Shown here one piece after another: positions 1 through 64,000 of a DNA stretch of 64,000 bases (position 1 is the first letter of the stretch; every line of letters begins with the position of its first letter). The stretch is from positions 62,001 through 126,000 of the forward strand of contig JBLDXI010000074.1 in NCBI GenBank assembly GCA_047495785.1, read 5' to 3'. A program made the translations under genes and the position numbers. The notes below the pieces were generated by a model, which worked only from the letters and a program-made list of their open reading frames with translations, was not told the DNA's origin and searched no databases. The DNA comes from Lepidodermella squamata (taxonomy: Eukaryota > Animalia > Gastrotricha).

Positions 1-1504
1 CCGTGATACCGTTACTTAAGAGTCGTTATAGTCTACTTTGGCATATATACTGCTGTTAGCACAGGTATAAAGTATGAAGTGTATTTAGAACAGTGAATGT
101 GAAATTCTCTCAAACTCTACGGCGTCCCAAAGCCTTAGCGAAAAACTAGATATGATAACATTTACTGGAGAATTCAGGTCAGCCAATTTGCTAAAGCGTA
201 ATTTATCGCGTAATAATCGAAGCGAGATTTGGCGAATCCAAGAGGTGATCTTACATCTTACTTCAAACTATATTCTCAATAGTCCAGCTACGTTCAAATA
301 ATTGAAACAAGAGATTTCAAATTGATTCATAATTCACGCGAACTTGAGCGAATCCATGAACGTAACACCCACCCCAATATTCTCAACAAATCAGCAGTGT
401 CGTGAATAGCAGAGTGATCGCAACACCACAGATTGAGTACGGTGGTGACAATTTCTTCCCAGCAATATCTGAGCAAAGCTCCAACTACGAACGAAAATTA
501 GTTGGTCAATGCTACGCCCATTGCCCAGTAAGGGTTAAGGGTCCCGCGTGCTCTCATTACAAATTACGCCAAAGAACATCTTGAGGGCAAAGACTAGGGT
601 CGCAGTGCGATTGGTCTCGACCGCATAGTATCTGTGCCACTGCCCACTGCGGATCAGCCTTAAGCAATAATCAGCAAAGAAAAACGTGAATTAGTAAGTG
701 AAACTAAGTAATATTTGCAATGGCGAAGCAGCCTAAAAGAGGCTGAAGGAATTATTTAGAATGCAACATTGCCATGCAGTTACTTCCGCATTTGGCAGAT
801 TTAACTCAGACTGAAACGAATGAAAGGTTGCATTAAATGTATACCATAAACGATGAGCAAACATATACGGAAAATTTCAAACCGCAAATATGCTTACACG
901 AGAAGAAAAAGTAAGAGGGGTCAACCAAGTGTGAAATGGTGGGTGGATGATGACTGAAGCGACCGTAAGTACTAACCACTTGCTAACGACTTAGTTGCGC
1001 GCATTCAGACGGTCTTTTGGCTCAAGCTTCAAAAATTCAAAAGGCCGGTAAAAATGTTATTGAATTATATTTTCTGGGGACAATTTTATTTAGCTAAAAG
1101 TAAATTATACTATATATAAAAATTATAATTAAATTAAAATAAAATTAATTCGGCCGATAGCGACGAAACCTGCGGCGAATGCGTCCTTCGCAACAGGCCA
1201 AAAGTTCGCGGGGGTTCGATTATTTCGCGCAGCCAACTTGTGACGGGTGATATTCATCATTCATTTGGTTTAAATCATTAACAATGAGCAAATTTTGAGC
1301 AAAACGGGAGCAAAAAATTCAGTTGAACAATGGTTACGACATGATAAGCGATTCGCGTTCAAGTCAATGGGTCAGTTGTCGGTGCAACTTAGACAATGGC
1401 GATATGGCTTTATATGCAAGCCGCCACATATACTTCAGCAGTTTGAGATACTTATTCTTTGGTCAAACACATCGTAACACGCATTGATACAGCGCATTAT
1501 TCTG

Positions 1505-4500
1505 TCAGCCAAAGACTATCTTACAGAGCGAAGGCGGAGATACAGAAACTTGGTAAACTTGGTTGAGAAACCGGCCTAGCACCTACACTGTGTGAAAAAG
1601 GTATTTCAACGTACGATGTTCCGAGATTTTTCTAGTACAAATAACTGAAACAATACTATGGAAAAAATCATCTCGAGATATTTTCTCAATTAAAGGGCTC
1701 CAGATAGTTTCAATGTGGCGCCAGCATATCATAAGCACGAGGGCGAGGTTGAAATATAAGTGTTAACAAATTACAGCCGGCGCCTTAAATATGCAATAAA
1801 GACGCAAATGGGAGGTGGGAAAGTTATAAGAAGGTTGCCGAATAAAAATGCATGCCGGGCGCTGAAAAAATAGATGCCATAAACCATAACAAATAATGAA
1901 TATCAAAGTGCTATAAAATATGCATACGCGGCCGAGCATTGCAGAAGTCGTCTTGCAAATGAAAACACGTTATTTTTAGCGCACAGAATTTACGCGCGCT
2001 TATTGGCGAATATATTCTGGCGACTCGCCATTCTCGCTCATCGCGCTGTCTGGTCTGTTTATAAATGTGGGAGTTTACGCATTTAGCGTGAGGTGTTCAT
2101 TAGATGCGGAATAATAAAACCAGCGGCAAAGTTATATTATTATAACAAACTGGACTAATAGCTTCAGCTGGCAGGTGAGATATGAAATATTATTACAATA
2201 ACAGAGTTAACGCGACTTGTAAAGCGTAAAAGCCGGGCCAGTTCCGTGTGGTTGGTGTGTAAATTTAATACGCGCGGCTTCGGAGTTGAAATGTTATGTA
2301 AATGTATAATTTTACCTTCTGTACATCGATGCACAGCACTTTGATGAGCAGGTCATCGAGTGTACCAATGAAATCGCTCGAGTTAGGCGACAACTCAAGG
2401 TTGAAACCGCTCAGCCACAGCTCGCCAGAGTGTAGCAGCACGCGAACAAGCTCACGCATCGTGTAAGCTGGCACAACGCTGCGCAGGCACGCCTTCATCA
2501 GTGATGCCGGGATGACGCCAAAGTAATTCTTCGAAATGCGCCGCCGGCCGGACGCACGCAATGTTCGAATTGTCGACTGAACACGGCCGCAGAACCGCTT
2601 AACTGACTCGAAATCGTCTGGGTTACGGAGATTACGCGGGTCATCCAGCAAATTAGCAACAGCGACAAATTCTGAAAAATCACTCTTTTTCAGCTGAAAG
2701 CTGATTTATGAACAATCTCTTACCTGACGGGAAAATTTGCTCGCATTTGCCCGGGTGGTTAGGGGCACAAGACAACATTTTGATGAACGCGCTAAACGCT
2801 CTGTCTATAGGCCGCTTGACGTAACCGTCCTCTGAATTCGCAGACGGCATCTCCACATTAACATAAGGCGAATGTTGCGGGGTCACCCTGGTCGGAGGAG
2901 TGATCGAAACAGCTAAAGGCTTAACTTCAAGTTTTGCAGTTGCAGCGCGTTGTTGTGGAAGGTCATCAGTCTGGCAGTAAGAATCGACTCGAACCCAGCC
3001 TTGCCTAACCGGTCGTTTTACAACTCCGCGAGTTCTGGAAATCGACTTCTTACTGTAGACACGATCTCGCCACGGTTGAATCTGACTGGATTCGTAAGGC
3101 GAAGTTGCTCGACTAACAAAGTTAGCAAAATCAGCATCGCGGCAAGGCGAAGATCTTGTCGAAGATTTAGCGGTCTCATAAGAGTCGCAATCACTCAGCC
3201 TGTCGTTACTCATTCGCAAATTAACAGCGCTTTGAACAAGTAAACTGTTGGTAGACTTGTTACCAACAGGCTGTTGGATCATTAACAGTCCGACGTTTTG
3301 ATTACTGGCGCTCAGGCTAGGTTGCGGTGACGGCGCGCTACTTCCATTGCCGCTGAAGAGAGTCTTATGCGGAGTAAGATAGCGGCGCGTCAATTTTGGC
3401 GAAGCGTTATTATTTGCGCTCAAATCTACGGTTGAAGTTGTTGTAGCAGTTGCGCAATCCCTATTGTTCGGCGACGCGTGTTGGTGATAAGACTTGCTGG
3501 CAGTAGAAGGCTGATAGTAAGAAGTCGTTAGCGAAAGACTTGCCGCCGAAGTGTTTGACGGAGACCAGTAAGCTGAGTGGCCGGAACTGTTAGCCGGTCC
3601 GTTGTTACCCACCGATCTCCCAGATCCATTCAACAAAGTTGTGCTGTGGAAGGAGGAAGACATGCTGGGTTTCGAACTAGTCGATTGTGAATTCATGCGA
3701 GAAGATGAGTATAATGGAGATGATTCCTTCTTATAACTTGATGAAGTTGTGGAAATCATGCCCCGACTCGGGCTGCTTGAGTTACCGCTACCACCCAATC
3801 CTAACGAATAAGTCGAGGAGCGGGCTGTTGATTTCGGCCGTGTTGAGAATGAAGGCTGGTAACTGGCTGTAGATGAGCTTGTAGTCGAGGTGCGTTGGCT
3901 TGTTGTTGACGGGCCGAATGAATAGACTTGGTGGTAGGGAATGTACGACGATTGGTTCATCATTGACGACGATGACTTGCTATCAGTCGCCATTGATATT
4001 CTTCCAGCCGCTCGTCGATTCAATGTTTCTATAGGTAACAGAAACCGTACAAATTAGCTGATAGGATCATCTGTAATCGAAGCAACATCACTCATGGGGA
4101 CATTTGAACGGTGCTCTTACTGCTTCAAGCCAAAAAGAGGATAAATGCACCCTAGCAACGGCCAATTCTCACTCCGTAACCAAGGACGCTCAAGAGGGTA
4201 ATTTTGAGGGGTGAGATAGAAGCTTCATTATGAGTTGACACTGAAAAGCTGGGAGTAAAAATAAGAGACAAATGACCTTAGCAACCGCAAAAAATCAGCT
4301 GGTTACCAAGGACGCTTTGTGTACATTTCTCATCATTCGCCTTATAGCAAAGCAATCGCGAGTTCGAGAAAAATCGGAAGCCATTACCGGTAAATAACAG
4401 GGTAATAAGTGGGCGCTTAAGAGCCGCTTGAGAGGCCATAATAAACAAAATAAATAACAACCGCGTTGCGCTCCCGTCTCAGTACTTGAGCGTTGTTTTT

Positions 4501-7461
4501 GAAACAACACAAAACAACGTTGAATAGAAATTAGATCACTCAACATATGATTGCGATATTTATCATCCATGTTTTTGGCTTCGAATCTTGGACTTTGCCG
4601 GCTGTTATATGCATACTACGCCCCCGCTGGCAGGTAGATAGAAAATGCGGATAATTGCGGCGATCTAAAAGCAATGTTTCTTGTATAATTGAAAGCTGTA
4701 AGCAGGGGGTTTAAGAAAAAGCGAGATAGGTATCGAACATGGCAATCGGTGTAATTGTTATTCTTTCATGCTTACTTTTTGCTTTAGGGTTAGTAGTGTT
4801 GGAAGTGGTAGTAGTGGTATTATTATCAGGTTTTGGCTTTCGCTCTAGAAAATGTATAAAAATAACAGCTTGGTAATAAAATGGGTCCAGAAATATTTTC
4901 AATTATCTCTTCGCTTGCCATAATTTATCATCATTTTCGCCGGTGCACTAGAACGGTTTATTGCTCAAGTTATAATAAATAATATCTGTCAGTAAAAAAC
5001 CTGAACGGACCGAAGGAAAAAATCGAAAAAAATCGCGCGTTGGAATTAATATGATAAAGAAGAGGAAATAAATTCGACCGGGTGAAAATAAAAAAAATAT
5101 TATTTGTTTTTGCGGAAGCGCGAGAAGATAACGTTGGTGGGTTCCAAGTTGGTACTATATACTAGCCGTGGGTTAATGGGCGCTACTGTCTGCTCCGATG
5201 GTCCGAGCATAACAGCGTTCAGGCATGCGTGATCTGGCGTAACGTGATTTCGTATCATTATTATAGGTATACAACGTAAATCGGCCTTAATAAACGTAAC
5301 TAGTTACGCAAGTTTTTCACGCGCGTTGAATACTTGATATTATTATACCTAATAATAGCATTATGTAATTATGATGGTAGCAATAATATTATTCTGAGGG
5401 ACCAGGTCAAACAGTGTATAACGAGGCGGCCGGGCTTCAAACGCGAGAAGATTCTCGACCGATTTCCTTATAACCTCGCCTACATATGGTAAGTTGTACT
5501 CGATCACACCACGTTAATAGGGCTCAATCGTGTTCCGGCTCGGGGAAGCGCGTATCATCAACAAGAAGCTATCATTATCATCGCTTCGGTATCGTTTTCC
5601 ATGAATGAGCGAATTAATGTTTTGCGTTGCGCAATCACGCGCGCGATTTAATAATTGGCTCGGTAAACAAAACAGAAGGCGTAACTTGGTAGCTTATATA
5701 AAAAATAAGAATGGGTTTGCTCGAAGAGCGCTATTTTTCACTTTTCTGCGTGTGTAAATATTTTTGTTTTCGTAACATATATAAGTGTGCGCATCGTCCA
5801 AGTGCGTCACGTTTTGCGTTTTGCGCTCACATTGTAAATCATAAGTTCTTCCTATGTGGCCAAAAAAACCTATTCTCGGATTCAATTATGAGTTCTGATT
5901 TTTCGAGTCGAATATAAGGCTAGCAGAATCTACAGCAGCAACGGCTGAAATTTGTTTTCTAATAAAATGCCACAAAAAACTCCACAGATTCGAAATTTTT
6001 CGCAATTTTCGCAAAAAGTAGCGTATTTATTTGTTTACGAAGGAGATAAGGTACGGAACCTACCTATATTATATAGAATTTTATATAGAATATAGAATAG
6101 CCATTGTTGCACCTATCTTTTAAGACCGAATAATAAAAATACCTAAAATTGGGTAAAATTACTATAATTTCGGAGACGCGATGCTATTTTGCTAGAAGCT
6201 TGCCAAGAAAGCCCGAAATGACCAATTTATGGTTTACGGCCTTGGAAACTTCCAGATGGCGCGTAAATTTTTGTTAACGAGGGGAATGAAAAATTCCGAA
6301 AAATCTATCTAACCCAGGTAAAATACCGATAATTTCCAACCCATTTCCGATTGGATTCCTTCGGCTTTTCCTCGCTTAATGTTGGTGTGCTCGGAGAAAC
6401 CATGGACAATCACCAAGCAATAAGGTAACCTTTTTGTAGCTTCAATTTTGGAAAATGAATTAATTGTCTGCAAAAGTTGAAAACTTAAAAAATGAGAGAC
6501 ATGGCGTTGACGAGTTGTTCAAATCAAGTTATCCGGTCTAAAATGTCATGCAAACTGGTTTATTTTATGTCAGATCTGTAAAAAGTAACGTTAAAGTACA
6601 GGGTTTTCCTTTCGATTTTCCTCGATAGGTTGCCTAAGATCGTACAAAAAGTCAGCTCTCATCATTCAGCTGAAATTAATGCTACATTCATTCGTAAAGA
6701 TTTTGTTCGAAAAATTGGAAGTAAGTTCCAACCTGACCCCATCAAGTTATTAAAAAATGTTGAGGAACAATGAACGAATCTTTAGAATGAAACACATCTC
6801 ATTTTTTGCTACAATACGAGCACGGAGAAAAAATGGCTTCGCGAGCGTTCGCTTTTAATTATAAGTCCATTTCATGCGCTTATCGACGGACGGGAGGAAT
6901 ATAAGTTAACATTCGACCTTTTTTGACATAATATTGACGCAAAAATTGAATTAATTGTGCATTTCATTAAATTCTAAATTGAATGGAAAATTATTCATTT
7001 GAAAAATAATTACCGGCTAAATTTTGCCGAGAAGCAGAACTGGCTCGCCAGGCCGAAGCCGTGGAAGACGATAGGGTTGACGAGGTGGTCGGCATGCGGC
7101 TGCGCTCCGGGGTCGTTCTCGCCGATCTTGAACTGCTGTTATTATTCGTACTACTACTACTCGCCGAAGTCGTGTATAAATACGACTTTTTCCTCGCAGC
7201 TGCTGCCGAAGAAAGTGCGGCAGACCCGCGAGGCAGCGTCACGTCCAACCGATCAAAAGTGACGCGATGCCGCTCGCTGGAATACGGCGCCGCGGATGAG
7301 CCTGTCGTTGAATAGCTCGACGAATAGCCGCCGGGCGATTTCTGCGGACTCGACGCAATTCGCAGGCCGATGGCCGAACTCGCGCGAATCGACGGCGTTC
7401 GACTGGCAACAGCCGACTGTTCGAACGATCTCAATCGATTACTTCTCGAATACGTCGACAT
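1505..7461 (-). CDS. Uncharacterised Ser/Thr-rich protein (~728 aa) with a ~190-aa ordered C-terminal region
   Basis: Phase-consistent GT-AG exons 7461-7014, 4028-2724, 2671-2316 and 1582-1505 (2187 nt, 729 codons). Long low-complexity N-terminus; C-terminus ends ...IDVQK|VLGRFLNQVYQVSVSPPSLCKIVFG*. No family recognised. Extra exons in the 3-kb first intron cannot be excluded. Confidence 0.7.
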
Positions 7462-9008
7462 TGTGAAAAAAATAACTTTTCGTGTTTTTTTCTGACAATT
7501 ATATTTATACGATATGATATTATATATCAGAAAACGTAGTAGTGTTGTTGTCCTGATTTGACGTGATGTTGGCAACAAAACAAAGGGCGGTGGTACCACG
7601 ATGAGCACGGCTACTAATAACAGCACGTGCTACGCCTCGGCAGTTGTGAGGCATCCCGAAACAAAAGGCCGCTGATGATGATGGCGCGGTGTGCTTTAAG
7701 GTGGCGCGGCCTTAATAAGTAATAATAAAACCGCTATATCAAAATACTAACGATAGATGCTCGAGTATGGACGGGCGAAAAAGAAACCAAGCGTAACACA
7801 TGAGTGACTGACAACAACAACCGTTGTTCAGGTAGCCGGTGGTTAGTTTTTCGCTGCGCCTGTCTATTTACCCGAAAGATCTGATGGGCCATGGTGTATA
7901 CATGTAGATATAAGTATAACTATCAACAGCGCTACTTGCTCACCTATCGCGTTCATGTAAGATCGAACAAGGCCCTATTTAGCTGCCGCTCATCATCCGA
8001 GCGAGGCATGCGGAAATAAACAGCAAATACTTGAACACGCCCGGATGCCTTGATGTCGGCCATGTATGTTATATTGCGGTCGGAATATCCCAAAATATAA
8101 AGCTATAAATAAAAATACTCCACAACGCCACCTTATTCGATTTATACTACTCGAAAACGCCCGGCGAGCTGTGTAACGCCTGTTGCATGTAACACACTAA
8201 AAACAAGGCCGCGTGGTGTTGGCGAATTAAAATAAGATAATAATATCTTCTATCTCTATCACTTTTGCGCGGCGGCCGTTTTGTTTAACGTTATATAGCG
8301 CGTTTTATTTGCAACGTTGTTGAAAACACAGCGGTGTTTTGTTGTTCGATCGGCTATAAGGCTGGCTTTGTTTTCGCCCTGCTGATTTAATCTTCGATAT
8401 AAACCTGTGTGAGATGTTGATTTTAGGGCGGATATCTTTTCGCCGCGCGTGGTTGTATATTATATAAATCGGCTGTTAATGATAAAAATTCAGCCGACAG
8501 TAACGAATAATATTCCACGATATTCGATTCCTTTGTTATTACTTCATGCCACAACGACATTCGCGCAGTGACATTTCAGCAAGTGCGCATGTCACATAAT
8601 CTGCATTTATTGCGCAGAGACATTTCAGCTGCGACAAATTATCAAGGTCAATTGAAGGGTGATTTTCTTTAATTTATTTTCGAATTTATTTCATTTCAGC
8701 TGTCGGGTAAAAACTACAACTTCTACGCTAAAAATTGTACAGCTAAATTTGCTAAATTGTCACTAGCTTATTTGTCGCCAATGGATGGTCTCCGTGTTAT
8801 TGTCTCTGATTTTGCCAGTGGTTAGGTTTCACCGCTGAAATCGTCTTGGTAACAAAAGGGTAGTATATCAGAAATTCGCTTTTTCAGATTGCTGAAGTGT
8901 CACTGCTGGATTGTCAGACGACAAAAAATACGCACATTGTTCGTACCTTTTCAGTGGCTTCCAGGTTTACATGACCTGTATATTTTTATTCTAAATAGCC
9001 AATTAAAA

Positions 9009-10663
9009 TCAGTCCAGCGATTTTTGTTCAGGAATTTTGGCCAATAACAAAACAGGCGTTAGGAAAACGGCAACGGCATACGCGCAATTAGTTAAATGAT
9101 TGAAAGCTAATCCAGTCAAGATCCACTTTTTTTTCGCCGAAATGTCTCCATCTGAAAAATCGCTGCCAACAATTTTGTTGTAGTAAGGAATGATAAATTT
9201 GTCGAACAGCCAAGTTGCAGGTGGATCTTTCGTTTTTTCTCGCTTTTTGATTAAATAAACGACTCCGTCGCCAAAAAGGGCGAAAATTACGATGTAGGTC
9301 ATCTGTTGTCAATTAAACGAAATATTCATGTGACCAGGAAATTATGGAATTTTAATCGCATACCTGAAGACGGATGTAGACTGAAATGAGAGGGTGACTC
9401 GATGACTTGCTTGCCACGGGTAAATCATCCGTAATTTTCGAGTCGAATATCGAAAATGATAACAAACAAATAACAGACACATGAAATTTCAAATTTTTTC
9501 CCATCTATAAAATAGACAAAATTAATTTCAATAATTTTTCAATAATTAATTGTGACTAACCGGGGAAATCACAGCCGCGAGTTCTGCGATTGTGATGATA
9601 AAAGTTGGCAAAATGACGTTCGTTAGACCGTGCATAGGTTTCCGCCTCAGTAGCATTCGGAAACAAATTCGTCGAATAGACTTTGCATCGTCGATTATTA
9701 TCAATTTAGAATCATTTCCCTCAATTCGCCAAACTTCGTTCTCGGAAAAATGGTGATCGGGCCGGTGAAATGCGAGATAGCCAGGCTGGCTAAGGTGAAT
9801 TACGCTAGTTGAATCAAAGTCACTGCTGCCGATTTCAACGCTACAAATCTGAAATTTTGGGAAATTTTCACTGATTTTTTGGCGATTTTTTTACGGTTTT
9901 TTTACCTGAGTGTCAAACGGGAAAATAGCCAATTGAGGCTCGCAATAAACGTGAATTTCACCCATTAATTCCTTCGAAATCGACCCATCGCTACGTATCG
10001 AGGCTGATTGTCGCCTTTTGACAGGTTCATTCCAACTGTTTTGCGCGTCGAATTTCAAGTTTTTCCTTATTAAAACAAAATTTTACGAGTTTTAATTGAT
10101 ACTTGTGGAGTTCATACATGAAGAGGAATCCGTTTGTAATGTTCATTTCCGGCTGCCAAATTTTAGCCGAGTTGATCGTGAAAACATTGGTGCAGTTGTA
10201 CGGCCAAGTTTTATTCCACGTAAACTGATCTAAACGCCATTGCTGGAAGACATTTACTAGCACTTTGAAATTTAATAAATAAAAACAATGAAAATACCAG
10301 CTTCATTTTTCCGTCTAACATCAAGGTACTGGTTGATTCTTTCTGTCAAAGAACATTCACAAAAATAAATGTTTCGTGAAATTTCAGAATTAATTACGAA
10401 ATTTTTTATTCCAAGAAGTTGCAGACCCACGTTGACATCGATATTTTTCGGTGCTTGACCAAGTTTAGCTTGGTGAAGCAAATAGTCGAGGAGTTCGGCT
10501 TCTGAATAGGCTGGGTTGAAAGACATTTTTCACAAAATATCGACACCATTTTTTACTACAAATTACAAACTGAGTCGCAGGGCAGACTTCGTGTTCTTAA
10601 GAGTTCAGAAGCCACGTAATATTGTTGAGCCATCAAAATTGCCGAAAAAATTAAGCTAATCAT
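9009..10663 (-). CDS. Divergent Cys-loop ligand-gated ion channel subunit (nAChR/5-HT3-like fold), ~415 aa
   Basis: Exons 10663-10567, 10510-10398, 10342-10298, 10242-10103, 10035-9906, 9848-9561, 9504-9364 and 9302-9009 (1248 nt, in phase). Signal peptide MISLIFSAILMAQQYYVAS; IWQPE motif; Cys-loop C-EPQLAIFPFDTQI-C (C-x13-C); LLRRKP then M1 (NVILPTFIITI); M2 ending DLP; M3 and M4 present. Confidence 0.88.
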
Positions 10664-12058
10664 TCCAAATTTTTCCGAAGACAAAACGTGGAAAACAATT
10701 TTTCGTCAAGTGCAATATATGAGTGGTTTTTCTATGCAGCTGAGTAAGTAAATATTACAAATGCATACCTATATAGTATCTCTAGACTCACCTTTCAGTA
10801 TACCAGATAAATCGATTTTATCGCGCGGCTTTGTTTTTATGAGAAGTGCGAATACCGTTTTTTCTTCATCAGCACTGACATCAGACGAGCTTCCAACATT
10901 TTTCTTTATTTTCAACCTTTCAACATTTATTTTTATTGCTTGTCCCCTGATTTTCAATAAATCAGCCCATCTCTATTAGTCAGCCAGTTATTTTTAGCGG
11001 AAACCTTGTACACTGTGAGTCATCGATTTCAAAGTCATAAAACACCGGGGCTTTTGCAGTGATGAATAATTGAAACCAGATCGAAAGAGAGAATGCAGGA
11101 CAATATTTTCACAAGTCTGAAACTTACTTCGAATCTATTTTCCGGGCAATGGTTCTGAATTTAAGTTAACATACAGAAAATAGGATGGGTCAGCGCCAAT
11201 TTTCGATGTCTAGCGCAAGAATCTGGTTCGGAATAGGCCGGCGGCAGTTGCGAGATCCACCCAGGTAAAGTCGACGATCCAATAATGCGCAGATACGACG
11301 GATTGGCGGCTTTTTTCGCCTTCTTTCAAACCCGGCAAATTTTGATGGCACGGCTCATGCATGTAACGAAACATCGGGCGAAGAGACGTAAAACAATGGT
11401 AAACACCACCATACAGGCGAGTTGGAACACAAGCGACTCCGATATTGTCCCGATAAACGAATTTGAGGTATCGAATTGGTGAGAAAAATTACTTTCAACA
11501 GGTGAAAGACGGCCTTTGGACAACGAATTCTGTCGAAAATTTAATCAATTCGTAGCATTTTTTATATTATATAAGGTGGCTCACTGTTAATACTTATCTG
11601 CATAGTGATTCACACATTCCTTTGGTCCGGGAAATAAGGGTACCATTCAGCGTTTCGCCGGATACTCGAAATTTTATCCCACATCGTTTTCGTTCCCGCG
11701 TCTCATAATTTTGTCAGTAATGGCCTGAAGAAGTAACCGCGCACATCTCGCCTCATATACGTACAAAAATTATCGCAAAATTAACAACATAGACAATAAT
11801 AAGAGACTGGACACTCACGCTTATTTAATACTGCCGAAATAAAAAATTGCTTATTTTATCCGCATATACTAACTTTGTGTTGTAATTTTGCGCCTCGAGT
11901 TTTCACGATGCAGAGATAAGGTTTCACAATCTAGTGCAACTTTTTACGCTCTATTCAATCATGTATATTTTAAAGCGGTATCGTAAAAATTTCCCCAACA
12001 TTCACAGCTTTAAAAACTTTGAGAGCCTGCCTTGCAATTTGCCCTACCTCAGATTCCA

Positions 12059-12499
12059 GGTGGGATCTGAGCCCGGGCGGGGGAGACGTCGAAAACATCG
12101 ACGATTTTAGCCGCAGCGGCTGCGGCGGCCTGGCAGTGCTTCGACGACGTAGTTTGCGTCATCGAGACCGGCCGAACTGCGATGGCGATGTCTGACGGCA
12201 CTCGGCTGTTGTTTGATAGCTTGAAGCGAGCTGTCGCGCGTTTTGAGATGAGTACCGGCGGGAATACGAAGCGTTTCTCGCTCTCGCCGAACACGCCGCC
12301 GACGAACTCGGCGAGGCCCATGTGCGGCCGCAGTAGGCTCTGCCAGCCCTTGATGCTTTTGAAGATGGTGTGCTCTTCGAAGACGTCGCGGTAGTCGGAA
12401 TTGTTGATGGTTGGCGCACATCCTTCGGCAACGAGGCGGTACGGAATACCGCCAGGGTTGTTGCCAGGGTCCGCGATCGGTTATCTCGATCTGGAGGGT
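12059..12499 (-). pseudogene. HYDIN: Truncated, frameshifted duplicate of the 5' part of a HYDIN exon (copy of 58896-59335)
   Basis: About 96% identical by manual alignment to the reverse complement of 58896-59335 and retains the acceptor. A 1-nt insertion near codon 10 shifts the frame (GAC CGC GAC CCT -> GAT CGC GGA CCC). Homology ends abruptly at 12059. Confidence 0.92.
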
Positions 12500-13085
12500 C
12501 TGAAGTAAGAAGAGAATCAACGTTCCAAGTTCACAATTAAAATAACATTTATTTCAAATTTCAATTATAAATTTTTGCATGTTGAAAACTTGATAGCCAT
12601 TAGAGATGATTGTCATATTATTATTCCTGCCCTAGAGATCAGATTAATTAATTATTCCTGCAAAAAGAATAAAATTCTTACAGCGGATGTATAATATTAT
12701 TTAACTGTTGAGTAAATATTGAAAGGAGCTATGTTAACAGGAGCGAAATTATCACGATTCTGAGCTCGAAACACGTGCTTTTATCTAGTTAAGAAGACAA
12801 TTTTTACAGAAGATCATTATTCATTAATTGAATGTTGAGTAAATATTGAAAGGAGCCGTATGATAGGGGAAGAGAAAGCTATCCCAGTTGAAAGTTCGAG
12901 AAAGTTTTATAAACATAATATTTTCGTCAGATATTTTACCAAGTTAGAGCGCTAAAAATGTAAATAGCTAACTGACATTATGCCTTCAATTCGCCGCTTG
13001 ATGATTTCACACGTGAGCGAAATGTGAATTTCACGTGAAAGATAAGGAATGTTTATACAGATGCATAAGTTGAATCAGTCAGGCT

Positions 13086-13091
13086 TATAAA
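13086..13091 (+). promoter_or_regulatory. TATA box of peptide-precursor copy A
   Basis: TATAAA ~30 nt upstream of a TCATT Inr-like motif. The same arrangement occurs upstream of copy B (~15108) and copy C (58271-58266, minus strand). AATAAA at 13891-13896. Confidence 0.7.
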
Positions 13092-13166
13092 ATAGGGAGG
13101 TATCGAATGCATCTTTCATTATTTCAATTTAGTATTTCTATTACTCTTAAATCGACTTCTAGCAGA

Positions 13167-13681
13167 ATGAACAAGCATTTGGTTGCAATGCTGTTTGTAG
13201 TAAGTTTAATTCGGTGATAGGCTCAAGATCTGATAAAAGAACTATGTAATTTTCTCAGGCGGCAGTAGCTGTGTGGTCAACGAGTGCTAATCCAACTGGC
13301 TCAGCTCGTCTTTCCATCGAGGAACCCTCAGCCCGTTTCTCCATGGGGGAACCCGCAGCTCGTCTCTCCATCGAGGAGCCATCTGCCCGTTTCTCCATGG
13401 GGGAACCCGTAGCTCGTCTCTCCATCGAGGAACCTTCAGCCCGTTTCTCCATGGGGGAACCCGCAGCTCGTCTTTCCATCGAGGAACCCTCAGCCCGTTT
13501 CTCCATGGGGGAACCCGCAGCTCGTCTCTCCATCGAGGAACCTTCAGCCCGTTTCTCCATGGGGGAACCCGCAGCTCGTCTTTCCATCGAGGAACCCTCA
13601 GCCCGTTTCTCCATGGGGGAACCCGCAGCTCGTCTTTCCATCGAGGAACCTTCAGCCCGTTTCTCGATGGGGGAACCTTGA
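13167..13681 (+). CDS. Secreted tandem-repeat peptide precursor, copy A (151 aa)
   Basis: Exon 1 13167-13199, 59-nt GT-AG intron, exon 2 13259-13681. Translation: MNKHLVAMLFVAAVAVWSTSA-NPTGSAR, then 7x LSIEEP alternating with 7x FSMGEP joined by SAR/AAR/VAR. Signal peptide, TATA and AATAAA all present. Confidence 0.85.
13298..13678 (+). repeat. Coding minisatellite: 27-bp units in a 54-bp higher-order repeat, ~7 copies
   Basis: Alternating CGTCTYTCCATCGAGGAACCYTCAGCC and CGTTTCTCCATGGGGGAACCCGCAGCT units. Confidence 0.95.
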
Positions 13682-14279
13682 GGACCGCCTGAAGACCGCC
13701 AATAGAGGACGAGCTTTAAGAAAGCGTGAGAGCAATGGTTGCGTGAAATAATGAGTCCAACATATATATATATATATATCAACTTCGCTGCGAAGAAACC
13801 AGTGTGGGGTTTTAGCGTCAGCCATTTGCTAAATTCGTGGATTGTATAATGTTTGATGATGTTGGTTCCGATCCGACTGAATTGTATTTTAATAAAGTTT
13901 GTGGTGGGTATCTTGCAAAGTGAACTTCAATTTCCCTCGTTCAAGTTTTCAGCGAAATTTTCAAAGATTGTAACGATGTGCCGGGTGGCGGCTGGCATCT
14001 ACGCAATGACTAAGAACAATATTGTGATTCTCATGTGATATCTAATTATGAAGTAATCGCGTGTTCGACTTGGATTTGAATCGCTAAATATTTAAGGCCT
14101 TGAAATCCAACGATCAATGTTCGATTCATTCACAATAAAGTATAGAGTAGTGCCTGGCCAAGTCTTGATGTTTCCCTGACAAAGATCGTCGAAAAAGTGT
14201 GGAACTTATTCAATCAAGAAGTTATTCATGACTCAAAATCAAGAAATATCGCATATTTATCACTAATTTTATCACTATT

Positions 14280-14700
14280 TATCACGTCGGCAAATGTCAC
14301 TCCGAGATATTTGATTGTCTCCGTAGGATGCAGAACAGGAATTGATTGATCTTCGTCTATTATTAAGAGATCCGTCGACAATTCGCCATTTTCAACAACA
14401 ATGGCTTTGCATTTGCGAACATTATAACGTCAAGACCTATTTCAGAAAACAGATTGATTGCCATTCTGACTAGACTGCACGCGATTCGCGGCTATTAGCA
14501 ATCAGAGTAATATCATCGGCAAAGCTGAGAACTGGCACGGAGTCCATGATGTCCTCTCCAATTCGAAATTCTTAAATATCACCGATGTTCTTGTCAGCAA
14601 ATTCCCTAATGACAGAATCGATGCACAAGTTGCATACGAATGGGGATATCGGCGATTCTTGCATGACACCGCGATTGAAGCAGATCGATTTGGTCATATA
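14280..14700 (-). mobile_element. Degenerate non-LTR retrotransposon reverse-transcriptase fragment
   Basis: The minus strand translates to RGVMQESPISPFVCNLCID...VLSFADDITLIA...IKYLGVTF (QG-x-P-x-SP-like, FADD and YLG motifs) with stops and frameshifts. Confidence 0.85.
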
Positions 14701-15204
14701 GATCATGGTCGTAGTTGTAGTCGCTGTCGGTCTGGTTGTGGTGGTAGTAGTCGTGGTAGTAGTTGCCGTAGTAGTCGTCCTAGCTGCGAACAGGTTGTAC
14801 TGATGCTACTAGCAGGAGTGGTTGTAGATGATTTTGTAGTCGAAGTCACCACCAATGGTCGCGATGTCGTGGTGGTAGTGGTCGACGTAGTAGTTTCATT
14901 CGTCAAAACTGCCTCACAAACCGAAAATTGTTGAAGCATAGCCTGCCATCTATAACTTCCATCATCTCTCAGGACCAACACAGAACGCACTGATTCGTCT
15001 CAGGTGAAATGGGCTCTGAAACTGACCCTCTCTGACCTAAATTGATGCACCAAGCATTGTCATCAAGTTTTATTTTTACAAAGAAGACAATTCTTACATA
15101 TAAGGATTATATAAGGGGGAGTAACCGAAGCAATTTTCATTATTTCAAAAAAGCTTCTTTCGCATCCTATTCATTCAATTCTTCATCCGCTTCATTTCAG
15201 TAGA

Positions 15205-15389
15205 ATGAACAAGTTTTTGGTTGCAATTCTGCTATTAGTAAGTTTCGTTAGCTGATAGGATTCAGTTGTAACGCAAAATTGATTTGATCCTCTTAGGCAG
15301 CCGTAGCAAGGTGGACCTCAAGCGCAGAGTTCGCTACGGAGGTCTCAGAGGCCTCTGCCCGTCGCCTTGCAGCCTCAGGTGGATGGTAA
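15205..15389 (+). CDS. Secreted peptide precursor, copy B (41 aa, single cassette)
   Basis: Exon 1 15205-15237, 59-nt intron, exon 2 15297-15389. Translation: MNKFLVAILLLAAVARWTSSA-EFATEVSEASARR-LAASGGW*. TATA at ~15108 and AATAAA at 15594-15599; UTRs are homologous to copies A and C. Below the ORF-track length cutoff. Confidence 0.78.
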
Positions 15390-17322
15390 CAGCAATAGGC
15401 GAATAACAAGTGGGAGGATTTGCGCGAGAAATAACGAGGGACACAATATATATGTGCTGCTGAAATTTCGCTTTAAAGCTACCACTGTGGAATCATGATG
15501 TCAGCCGCTTGCAAATTGTAATTTCTTTGCTGAATTTATCATGTTTGATGGCGTGGGTAAACTTCAATTAGTAACTATGTAGCTTCAAGTATCAATAAAC
15601 ATTTGCGGTGTGCATTTTCAGAAATAATACCTTCAAATTTCTGCTTTTCTTTTCCGGCTAGGTTTCGTCAACTCCAAATGGGAGTCCAACGAAAACAATT
15701 GTTGTCAATCGTTGGGTGACACTTCGACATAATTATCAGATTTTTTACAATTTCCTGATTAATGATTGCTGATTTTTCCGATATGTCGATAATGAGTATA
15801 GACTAAATTGAGAGTGACGATTAGACTGCAGAATGACTGCAGAATATTACATTTTATGATAGAGAACCTTCTATCCGTTCCAGAGGGAATTCACTAATGG
15901 TCTTGGAAGTTCACTATAATTGACAGAGGCGAACGATCACAGACGAAAAATTCAAGCATTACGGAAAAAATAATGAGAAATTAGGTTAAAGAGCCGGTTG
16001 ATATTAATGAAACCACTCGAGACTCGATATGACAAATAATACTGCAGAAGTTGAATGAGCAGACTGAAAAATGAGAGCACAATGTGGGTCATATTTTATG
16101 ACTGTCATTTTCGTGTGAGTGCAAATCAAAGCAATATCAGGCCATTTTTATAGGCCATGCGCAACTTGAATTTTTTATCAACTAATTTTTGTTTATTTTT
16201 ACGTCATCACCTATTTCTCATCGCACATTCTTCTTTAAATATTTCATTGATTTAGCTTGTGTATAGAAAATCGAAGTTTTGTTTTGGATTTCACAACCCT
16301 GCACAAAGATCTGACATTATGGCCAACACACATAATACATACGAGTCTGGGCGGAAATAATTTACACAGGTGTACAAAACGATTTCCTACGGCGGTGTCC
16401 CTTCTGATCGAAAAAAAACCCGCGCCAACAAAAAGTTGACTAATAATTTCGCGTACGTTGAAGAAAAACAAGTAGAAACTCTCTGTTTTATATATTTCAA
16501 ATTTTTCGAGCGCAATTACGCTAAAAGCAGCTGCCACCTTCTACCTAGCCGAATATAAATAACCTTGTAATTTCGATGATCGAATTTCGAGGCATCTCTA
16601 AAATCGAATGTAATTTCGAAAGCAAATTTTCTCATCGATTTTTATATATAACTTGCAGGAGTTATTTCTTCTCAGACTTAAGGGCAATTTTTTCGTCGTA
16701 GGTGCCGAAACTTGAAGTGGTTATACAAGTGATTGCGATTTATTATAATTTTTTCGCTTATATTTTCTGACGGAATATGTTTTTCGAATTTATAGCAGCA
16801 AAATTGCATTTATAGCTATATCATTAGATCACCCGGCAATAAACAGCGGTATAAACTTCCTAAAAATAGCATAAAAAGCGGCGACCTTCAATAAAACAGA
16901 CGACCCAATTTGCGATGCCGAGATTGCCGGCTATTGATATTACTATAAAAACATTTGATAGATAGATGTCAGCCTTTCGCCCGGCCTAATTTGATTTGAG
17001 AGTATAGTATCGTAAAAATATTATCAAAAATCATCGGCTTGTTAAAAATTCGAAAAATCGAGTTGTGCTCGCATGCCGCCATTTTATATTCGATCTTTTT
17101 TCATCGTAGAAATTTGTCTTATGCATATCAATTTTTTAATCGAATGAGACATGGCGACGATATAATTTTATTATAAAAAATCCTACGTGTACATCTCATG
17201 CCACCTGGAGTGTTTTCGGCTCAATAGCAGCATCATGTTTGATGTCATCGCCGGTACGTTTTTTTTCGCCTCGTAGTAGTGTTATTGCGCGGAAACAGAG
17301 CGGAATGGCGCCTCACGTATAA

Positions 17323-20300
17323 ATGTCCCTATTTCGCGCTCTAGATTCCGTGCTGCCATCGCTGATTGTCGCCGCGTCTCGCGCCAATAATTTGACCGTT
17401 CGCTCGGCTGCTGGCACGCTAGGCGTCGAACATGCCGAGACGCATACAGCCGGCTCGGATCCCGATCTCGAGGCCTCGGCGCAGGGCGTTGATTTGAAGT
17501 ATTTCCTACTCGTCATACCTTGCGTTTGGGCCATTTTCAGCAATATCGTTGTTATTATTACGATTTTTCGAACCGCGACGATTTTGAGATCGTTCGCCTA
17601 CGTCATGATCAGCCTTTCACTTGTCGACCTCTGCTCGTCGCTTTTCGTTATTCCTTTCTCAATTTATTTTTTCGTAAGTTGAATTTTTTTTCATTTTTTG
17701 AAAAATTGAATTTCTATATATTTTTGAAATTTTAAAATTGTGTGTGATCTAATAACGCACATTTTTCAATAATTTAATTTTTTTAATTCAAAAATCATTG
17801 GAATGTGGGTCAGCTATTATAGGTATATGAAATTTTAAATTAACTCTTAATCTCTGAAACTCGAGATTATGCGTATAACATTCGTTTTTCTATTCTCGAT
17901 TTAGGCAAATCATATGCATTGGAAGCTTGGATACTCGTTATGTGTTCTATGGACAGCTGCCGATGTCATGTTTTGTACTGCCAGCATTTGCCACCACTGC
18001 GCTATTGCTCTTCATCGCTACCTTATGATTTCGAGCCCTCACGATTTTTCCGTCACAAATAACAATAAGGTAAAAAAAATTACAGCGCTGTTTAACACCG
18101 GAATTTCTAATTTTCAAAAAAAATCAGCATCAATCTTTCATTTTTAGAAATTTACTGATTTTTATCACTGCGCTATCTAGTTTGGGGTTATTTTAGAAGC
18201 CGTCCTTATAGTAAAGTCGATTCCATCGATAAGGCTGGTTTTATCTGGCAAAACAACCAGGCGTGTTTTTGAGGTCACACAAAGAAAGGTCGGCCGTTGA
18301 AGTCGACTTTAAAGTCGAGGAGGGTTACCGAATTTAGGGAAATAACTCCATGTTCGAAAATCATGCTGGTCGATTTTATTTCCAGACGATTAAATCCATG
18401 AAGACGGCTTCGAAAAATAACCCCCAATCAATTTGAGACAATTTTCAGTTTAATTAACGACTTTTTTCAGATAATTTACCGGTTGATAGTGCCGGCTTGG
18501 TGCGTCAGTGCTTTCATCGCCTTGATCCTGGTGATCCGCGCCTCGATCGACCGCGAAATGATCTACGACGCCGAGCTGGAAGAGTGCGGCATCAACGACC
18601 GCAACTACGCCATTTACTCGTCGATCGTGTCATTTTTCATACCCCTAACCATCATTGTTGTAGTTTCACTGCGCTCAATCGTTATACTACAACAAAGAAT
18701 TGAAACTAAGCGGAAAACCCACTACGGCTCGAACAGGTCACCGGCTACTACGACGACGAATGTCTCGAACAACGACATGGCCCGAACCCCGTCGTCGGAC
18801 GACGCCCCGAAATTTCGGGTTACAAAACGAAGCGGGTTTTATCGATTCTTCTGGCGCGAGACCAGACACCAGCGCCGGTCGGACGACGACCTTGACAAAT
18901 CGGTAACCGGGCAGAATCGCATAATTTTCGCGTCCAAGCCGAGAAATCTGCTGAGAGCCGGGTCGAAAAAATCGTCACGTGACCACATTACTGATGCAAA
19001 GCCTGGCAACACGTTGTTTCGAGCCCTGGAGACATTTACAACGAAAACGCTGGCGGTGCACACGCCGAATTCTGAGGAGGCACCGGTTAGCATAACCGGG
19101 GGTCTGTTTGGCCTGGGGCCGAGGTCGAAAAGCCGGCGGCACAACAGCAGCTGTGCGTTATTGTCGGTGGGCAGGCGAATTTCCGAAACGCCGTCGCCGG
19201 TTAGCGCGGATGAAAAGTCGGGCTTGACCATGCTGATTCCGACGTCGAAAACGACGGAAATGTCGCAGATTCCTCAAGAATCTGACAGCCGATCTGGGTC
19301 AAAGAAAAAAGGGTAAATATTTCGAATTCGGCCAGTTGTGTTTTTTTAAAGTGCCAGACTTCCATCTTAATTTCTAGTTCATTTTTATTGGGGAAAATAC
19401 TTTGTTTCGGGAAAGACTAGCTACACCAAATAGCTCATAACCACACTGGAATGGAAAAATTCAGACCGATATATAATTGTTTAGGAATTTTTAAAAATTG
19501 CTGAAATCATCATTCATACTTTTCCATTTCGAAAATTAATTGGGAAAGGTACTTGGAAAATTTGACGTAAAATATTGCATTATTCTGAACTACTATCTAG
19601 GGTCAATGAAAATTTGAAACTTGAAATTTTCCAAGTATATTCAAAACAATTTTCGATCACCCAGAAGTATAGGTAAAAATTGTACATAAATCGGGAATCA
19701 AATTTTACACATTTTGTCTCAAATTTCATAAATTAATTAATTAAGACCGATTTTAATTTGCTCTTCTACAAATAGTTTTGCTACTTTGCGCATTTTTGTT
19801 TTAGCTCTTTGTAGCTATTTAAGATCTTATTGAGCTAAAAATAGCTAAAAATAGAGTATTAAAATACGAACGCTCTGTTTCATATTTTATGCCCTGCCCC
19901 TAGAAAGTTGAAAATTTAAATTGAGAAGTAAATTTCCTCAGAACTAAGAATTAGGGTAAAGAAATTGATATCTTCGATTTTGCAATTAATAAATTTTTTT
20001 CATTACTTTCACAGGAGCATAATAAAAAGTCGGAACAGGTCTATCGCGGCTGTTGAGCATGTGATACGGCGAACAAAACGGGCCATGAGCAACGCCCATC
20101 AACTAACAATCCCTCCAATGATGGAAAACGTGTCAACATCAGACTTTGACGTGCTCGAAGTCGTCGACTGTGAAGAGTCAATGTCACGCGTTACCGAAGA
20201 AATTGTCGACGAGTTGTCGCTGTCACGCTTCAACAGTTCGGTGGCGAGAAGCCGTGAGCTCGATACGTGGTCGAGCGATTTCGCCGACTACGCCAACCCG

Positions 20301-22643
20301 CCACCGCCTCGGTTCAGCTACGACACTATGATTTCGGTGACTAGTTCAGCGAAACATCAGCCGAGAGCGAGCCTGCAATATGCGACAAATTCACTGAAGC
20401 GGGACGAAACGCTCGAGTTGTCACTCGTCTCATTGCCATATGCTGATGTTGAAACAGCTTCAATTGAATTAGGTAAATATTTTAAAACATTTTTAAAAAT
20501 TCAGAATTTTGAATTTTGAATTTCAAAATTCAAGTTTTTATTTCAAGATTTTTCAAGAAAAATTCAAATTTTTTAAAATTGAAATTGAAATTTATGAATT
20601 GAAAAAAATGAGAATTTTTCCTTAATTTGTTTTCCGTTAACGTTGATATAGGGCGCTATCCGATCCAACAGCAACCTCTGAGCATTACCGAAATCGCACC
20701 CATTACTTATTCTACAGCAATTTCATCCCATTCCATCTGCATCTACCCACCACCGGTTCCGCCCAGCCCATCTCGAGCTGCGGCCAACCGATCCAACCGA
20801 CCCAGGGCGCCTATTGCGACCATGAAAAGCCTCGAGTACTTCGACACGTCTTCCGGTGGCGCGACGTCGTCTTCCCCGCGACCTAGCGTGAGAGGGTCGC
20901 GCAAAGGCGTTAACGGCCAGGTGCTGCTGGCGAAAAAACCGCGCCGACCTCGATTAGCTAATCAGTCATCATCGACAAGTGCTAGCGAATCGCCGCGGCG
21001 GTCGTTGCCTATCGAAAATCGCCAGTCTGTAACAGTCTCAATCGACCCGGTTGCTACGGCATCAGAACTAGTTTACGGGTAATTAATTTCGGGAGAAAAA
21101 TTATTACGCAATTCACTAGTTCCATGCCGCAAAGATCAATTTAGCGCGAATTTAGCCAAAATAGTCATTGAAAAACTAAAGTCAAAGCGACAGCGAAATT
21201 CAAAACTGCACTGGAAAAAGACAAATGCGCTTTAACATATGACACCGTTTTTTCCACTTTTTCAATCCTATTATTTAAATTTGAAAATATTGTAATATAA
21301 TTGTTCTTGAATCCTCTTTTGTAGAGATCCTTCTCAGGAAGCGAGCGATCAGCCGATAAGAACGCGCCGTTTCTCTGATACGTTCAACTGCGAGCGGTAC
21401 GTACCCATCGGCGGGCCGATGGTGCCGCAAAAACTCATCGATATGGTTCGAGAGAGGGACTACCAGCGCCAGGTTGCGCTCATAAAACGCGGCCGCGTCG
21501 CCCCGGTGCGCAGCAGCGCGCGCACGACCCTCGCGCGGCAAGCGACGGCGCGCATTCTGAGCCTGAAGCGCGCCCTCACGCGCCAGCCGGCCAGCGATAA
21601 AGACACGGCGATTCAAACGCTGGCGAGGCGCATCAAGAAAGAACGCCAGGCCGGCCAGGCGCTGCTCGTTGTCCTGCTGTGTTTCGTGTTCATGTGGGCG
21701 CCGTTTTTTATTATCAACATGGCGTACGGAATCTGCGATCAATGCGTTAACAAGCACCTGTTTGTTGTCTTCACGTGGATCGCGTGGTCGTCTTGCGGGG
21801 TCAATCCTATCGTTTATACACTGTAAGCTTTTACTACCTATGATTTGAATCAAGGAAAGGGTTAATATTGAAGTAAACATTGAATAATCACTATAATTGA
21901 GGCTTTGGAACGAAATATATATGATTTTTTGTTATTTTGGTGAGATGGTTTTGGTCCCAACAAACTAAAACCGTGGTATTCTTTAAGCCAGAAGTTGATA
22001 GCTGGAACCCTGAACTTTCGGAAAGTTTTAGGTAGTGATCTAACTTCGATCGAGTCGAGAGTTTCTGTTAAATTCCGAAAATTACCGAACCAGTCAGGAG
22101 CCAGTTACCAGCCGGGTTTTCCGGGTTTTCTCAGGTTAATTTTTCCTCTTTCTTCGGTTAAATCGCGGATAAAAGATGCAATATTTCTCGGTAGGTTTAA
22201 TTTAAATAATTCGTTGAATTTTCTACAAAAAGTTGCAAGTTAAAAAATAATTGCGCAACTTCTGGGGCAATCTGTACCATTTGATCCCACCTGGTCCACT
22301 CCGTCCGAAATGTCCGAAATGTCCCCAAATCCTAAATTTTCGGAGTTTGTCCATTATTACCGCGCAATTGCTTGAGAGTCCAAGGCGGTTCTGACGATGA
22401 GGATTAGTCCGAAGTCTCACCATCAAAAAGGCGAAAATATAGCTGGATTATGTCTCGCATATTTGTCAAATTGATTTCCTAATAATTTTGAGATTTTTCA
22501 AATAATTTTACAGATGCAGCCGACAATTTCGACAAGGTTTATTCCGCAACCTCAGCGACGCTTTCGGCCGGGTCTCGGCTTTCGGCCGCGAAAGTTCTGC
22601 TATCGCCAGCATCCGCAGCTTGAAAAGCTTTAGATCACGTTAG
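17323..22643 (+). CDS. Biogenic-amine (5-HT2-like) rhodopsin-family GPCR, ~956 aa
   Basis: Exons 17323-17673, 17905-18069, 18471-19312, 20015-20472, 20652-21078, 21325-21822 and 22514-22643 (2871 nt, in phase). TM2 SLSLVDL; TM3 DVMFCTASICHHCAIALHRY with the amine-binding Asp; TM5 YSSIVSFFIP; TM6 FVFMWAPFF; TM7 NPIVY; helix 8 SRQFRQGL. Confidence 0.9.
18182..18427. mobile_element. Fold-back MITE in GPCR intron 2
   Basis: Terminal inverted repeats TTGGGGTTATTTTAGAAGCCGTC ... GACGGCTTCGAAAAATAACCCCCAA, with further internal complementarity; non-coding. Confidence 0.65.
22070..22274. mobile_element. Partial copy of the MITE at 51197-51573
   Basis: Shares CCGAAAATTACCGAACCAGT..., GGATAAAAGATG, TGAATTTTCTACAAAA and TTGCGCAACTTCTGGG..CTG, followed by TA. 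Confidence 0.7.
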
Positions 22644-23468
22644 CGCTATACTACGCCATTTTTTCACTGCCAAAAGAAACCGAATAAAAAATCATGATGT
22701 TTCATCGAAAACAACGCGTTTTATTGTTCCAAAATTATTCAATTCCTGTACTATTATTATTAGTATAATTATTGGTTATAATAATAGCGATATGGTACAA
22801 GATATCGGTAAAAATGTTTGCAATTTTTTTACAAGCTTCCGGTCAAAACAATCAATTTGGAACAACGATTTCTGAAAAATTGAATCTGGTGCGTGATTTT
22901 TCTGGAGGACGAGTATGAGAGCCACGGATTTGACGCCCCTCGAAATGATATTGCGAAGACACTATATAAAAGAGGCAGTATTTTTCCCGACTTATTTTCG
23001 AAGTCGAAAGCGATGAAATTATAGCTGGAAACAAAACAGCAACAACAACAACAGAAATCGCCCAGATTTTCGTCAAATTTTCGGATATAAATAAAGAAAA
23101 TTATATTATAATAAAACGATGAGATTTTTTGGCGCCACAAAATCGATACCACGAAGCTATATTATTATTACATGCTACGAAACGAGGTTAAACACTTGAG
23201 CAGCAGTTGTATAGCTTGTAAAAAGGAGATGAAGACTTGTAAATAAATAGCAAGTAGAAGAATATTCCCACAAAAGAAGAAGAAGAAGAGAACTCGTATC
23301 GACTTCGAACAAGGCCACGACGCGAAATTTATCAAACAATTTAATTTTTTTGATTTGGTATAAAAAACGAAAGAATGTTGCGCATGCATCAAATTTGTCG
23401 GGCGGGGAGAGACTTGAGATTTTTCCACGGCGATATTTTAGCCTGCGATAGTAGATAAAATGGGGCGC

Positions 23469-26400
23469 TTAGACGTTGTTCATCGTCGGCACGCAGCTGG
23501 GCAAGTCGCTCCACAGACCACTCGGTTGGCATGTCACCATGGGATTTCCGACTATCCTGTAGCCCGGGTTGCACGTGAACATCAACCGGCGGCCGATTTC
23601 GGCAGATTGACCTGTGAAAATATATCAGAATTCAAAATTTATTAAACAAAATTAGGCTAGGTATATCATGAATTTTCCCTTCTTGAATTGGGAATCCAAA
23701 CGTTTAGAATTTTCAGATTTTTTTCAAAATACAAAACTCTGTGGCATCCCAGATTCCAGATTAAATTTCCAAAAATTATCCTTTTTATTATGCCAAATCG
23801 CTAGATCCTTTTTTATCGGTAATCGAGAATCGAAGCCGATATCGATTTCCGTCATCAATATTACAAATCAGTGATTTTTCCGATATTAGCAGTCTAGGAT
23901 CCCTACAAAGAATAGATATACCCAAGGGGGTAAAAAGCTAAAGAAGGTAAAAAAACCCATGGTTACAGGATGAATCCTCATCAAACAAAAAAGAAACAAA
24001 TCAAGTCGAAAAGAAATAAATTCGCAAAAATCCGGAGCTAAAATGCTCAAATTTAGCGCTGAAACCTTGCAAAGTGGCCGAAACCTTTTCTTATTTTGGC
24101 TGCATGATACCATTTGTTATTAAGAATATTTGTCAATTTTTCCTTCACAGACTACTAATATCGGAAAAATCACTGATTTGTAAAATCGATAACAGGAATC
24201 GATATCTACACTGTTAGCTGAAGTATAACCCAAAATTGAACGCCTACGGCGCATAATACGCCGAATAAAAAATCGAGATTAAAAGAAAAACTCGGAACTA
24301 TTTTCAAGTTTTGTCCTCATATTCCTGATTGATTAAAGTTAATTTTTACCAATTTTCAAAAATTCTTAAAAAAATCGATTTCACTCCTAGTTTTTCTCCA
24401 TGTTTCCCGCTATCTGAAAAACTGAAAACTGAGATGAAAACTGACCATCGTGCAGGGCGTTGTCGACGCGCGGGAACTCGCCGCAGTTGGTGGCGAGCAG
24501 GCATTGCTCGGTGCGCGACCACTCGCCGCTGGGCAGGCACGCGGCGCTGAAGACGGAGAGGCGGCTGACGGGCGTGACGAAGCGCCGGTCGCACTGCACG
24601 ACCACCGACTGGCCGTAGACGGCGAACACGCCCGTCGCGTTCGAGTGCGCCACCGTCAGCGGCGTGCAGCCGACCACCTCCGGGCACCGCACCACGTCGA
24701 CGTGCACGGCCGGGTAGCCGATGTAGTTGGCGATGTGCAGCCGCAGGTAGCGCACGGCCGCTAGTGGGGATGGCGAGGGAAACCTGCGATGAAAAACAGA
24801 TGAATTAACACACAAAAAGTGATAAAATACTCAATTATTGGTAAAAAAAATGATCAAGAATTGAAATTGCGAAAAAAGTTCAGATTCACGATTGGGAAAA
24901 AGTTTAAAATCAACACAAGCTTGAAAAAGTCTGAAATTCGAACTAAAAAATGGCAAAGCGGTTCCTGAGTTTTCCGCACATTTGTCAGTTTTATCAACAA
25001 TTTAATCGGTTAAGGGTTCAGCCCATAAATTTGAAACGAATTCAGAAAGTAAAATTCAAAACCCGGGTTATTTTCCCCAACTTAAATCGACCGCATCAAT
25101 AATAGATTTTCAAATTTCAGCACTTATGTTAGGGTTTCAACGGTAAAATAAGAGATGTTGTGTATTCAAGGTTTTTCCTATGACTCATCCGAGACCCGAG
25201 ACTTCAGTTTCAGTTATAGCGTATACCAACGGCTATCAAATTAACAGGGCCGAAGATCGCCTCCACGCCATGCATCCTTTTTTGCACAAATAGTCACTAA
25301 TTTTTTTCTAAAATAAGTAAAAATATGCAAATATTCCTAATGGCATAATTTCTGCTGATTCTAAAATGGGGCTTTGGAATTTTTTAGGAAATAATTAAGA
25401 TCATACTTCTTGGGATCATTACTTTATTAAGTTTTGCCCCAACGTCAGCCTCATCTGACGACAAACCCAAACCGCGATGACGAGACGTGGTGACTGGCCC
25501 TGAGCGCGAACTTGGCCTTACGTGACCGGCTTTAGCCGATCTCGTCGGCCGTTGATGAACGTTCCGGCCTGGTGGCTCTTTAATTAGGGCCACTTCCGGA
25601 GGGGTCAGTCGCTTTCAGAGCGGCTTTTAAAGAAAATACAAAATGCTTGCTGGCTTGTAATAATCCTTGATTTCCTATATTCCTTAAGGAATTCAGGCGA
25701 CTTTGTTGGGACTTTTGAATTCTGTGCATCAAATTTGCCTTTTATCAACATTTCATGAGGATCGATTATCGATTATCGATTATCGAAAGTGAAAATGAAA
25801 AATCAATCACCCCGGGTGCAGGAAAAAGCTAACGATCTCAATGTCGCCAAAGAATTCAACGAAATAATTATTGGCAAATCTTGTTCCACCAAAATTTGAT
25901 TCTGTTTCCAAGTTTTGCCAGTGTGACATATTCGGGGTTTTTAGGCCGCATTTTTAGAACCTAATAGAAATTCGAATAAATTACCTGCGAATTACGACAG
26001 ATCTGGCGTCCCAATTTCCGTCAATCATCGCCGCAACCGAAGGTTCCGACTCCAATTGCTGCCAAGTCTGGCCGTTTGCGCTGAATGTGATGTAGTACCG
26101 CGAAATCCAGTGGTCCCACCGCCGCCGGCCCTGCAGAACCAGGGCACTGATTTGGTAGGGTGCGCCAAGGTCGAGCTGTAGGAATCCGTCATTTTTATCG
26201 CACTCAGACGGACACCAGGCTTGTAACGCCGAGGACGTGAATAGCGCGTGAGTTGGGTCGCAAGATGCGCCGAAAGTGCCTGGGCATGTCGATCGCGGCT
26301 TGGCCGGGGCGCCCATTCTGGCCGAGCTCGAGGCTGCGAAAGTGATTCCGGCTGGAATTTCACTTGAAATCACTGAGCAGTGGTCGATAGCAGCTAATAA

Positions 26401-29400
26401 ATAGTGGAAAAAATCGCAAAATTAGCGACAAATTGAATCAAGTTATATCAAATCGGGGTTTAACTTTCTATTCCATTTTTTGCATGATACCTATGATGCA
26501 TAGGCACGGTTAAACAAGTTGACAAGTGATTTTACGATGCCAAATGAAATACAGGGTTGTGAATTGAACTGACCGCCAATGATCACATATGAAAAAATCA
26601 TCCGCTGTTGTTTGTGGATGAGTAAAAATAATCTGTAGATGTTATATCGATTAGGAAAACTGATGGAAGTTCTATTTTCGAAATTTCGAATTGGAAAATA
26701 TTTGGGCTTGGTTTGACGACTTGAGACCGAAAAACTGGACAGTTCGGTAAAATGCATTATTTTCAAGGAAATGTTGAAATGCTCAGATTTTGTTTTCAGT
26801 TTGACTTCAGTTTCAATTTGATCGAAGCAAAATTATTCATGGCAATTTGTTTTCTTTTCGAACTATTAAAAAATTTATTATAAATATATTATGGTTCTCA
26901 AATTTTTGGATTTTCCATGCTTAAATTCAAATAAAATCCCATCAAATTTGACGTAATTTTCAGTACTTAAAACACGGAGTAATATTGATTTGAGAAAATC
27001 CTTCGAAAATGACACTTCAATTGATTGAATTTGACGTGAAGTTTGAAATTTGTGTTTCCGCTAGGGGCTCGAGGCACCGCATATTCGGTCCAAGCTCTTG
27101 GTTCCTCTAATTTTCAACTTCAGACTTCCCTAAACTTCCCATGGGATGAAGCCAATCGTTCACATCCAATAAAAAATGCAAATTTTATGAACTTACATAT
27201 GCACATGAAGGTGACTTCGAGGTAGAGCGAGCGCAACGGGCAGGCTAAATTCAACTTCTGGCAATTGCCAAGAATGTTATCACTCGCAAACACGCTGCAG
27301 TTCGACTTGTCGTTACACAACGCCGAAACGAAGGGTTTCACATCGAAAAATCCGCAATCCGCCTCAATAGCGCCATCATCGACCGGATTCTGCTGCCCGC
27401 ACGTCATTTCATTCGGGAAACTGATACGCCCGAAATGCGCCTGGACGATGCGGATGACGTCATTCGACCGGCTGCCGAACGGACCGCCGCAACTCAACTG
27501 AGCAACTGTGTTGTAGCAGATTTGCCGAGTCGTCAGAATCGCCTCAGCCTGGGGTTGAGGGTTGTAGGGTCCATTCGGGGTGGTCGGTGCGATTGTCGAC
27601 GTCATAGGCAGTTGCGACATAGTAACCGGCATTGGCGTGGTAGTTGGAGCGCTAGTTGGGATAATCGGGCCGTCTAGGCGTTGGTAGAAACGCAGATTCA
27701 CGTCGTTGCTCGAGTCCAGATTGCAGGCCTGTGATTTTGGCAGACAGTGCTGTTGGGCGAGGATGTACGTGAAACCGACACAGTTGGCCATTGACCGGCA
27801 AGTATCGGCGCACTGGTCGCTTGAACAGGGCATGCATTCGCCTTGGGGTATGGTTCCACTCCAGCAGTTTTGGTTCGGCACCTCCTGGAAGCCACGTGGG
27901 GTCGGGAACCACGTTGTAGCTGTTGGCTGGTTAGTCGTAGGCGCGGGCGTGGTGGGCGGAGCTCCAACTGAAAAAATTCGAATTAAATCGTAATAAATTA
28001 GAGTAAAATCAGATTATCCACATGAACATGATTCCCTAACGCTAATTAGAAAATAGGTTGATCAAGAATTAATCTAAACGATAAATCTTGCAAGCAGTAG
28101 CTAACTTCCAATACTATTTTTTAAATCAAGTTAGTGTTTTTTACTACAGATTCGATTGATTTCGATGAGTTCTTCATCTCCATTATTTTTAAGCTCAAAA
28201 ACTCTGAATATGACTTCAGTATCAAATCTAGTATCAAATCACCGAAAAATCTGGAAAAATACCGAAAATTATCGAAAAAATACCAAAATGTGACCTTCAG
28301 GGTTTTTATTCCCAATTGTTCTAGTCAATTGCGAAATCAACCCAAACTTCGAAATATCTAACTCCTTTACTAAATTTGATGGAAACCCCATTAGAAAGCA
28401 AAATAAAAGAAACTACAGCTGCCCCACAAGTTTTGCTATTTTTCGAGTTATCACATTTTGATTCGGTAATTTACGATATTTTACTAGATTAAACAAAAAT
28501 TCTGCGCAGTTTTCAATCTTATAGATCGACCAGTTTCTACTTGCATTTTTATTGAATTTTGAATTGCCACTGGCCTGGATTGAACATCATAAATGCCTTT
28601 TTCCTTTATACATTTTTGGTTACGATTTGGACAAATATTGTGTCATTCAAAGTCCTTACTATATAGTTGATAACATAGTCACGGTGAAACAGGTTGACAA
28701 GTGATTTTACGGTTCCAAATATAAGACAGGGTTGTGAATCGAACTGACCGTTAATTACCACAGATGAAAAAATTATTCGCTGTTGTTTATGGATGAGGTA
28801 AAAATAAAAAATAATAATATCTTTATAAGTTATATCGGCTAGGCACCTAGGCATCTTGAAAATGGATAGATCTTCCAAATTTGTCTACGGCTTTTTTGCA
28901 GACTTTCTATGGAAGTTTTATGGAATAAAATAGCTTTTTCGGCGTAAATCACAAGAGAACTTTTCAACTAAATTTCGAATTTTAAGCTCAGAAAAAGGTG
29001 CTATTTTCAAAGAGTTATCAATTTTATGGTCGCGATTTAGGCCAAAATTCAAAGTCCTTACTGAAGTTTAGTTATTTTATAATCCTAAAATCGTAACTCC
29101 ATTGATCCCGATTGATCCATCTTGTTTTCCAGTCAATAATACATAATTTATATAAAGACGTTTTTGGTCAAGGTTGCACTAATTCGAGCTAATTATAGCA
29201 ATATAGAAAATAAATTACGTCTCGAGTAGAACACAATATTAGCATCAGGCGAGGGTGTAAAGCACGGCGTGGACACGGGCAAGCAGGTGCGTTCTGGGCC
29301 GACCCAAGTGAAACCGACGCAGTTGGTACTCGCCCGGCAATTCGCGGCGCACTCTTCAATCGAGCACGCCTGGCAAGACAACTGCGCGAGTTGGATCGAC

Positions 29401-32400
29401 GAAAAGCGGCAATCGAACAAGCTCGGCGGGGCAAAATCAGTAATCGCTTCAAATTATAAAAAAAAATCGTGAACACAAAAACAAACAAAAATGTCTAAAA
29501 ACAACTTACGAGGTGGCGGGGTAGGAGCAACGGTAGTTGTGGTGTAGGCGGTTGAATAAACTGAAAATTAATTATAAAAAATTGGTTATAAATCGGGAAA
29601 AAATCATTTAAGTATCCCAAAAGCGGTGTAATTATTGACCCAAAAGCTGTTTTTTTTTGTATTTTTTACTTTCAAGCTCTTGCTCATGGGAACGAGAGTG
29701 CTCCATGGAGCCGTGGTGAGGGCGCCGGCGCGCACCTCCACCACCACCACCCTCGTGACTGCCGGCGCCGCCGCCGCCGCCGCCGCCCTGGAACATGTGG
29801 CGCATGCTGTTGCGGCGGTTCGAGCGACCCATGAAACGGATACGCTCGCCCGGGTGGAAGTCGAAGAATACACCTGTGGGTTTTAGGGCGTCATTACTCG
29901 GAGCAGCCATCGCCCGGGGCAAATTACGCCCGCGGGCTCTAGCCATAGGTGAGAGTGTGGGGACAAGTGAGTCTTGACAGGGTGAATAATGAGAAACAAA
30001 ATTAATTCAAATGAAAAAAATTCAATTTTTTTTTAAATTGTTTTAAAAAATAATTACAAACATACCCCGCTCATAGAATCGAATCTGCTCATTAACAGTC
30101 GGGTTACTGCATGTCCCACTTTTCGGGATACACCTGCGAAGTTGATAGGGAATGTATGTGAAACCGCCACATCCAGGTAAGCTATCGCAACGACGGGCGC
30201 ATTCCTTGGAAATGGAAAAAATCAATTTTAAAATCATTTATGAAATTAATTAAAATATTTACCAGTGCGCTGCAATCAACGCAACCGCCCTCGGATAGAA
30301 TATTTCCATAACAATTACCAGGCAACAGATGGTATCCAGGAACCTCTGAAAAATGAATGCATTTTTTTATATTTTGTCAAATAATTTCGAAAAAAACATA
30401 AAAAAAGCAGGTGTGTGATGGGCGAAATTATTCATCAAAATTATATCGGGTAAAGCAAATTAAAATTGTTCGGCAAAATCAACGAAATAATTGTAGGTGA
30501 TTTGTTTTCCTCACTTGGAAACACTCTTCTTGTCACATTTGCAGGCGGTTGCCTTCGAGCTTTCTCATTCACGTCGGCCTTGTTGGAACTCGACCTAGGC
30601 GATGGGCTGATTTTCAACGAGTTCCAAAACGACGCGATCTGAAGCGGGGTTTTATTGCTGACCTCAACCGATCCTGGTAGGCGCGTGAAATCGTGCTTAT
30701 TATGCGTACGAACAGACGCTACATTCCGCAACTCCTCCTCGCGAGTCCCAGTCTTAGCGCGATTTCTAGGGCTGATATTCACACTAGGACCCGTTTTGCC
30801 TAACCACGGCATTGGGGGTAGAGTCGGCCTTTCGCTGGTTAAAACGGGTTTTTTCGTCATGTTATCACTATTGCTATTACCCGACCGGGGATTAGCCGCA
30901 CTTCTAGCAGTAACCGGCAGTATTTTCCGCTCTTTAATCGGCCCAATCGAGTAGGGATGTAAAGCACTACTTATCGTAGTTGGTTTTCTAAACACCCTGG
31001 GGGTACTAGTTGAAGTGACCCTTATCCTTGGGGTAGTCTGTGGCATCGTTTTTACAGTCTGTTTTTTGACAATTGGCGTTTTCAACGTTGAAGTCGGCGG
31101 GGTTTTATACTTAATCCGAGGGTAGGGTATGAGACCGATGGGCGATGTTGAAGCTGTTGAATAATTCAATGAATTTCGGAAAAAATTGTTAAAATTTCCA
31201 AAGCGTTATTCGATTTTTTCGCGATTTTTCTTACCTGCAAAGGTTGCTGGAGGTGTATTGCTATCTGTGGTAGTAATTTCGATGAAAGGCGCAGTTGTTG
31301 TTGTCATTTCGGTAGGCCGCGTTGTTGTCGATCGTTGGGTAGTGGTTGTGTCCGGGTTCGGAGCCCAAGTTGGCAGCGTAGTGCCTTGAGTTGGCCGCGC
31401 TGTTGTTGTGATGATCTCCTCCTTAACGTAGAATTTAACGTCCTCAGCTGGAGGAGGCGATTGGCAAGTTTCCGATTTCGGAACGCATTGACGCTAAAAT
31501 ATATAAGAATAATTTTTAAAAATCACTTCAAAAGGGATTTTTTCGAATTTTTGAAAAATTATTTAAAAATGCCAATTAAAATTAAATGCAACTGTCAGTC
31601 ATCGATTAATTTATTTACATTTTTTAATCGGGATAACTCGTGACGAATAGTAAGCAATACTTTAATTGATATTTCGACTCTAAAATGAGATATTCCCGCT
31701 ATTCTAATTTATAAGCATTTTACTAGCATTTAATTCTGTGGAATCAACTTTTTCTGGCCGAGAAAATGTTCAAAAAATCACCTTTGCTAGAACGTAAGTG
31801 AAGCCAGAACAGCCGGGTAGAAGTGAGCAGCGTAACGCGCACTCCTCAATCGCGCAATTTTCACAGCCTTGCTCATCAATCGGCGAGCCGAAGCAGTTAC
31901 CCGCCAATTGTTTATAGCCCGGCAACGGCTTGAACCAAACCGCTGTAGTTGTCGGGCCTTCAGTCTGCGTGGTAGTCGACTGTGTTGTAGTCGTGGTGGT
32001 TGTTCGAGTCGTCGATGGCGTGGTCGTAGTAGACGACGTGGTGGAAGGCGTTGTGGGCGGGTTCGTTCGAGATGTGGTAACCACCCGGGTTGTAGTCGCA
32101 TTTGTCTGGCCGCCGGGTATGACAGTACTGCCGCCCGGGTTCATTTTAACGTACACGCGCTGCATGTCACTTGTGATCTGCTCGCGACATGTTTGCGACA
32201 ACAGGTCACATTTCTCATTACTGAAAAAAATTATCAAAAAATTAAATTAAAAAATTGAAATTTTTGAAATTTGACAAAAAATCGAATTTTCATCGCAAAA
32301 AATAATTATGCTTACTTGATATAATAAGTGAAGCCAGCGCAATCAGCCCTGCCATTACACCGCTCCTTACACTCATCGATTCCACAAGGCTGGCAATGGG

Positions 32401-34342
32401 TTGTCGTATTTGCAACAGGATCGCAATAGCCAGTCAGCAGCGTATAGCCATCGATCACTGAAAAATCGAGAAAAAATTAATGAAAAAATTCAAAAATTCT
32501 AATCGCAATTCAAGGCGAAAAGCTGGAAATTTGTTCTTCTCAATCATTCGTTCATTTCAGTCTGGTTTTCTACTACATAGATTATAGTCAGGATTCTACT
32601 CGCGTTTGCAAGCTTTTGCTGGATATTTTTTTAAAGCTTGAACCGCACATGTTGTGATCGCAAAGACGTTTTCCGAGGTCATCCTGCGAAACGCCGCTTT
32701 CCATCGAAACACCTCTACACATTTAGCAAGACATAAAAATCCCATATTATTATCCTGTAATAAAAATTCCAACATTAATCATCTACTAGAAAAGACTACA
32801 TTTTTTTAGTAAATTTCTACTGAAGAAAGCTACGTTATTGTTTATCATTAATATTGGCATGCAATTTCAACTATTATTTGAGATCAATATCCCACATTTC
32901 GCTTGTTAATTAGCATTATAAGCGGCTTTTTATCAATTCTTACGCTGTAACATTCCCGGATCTTCTGTCAATAAAGTCTCGAAGACTATTTCCATAAGAC
33001 AACACACAAAGTTAGAACAGTCAAACGAACAGTCAAACAAAAATTACAACAAACTAATTCGAATTTTTTTCCAACTCACATTTGAAACTAGGCTGGCCAG
33101 GCACTGAAAATAAATTAAAGCGGATTAATCGAAAATTCGTTTTAAAATAGAAAATTTCCTACTTTTTTGGTAGAATTTGGTGAATTCGTTCGGGAATGGT
33201 CGGTCGCATGTTTGCCACTTGAGGTAGCAAAGCCGAGTTTGAGAAACGAACGAAAACCCGGCACATCGAGCCGTAGCTGAGCAGAGCAGCGAGCAGTAAT
33301 CCACCGTGCAATTTGAACACCCTCCATCGGGCACAACCGCACCAGGGCAGTTGCCGGCTAATAGTCTATAACCAGGAATCGCTATATAAAAAATTAATTG
33401 AGATTAAGAAATGACCTGGGAATTTTTTTCAAAAAATATTGCACGCTAAAAAATAACAATGTGAGTACTAAAAAAAATGGCGGGTTCAACATAATACAAC
33501 AGAGTGACTTTTTTCGGTGTCAAAAACAGGCAAACAAACCCGGCGCGTCGGACTGGCGTTTTACGCGAACTAAATCAAGGTTATGTAAGTTAACACATTT
33601 TGTTCCCAAAGCACTTTTACGGTAGAAAAATATGTACTCCTAGGGTACTTTTCTTCGGTACTTACCTGGGAAGACTTTATTGTCGTATGCTTCTACGATA
33701 GCCTCAGCAGTTTGGCCCGCTTCTTCCTCGACCAGTTTCGCATTCGCGTTCACTGCAGCGCTGTCATCGTGGGAAACTCGAGGCTGGATCAAATATTCCT
33801 CTGAAAAAAGAACAACATTCAAGATCAAGAAAAGTTGTGAATAAAAAATTATAAAAAATTTACATTATATTTTTTAAAAAATTTAAAGTTTAATTTCAAA
33901 GGGAAAAATAAATTGAAAATTAAAAAATCAGAAACTACAGAAAAACGTAAAAATACTAATTTTCAAATTTTTCATTATTCATTATCCGAATTTTCTCACC
34001 TTTTTTGCCGTAGTAATGAACACGATCGCTGGCTTCTGGAGCGACGCATTTTTCGTTCTTCAGCAAGCACCGATTTTCGTCGAGGATATACGAAAATCCG
34101 ACGCAAGTTTGGAGCCGCGAACACGCCGAAGCACAGTCGAGCAGCGTGCAGTAGACGCAACTCTGCTCGGCCATCAAGCCGCCGCGGCAATTGCCCGGCA
34201 ACTGTTCGTAGCCGCCAACGTGCTCGAACACCTTAGTCCACGGGATGTCAGGCCGGCCCATTTCGTTGCCGGAAGCAGCAGGGGCTGAGGTAGAGAAAAT
34301 AACGAAGATTAACGCGAGATGCATGAGCCTGGCGTGGCGCAT
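23469..34342 (-). CDS. Secreted mosaic protein: signal peptide, 7 PAN/apple-like repeats with Thr-rich linkers, SUEL/Gal-lectin, F5/8 type C (discoidin), 2 Sushi/CCP
   Basis: Starts MRHARLMHLALIFVIFSTSAPAASG at 34342. PAN-like units (C-x3-C-x5-C-x-GF-x-Y/F/W...C) at ~34.1, 33.3, 32.3, 31.8, 30.2, 29.3 and 27.8 kb. SUEL (LSC..IRIVQAHFGR..YLEVTFMC) 27.5-27.2 kb. F5/8 (AWCP..FLQLDLG..LQGR) 26.4-26.0 kb plus 24.8 kb. Sushi 24.6 kb and 23.6 kb, ending CNPGYRIVGNPMVTCQPSGLWSDLPSCVPTMNNV*. Includes a 24-nt micro-exon at 33103-33080. Confidence 0.82.
23838..24206. mobile_element. Inverted-repeat element (MITE-like)
   Basis: ~58-bp arms at 23838-23895 and 24149-24206 (TACAAATCAGTGATTTTTCCGATATTAG vs CTAATATCGGAAAAATCACTGATTTGTA). 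A related arm lies near 39115. Confidence 0.65.
26505..26650 (+). repeat. Dispersed intronic repeat, copy 1 (copy 2 at ~28680-28840)
   Basis: CACGGT.AAACA.GTTGACAAGTGATTTTACG...ACAGGGTTGTGAAT.GAACTGACCG...CGCTGTTGTTT.TGGATGAG present in both copies. Confidence 0.8.
28680..28840 (+). repeat. Dispersed intronic repeat, copy 2
   Basis: Direct, diverged copy of 26505-26650. Confidence 0.8.
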
Positions 34343-36903
34343 CGCAGTTGGCGGACTCTGATCACGACTTGTGTAATATCGCTTAAAACAAGTCATATAA
34401 TCTTTCTTTTTCGTAAACGCAGAAACAGAATCAAAACTCGTAACAGCGTACCACAACTATATCATTAGTGGACGCCTATATCTGGATGATTTTAAAAAGC
34501 TATAAATAGTAAAGAAAATATGAAAAACATGAATAGCAAACATTCACCAACATATAATTTCGAGTTAGGAGGACCCACATTTTTCCTAGAAGCCCTACAT
34601 TCAATTGTGAAAACGCGTTTTCGTTCAATTTACAGGATTAAGACACTTCTAATTATCGAAAACTGTGAGAAAGTGTCATTTCGTATGAAACTCTGCTCTT
34701 TTTAGGAATTTAACCAAATTTCGAGGCTATAAATGCCAAAATACCTAAGAATCCTAAGGAGGTTCTAATGGCGAAAATTAACTTAAAGCATAGCTAAAAC
34801 AAGTAGAAATGAAAAGAAAGCGCGCTTTTTAATGAGAAAACCAGTAATACCTGGGCAAGTAATTCAGCAAAAAACGAATGTTCTGAATTAATTTAACGAA
34901 GCCCGACTTTGTTTGACGTCATTAGCAATTACTTTAAAATAGAATTAGTTTTTCTTATAGAGGACGTTCTGATTAATAAAACGAACTCAAAGCGCCAAAG
35001 CGAAACGAGACAATAGGGAAAAAGTGAAATCCGGATCGAAATTCAATATTATATGGATCTACCGTATCTCCCTATGTAAACCTCGCCCGATAAATTGATT
35101 AGTCCTTTACCTAAATTTCCGGTTCATAGTTTACCAATATTTTCTTGTTTACCGAAAACAGGAAATTTATTCAAAGGTAATAGCATCATCTCGATAGATT
35201 GAAAAAAACTATCTACGAATAACGAAAAATCTTACTGCGGAAGATTTACGGATAAAACGGTAAATTATTCGGAATAGAAAAAAATCTGACGAAAAAATTA
35301 AGGCGGCGTTAGGGACGCTATAATCGCGTGTATGACGCCAGGTAAGTTAATAAACCTAAATTAAACTAAGCTGAAAAATTAGGTCACGCTGTTAAAATTA
35401 GCATGTAAAAATGTGTTAAAGTTTGGTGCTGGGGGGCTATGACTAGAAGCGACCAAGTCCCCCACTCACGAGAGGGGCGATGATAAAATTGAGTGAAATT
35501 TCGCGAAAAGGTCATCGCTGCGAAAGCCACCTCGCGGGTAAATACGGCCGCATATGAGGCGAAACTATTTATAGCTTTGACACGTCTATGTGACAAGTTA
35601 AGTTGGCCCATCATCATCATTATGGTCATAATTGCCCGCTCAATCGCGCTGTACACACGAGAGAAGTGCTCAAACACGTGGTGGTGGTGTGGGTATAGTT
35701 ATACACTATATGCGCCTTGTGTAATAATAAGACGAAAAACAAGCGCAATCATTGGTCGGCAAACTTTGACGCTCACAGAATGTTAAACGGATACATTATA
35801 TTATACGCGAAATATACGCGCAAATATGCAAACACAGCAAACAGAGGCCACGAGACGATAGTGATGATGATGATGATGAGCGAGATAATAGCCGGGGCGG
35901 GTAATTAGCTTCTTCCTTTCTCACCGCCCCGCCCTCTCAGGAATTTCTCGAGCGCTGTAAGAAATCGCCGTAAATTTCGTGACTAAACGTTTTAGGCGTA
36001 TAAACGTGCCACTACAATCACGCCCCATTAGCGCGAGTAAATATATTATAAAGTGAAATTAAATAACAGGTGGTAAAACTGTGCGGTAAATTAAGAACGG
36101 CGCGACACGTGACGCGTTGACCTCGAAAAGGCGGCTGTGAATTCTTGAGAAAGGCGGCGTCGGAAACGCGCCAACAACTTGAGTGAATTGTAGAGAACGC
36201 GTCCCTACATTTCCGAAATGTAAAACTTGAGTTGTCGCTTTTGTTTATTACTAGCGTTAGTTAGTTGGTCGTGTGTTGTTGTTTTTCGGGATCGTGAGAC
36301 AAAAAATCGATTGATCGGATGTTTGCGGGCTAAAACCCGCCCAGGTTCGGGATCCATCGCGCAAACAAGGTAGGCTGGTTAGGTAGGCGGTTTTTAAGAG
36401 CACCCACTTGGCTAATATATTATGTTGTTCGTGTTGTTGGTTGTGGTGGTGGTGGTGGAAAATTATAACACACAAGGGCGTGTTGTTTGTATCGTGAGCT
36501 GCTTCTTCCCACCTCGATATTACTAGGCCGAGGAGCAGCGAAATAAATGCATGAATAAAATATAGAGATTGTTTCTTCTGCAGCCACACAGCACATTTTG
36601 TCAACAGCCACCACAGCGATGCTATTATTATTATTATTATATTTTCAAGGCACCGCGACAACAAAGCGATCACCAACGAATGCGTCAGAGGGCGCTAAAT
36701 ATATACCTATACCTACCTAGCAGTGGCTATATAACAAAGAATGTGAAAAATATACGCGAAAAACGTTTTACAGCTCAAATAAACAAAAAATCGATGCAAA
36801 ACGCGCCAAACACCTCAATTAAAAGTTTGATAACACATCAGAAATTCAAATATTATTATTGTTCTTAGACCCAAATAACAAAGCGATTTCCTCTCTTCCT
36901 TAC

Positions 36904-39900
36904 CTGAAGTAGGGCTTGTCGTCGGAACGTAGAAAATGCGAGGCGGCGGCGTGCTGTGCAGCGCCTCGGCCGTCGTCATCTTCATCAGCGGCCGGGCTTG
37001 TTTGACAACGGGCGCTGGGCGCGTCGCGGACATAGATTCGCGCACGCGGAACAGCGGGAAGCCGGCGTTCGGTAGGACTTGCTCGAAATTCGTGTGGAAG
37101 TCGTCGTTGCGGATGGAACTGTCGCAGTAGCCGCAAGTCACGCGGCACTCGCGCTCCATGTGCCGCCACTCGGGCGCGTCCCATCGACATGCACCCTAAA
37201 ATTAATAAAATGAACAAAAATCAATCAAAATCAATCAAGGAAAAACAAAGTGGTAGGGCATTGCCACTCTATTCCATTTTTAATTACGCATAAACATTAT
37301 CGAAAATTGAGCTATATAAGGACCGATCAAAAGATTTAAGAAATAATGCTGTATTTACATTTTTTTATTAAAATTCGCTGAACATTAAACTGCGCGAATT
37401 TCAGCCAATTATTGGCAATTATTAGGTACGCTAAAAAAAGTCCTTGCAGAGTAACGACGCTGGAAAGCGGGAATAAGAACCAACCTGAACTACCAACCTG
37501 AACGAGAAAAGCCAGTTGGGCCACAGTGCTTTGGGTGTTTTGAATACGGACACATGCGATATCAATGACCAAACGGTTCTATAGATAGATCTCGCGGTTC
37601 TACGATATTTGCGCCAAACGACAACTGAACAAAATTTTATTTTAATAATAATCATTTATTATAGCTGCGTCTCCGCTAGATAATCGGCCAGAATCCCCTT
37701 CACGTTGGACCTTTCTCAACGGCCGCAAGAATTAGCGAATCCATGATCGGAGCCAAGGCTCTTCAACGCGGCCTCTTCAGCTGCCCGCCGGCTGTGATTT
37801 TTGAGGTGGTCTATTCGCAGCGAAACCACCCGCTGCGAGTTCACGAAGGCATGAGATTTCACCATGTTCGGCGGGCGTAGAATGGTTTGTAGGAATGGCG
37901 GGGCGTCGAAAAAAATAGCTGCAATTGCCGCATCCTGACTGAACCACGCGCGCCCTACCAACCGATGCCGGGTCAACAAGGCCAGACACATCAACATGCC
38001 CGATCCGATCCAAAGGGCTCAGGCAGTTAGGCATGGAATGCGTTAGCGAGCGAGGCGCTTAACTCTGGACCCAACTAATTTCATTATATCAGCGTCAACC
38101 GAAAACTCGCCGCTCGAAATTCAAGATTGCCGTCTGAGGCAACGCTCCAACGCTGTTTCCTTTGCGACTCAGCCATCACAGTCGACCTCGCCGGTTGCCT
38201 CTGACAACACCTTGTACGACTCGGGGCAAGAGACCCAAGCAGGTTTATGATCCAGGGCAGCCGCCGCTTCGTCAAACGACTACAACGCTATCGCCACTGG
38301 GGTGTAAACGGAACGTTCGCCAGCTCTCCTGTAGGTTTCCCCTAGCTAGTCACGATTCATGCGTACGTTGAATCTTACGTTGAATCTTCTAGAAAAGTGC
38401 TTGAAAACTTCAGTTCCAGATTCATATCCCCTCCTATGGCTCCTCTCAAATATAATCAGAGGCTGCTCAAGTTTGACCTGCTGTACTTTAATCAAATGTG
38501 GCTAACTCGTGATCTAGCGATGGCTTTTGAAATAATCAATAAATAGTCGCATTCGACAGTTTCTTTCTCAAACCCATAGAGAATAGGTCTGCAAAATGCG
38601 CTTTCAAGAGATGACGAAGAAACTTTGTTGCTAACCATTGCCACCTTTATGGATTGGCATCGGCTTATCAGCTGCCAAGAACTGCTGGCCATGGCAAGCC
38701 GAATGGCTGATCGAGAGTTGGGATTGGAGTGGTATCGGGGCCTGTTACACCGCTACCCTGAGGAGGGTCAACGAGTTCCGTCGAGTAAGAACTACCACCG
38801 AAAAAACTCCAACGACGAAGATCAAAAAGTTTTAGAGGTAACTCTATTCTCTATGATCAAACCTTATCTTCCTTCTACTCGGTAACAAACTGTTCCTCAA
38901 CATTCATCTTGTCCTGGATGCTTCAGCTTTGTTAGAACGGCCAAATTGTGGAACCTACTGCCCGCCTCTATCAATAGTCTTACATCGCTCAATCTACTTG
39001 CCAATTCGCGTAAACAATTGATATTGAAAAATGGCCAGCCATTGCAAAACTAAATGAAATTTATGCTAGCTGTATTTCAGCCTTGAGAGCCAATTTTCAA
39101 TCTTCGATCTAAAAGTCAGTGATTTTTCTGATATCAGAAGCCTGGCAAGCCGAAATCGTAAAGAATCGGTACAACTTAGAGCCGGGACGCTTTTATATTG
39201 ACTCTACTCGACATGAAACCTTGAAATTTCCAGTAAGTTAAGTTTTTCGCCTAAGGATGAGTATGGATCCTTCAACACGTTTATACTCACATTAAATGCC
39301 ACTTATCAATAAAAAAATGTTAACAAAAAATTACCTGTTCTTGAAAAGCGGCACAGTCAGGCCTGATGTCGGAACACGGCGCGCTACAACGAGCGCCGCT
39401 CCATCCGGTGTGACACGTGCAGGAGCATGTCTCCTGATCGAAATCGCCGTGAGCGCATGTACTCGCATCAAGCTCGCACGCTAGCGTTAGAAAAAATAAT
39501 AAAAAATAAAAAAAGTTGGTAACGATGAGGACATTCTTTTTATCCTGGGCCTACATCATGGATTTTGGAATTCGAAACTTCGCGAGGTTTTCATCTCCTC
39601 TTCCTAATTGCTCGCAATTTTAAGCTGGAAAATGTTATATTAGTGGAAACTCTGAAATAAGCCCCTCCGAGATGTAACGCAATCAAAATTTTCCGATTGC
39701 TTGTAAAAAATTGTTCTCTTAGTTTCCCGAACATATTTGTCTCATTTTTCTGCTACATCCTATAATTTTCAAAAATAAAACATGCAGTCGCTTTTTGATG
39801 AGCAAATTTTAATAAAGGCTCAATCTCATATTTAATATTTAATATTTATGACAGAATTGCTTTGAAAAGCTAATTTTGATAACTTACCACACTGAGACTG

Positions 39901-40590
39901 TGTTTGCTCACAAGCTCGTTGACTCGCGCAGAGGCTTTTCGCCATACAAAAGCCCAGACCGGCTGAACACCTCGAACAAGGCGTGCCATCGATATACGGC
40001 AACGCGGCAATTCGCCGCGGCGCACCGTCAGCGAAATAACAAACCAGCCGGCCGTCATCGCAAACATCGCTATGCGAACAGCCGACAAACGCCGATTCAG
40101 CCCAAACCAGCTGAAGAAAGTTTTTACACGACAAGTCAACACAGTCCCAAGTTATGTTGAAGTGATACTGCTTCCTCTCGATCAGCCATTTATTGAGCAG
40201 GGTCGACATATTCACGACCTGGCCTACGCCCAGAGCGACTACATAGCCGATTAACGGGTAGGGCTTGAAAGGTATCGTTTTGCTGAGGGCTAACATTTGC
40301 TCAGAACCACAGCGGGTTATGCTATTTTGCAACCGAGATTGCGCTTCTAATCGATCGTCCCATTCCTATAGCGAAAAATCGGGCTGAAATAAAATGAAAA
40401 TTGTCCGCGCAGTTCGACAAACCAAAACCCGCATATTCGCACTGGGCGGGAATTCTGAGAAATCACCGATCGCAACTCTGCGGCGCAGGTTGTTGATAAC
40501 ATTGAGAATAGTTTGTTTTTGCGGTTTCGATAAAACAGCCTCGGTAACAGGTAATAAAATCAGCAACAAAATAAACCGCCAACGAGTCAT
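36904..40590 (-). CDS. Secreted CAP/SCP (CRISP-like) protein with EGF-like and ShKT domains; last exon unresolved
   Basis: Signal MTRWRFILLLILLPVTEA; ILNVINNLRRRVA..PPSANMRVL|EWDDRLE..; FLQLVWAESAFVGC; LVCYF; PYIDGTPCSRC. Exon ~39480-39335 has CSCTCHTGWSGARC and CSDIRPDC; exon ~37196-36904 has MERECRVTCGYC. A donor follows at 36903 but the downstream exon is not firmly identified. Confidence 0.82.
37510..37575 (+). mobile_element. Dead gag-type CCHC zinc knuckle (retroelement relic)
   Basis: Translates PQCFGCFEYGHMRYQ*P, i.e. C-x2-C-x4-H-x4-(C mutated to TGA). Confidence 0.55.
38437..39000 (+). mobile_element. CR1/Jockey-type LINE ORF2 3' end relic, interrupted
   Basis: LKYNQRLLKFDLL..RDLAMAFEII and FVRTAKLWNLLPASI resemble the YEERL..DL..YKI and WNxLP motifs of the CR1-group C-terminus. 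Confidence 0.6.
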
Positions 40591-40772
40591 TCTTTTTGTA
40601 ACAACAACAACATGACCTTGAAAATTTAAGAAAAATTTCAAAAAAGAGACAAGAATTTTAATTAGGCTTTTATTGCTTTCGTATATCCGATAATGAGCGG
40701 CTATAAGGCGTGCATAATAACACATCCGCGTTAATAAAAACACGTGTAGAAACAATTAGGGCTACATAGGTA

Positions 40773-41156
40773 TTACAGGCGAATGCTGTCGAGATACTTA
40801 CGCATACGCGCGACAGCCTGTTCGTATAGCGAAATATCAAGATCGGGTACGCTGCGCATAATTGTCGCGCTAATAGTATACGCGGCTAACGAAGTCGGCG
40901 ATGCACCGGAAGTCGACGCCACGTTTAATGCGCCTACTATTTGAACAAGTTCACCTGGCTGGGCGCGTTGATGGCCGACGACGCCGGACAAATCGACTCC
41001 AATCGTATGGCCACGATCCGACAAAGACGACATGCCGCGTTGCAGGACACCCGTCGTGCGTATTGTTTGCCCGAGTATCAGCTTTCCCGACTTAACAAAA
41101 TCGACGACTTCTGGTAGAAAGACTATAGTTGCGTAATTAGGCAGAGGTGCGTCCAT
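40773..41156 (-). CDS. TEN1: CST complex subunit TEN1 (OB fold), intronless
   Basis: 127 aa; LP...EV...GQTIRTTGVL...GELVQIVGAL...ATIMRSVPDLDISLYEQAVARMRKY matches the recalled TEN1 pattern (GSTLRTFGRL...ARVLTCVEGMNLPLLEQAIREQRLY). Confidence 0.85.
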   Translation of the reverse strand: MDAPLPNYATIVFLPEVVDFVKSGKLILGQTIRTTGVLQRGMSSLSDRGHTIGVDLSGVVGHQRAQPGELVQIVGALNVASTSGASPTSLAAYTISATIMRSVPDLDISLYEQAVARMRKYLDSIRL

Positions 41157-41183
41157 ATTTGCGAAAATCTGTTCGGTAAATAA

Positions 41184-41483
41184 TTACGACGCTGGGGCGA
41201 AGCGGCGAGCAGCTGATCGAGAATTAGCCGGGCCGTTGCTTGAAAGGTCTCGAATAATCTCGGCAAGAGCTTCTGGGTCGACGCCGCGTTCGATCAACTG
41301 AACGCAAATGCTCAGAGTTTCGCGATCGAGCCCTGTTTGAAGAATCGATGATAATTCGAACAGCAGATCTAGCGCTTGGCGCCCAGCTAGACTGGCTGAT
41401 TGGCTGGACTGAGAAGGCGGGTTTGTTCCGAATGAACGAGGAGCACCGGTAGCTTGGTTTTCTTGGTCCAGCTCAGCAGGCAT
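41184..41483 (-). CDS. MZT1: Mitotic-spindle organizing protein 1 (MOZART1/GIP), intronless
   Basis: [43 protein letters not shown] is the MOZART1 signature. Confidence 0.95.
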
Positions 41484-42868
41484 ACGAGAAAATAACGTTT
41501 AAAATGGATCTAAGAAAAGAACAAATGGGGAAGATGATCGACATAAAGTAATATAGAGCGACAGTTAAAAATAATATGCTTGATAGCACGTTAAAGCGCT
41601 ATCAATTTTCTTGTCAATTTTAAACTTTCAGTCATAGAGAACAAATGGTATTTTCTCTATGCTTTCAGCATACGTTTGGTGTAAAATAAGTTTAAACCAA
41701 CCCATATATCAGCAAACAAGCTTCACTGCAATGAATAATAATTTAATTGCTTTAATACCATAGATTAGCTTTACTTTATAAATCCCCAAGATCAGTTCGT
41801 TTCTTGTAATGAAGAGAAAATTTACTCCAGTGTCGGCATCAGATATAATTCATACTTTCATGGATGTATCTGCTTGCTGACTGTGTGTGCTGCTTCCGGA
41901 CGCGAGATCATAGAGTGCACTCGATTTACCATGTAGCATGCATAAGATTAATCGCCATTGATGAGTAATATCGTTGCTGCTAGTAATATCGCATGCTAGT
42001 AATATCGACGAATTCACGTGAAAATTAATCAAGGTTATCCAACTATCGACGGTTTTATTCTAATTAGGCTATTCTACTTAATCGAATTGATGAGTTGTGG
42101 ATCAACAAAACCATCAACCAAGCCGATTGGAGAGAGAATCTATCCAACATAATTATCACAAATTGAATGCTGAATGTGCTGAAGATTACAGAATTAGTTT
42201 TATTTCTAAAGAATCTGGAGACTGTTTCCAATAGGCCTCTAATGAATGAAACAACTACTAGCTGGCCCTACCTTCACAACATCTACACAGGTAAAATGTT
42301 GGAAGCTAGAAGTGAGACGGTTGGTAGAGTTACGTGATAAGAGGTAAGAGTAATTCACTCCGGAGAGATTAGCAGCCGCGCTCCGAACTCAGTGGCGGGA
42401 AAGTTAAATGATATTGACGACCGTCCAACAGCCACCGACCCTAGAGGAGGCGGGACATGTCTGTATTCAGTATTTAGTTCAGTAAATAGTTTGTATTCAC
42501 TATTCAGTGCCCGCGACGGATAAATTATTGTCGATGGCTTCGATCATCCTCGATCATCGTCTTTTAAACCCACCTCGTTTGACGTTATAAAGGCTTGAGA
42601 GAATGGATTGTTCAACGATAAGAAGTTTGACTTTACAGTTAGTAAGCATTCTCCAAGCAAACCGCTAGCATCGCATAAATATCACCTGTCAATCACCCAA
42701 TAAAACTTATAGTTCGAATGCCTGATTGTAATCATTATCAGACCATTAAGCCTAATGACGGCCTAACTATCAGTCAACTAACTGTCAAATTTAGTAAGCG
42801 AGATGCATTATCGGTTGTTAACTCGCAAGTCAAAGTCCCGAATTGCCCACCCTTTAGCGCCCTACCCT

Positions 42869-43064
42869 TATGCCTAGGGAACCCGGGACCCTTTTGCGAG
42901 AAAAACTTTCGTCACGGAAGCTTCAGCTAATGTTTCGCGCCATGATTTAAAAAAGGACTTTCAACAACAATTACTATTAATCATTACACTTAAATAACAT
43001 AAGTATTTTAATTCAAAAATTGAATATAAAATTTTAAGTAGCAACGTTTTCCCTCGTTGCTATG
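42869..43064 (+). promoter_or_regulatory. Candidate RFX X-box motifs upstream of HYDIN
   Basis: TATGCCTAGGGAAC (42869-42882) and half-sites GTAGCAAC (43038-43045) and GTTGCTATG (43056-43064), 300-500 nt before the ATG. RFX regulates ciliary genes in animals. Confidence 0.35.
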
Positions 43065-43362
43065 CCCTGTCCTCACGCAAATCTCGCCGGCGTCATACAG
43101 GCCAACCAAGCATCGGCAAGCGGACCCAGGCCACTTACTGCTGAAGTATGAAATCGTCAATATAAAACTCCGAAGATTGGATGGAAAGCTTATGTGTGTT
43201 AGATTTTACTTACAATGTGAGAGAAAGACACTCCACATTTTGTTTTGACCAGCATTTCTTCTCGTGTTTCTTATCCGACTCACCGAATCTTTTCCAAATG
43301 CATTCAAATTTCACCTTATTGTTTAACAATTTGAATTTTACAACGGCTAGGTATATTATTAA

Positions 43363-46300
43363 ATGGCTTCGGCTATATCGAAGCCTCCCGATTTGGCAGC
43401 AGAGCCTAGCTCTCTGCAGAAAACTTGGCTGTTGGATCCCAATATTGGATTCAAAAGCAAAGTAGCTGTTCCTAAAAATCCCAAACTTCTGAAAGGCGAA
43501 GCTGCTAAAGTTCAGCCCAAAACCTCTCCTTCAGCTTTCATGTACAAGATGTCGTTAGATACAAGGCAAATTCTTGACGAAACTCACGAGATGCGAGTTC
43601 CTAAGAAAACGAAACTCCTTGATATGGGCGATACCAGCTATCAGCGCTTTTCGATCGTTAACGTTGACGAGTGCATGTTTCAGCCCTTTCCTTCCGAAAT
43701 CTACTTTCAGAAATACAAACCTTTTGAGACTTACGAGATCCCTCTCCTATTTCGCAACAACGATTCTGTTCCTCGTCTGATCAAAGTTACACAGAAAGAT
43801 TCGCCTTATTTCAAGATCATCAGTCCTCACGATGTTGGTCATAAAGTAGGCGCAGGTTTGGCCACTATCTTCCGTGTTCAGTTCATTCCAGAAGATACCA
43901 AAGACTACGTCCACGAAGTGCAGTGCATAACCGAGCGCGAAGAGTTTGTCATACCGATAAAGTGCATCGGAGCAAGGGCGATTCTTGACTTCCCGGATGA
44001 AGTTAACTTTGGTTCGGTGCCTGTGAAGCATATTACCAGTAAGACGCTCTATGTTCGTAATATTGGAACTTGCGATGGCAAATTTCAACTGACGTGCGAT
44101 GGCCCGTTCAAAATTGACCCATGGGAGGGCGTTGTTTGCGTGAACGAGGCTATCCAAATCACCGTTTATTTCCGCCCTCAGACTTCGGGTTTTCACGGTG
44201 CAGACATGAAGCTTCATTTAGACACAGGCGATGACATATACATCAAGATGTCTGGAACTGCAAATGATGCAAATGTTCGTCTTGACAAGAATCAAGTCAA
44301 AATCGACAAGACTTACATCTCGCTCGCCAATCAGCGAACTGTCACAATTTGCAATAGCAGTGATTTCGTCGCCAAGTTTAAATGGACAAATTTATCTACT
44401 GAAATGGAGGAGGAGCTAGAGCGCCAAAAGCGGCGATTGGCTCTTGCTGTTGAAGAACAGCGCGACTCTGAGCGTGCCATTCAACAAGCTGATATAACTG
44501 CTAGGGACGAGTTATCTATTGTCAAGCAGCTATACAAGAATAAGCAGCGACAGTTGAATGATGACCGCTTCCTTTTCTCAGACGACGTGATTCAGATCTC
44601 GCCGCTTGAAGGCGAAGTTTGGCCGAATAGTACATGCGATGTCGCTGTGTTATTCAAGCCTTTCTCAGCTCAAAATTACTCTCGAACTGCTTATCTCGAC
44701 ATAACAGGTCGCGAAAGTAGGATTCCTCTTAAAATTCAAGGCGAAGGCATTGGGCCCAAAGTTCAGTACAGCTTTGATGTATTAGACCTCGGTCACGTTT
44801 TCGTTGCCTCAACGCATACTTATGAGGTAATTCTAACAAACCGAGGTGACATTGATGCGATGTATTCGATAAAACAATCAAACACGGCATTTGGTCGATG
44901 TTTCTCATTCAATCCTACCGAGGGAATAATCACGGCCAATAATGACTCATCATATCAGGCCATCGAAATAACTTTCGCTCCACCTCTCGGTCTACTCGGA
45001 AGTTTCGAGGAGGAATTTGAAACTGTGATAGATGGCCTACCGCAAACTATGAAATTGCGATTCCGAGGTTCAGTTATCGGCCCAACTTGTGGCTTCAATG
45101 TGAATGAGCTGGCTTTCGGACGCATTCCTTACGGTTTCGTGCAAACTCGAAACTGTGTCTTGCAGAATACCTCTCTTGTACCAATGACGTTTCACCTGAG
45201 AATGCTAGCTGATGGCAATGTCGACGTTTTCAGCACAGCTACTGAAATCATGAGCGCTGAGATTACTAATCCGAAAGAATTCAGGATCACTCCAGAAAGC
45301 GGGGTTCTAGAGCCTGAATCCTCTGTCGAAATCAAAGTTGAAGTGCTTTCGCTTTCAAAGCACGACCGTCGCTATACAACTGCGCTAGTCGTTGACGTTG
45401 ATGGCGTTGGAAGTGAAGTTCTGAACCTGCCAGTTTCTGGAGTTTGCATTGTCCCGCAGTTGACAGTTCGCAACGCAGTTATCCACGCGGGTCGATGCTT
45501 TTTGGAACACCCTTACTCCGTCAATCTTATGCTGTACAACGAGTCCGATTTGCCATGCAGATTTCAGCTGCTTCAACAGCCTATGAATTCGAATTCACCG
45601 ATTTCCTTCCAAACTCCGACCCCGAACGGCTTGGTCGATGGGTTAACCGACGTTCAAGTTCCTGTTGTGATGAGGGCGAGACAGTTGGGTGATGTCTCCT
45701 CGGTTTTGTACGTGATGGTCGTCGGAAATCGCGACCCGCCCTCAGCTGTTCACATCGAATGCTGCGGCCAGGGCCCGGTGGTTAACATCCATCTGCCTAA
45801 TCCTGAGCTGAACTACGGCAAACTTCCAGTTTTGAAAGATTGCCCGAAAATTATTCAATTATCGAACGAATCGCCGATTCCCGCGAAATTTCGGGCTTAT
45901 CTTCAAAAGGCTGACACATCACAATGGCGAGTTGATACGGGCGAATCGGGAGAAATTCCGCCTGAATCGTTTTACAATCTAAACTTGGTCGCGAATTTGA
46001 ACGATACTGTCAAATTTCAAGACCGGCTTGTCGTTGAAGTTACCCATAGCCAAACTCACACGGTTAATCTAGCCGCGACCGGGGTTGGTACCACAATTGT
46101 TTTCGAGCCGAAAATCGCGCCAACTTTCCACGCTGGTTCAGTTTTCTGTAAACGAATGATTGAATGGCAATTTACGGCAACGAATCGCGGTCGTAGAATT
46201 CACGATTTGAGGCTGAAAAATATCTCCCACGCCCCGAGTCAATACTCAAAAACGCAGTCGAAAGACAGCGAAATTCTCGAGCAAAACGCGATTTTCCGCA

Positions 46301-49300
46301 TAAATCCTCGCCATATGGAGGTTCAGCCAAACGAAAGCCGGCCGATAACGATTTCAGCGTATTGCGACGACGCTCGTCCAGTGACTGAATCGTTCACTGT
46401 CGAGGCAATTGTTGGTAAACACGGCGCGAAAATTTTGCTCTTCAAATTTGACTTTAGCGCCGATTTCGTCAATCCAATTCTCAATATTCTGCCTAAACAG
46501 CTGTATTTCCGAATTGATCGATACCCTGGGTCGACTTTGACCGAACAACTGGCTAAATTAGCCCTGCAAAACATGACGCCGTTGCCCTTGACCCTAACAA
46601 TGACCCTACCTAACCCTTTCCACATTCTACCAGCGATTGAAGGTGGCTTGGATCAAAGTTTGACTCAGGTTGAAAATGGCGAAAAATTCGTTCGGCATTT
46701 GAAGCCTGACGAGGGCGTTGAACTCGATGTTCAGTTTAACATCGCCGATAAGGCCGATCAATACTCGGCGATTTTCGACGAAACCGTGACGGTAACGTTT
46801 GAAGAACATCCAACTGAAGAAAATTTCCGAGTTCGCGGCGAAGTTTTCTTCCCGAATTTATCCTTCGATCGAACTGTTGTCGATTTCGGTTGTATTGTTA
46901 ACGACACTGAGGTGACGCAAATCGTCAGTATGACGAATACAAGTCCGATGGATGTTAAATATCGGTGGTATTTCTTGATTGATGGCCAGCCGATAAGTTT
47001 TAACCCTGATATTGAGAAATTGATGGAGGGATTCACGACAGTCCCGGCGGTTCCTCTTAAGCCAGTTGCGTCTTCTCATAAGGAATTATCAGGGCTAACA
47101 ACCGCGTTTGGCGAAGTCCAGGATCAGGAAAACGGGGACGGATTTTCGCCGATTAAATTCACCCAGGGTGATGCGGAGGGTACCGTTGAGGGTGAGCCGG
47201 AAGCTGAATCCGAGCATCACGTTAGCCAGGAGAATCAAGAAGGCCAGGAACAGGGTTTCCTTCAGATGTTGAACCAAAACGGGGAGAAGGAGGAAAAGTA
47301 CCAGAATGAAGCTATGGAGAAAGACCTAACCCCTCCAACCGACCAAAACACTGACCAAAACCTCGGACCTAGGGCTCATACTATGATGGAGGGGGCAAGT
47401 CCTGATGTTATGGATGATTCAGCTCGGATTCCACCTTTAGCCCTCCACCGAGCTAGAACTACCCTTCAACTCCATTCCAGGACATCAATGGCCCCTCATG
47501 GCTTCAAATCAACCTATAGAAAGCGGATTATCAACGAAAATCTCGCTTCACTGATGCAGAACCCATTCGGCCCGAAAGAGCCTAACGTAGCTATTGAAGA
47601 AGTTTTCGACATTCGCCCGTTATTTGGGACATTGAAGCCAGGCGAAACTGAACGCGTTACCTTCGCATTTTTCGGCCACGCTTTCGTTAACGGTCGCGTT
47701 AAGGCGATTTGCGAGGTAGTTGGCGGTCCTAAGTACGAGATGCAGCTATGCGGCCAGGCTTCATTGATGAAGTACGAACTCGACCAGTTTGAAATCGATT
47801 TCGGATCGTTCAATTTCGATACAGTCGGCGAGAGGACGTTTCACATTATCAACAGCGGTGATGTTGGGTTTAATTTCACGATTTCGCCTAATAATTGCCC
47901 GTTAATTGACGAGGGATTCATTCAAGTCCAGCCTGGTTGCATCAAAGTTAGCCCTGTTAGCGGGTATCTAGCCGGGAATAGTAAACAAGCCGTTAAGGTT
48001 CAATATCTCCATGGAATGCCAGATTTTTTCGTCAAGTCGTTCAAGCTTCAAGTCGCTCATTTCCCGCCTGAAATCGTGCAAATTTTCGGCGAAGCGTCCT
48101 ACCCTAGAGTCGCGTTGAATTTGCCGTTTTTCGACGAGGAAAGCGTCTACCGGCCACTGGCGAAGAAAGTTCGCGATTTGGTCGAAAGCGAACGCCCGAA
48201 AACGTTTTACCCCAGCGGAAATTTCGCCCCAAGTGAAGATGAAGTTCAGGCTGAAGTCGAGAAAATGTTGATCAAAGACTTGCTAGCTCTGAATGGGTCC
48301 TTTGTCCTAAAAACTGGCACTGGCATTCGAAGGCCGCGAATTCTGGACTATTTGCTCGATTTTGGTCACGTTATTATGGGTGCGATTCGGACGAAGTACA
48401 TCAAGATTACTAACGCTGGGCAAGCTCCGGTTTCGATCAACTTTGACTGCAAAGCTCTGTCGAAGAAAGGATTTCAGGTAGGACCCTCAAAATTAAATAA
48501 ATTCCTTACAAATCTCGATAAATTGAAGCAAAATTACTCTTTTTGCAAGATTGGCATGATTTGCAAATTCCAAAATAAATTTAATTTAATTTAATTTTCG
48601 GTGAAATGAACTTTGAAAAATTAATTAATTAATATGAATTTAAATTTAGTGAAATTGAAATTTTCTAATTGAATTCCTTGAATGTCAAATTATGTGGGAA
48701 ATCGATTTTTATGGATAATACGATGATTAACCCTTGAAATTATTTTTCTCTTCTCCAGATTGAGGTGGATCGGATTCGAAATTTGCCTCCTGGCGAAACT
48801 CTGGACGTAATGGTCGGTTTCGACCCACGTTGGGCTAACCTTGAATTCGGCCCAGTCGAGGCCCACCTACCCCTCGAAGTCAGCGATGGCCTTGAATACT
48901 ACATCCACTGCCGGGCTAACGTCACCATGCCAGAGTTCATTTTCAACCAAACCGTCGTCAGTTTTGAAGAGGTCCGAGTCGGCGAGGTGAAACTCATCAC
49001 CATTCAAATGATCAATTCAAAAGAAATCCCGTGCGAATGGAGCGTTGTTAGCCGATCGGCGCTAGACGCGGTTAAAATTGATAAACACGTCCCGCTTCAC
49101 CTGCGCAAAAAAGCGATCAAAGCCGCGTTGCAATCGAAACCGCCTAATGTTTTCGAAATTTTACCATCAAGCGGAATTTTACTACCCGGCCAGCGGTTTA
49201 ACGTCCAGGTGAAATTCATGCCCTTGGAAGAGCGGGCTTATGACGACAAAATCACGGTTAAAGTCAATCAAAGCAGTACTAGGGTGACTCTGCAATGCCG

Positions 49301-52300
49301 TGGGAGTGGCATGGAGCCGCGGATAGAGTTCGACCCGACTCTGGTCACCCTAGGCCCGATCTTACCGCACAGCTATGGCGACGAGAAGGACGTGATTATT
49401 CGAAATCCTTGCCCATTCCCGATCGAAATCTACAATTTGGAGCATGATAAACAATATTTGCAAGACGAGCAAATTTTGCGCTTAGTCCGCGGCTGGGATG
49501 CGAACAGTTTGTTGTTGCTACCCCCTAGACCGGCTGGGGACCGTTTACCGAGTGAATTGCTCGAGTATTATGACGATCATTTGCGCAAGTTGAGCGATGT
49601 TGAAAAGTCTGAATTTGAGGCGGCCATGTATGGAACGGCGCCGTCTTTGCCGTCAGCTGCTGCTACGACCGCAACAGTCGTGGTTCCGCCTGAAGGATCG
49701 CCGACTGCTGACCGCGACGACGCTTTCATTATGCCGGGTGCGAAATCGGAAAAGGCCGATGCAAGCTCTGAAGGCAAGTTTTCTTAAATTTCGAGCTTTT
49801 ACTACGGAATTGGGCAATTTTCTTTTAGGTTATAAAGCTGAAAGTTCTCAAGTTTAAATTCTTAATTAAATTCAAGCTATTGAAAAATTCGAATTTTTGC
49901 AACTTTTTAAAACACGAAATTGTTGATTTTACAATTGACCACACTTTCGAATATTGATATGTTTTCAAGTCACTTTTGAGTTTTTTGAAATAAGTGATTT
50001 ATTTATTATATTATTAAAATTTACAAAGTGAGTAATAATTGAGCGATTATTTACACAAGCGCTTGATTAGGAAATAGAGAACAATGATAGCGAAGTTAAC
50101 GTAAATTTTCGGAGCGACGATTCGGAAGCTGAGTTTGACTTCGTAGATTCGATTTTCGTGTTGCTGATCGTCGAAATTCGTCAATTCGTAATTGATTTCG
50201 ATCGTTCGACTGATCACGTGGCCGCCCTGCCAAATTACCGGGACATCCGGGTTTAAAGCCGGGTAATAATCATCCGCAATGCGGCGAAATTCTGCACCGA
50301 TTTCTTGCAATATCTGAAAAAAAATTACAAATTCAAAATTATTTATCCAAAATTATGCAAACAAATTACCTGGATAGGTGAGAATTGGCCGTCATTCATT
50401 TTTGGTTGATGAGGCGTGGTAATTAAGCTAGTTAATTTTGCGCGTTAATTAACGATCTTGCACTTGCGGCAAAAATAGCAATAAATGAGCGCTTTATAGC
50501 CATTGCTTTACTCTTATGCATCCGCATATACCCAGGTATGTAAAACAATACATGCACTAATGATATAAATGTTATTAGTAATTGAATCACGTGCTAAGTG
50601 GTTAATTAGTTGAGTCTCTCGAAGCAAAATAAAAGCGGCCAGGGTGTCGTAAAACTTAACGATTTTGCGCGTCAAAGGTGCGCACCGGCTCATAAACTAG
50701 GCGCGGTTTAATTGCCATCCAATAAAAGTGTCGACCGCCTCACTTTTTTGTGTACTCGCTTACCTGTCGCGGGCGCCGGATCGACGGGTCGTAAATCATT
50801 ATCCGCATTTATGGCGTGGCCAGGTGTTGCGAGGCGTCAGGTGCGCTCTTCAAGACATTGTACTCAAGTCGAGGATTATTGACCTGCCAATAAGGACTCG
50901 CAGAGAAAGATCGTAAATTTCTCACTCCATTAGCCTATTTTAATGAGATAAACAATAAAAAATGGACAATTTGTGACTGTCATAGTCTATTGCCTTTTAT
51001 GATGTCACCTGCATTGACATTAATAGATTTAGCCGTAAAATAGATGAGAGACTGACTCGTGAAATTGGGAATAATGATTACTTGAGACGAGAAGATAAGG
51101 AATGACAGGGTACAGGAAAAAAAATTAATCTGTATCAGACCAAAAATCAGAATATTCGGGTTGGCGGATCTCGGAATTTTAAGCCAGACGGAGTTACAGC
51201 GTGTCCCATAAGTAACGCTAGCAAAGATGATACACGGAAAAGGGTTCAGAAACTCTATATAATGAGAAACGAATGGCCAGAAAGTTTTTAGAAAAATTGA
51301 AAAAAACACGAGAATAGTAATCAATTATGCCACTTTTTAATGGGATTAAAAAAGTTCGGAGAAATTTGGTCCAACCGAGAAAAATACCGAAAATTACCGA
51401 ACCAGTTACCATCGGGGTTTTCCGGGTTTTCTCCGGTAAATTGCGCATTTCTACGGTTGAATTGGGATAAAAGATGGGAAATTTTCTCGATGGGTTTATT
51501 TTGAAAAATTAGCTGAATTTTCTACAAAATATATCCAACTTAAAAATAGTTGCGCAACTTCTGGGACACGCTGTGATGACAACAACGTTTAGGAAATTTG
51601 TTAATTAATTCTGAATCATTTAAAAAAGAACGGAAGTATTTATAATCTAAATAATCATAATTTCCTGTATAATTCGGAATAAAAAATAGCCATAGCGATT
51701 AAATTTTATTTCGATTTTATTTATCGGCGCTTTACTCTCTAAAAATGTTATTTTTTCTACTTACAGAAGTCATGAAAGATGTTGGCGAGTTGGAACTGAC
51801 CCCAGTAACGCGATCAATCGCCAGGTACCTCGGCATCGACCTGTCTCCCGAAGGTCGGACCGCACGAAACCGGCGCGGCATAACCATCGTAATCAACGGC
51901 CCGCCGAAATCCGGCCGGTCAACCCTGGCACAACAACTAGCCGCCAACTACAATGGCGCGTTGCTCACAATCGACGGCGTTGTAACGGAAGCAATCATCC
52001 GTGGCACAACCCCAGCGGCCATTCGAGCCCGTGAAATGTGCCAGGAGGCGGCAAGACGGCGATTGGAGGAAATTCGCGCCGCGGAAGAGGCCGCGCAACA
52101 AGCCGCGATGCTAGCCGAGGGTGTTTTATTACCTCCTGGCCTGCCCGGGCAGAGTAAAGACGCTAATCTCGGCCACGGTCATGGCAACCTGCGAAAACCG
52201 TCCAGTTTAGCCGATCAGCGAAAACCAGCCCGTGGCGGCCAGCAGCAGGCGCAACAAGCTCAACAAGCCCAACAGGCTGAGCAGCAAATCATTCAAGCCA

Positions 52301-55300
52301 GCGCATTTGCGCCCGAGCCGCGTTTTCTCGATGTCCCATCCGAAGTTGGCGGCGATTCTGGCCTGATGTCCGTTATTCTACCCGAAGATATGCTGATCGA
52401 TATTTTGAGCGAGCGATTTCAGAGCGTTGATTGCTACGAAGGCATGATTATCGATAGTTTGGACACCCTGTTTCTGCCGACTCCTCTCCACGCCAGCCTA
52501 TGCATTCTCAAGGCCTTGAATAATCGCAAATATCTTTATTTCGTCACCTTGAAATTGGACATGTTGACCCTGAAAGAACGCGAGCGAAAGGTCAAAGAAG
52601 AACAAGGTAATAATTTATCAATTATTTTAAAAAAATTATTAAATTTTGAAATTTGAAATTGTATTCAAAAAATATTAATTTCAAATTTTTCAAAGTACCG
52701 AATTTTATCAACATTTTTCGATTATTTTATAGAAAAATTGGACAAGGAACGCGAAGAACTGGAGCGAAAATGGCTTGATGAAATGGACGAAGAAGAGTAT
52801 GAACTGTTGACTCCAGAAAAACGAGCCGAAGTCGACTATAAACGGCTCTGTATTAAACGTGAGCGAATGCAACGTGAGCGTGAAGCCGCTGAAATCGAAC
52901 GGCAAAAGCGTGAGGCCTTGGAGGCTGAGCAACGGCGACTTGAAGAAGAAAGGTTTGAAAATTTATCAAATAAAATGTTAAAATGCGATTAAAATCTCAT
53001 TAAAATCGACATCTGATAGAGATGACAGCAGGCAAGTGACGCATTTCTCTTTCAGTTGACATGAATTTTTATTTCGAATTTTTGAAATCACCATCTCATT
53101 TACTGCTTGAAATTTTCAATAATTTGTTTTCTAACCCTGATCCTCCTTTCAATAAACGAAATTTCCGATGATTTTTAGAAATGCCAAGAAGAAGAAAAAG
53201 CCAGGAGAAATTGCGGCCAAGGACCCGAAAGCGGGAGCCGCTGCACCCGGAGCACCCGGCGCCAAGAAACCCGGCGAACCCCCGGCTAAGGACGCAAAAG
53301 ACCCGAAAGATCCAAAAGAAAAGGACAAAGATAACCGCGATAGCAAGGCTGGTAAGCGAGACGAGCCGCCCAAAGCTCCCCCAGGAGTCACCCTGACGAA
53401 ACCTGGAGAGCCTCTGAAGGGCCAGCTCTCCGTTCAACCGGGTGCCACGCCGGGTACTGATAAACTCCAGATACCAGGTGCGTCGGAGGAAGATGATAAG
53501 AAGAAGAAGAAACCAGTCCCTGGTAAGGGTGAAGAGGCCGCTGTGGTAATGGGTGACCAGGCGCCCCCAGTCCCGGAGCCACCGAGCCCAGCCGAACAGG
53601 CGCTGATCGCCCGATTCCGGTGTTTCGACCATTTTCTGCCTGAAATTTGCGATTTACTCGACCAATGGGATAGGTCGACTTTGACAGCCATCCATATGGT
53701 CCCAACTATGGACGGCGATCACGACCACCCACCTTCAGCCGCTCAACCTGTCCGCCGCAACAAAGGTGGCCGGCAAGACCCGAAGGAAAAAGATTCCAAA
53801 GAAAAAGAGAAAGAAAAGGACAAAGACAAGGATAAGGATAAGGACAAGCATGACAAGCATCGGGGTACCGGGGCTAATACCACAGCTGATCAAGCCGCCT
53901 CAGTTGCCGATCGCCAACATGCAGAGGTAAGTAACACATTTTTTGACCTAGATATAGACAATTGCTAAAGAATCGCTGTTAATCATAAAAAATTCGAAAA
54001 ATTGAAAATGTCTTGGAAATTAGGTCATTTTTTTATGATTGATAGCGATCATCACAAACCAGTTTGCCGTTAATTTTAATATTTCATTTTGTTTTCATTT
54101 ACAAGCTTGAAATACCAAAGTTGCCTAAACGGCGTCAAAGTGTGATGTCCGTAGAAAATCCGCTTTCTTATAGAACGGTTTTACCCTCACCCGTAATAAC
54201 GGTATAATACCTATATTTGATGATTTTTTAAAAATATTAGTCCGGCGTGCTTACATTATACTATGGATTTTTATTAGTCTATTTACAAAAATTTCGCACG
54301 TATTTGTCTGCTTTTACCTGTACTTTTTACAAGCTTTTTGGATCTCATGTCTTTGGATCTGGATTGAACCTGCAACTTTGTGTGCTTTAAAAACTAATTG
54401 TTCTTATTTTAATTGTTTTTTTTCATTTTTTTCCTACAGAGCCGTATTGATGACTACAACGAGGCTAGTAAATCGAGCAGCCAGCATACTGAAATCGGAG
54501 TGCCTAATGTGGTACTCGATTGCGGCCTCGAGCCTCACCCAACCGTTGAAAAGGTGACAACGGCCGGGAAAATGCCGACCCGCCAAGAAATTTTGGACGG
54601 CCTTGGAATCGGAAATAAAGGCCCTCCTATCCCACCACCTGTTGTCCTAAGTGTGGTGAATTATCCAATTAAGCGAAAACCGCCACCAGCTGAGTTCGAT
54701 CTGCACTACACCTTTGTCCAAATTCCGGGTATGCCTGGTTCGGATTTGACCCTGGATGCCGAGGGTCGTGGGTCAGATTCGGTTAGCATGGCGGCTACTG
54801 AAGCACCAACTGCACCTTCAACTCCGCCGAAATCGCGTCGAGAAACTGCGAAGGATAAGGAAAAGAAGGGCAAAGATGATAAGGAGGAGAAGGTCAAAAC
54901 TGGCAAGTCCGATAAAGATTCGACCAAATCAGGCGATACTAAGGACAGCAAGAAAGGTTCGATTTCTTTTTATTAAATTTTTTTGTTTATTAAATCATTT
55001 ATCGGGAAGGCTATACAGCTGTTTCACATTCATCTTCGCTGACGTCGATTGAGACGTCAGCAGATGAAGCAGGTAAAAATAATTCGAAAAGAAGCAGACG
55101 GCATGAAAATTACTCACCCGCATGATATTTTAGAAAAATCACGGAAAATTCAGAAAAAACTCGGCATTTTTCCCCTTTTCATAAAAATTGAAAAATTCGA
55201 GAAAACACAGTACCTGTAACTTGCATGAATTTTTATTAATTATTTGTGAATACATTTAATTTATTTTTCAATTCATTTATTTTAGGAACAACTTCAACCG

Positions 55301-58300
55301 GGGCTGCTGCTGCGGGTAAGAAAGCCCGAGGAAGGGCGACTACCGTCTCGCCCCCACCTGGAGCTGATGGCGCCGATGGTACTATGACTGGTGATTTGGA
55401 GGGCGGTGGAAATCGCGGTATCCCTGTCACAAATTTCAGGTGGATCATTCCGCCAAAAGGCGAAGCTGTGATGCGGTAAGTAAAGCCTAAAATGGTCAGA
55501 ATTAGGAAAAATGAATTAAATCGGAAATTTCGATTTTGAGTTTGTTCTTCGGAATTTGAAAATTCGAAAATCGAAAATCGAAACTTCAAAATTCGAATTT
55601 AAATTATTGACATTTTTTTGATTGCGCTGAAAAATTCGGAAACTTAACGAAAATTAGATTTTTTTAATTTAAAAATTGATCTAATAATTTTATAAAAATT
55701 TTTTTTCTCCAGAATTCACTTCCATAGCGATGACACTGGCCAATTCGATCAAGTCTACAATTTCGAAATCATGGGCACATCCCGTAAATACCAGCTATTC
55801 CTCCGCGGAATCGCCTGTTTTCCAAGCATCTGCAAAGAACCACGCGTTCTATTCCCGAATCGCAAAAAGAACCGCGCCAAGGACGAAATCGTGTGTAAAA
55901 AGTACGTCATACAGGAGGAGCTATTCGACTTTGGCCCTTTGCTGATCGGTAAATCACGCGATGGTTTCAAAGACGCGAGCCGTTTCCCTGAAAACAGTTC
56001 AACTTTCGTCATCATGAACAACAAATCAATCGACGCTGAATGCACTTTCTGCTTCTTAAACGACGCTAAGGGCGATATTTTCTTGCTAAATCCGCCTCAA
56101 ATGACGTTGAAGCCGAACGAGCAGCAAGAATTGAAGGTATGGGCCTTCCCGAGAACGGTCGGCGAATTTGAGGACACCCTGGTTTGCTGTGTCCGGGAGA
56201 ACCCGGAGCCTGTTACCTGGAAGCTGCGCTGCTTCGGCGCTAGGCCTGAGCTAGAATTGGACAAGAAATTGCTGGCGTTCGAGAAAATTCTACTTTTCCG
56301 AAAGGAGACAAAATCAGTCACCCTGCGTAATAAAACCCTGATACCAGTCGCGTGGAGGTTAACCGGCCTCGACGCCCTGGGTGACGATTTTTCAGTCGCC
56401 TCAGACTCCGGGATCATCCAACCCCGATCTGAGTACCAGCTCCATTTGCATTTCAAAGCATCCCGCCCTGTTATTTTACAGAAAAAGTACATCCGCATCG
56501 AAATCTCTGATGCGGAAAATGTGCTGGGTGTCATTCAAACCGAGTCGATCCAAGTTCAGGCCGAGTGTTACGACGTAGCCCTGGATTTGATGTTCCCGAA
56601 AGAGCGGGGCGGTCAAGATTACCTGGATTTCGGGACATTGCGCGTCAATGCGGAAGACAAGCAGCAGTTGACATTGAAAAATCGTGGGAAATACGAATTT
56701 CAGGTCCTTTTCGACCTAGTTCAACCCGAGGGCGTTAAAATGCCTGATGTTAAATCGTTGTTCCAAATCATCCCAGCGCATGAAACTCTACCAGCCACGG
56801 CTTCGAAGACAATAACCGTTGTTTTCTGCCCGAAACAAGAGGTCAAAATTTTGGATGCGCCGATAATTAAATGCTACATAAAGGAGCCAAGTCAACCGGA
56901 ACAGAGCCAGAAAATCGGTGAAATTACGATTAAAGTCTCAGGCCGGTCGCTTTATTCGAAATACCGCCTAACCCCATCGACTGATATCAATTTTGGCACG
57001 TTGTTGGTCAACGCAAGGAAATCAACGAAATTCACGATTGAAAATACGGGCGAATTCGAGTTTAAATACACGATTTTTTCGGTGTCGCCCAAGGCGCCGG
57101 CTGATGCGAATAAACAGGCGGCGAATGCGGCGCAAAAAGCTGGCCGGGGCCTGGCGTCGCGTGTTTCGTCGCGAAGTATCAAAGATGGAACGGTGACTGG
57201 CAGTGTTCAGGCGATTGATAAGTCGCAGTTGATAACGCAGACGAGATTGGCCGTGGATATGTTCACGATTGCGCCTGGTTTCACGTCGACGCCGATTCCG
57301 CCGAATTCTTACCAGGAAATCACTGTCGAGTGCCTGGCTGACCGGGAAGGAAAATCTGAAACGGTTTGTGCCACTTGAATTTTAAAATGGCAAATTCATT
57401 TTGATTAGTGAAGTCATCATTCATAGTTGTAGCCGGTTTAAATTGAATTAGTTTGACGCTCAACATTGGAAAGAAGCATCAGATCGCTCTTGTGATGAAT
57501 GTGATCTTTGCTGATTTTGAGTCATGGATACCTTGAATGGTTTCCACCTTTTTTCGACAATCTCTGTAAATTTCGCGCAAACTTGAACGCGGTAAATTTC
57601 ACTTTACGAGATGCACACGGCAAGCATTTTACTGAAATACTATATTCACTCGGATCATAGGTCATAGGTATATTGAATATTTCCCAACACCATCAAACAT
57701 GATAAGCTTGGCGAAAATTCCTGACTCCAAAACCCCACACTGGTTTCCTCAAAGCGAGAGTTAATAGCCGTACTCATTATTTCATGCAAGGCTTGCTCCA
57801 TATTTAACGGCCTCCTTTAATGTTTCCTTTAATGGCCAACTGGGGATTATCAGGGCTACCGTCGACTAAGAGACGGGCTGAGGGTTCCTCGAGTGAGAGC
57901 CTTGCAGAGGGTTCATCGAGTGAGAGACGGGCAGAGGGTTCATCGATCGAGAGACGGGCAGAGGGTTCCTCGAGTGAGAGCCTTGCAGAGGGTTCATCGA
58001 TCGAGAGACGGGCAGAGGGCTCCTCGAGTGAGAGCCTTGCAGAGGGTGCATTCCAAGCGGCCCGGATGGAGCTTGCTGGATTAGCGCTCCACACTGCTAC
58101 TGCTGCCTGAGAGTATCAAGTAGTTGTTGCATTCAAACTGAGCCCTATCAGCTAAAGAAACTTACTATAAGCAGCATTGCATCCAAGGCCTTGCTCATTC
58201 TTCTAGAAGTGGGTAAACGGGAAATAATATTTTAGATAATGAAGCATGCATAGCATACCTTCTAATTTATAGGCCGGGCCGATTCAACTTTGCATCTGTA

Positions 58301-61300
58301 TAAACCTTTCAGATATCTCCCGTGAAATTCACGTTTCGTTCATGTGAAATCAACAAGGGGTGAAACGGAAGGCTTAGCGTCAGTTAGCATACTATTTACA
58401 ATTTACATTGTCAAATTATCTGACGCAAAACAAATTCTCTTGACCTTTTCGAACTCAAAATAATTGCTGTAAAACAAATTCTTCTTAATTATTTAAGTGC
58501 ATGTAAATTATATAAAATTATATAAAATTAAATTATATGTATATACGAAAATTAGAAATATAATGATCATGCTTATAACATTTTCTCAAAATTTTGAGCG
58601 TTTACTTCCGTTATCATACGGCTCCTTTCAATGTTTACTCAAGATTCTTGTAAAAAATTTCTTCCTGACTAGAAACGTTCTACTTGCGTTGCTTATGCGC
58701 GTTTTTCGCACTGAGAAGCGCGATATATTTCGCCTCTGTTAACCCAGCTCCTTTCAATATTTACTTAAGGGTCTGATAATACATCCGCTGTAAGTCTCTG
58801 CCGTTGATGACAATATGCTTATGCATGTACAAAATTGATAATTAAATTAATTTTTAATTGTGAACTTTGAACTTAGACAATTTTTTCCATTTCAGACCCT
58901 CCTGATCGAGATAACCGACCGCGACCCTGGCAACAACCCCGGCGGTATCCCGTACCGCCTCGTTGCCGAAGGCTGTGCGCCAACCATCAACAATTCCGAC
59001 TACCGCGACGTTTTCGAAGAGCACACAATCATCAAAAGCATCATGGGCTGGCAGAGCCTACTGCGGCCGCACATGGGCCTCGCCGAGTTCGTCGGCGGCG
59101 TGTTCGGCGAGAGCGAGAAACGCTTCGTATTCCCGCCGGTTCTCGTCTCGAAACGCGCGACAGCTCGGTTCAAGCTATCAAACAACAGCCGAGTGCCGTC
59201 AGACATCGCCATCGCAGTTCGGCCGGTCTCGATGACGCAAACCACGTCGTCGAAGCACAGCCAGGCCGCCGCAGCCGCTGCCGCGAAAATCGTTGATGTT
59301 TTCGACGTCTCCCCCGCCCGGGCTCAGATCCCACCGAAAGGCAGCGTCTACGTCGACGTTTCATTCAGCCCAGCGGCTATTCATCAGTACATGGCTGTTT
59401 TCGAGGCAGGCCTCGAGGGGGCCAATGCCGCTAAATCGGTCCCGCTCAAATTCGATATAATGGGCGAAGGCCATTTACCGCGAGTCTCAGTGATAAAACC
59501 GACGATTTTGAATAAACGAGGCCAACCCGCCTTAATTTTCCGCCGGACCCTGCTAGGGTGTTCAGACGAGGCGACGTTCGAGTTATCAAACGACGGAACT
59601 CTACCATCGAAAGTCACGATCGATATAACCGACCCAGTCTCGTGTTTCCGGGTCGAATCCCTCCAACCGACCCCGTTGGAAATTACCGAAATCACCGATG
59701 ATTCACCCCCAGTTACTGCCTCAAAGACGAAGGCAATAACCGAGACAGTTTTAGTCGGAAAAACCGCGTTGTATAAGGTGATTTTCTCGCCAACCAGCGC
59801 TGTTCGTTCGATAGGCGGCGTGCGGATTCGCGTTGAAGATAACCCGTACGAAGACACGGTTATCCAGCTAATCGGCGAGTCCTACGATGAGCCGGTTTCA
59901 CTCGCGAATGTTCGCAGCGCCCTAGGCATCACCGACGCGCCCCCGCCCCCGCCACCGCCACCCGCGCCGGGTGATAAAAACGCAGCGGCGGCAGCTGCGG
60001 CAGCGAATCAGGCCAACTCGGCGCTGCGTGAAATCGACGAGCGTTCGGAGCCTGTCCGGAACCAGGTCATGAATTTCGGCGACACAAAACTCAACGAGCC
60101 GTCGACGCTGACGTTTGACATCGTCAACAAATCTGACCAGTTCATTCGATTCGTCTGCCCGGACCATCCGCATTTGAAGTTTTCGCCCCATATCGGCCAT
60201 ATTGCGCCGAAAAGGTCGAAAGAAATCAGCGTGACGTTGTACGTCGAACAGCCGGTCACGCATCGTGAGGTCGTAGTACCAATCAAATTTTCGCGAATCG
60301 TCCCCGAAAATGCGGACTTATCGCTAGATTGGGATGATAAGAAGAAGCTGGTTCGCTGGGTCGAATCAACCGCGGCCCGGGTCCCAGGTGCGAAACGCAA
60401 GGTCACTGAAGCGGAACCTGAACCGCCGTACAGCGACGTCCCTGAGAGTAATAAAAACCTTGACCTACGCGTATCAGCTATTGTCCAATACGCGAAAATT
60501 AAGTGTGAGACGAAACAGATTCATTTCAAGGACACCCTGATGTTCCAAACCCGGGTTGTTGAGGTCAAGGTGTCTAATGCGGGCGACGTGCGGGCGCATT
60601 ACAACTGGGTACTTGACCTACCCTCCCGGCCAGCCACCGACCCGGCTGAGATAATGCCAATGTCCCGACCTGTGACCCCGAGTATCATGACCCCGCGACC
60701 TTTCAGCGGAAATCGGTTCTTTTTAGACGTCAACGGAGCTGCGGCGATTGAGACACCCTGGACGGCTCTCGACATGTCAACACCTTCGTATGACCCGTTT
60801 GTTGTCGAACCGCCGTTCGGGAGCATTGAACCGAATCAGAGCCAGGTGTTCAAAATCAAATTCGCCCCGCTTGACCTGGGCGATATTTCCGGAAATATCC
60901 AACTCCATGTGTCAAACGCGAATCCTGAAAACAGAATTTTCCACACTATCGCGGTTAAGGCGCGGAGTTTGTTGCCATGGTGTCACTTCGAATTGCCGGA
61001 TTCTGAGTATTTAGTCAAGCGGAACGTTGAGCTACCCGGGCCCCAGGGTCGACCGCCGGGTACCAAGCTGGACCCTAACACCCGGGCGATTGAGTTCAGC
61101 GTAGTCGGGGTCGGACTTACTACAACGAAAATTTTCTCGGTTTTGAACCCGACGAATAAACGGTACCACTTCGAGTGGGTCAACGACGATATGGATGACC
61201 CGAAACGGGTGCCTTGCGTCACCTGCCGCACCCCACACGGCATCATCGGACCGGGTGAAAAGGTCCACATGCAGTTCGATTTCGTGTCGAATGGCATTGG

Positions 61301-63851
61301 ATTATTTGAATCTTTCTGGAACTTCGCGATTCGGGAATTGAACATCATTGTCCCGTTCGTCGTCGTGGGCGAGGTCGCAGATCCTCGGGTGATTTTCGCT
61401 CAGACCCAGGTTAACTTCAAAAACATGTTGGTCGGTTATGAGGCGAATGAAACCGTCGAACTGGTCAATATGGAAACCGCCCCGTTGGCTTTCACAGTCG
61501 ACCCGAATACCGTCTTCACGCAAGGCTTCGCCGCGAAATTGGAGGTCGACCCTACGAGTGGGACGATCCCGGGCAAGGGTGTTGTGCCGATCAGGGTGAC
61601 GTACCGCCCGGCATCTGAAATGGCGGTCAACTTCAATGTTTCGGTGAAAATCGAGCATAAAGTTATGCCGGTCACGCTCAATGTCAAGGCTGAAGGCTTC
61701 ACGATGCATGCGCTCGCAGCGGTTATCGATAATGCTGGAAATCGAACAGAACTGACAACGAAAGGCATCACTCAGGTCTGAATAATTTCTAAACTATTTT
61801 TTTAATTTTTCAGAATTTAATTCTGAAAATTCGAGACAAAATATTTGATTTTTCAACTTTTTCCAACTTTTTTAAAAATTATTTAATACATTTGGATTTA
61901 GCTTTTTTATATTTAAAATTTCAAAAATTATTCGAAAATAAATTTTAATATTTTCGAGAGCTTCGATGCAATTTTAGACAATTTTTAAAATTTTGGAATT
62001 TTTTTTTAAATTTTCAAGATTTTTCAAAATTTAATTTTTGTTAACTTTCAGGTCAATTTTATGGAAGTTCAAATCAACGAGAAGGCCGTTCGAACTGTTT
62101 CGATCGTCAACAACGGAAAATTCAACTTCGCCTACCGCTGGGACACGAATTTCCCGAAAGTTTTCGCCGACGCCCTTACAGTTGAACCCGCCGAGGGCAT
62201 TATTCTAGCCCAGGGCAAGGGCGAATGCCTCGTCAAATTTTGCCCACGCCAGAAAATGGCCCTTCAAAAATGCGAAGCGCGCCTCGTTGTTGTCGACGGG
62301 CCGTCATTCGGCGTTCACTTCAGCGGATCAGCCCGCGAGCCCGGGCTCCACTTTTCGTTCATCGAACACGATTTCGGACCGTCTTTCGTGTTCAAACCCG
62401 GCCTTCCGCCTAAAACAGCTACGTTGACAATCACAAATCGTGATCAACGTGAGCATAGCCTCGAATGCCTCTACCAAACAACACCGCATTTGGTACACAA
62501 CATGGAGCAAGTCTACCTGGTAAAACCCGACCAAACGGTAGATATTGTTTTCAACTTCTACCCACGCGAGGTTAGGAAGTATTCGGAGAAAATTGTGTTT
62601 GAAATGAACGGAATCAGCCAGCAAGTTGTGACCATCCGCGGCTCGGGCAGTGAGTTCAGCCTAGTCTGCGCCAACCCGAAACAACGCCTCGTTAAATTAG
62701 GCGCGCTAAAAACGGGAGATTCAGTCAAGCGTGTCGTTCCGATAATCAATCAAACTTCGGTTGATTTGAAGTTTAAACTCAATCTAATCCCATCTAACGC
62801 GTTGTTGAAGAATTATTTGAGCCTTGACACGAAGAGTAAGAGCTTAGAGTTGGTTTTGAAGCCTCGTGAACAGCATAACGTTGAGGTTTCATTCTCGCCG
62901 CATAGCAGGGTGCCTCAATTTACGGAGGAGGTCGTGGCTGAGTGCATCGGAATCACGCAGCCGATTTTCGCCGTAACCGGGTGTTGCCAGGCTGTTGAAG
63001 TCTCGCTAGACATGGAGTACATCTCATTCGGCGCTGTGGTACTAAGATCCCAGGCTTCAAGGCGTGTCCTAATGCAGAATAACGGCGATATCGGGGCGAA
63101 ATTCGAGTGGGAACAGGGCAAATTCTCGCCGAATTTCACCATGTCTCCCATGTCCGGATATTTGACCCCGGGTATGTCTGTTGAGCTGGAAGTCACCTAC
63201 CACCCGACTTCAACCACCTTGGAATGCCGCGTTGATAAGGCAAAGTGTATCGTCGAAGGTATGAAAAAGCCGTTGTCTATGACGCTAACTGGAAGCTGCG
63301 TTCAAATGCCTGTCCCACAACGTGAATCTATCCATTTTTCGACCGTAGTTCGGCAAAAGGAGACTAAGCCGTTGCTGATCGGTAACCGGACCAATCAACT
63401 GTGGACTCTGAGGCCTGTTATCGAGGGTGAGTACTTCAGCGGCCCAGAATTGGTCGTTGTCGAGCCGCAGCAGAATAAGTCGTTTGAAGTCAGCTATCAG
63501 CCGCTGACCATGACAACCGAGGGCAAGAAGCATACCGGGTCGATATTTTTCGCCACACCAGACGGCCAGGGTCTGCTGTACACCGTTACCGGATCGGCTG
63601 ATCCGCCCAAGGTGTCTGGTCGGATCCAGCGGGAGGTTCCGTTCAAAACTCAATATGTCGAAGTGCTGCAGGTTGAGAATTGGCTGAAGCGGCCGCAGAG
63701 GTTTAAGATGAAGATGGAGCCGATAAAGCCGGATAAATTGGACCCGGGTACGACAATCAAGGGCTTGGACTATATCGATGTGCCCGGGCTGGTGAAGAAG
63801 GACTATCGACTCACGTTTTTCGCGTATAAGGAAGCGACTTACCTGGTCAAG
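43363..63851 (+). CDS. HYDIN: Hydrocephalus-inducing protein homolog (central-pair axonemal protein), 3'-incomplete
   Basis: Exons 43363-48477, 48759-49773, 51767-52606, 52733-52952, 53179-53926, 54440-54956, 55286-55475, 55713-57363, 58896-61775 and 62052-63851 (14976 nt, 4992 codons, in phase). N-terminus LLDMGDT..FQPFPSEIYFQ..PLLFRNND..PRL matches HYDIN; serial ASH/Ig-like domains; adenylate-kinase-like P-loop GPPKSGRST; charged coiled-coil region. Confidence 0.97.
50047..50399 (-). CDS. Nested 98-aa candidate BH3-only, tail-anchored protein
   Basis: Exon 1 50399-50370, 56-nt GT-AG intron, exon 2 50313-50047. Translation: MNDGQFSPIQ|ILQEIGAEFRRIADDYYPALN...IYVNFAIIVLYFLIKRLCK*. TATAAA at 50498-50493. 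The gene model is better supported than the functional label. Confidence 0.7.
51197..51573. mobile_element. Tc1/mariner-type MITE (~377 bp)
   Basis: Terminal inverted repeats CAGCGTGTCCCATAAGT ... ACTTCTGGGACACGCTG, with TA on the left and TG on the right. Second partial copy at ~22.1 kb. Confidence 0.78.
57804..58198 (-). CDS. Secreted tandem-repeat peptide precursor, copy C (111 aa), nested antisense in HYDIN intron 8
   Basis: Exon 1 58198-58166, 59-nt intron, exon 2 58106-57804. Translation: MSKALDAMLLIAAVAVWSA-NPASSIR-AAWNAPSAR-(LS[LI][ED]EPSAR)x6-LLVDGSPDNPQLAIKGNIKGGR*. TATA at 58271-58266. Confidence 0.82.
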
Positions 63852-64000
63852 GTAAGCGCAATTATTCTGAATTTTACGATTTGTTAAGGTCTAAAATTGA
63901 GCAAAATGAGAAATCCAACATGCATTGGATTGAATTAAACATGTAGAAAATCAAAAATCAAAAGGATTCAAAAATTGTTAAGTCACACTCGTTATCGAGG

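What the first reader, a model, noticed from the sequence alone, without database searches (positions are those of the whole stretch)
50047..50399. Candidate invertebrate BH3-only apoptosis activator nested antisense in a HYDIN intron
Seen in sequence: a clean two-exon 98-aa gene with a TATA box. The N-terminal ILQEIGAEFRRIADDY aligns with BH3 helices as I recall them (PUMA WAREIGAQLRRMADDL, BIM IAQELRRIGDEF). Hydrophobic positions, the small residue and the invariant Asp are kept, with Phe at the usual Leu. The C-terminus is a short hydrophobic helix followed by KRLCK, typical of mitochondrial tail anchors. There are no BH1/BH2 motifs. Established: BH3-only proteins are short, poorly conserved and seldom annotated outside vertebrates, nematodes and cnidarians. 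Inference: a lineage-specific BH3-only protein that gene callers would probably miss.
Basis: partly seen in the sequence, partly recalled or inferred. Interest (0 to 1): 0.8.

Follow-up and report, generated by a model that had tools for sequence, protein, structure and literature searches.

The report
Small BH3-like gene in HYDIN intron
A real, conserved but orphan 98-residue gene sits backwards inside a HYDIN intron; its first helix closely resembles the death-triggering BH3 helix of PUMA, but a related species does not keep the key residues, so a cell-death role is possible and unproven.

Summary
On the minus strand, a 30-nt ATG exon (50399-50370), a 56-nt GT-AG intron and a 267-nt exon (50313-50047) give a 98-aa ORF. 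It lies inside a HYDIN intron (49774-51766) whose splice junction appears in an RNA contig.

The gene is probably real (about 0.85-0.9):
- Its codon usage resembles HYDIN's, and the signal drops at the predicted acceptor.
- Another individual's contig differs by 4 synonymous and 2 conservative changes.
- A relative whose HYDIN is 76-84% identical (metagenome scaffold, L001) has the same two-exon antisense gene in the same intron, although the intron DNA no longer aligns. None of 2,500 random segments matched as well.

The BH3 resemblance is real. Residues 13-26 hit only PUMA BH3 peptides in the PDB (E 0.15) and only Pfam PUMA (E 0.078, below cut-off).

Each species breaks one hallmark residue: Phe replaces the conserved Leu here, and Asn replaces the conserved Asp in the relative. 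The relative's C-terminal hydrophobic stretch is also weaker. The one RNA-like run covers HYDIN exons but not this gene. No other homologue was found among 1.84 billion representative proteins.

Verdict: a new orphan small gene with a BH3-like helix. I put a true BH3-only function at about 0.2. Earlier notes of this scan hold nothing on it.

The parts
50370..50399 (-). Exon 1: ATG plus 9 codons (MNDGQFSPIQ), phase-0 donor CAG|GTAATT
   Evidence: The ACCAAAA(A)ATG context is shared with the relative's exon 1.
50314..50369 (-). 56-nt GT-AG intron, GC 18%, T-run before the acceptor. It contains an in-frame stop, so splicing is needed.
   Evidence: The coding signal drops across it. The relative has a 69-nt phase-0 intron at the equivalent place.
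50047..50313 (-). Exon 2: 88 codons plus TAA
   Evidence: Codon log-likelihood 17.5 against shuffles at -8.6 +/- 5.8. Differences from the X1 contig are 4 synonymous, V69I and T55A.
50266..50301 (-). BH3-like core I15-G-A-E-F19-R-R-I22-A23-D24-D25-Y26 (h1 to h4). The full amphipathic helix is about residues 9-27.
   Evidence: Only PUMA BH3 peptides are hit in the PDB, E 0.15-0.9. The only Pfam hit is PUMA, E 0.078, below cut-off. Hydrophobic moment 0.57. Coordinates checked.
50065..50106 (-). C-terminal hydrophobic segment IYVNFAIIVLYFLI, followed by KRLCK and the stop (50064-50047)
   Evidence: Kyte-Doolittle mean 2.1 over 15-19 residues. Predicted helix at low confidence. The equivalent segment is weaker in the relative.
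50493..50498 (-). TATAAA, about 95 nt upstream of the ATG. It is the only TATA[AT]A in the 300 nt upstream.
   Evidence: Consensus match only; no mapped start site.
50588..50593 (-). E-box CACGTG upstream of the gene. The relative has GTCACGTGAC 100 nt upstream of its ATG.
   Evidence: Noticed after the fact and not tested for significance.
49998..50007 (-). Two overlapping AATAAA signals 40-45 nt after the stop codon
   Evidence: Common in AT-rich DNA, so weak evidence.
49774..51766 (+). Host HYDIN intron (GC-AG, phase 1) that contains the nested gene
   Evidence: The X2 contig's loose end at 49773 continues as 51767 onward. HYDIN domains lie in the flanking exons.

Best explanation
This is a genuine, lineage-restricted, protein-coding gene nested antisense in a HYDIN intron. 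It encodes a 98-residue protein with three parts:
- an N-terminal amphipathic helix of about 19 residues with a BH3-like pattern;
- a variable linker, predicted at low confidence to form a beta-hairpin;
- a short C-terminal hydrophobic helix with a basic tail.

The most likely mechanism is inferred, not shown. The C-terminal helix holds the protein on an organelle membrane. The conserved amphipathic helix faces the cytosol and docks into a hydrophobic groove of a partner protein. The partner is unknown. A Bcl-2-family groove (BH3-only action) is the only named candidate, and I give it about 0.2 because the two hallmark BH3 residues are not both kept in either species.

Shown: the gene structure, the coding signal, the positional orthologue and the motif resemblance. 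Inferred: membrane anchoring, helix docking and any role in cell death.
For: Gene reality:
- Frame-specific codon signal, z about 4.5 against stop-free shuffles, falling at the predicted acceptor.
- GC of exons against intron is 43-47% against 18%.
- Six differences in an independent contig (X1): 4 synonymous and 2 conservative. The neighbouring HYDIN exon shows 6 of 7 differences at third positions.
- Positional orthologue in L001, in the same HYDIN intron, same strand, with a mini ATG exon, a 69-nt phase-0 intron and a 70-codon exon. Local alignment score 58 (29% identity over exon 2). The best spliced model in 2,500 random 626-nt segments never exceeded 53; Gumbel P is about 0.002.
- The two introns share no alignable DNA.
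- The relative's gene is intact and identical in a second assembly, L028.

Architecture:
- Both N-terminal helices are strongly amphipathic (moments 0.57 and 0.54).
- G16, I22, A23 and D25 are identical, and h1, h2 and h4 stay hydrophobic.
- Conservation sits at the two ends, and the linker carries the indels.
- C-terminal hydropathy is 2.1 here.
Against: - No transcript. The RNA-like run X2 covers the flanking HYDIN exons at depth 10-35 but has zero depth from 49847 to 51177.
- Similarity to the relative is weak. On a database-wide footing, exon 2 alone scores 46, tied with random ORF pieces. The orthology therefore rests on position and gene structure.
- Only two species are available.
- The relative's hydrophobic tail is interrupted by Arg, so membrane anchoring may not be the conserved property.
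- The AlphaFold models are of low confidence (pLDDT 53-55).
Confidence: 0.55

Rival explanations
1. It is a true BH3-only death activator. The helix at residues 9-27 binds the groove of this animal's Bcl-2 proteins at the mitochondrial outer membrane and triggers apoptosis. It is probably switched on only under stress.
For: - Residues 13-26 hit only PUMA BH3 peptides among 177,635 PDB sequences: 11 of 14 identical to mouse PUMA, E 0.15.
- The only hit among 24,736 Pfam models is the BH3 segment of PUMA.
- The exact chance of such a 14-mer is 4e-12 per position, about 9e-5 per proteome per template.
- All positions h0-h4, both small residues and the Asp are in register.
- Short BH3 plus C-terminal hydrophobic tail is the layout of HRK and BIK (my own knowledge).
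- Phe at the Leu position occurs in some tight-binding BH3-like peptides (PMC4072508).
- Absence from one transcriptome fits an inducible gene.
- BH3 motifs can arise late within an older family, as in sayonara (PMC10107002).
Against: - The window protein has Phe at the conserved Leu. The orthologue has Asn at the Asp that PMC4072508 calls strictly conserved. Neither meets L-x3-[GAS]-D.
- The relative's N-terminus hits no BH3 peptide, and a two-sequence profile does not raise the PUMA score.
- A loose BH3 pattern turns up about 0.7 times per shuffled 64-kb window.
- The candidate was picked for this resemblance out of a very large scan.
- Many BH3-like peptides bind in vitro without belonging to death genes (PMC4072508).
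- A predicted hairpin is not the usual disordered BH3-only picture, though the model is of low confidence.
Confidence: 0.2
2. It is a small soluble alpha/beta protein. The C-terminal hydrophobic helix and the N-terminal amphipathic helix pack against a beta-hairpin, with no membrane anchor and no BH3-type function.
For: - Both AlphaFold runs give helix, long hairpin, helix.
- The relative's C-terminal segment has only about 10 uncharged hydrophobic residues before an Arg, and its 19-residue hydropathy is 1.43.
- In both species both helices are amphipathic enough to pack on a sheet.
Against: - Model confidence is too low to trust (pLDDT 53-55, pTM 0.37-0.39).
- The window protein has 14 consecutive uncharged hydrophobic residues flanked by Lys and Lys-Arg.
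- The hairpin region is the least conserved part and carries the indels.
Confidence: 0.12
3. It is not a protein-coding gene. On this reading both ORFs are chance products, or relics of a dead gene, and the resemblance between the two species is coincidental.
For: - No RNA support.
- No homologue beyond one species pair.
- ORFs of about 88 codons are not rare in this DNA.
- Exon-2-only similarity is no better than the best random ORFs in 168,000 residues.
- The antisense (+) frame also scores positive for codon usage.
Against: - The codon signal is far above shuffles and is bounded by the splice sites.
- The pattern of differences is mostly synonymous.
- The same two-exon architecture sits in the same intron and orientation in a species whose intron DNA is otherwise unalignable: 0 of 2,500 random segments matched as well.
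- The sequence just before the ATG (ACCAAAA...ATG) is shared.
Confidence: 0.1

Closest known systems
PUMA / BBC3 BH3 helix (vertebrates; Pfam PF15826)
   Same: Residues 13-26 (QEIGAEFRRIADDY) match the mouse PUMA BH3 core (REIGAQLRRIADDL) at 11 of 14 positions, with h1-h4, both small residues and the Asp in register. PUMA is the only PDB and the only Pfam match.
   Different: The score is below Pfam's cut-off (13.7 against 26.4 bits) and there is no similarity outside the motif. Phe stands where PUMA has Leu, and Pro follows two residues after h4. PUMA is reported only from Holostei (garfish) and teleosts upward (PMC8998228), so any likeness would be convergent.
HRK and BIK (small vertebrate BH3-only proteins with a C-terminal membrane anchor)
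   Same: The layout is the same: under about 160 residues, one BH3-like helix near the N-terminus, a hydrophobic C-terminal segment with basic flanks and no other BH motif. This comparison rests on my own knowledge and was not tested here.
   Different: No sequence relationship was detected. The hydrophobic segment here is only 14 residues long and is weaker in the orthologue.
Lineage-specific invertebrate BH3-only proteins (C. elegans EGL-1, schistosome and Hydra BH3-only proteins)
   Same: They are short, fast-evolving, restricted to one lineage, unrelated to each other outside the motif and hard to find by sequence searches (PMC8998228).
   Different: Those proteins keep the Leu and Asp (PMC8998228, legend of its Figure 5), and several have binding or genetic proof. 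This one has neither.
Drosophila sayonara (CG14044)
   Same: It is a BH3 motif that appears only in one sub-lineage of an older protein family (PMC10107002). That is one way to read the difference between the window species (Asp present) and its relative (Asn).
   Different: Sayonara is a coiled-coil protein of the PTHR21974 family, with experimental proof of BH3-dependent killing and of Buffy and Debcl interaction. It is unrelated in architecture to this 98-residue protein.
BH3-like peptides in unrelated human proteins (DeBartolo, Taipale and Keating 2014, PMC4072508)
   Same: These are motif-level matches, some with Phe, Tyr or Ile at the Leu position, that bind prosurvival proteins tightly as peptides.
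   Different: Most are not established death regulators. They show that a good motif does not by itself make a BH3-only gene.

Membership tests
BH3-only proteins (canonical BH3 motif) | Core motif h1-small-x-x-Leu-x-x-h3-small-Asp-acidic-h4; minimal form L-x3-[G/A/S]-D (as quoted in PMC10107002) | tested here: not met
   The window protein reads I-G-A-E-F-R-R-I-A-D-D-Y, which fits everywhere except Phe at the Leu. The orthologue reads F-G-R-Q-L-Q-L-I-A-N-D-F, with the Leu present but Asn at the Asp. Phe at this position is tolerated in some tight binders, and the Asp is described as strictly conserved (PMC4072508).
BH3-only proteins (canonical BH3 motif) | No BH1, BH2 or BH4 motifs and no Bcl-2 fold | tested here: met
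   There is no Pfam family at E up to 10 for the whole exon-2 protein in either species, and 98 residues is too short for a Bcl-2 core.
BH3-only proteins (canonical BH3 motif) | The motif is conserved among orthologues at least as well as the rest of the protein | tested here: inconclusive
   The helix region is about 37% identical against 29% over exon 2 as a whole, and the hydrophobic and small-residue pattern is kept. The two hallmark residues each differ in one species. Only two species are available.
BH3-only proteins (canonical BH3 motif) | Binds the groove of multi-domain Bcl-2 proteins and kills cells in a BH3-dependent way | not testable with these tools
   No complex prediction or assay is available, and this animal's Bcl-2 genes could not be searched.
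BH3-only proteins (canonical BH3 motif) | Largely disordered outside the motif | tested here: inconclusive
   AlphaFold gives low confidence throughout (pLDDT 53-55). It draws a long hairpin at exon-2 residues 33-68.
PUMA family (Pfam PF15826) | Score at or above the curated cut-off of 26.4 bits | tested here: not met
   The score is 13.7 bits, E 0.078, over profile positions 130-145 only, and only when the first 25 residues of exon 2 are scanned alone. Nothing is found for the whole protein.
Tail-anchored membrane proteins | A single transmembrane segment within about 30 residues of the C-terminus and no N-terminal signal peptide | tested here: inconclusive
   The window protein has 14 uncharged hydrophobic residues (80-93) flanked by K and KR, with a hydropathy of 2.1. 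The relative has about 10 before an Arg, with a 19-residue hydropathy of 1.43. No dedicated predictor or localisation data are available.
HYDIN (host gene) | HYDIN/CFAP65-type Ig-like domains in the flanking exons and a spliced junction across the intron | tested here: met
   PF22544 at E 4e-10. HYDIN clusters score 0.96 in the Atlas. Named HYDIN homologues are found. The junction 49773|51767 is seen in an X2 contig.

The most novel reading that the evidence does not exclude
The window species carries a newly born BH3-only protein. On this reading, an older small membrane protein with an amphipathic helix (the state seen in the relative, with Asn at the key position) acquired the Asp and a PUMA-like face by convergence. 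That would give a natural before-and-after pair for studying how BH3 death ligands arise, in an invertebrate lineage with no known BH3-only gene.
Probability: 0.2. Interest if true: 0.7.

Novelty: new member of a known kind. Interest (0 to 1): 0.42.

Why it matters
BH3-only proteins start mitochondrial cell death. They are short, unrelated to each other and missing from the gene lists of most invertebrate phyla (PMC8998228).

A confirmed one here would add a lineage. Together with its Asn-bearing relative, it would offer a rare view of a BH3 motif being gained or lost. Even without that function, this is a clear case of a conserved small nested gene that automatic gene calling misses. It also shows that the orthologous intron in metagenome scaffolds can be used to validate such genes.

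Tried and rejected
- **Sayonara (CG14044):** I read the paper. It is a coiled-coil protein of an unrelated family.
- **PUMA family membership:** below cut-off.
- **Any known family:** Pfam, the word-index search and a full phmmer over 1.84 billion representatives. The single phmmer hit, P0001, is a translated tandem repeat with five repeated stretches and is junk. The ESM Atlas by features also gave nothing usable.
- **Repeat or transposon origin:** the gene region is single-copy in the window. Only 51350-51500 of the intron matches elsewhere.
- **Alternative HYDIN exon on the + strand:** a 61-codon + ORF (50071-50253) has positive codon scores. However, the X2 RNA contig's loose end joins 49773 directly to 51767, the differences fit the minus frame better, and the relative conserves the minus-strand model.
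- **Intronic snoRNA:** only a sub-threshold snoZ101 match at 50938-51025, E 0.41.
- **More orthologues:** 26 metagenome HYDIN loci at 30-60% identity hold no homologue. L028 is the same species as L001.
- **Phylum of the organism:** not resolved. The nearest named HYDINs, a mussel and vertebrates, are about 40% identical.
- **Structure searches:** not run, because both models are of low confidence.
Full report
**1. What is in the sequence**

The minus strand reads as follows:
- an ATG at 50399 in the context ACCAAAAATG;
- 10 codons up to a CAG|GTAATT donor at 50370/50369;
- a 56-nt intron of 18% GC that ends in a T-run and CAG at 50314;
- 88 codons to a TAA at 50049-50047.

The product has 98 residues. 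Exon 2 holds no Met and the unspliced reading hits a stop inside the intron, so the ORF depends on the splice. An in-frame stop lies 16 codons upstream of the ATG. I saw no other ATG between the TATAAA (50498-50493) and the start codon. Two AATAAA signals follow the stop by 40-45 nt.

The flanking + strand ORFs carry HYDIN-type Ig domains. A contig of run X2 leaves the window at 49773 and continues with the letters of 51767 onward. The host intron is therefore 49774-51766, with GC-AG ends.

**2. Is it a gene?**

ORF length alone is unremarkable in this DNA. Four other lines of evidence support a gene:

- **Codon usage.** Scored against HYDIN exons, exon 2 gives 17.5 (0.20 per codon, within the HYDIN range of 0.14-0.34). 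The other two sense frames are strongly negative. Four hundred stop-free shuffles average -8.6 +/- 5.8. Adding the 13 codons upstream of the acceptor lowers the score to 9.2, so the signal stops at the predicted splice site.
- **Composition.** The exons are 43-47% GC, the intron 18% and the 3' flank 25%, like HYDIN's own exons and introns.
- **Variation.** A contig from another sample (X1) differs at six places within 50047-50216: four synonymous changes plus V69I and T55A, with no stop. P(4 or more synonymous of 6) is 0.02 if all changes are equally likely and 0.12 for transitions only. In the neighbouring HYDIN exon, 6 of 7 differences fall at third positions.
- **An orthologue.** A HYDIN protein 76% identical to the window's 1,743-codon exon (P0010) lies on a 38-kb metagenome scaffold, fetched as L001.
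  - The exon before the intron is 84% identical. The orthologous intron is only about 625 nt and shares no alignable DNA with the window's intron.
  - Its minus strand nevertheless holds the same design: an 8-codon ATG exon (16343-16320, context ACCAAAATG), a 69-nt phase-0 GT-AG intron with an in-frame stop, and a 70-codon exon (16250-16038).
  - The two proteins align end to end with a local alignment score of 58; exon 2 is 29% identical.
  - I enumerated every ATG / GT-AG / ORF model in 2,500 random 626-nt segments from the window and all loci. The best score averaged 30.5 and never passed 53. A Gumbel fit gives P of about 0.002.
  - A second assembly of the relative (L028, 99.7% identical DNA) has the identical protein.

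Two caveats apply. On a database-wide footing the similarity is not significant: exon 2 alone scores 46, level with random ORF pieces. The argument therefore rests on position, strand and gene structure. Also, the only RNA-like run (X2, same species) covers the HYDIN exons at depth 10-35 but has zero depth from 49847 to 51177.

I put the probability of a real protein-coding gene at about 0.85-0.9, expressed weakly or conditionally.

**3. The BH3 resemblance**

The first 25 residues of exon 2, searched against all 177,635 PDB sequences, return seven hits. All are PUMA BH3 peptides. The best is mouse PUMA at E 0.15, with 11 of 14 identical. Against all Pfam models the only hit is PUMA, at its BH3 segment, with E 0.078 and 13.7 bits against a cut-off of 26.4.

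The ungapped score to the mouse core is 51. The next best 14-mer in all six frames of the window scores 28, and shuffled windows peak at 34. The exact i.i.d. probability is 4e-12 per position, or about 9e-5 per proteome per template.

All positions are in register: h0 I11, h1 I15, small G16, h2 F19, h3 I22, small A23, D24, D25 and h4 Y26.

Three things weaken this:
- A loose BH3 pattern appears about 0.7 times per shuffled window.
- The candidate was chosen for this likeness out of a very large scan.
- Amphipathic helices are not random sequence.

**4. What the orthologue says about the motif**

Both aligners put the relative's F10-G-R-Q-L14-Q-L-I17-A18-N19-D20-F21 opposite I15...Y26.

The pattern of four hydrophobic positions and two small residues is kept. 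G, I-A and the second Asp are identical, and both helices have high hydrophobic moments (0.57 and 0.54). The ends of the protein are conserved, and the linker carries the indels.

The two residues that define a BH3 are not kept together. The relative has the Leu but Asn in place of the Asp; the window species has the Asp but Phe in place of the Leu. Neither meets the minimal L-x3-[GAS]-D form quoted in PMC10107002.

According to PMC4072508, Phe, Tyr or Ile occur at the Leu position in some tight-binding peptides, whereas the Asp is 'strictly conserved'. The relative's N-terminus hits no BH3 peptide, and a two-sequence profile does not improve the PUMA score.

The result falls in between. A conserved amphipathic, small-residue helix fits a docking helix. 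A canonical BH3 under selection for Bcl-2 binding would be expected to hold Leu and Asp in both species. A late gain in the window lineage, as described for sayonara, remains possible.

**5. The C-terminus and fold**

The window protein ends in 14 uncharged hydrophobic residues between K79 and K94-R95, with a hydropathy of 2.1. That is short but compatible with an outer-membrane-type tail anchor (my own knowledge of such signals).

In the relative the stretch is about 10 residues before an Arg, and the 19-residue hydropathy is 1.43. The anchor is therefore unproven.

AlphaFold, with one or two sequences, draws helix / long hairpin / helix at pLDDT 53-55. That is too weak to use, so I did not run structure searches.

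**6. Relatives and the organism**

There is no Pfam family and no word-index hit. One junk hit came from 1.84 billion representatives. The Atlas gave nothing, and 26 more distant metagenome HYDIN loci held nothing.

The organism is not identified. Its HYDIN is about 40% identical to the mussel and vertebrate proteins and 45% identical to a bdelloid rotifer fragment.

The scan's earlier notes contain nothing on this gene. One unchecked note mentions a Bcl-2-core-like ORF in a Gypsy element elsewhere in the genome.

**7. Verdict**

The gene is very probably real, conserved between two species and unannotated. The BH3 likeness to PUMA is genuine at the sequence level but below the threshold for family membership, and its hallmark residues are not jointly conserved.

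My probabilities are:
- about 0.55 for a small membrane-anchored protein with a docking helix and an unknown partner;
- 0.2 for a true BH3-only death activator;
- 0.12 for a soluble small alpha/beta protein;
- 0.1 for not coding.

Noticed in passing
window 51178-51660: A very abundant short repeat lies inside the same HYDIN intron. Summed contig depth in run X1 reaches about 100,000 against about 60-120 in most of the neighbouring bins, with many internal joints and variants. It is also present in the RNA-like run X2. Weaker copies lie at window 22070-22199 and 28459-28513. It looks like a MITE- or SINE-like family.
   Followed up: partly
window 49774 (donor) and 51766 (acceptor): The host HYDIN intron uses a non-canonical GC-AG pair (AAG|GCAAGT ... 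TTACAG|AAG). This is supported by the loose end of an X2 contig.
   Followed up: yes
window 50588-50593; L001 16436-16445: Both orthologous small genes have an E-box upstream of the ATG: CACGTG in the window, 194 nt upstream, and the 10-bp palindrome GTCACGTGAC in the relative, 100 nt upstream. As far as I recall, the palindrome resembles the CLEAR/TFEB-type element. I noticed this after the fact and did not test its significance.
   Followed up: no
L001 16038-16011: In the relative, the small gene's stop codon lies only about 26 nt from the HYDIN exon's donor site. Its 3' end must therefore overlap the HYDIN exon in antisense. In the window the gap is 273 nt.
   Followed up: no
window 27120-27881 (-) and L001 1-1140 (-): A SUEL-lectin-domain gene lies upstream of HYDIN in both species, so local gene order is conserved. 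L001 also has MOZART1 and Ten1 genes just upstream of HYDIN. I did not look for those in the window.
   Followed up: no
window 50600-50900: This stretch of the intron, upstream of the small gene, has unusually high GC for an intron (CG-rich runs around 50680-50800). It has no convincing ORF and no Rfam family. Only a sub-threshold snoZ101-like match lies nearby, at 50938-51025, E 0.41.
   Followed up: partly
window 52246-52278: A Gln/Ala-coding CAG-rich stretch in the HYDIN exon is the only part matched by run X3, which is a different organism. It is a low-complexity match, not a relative.
   Followed up: no
window 43363-48594: HYDIN here has a single uninterrupted 1,743-codon exon. In the relative the equivalent ORF is about 2,004 codons and also absorbs the next exon, so the window's intron between 48594 and 48765 appears to be absent there.
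   Followed up: partly
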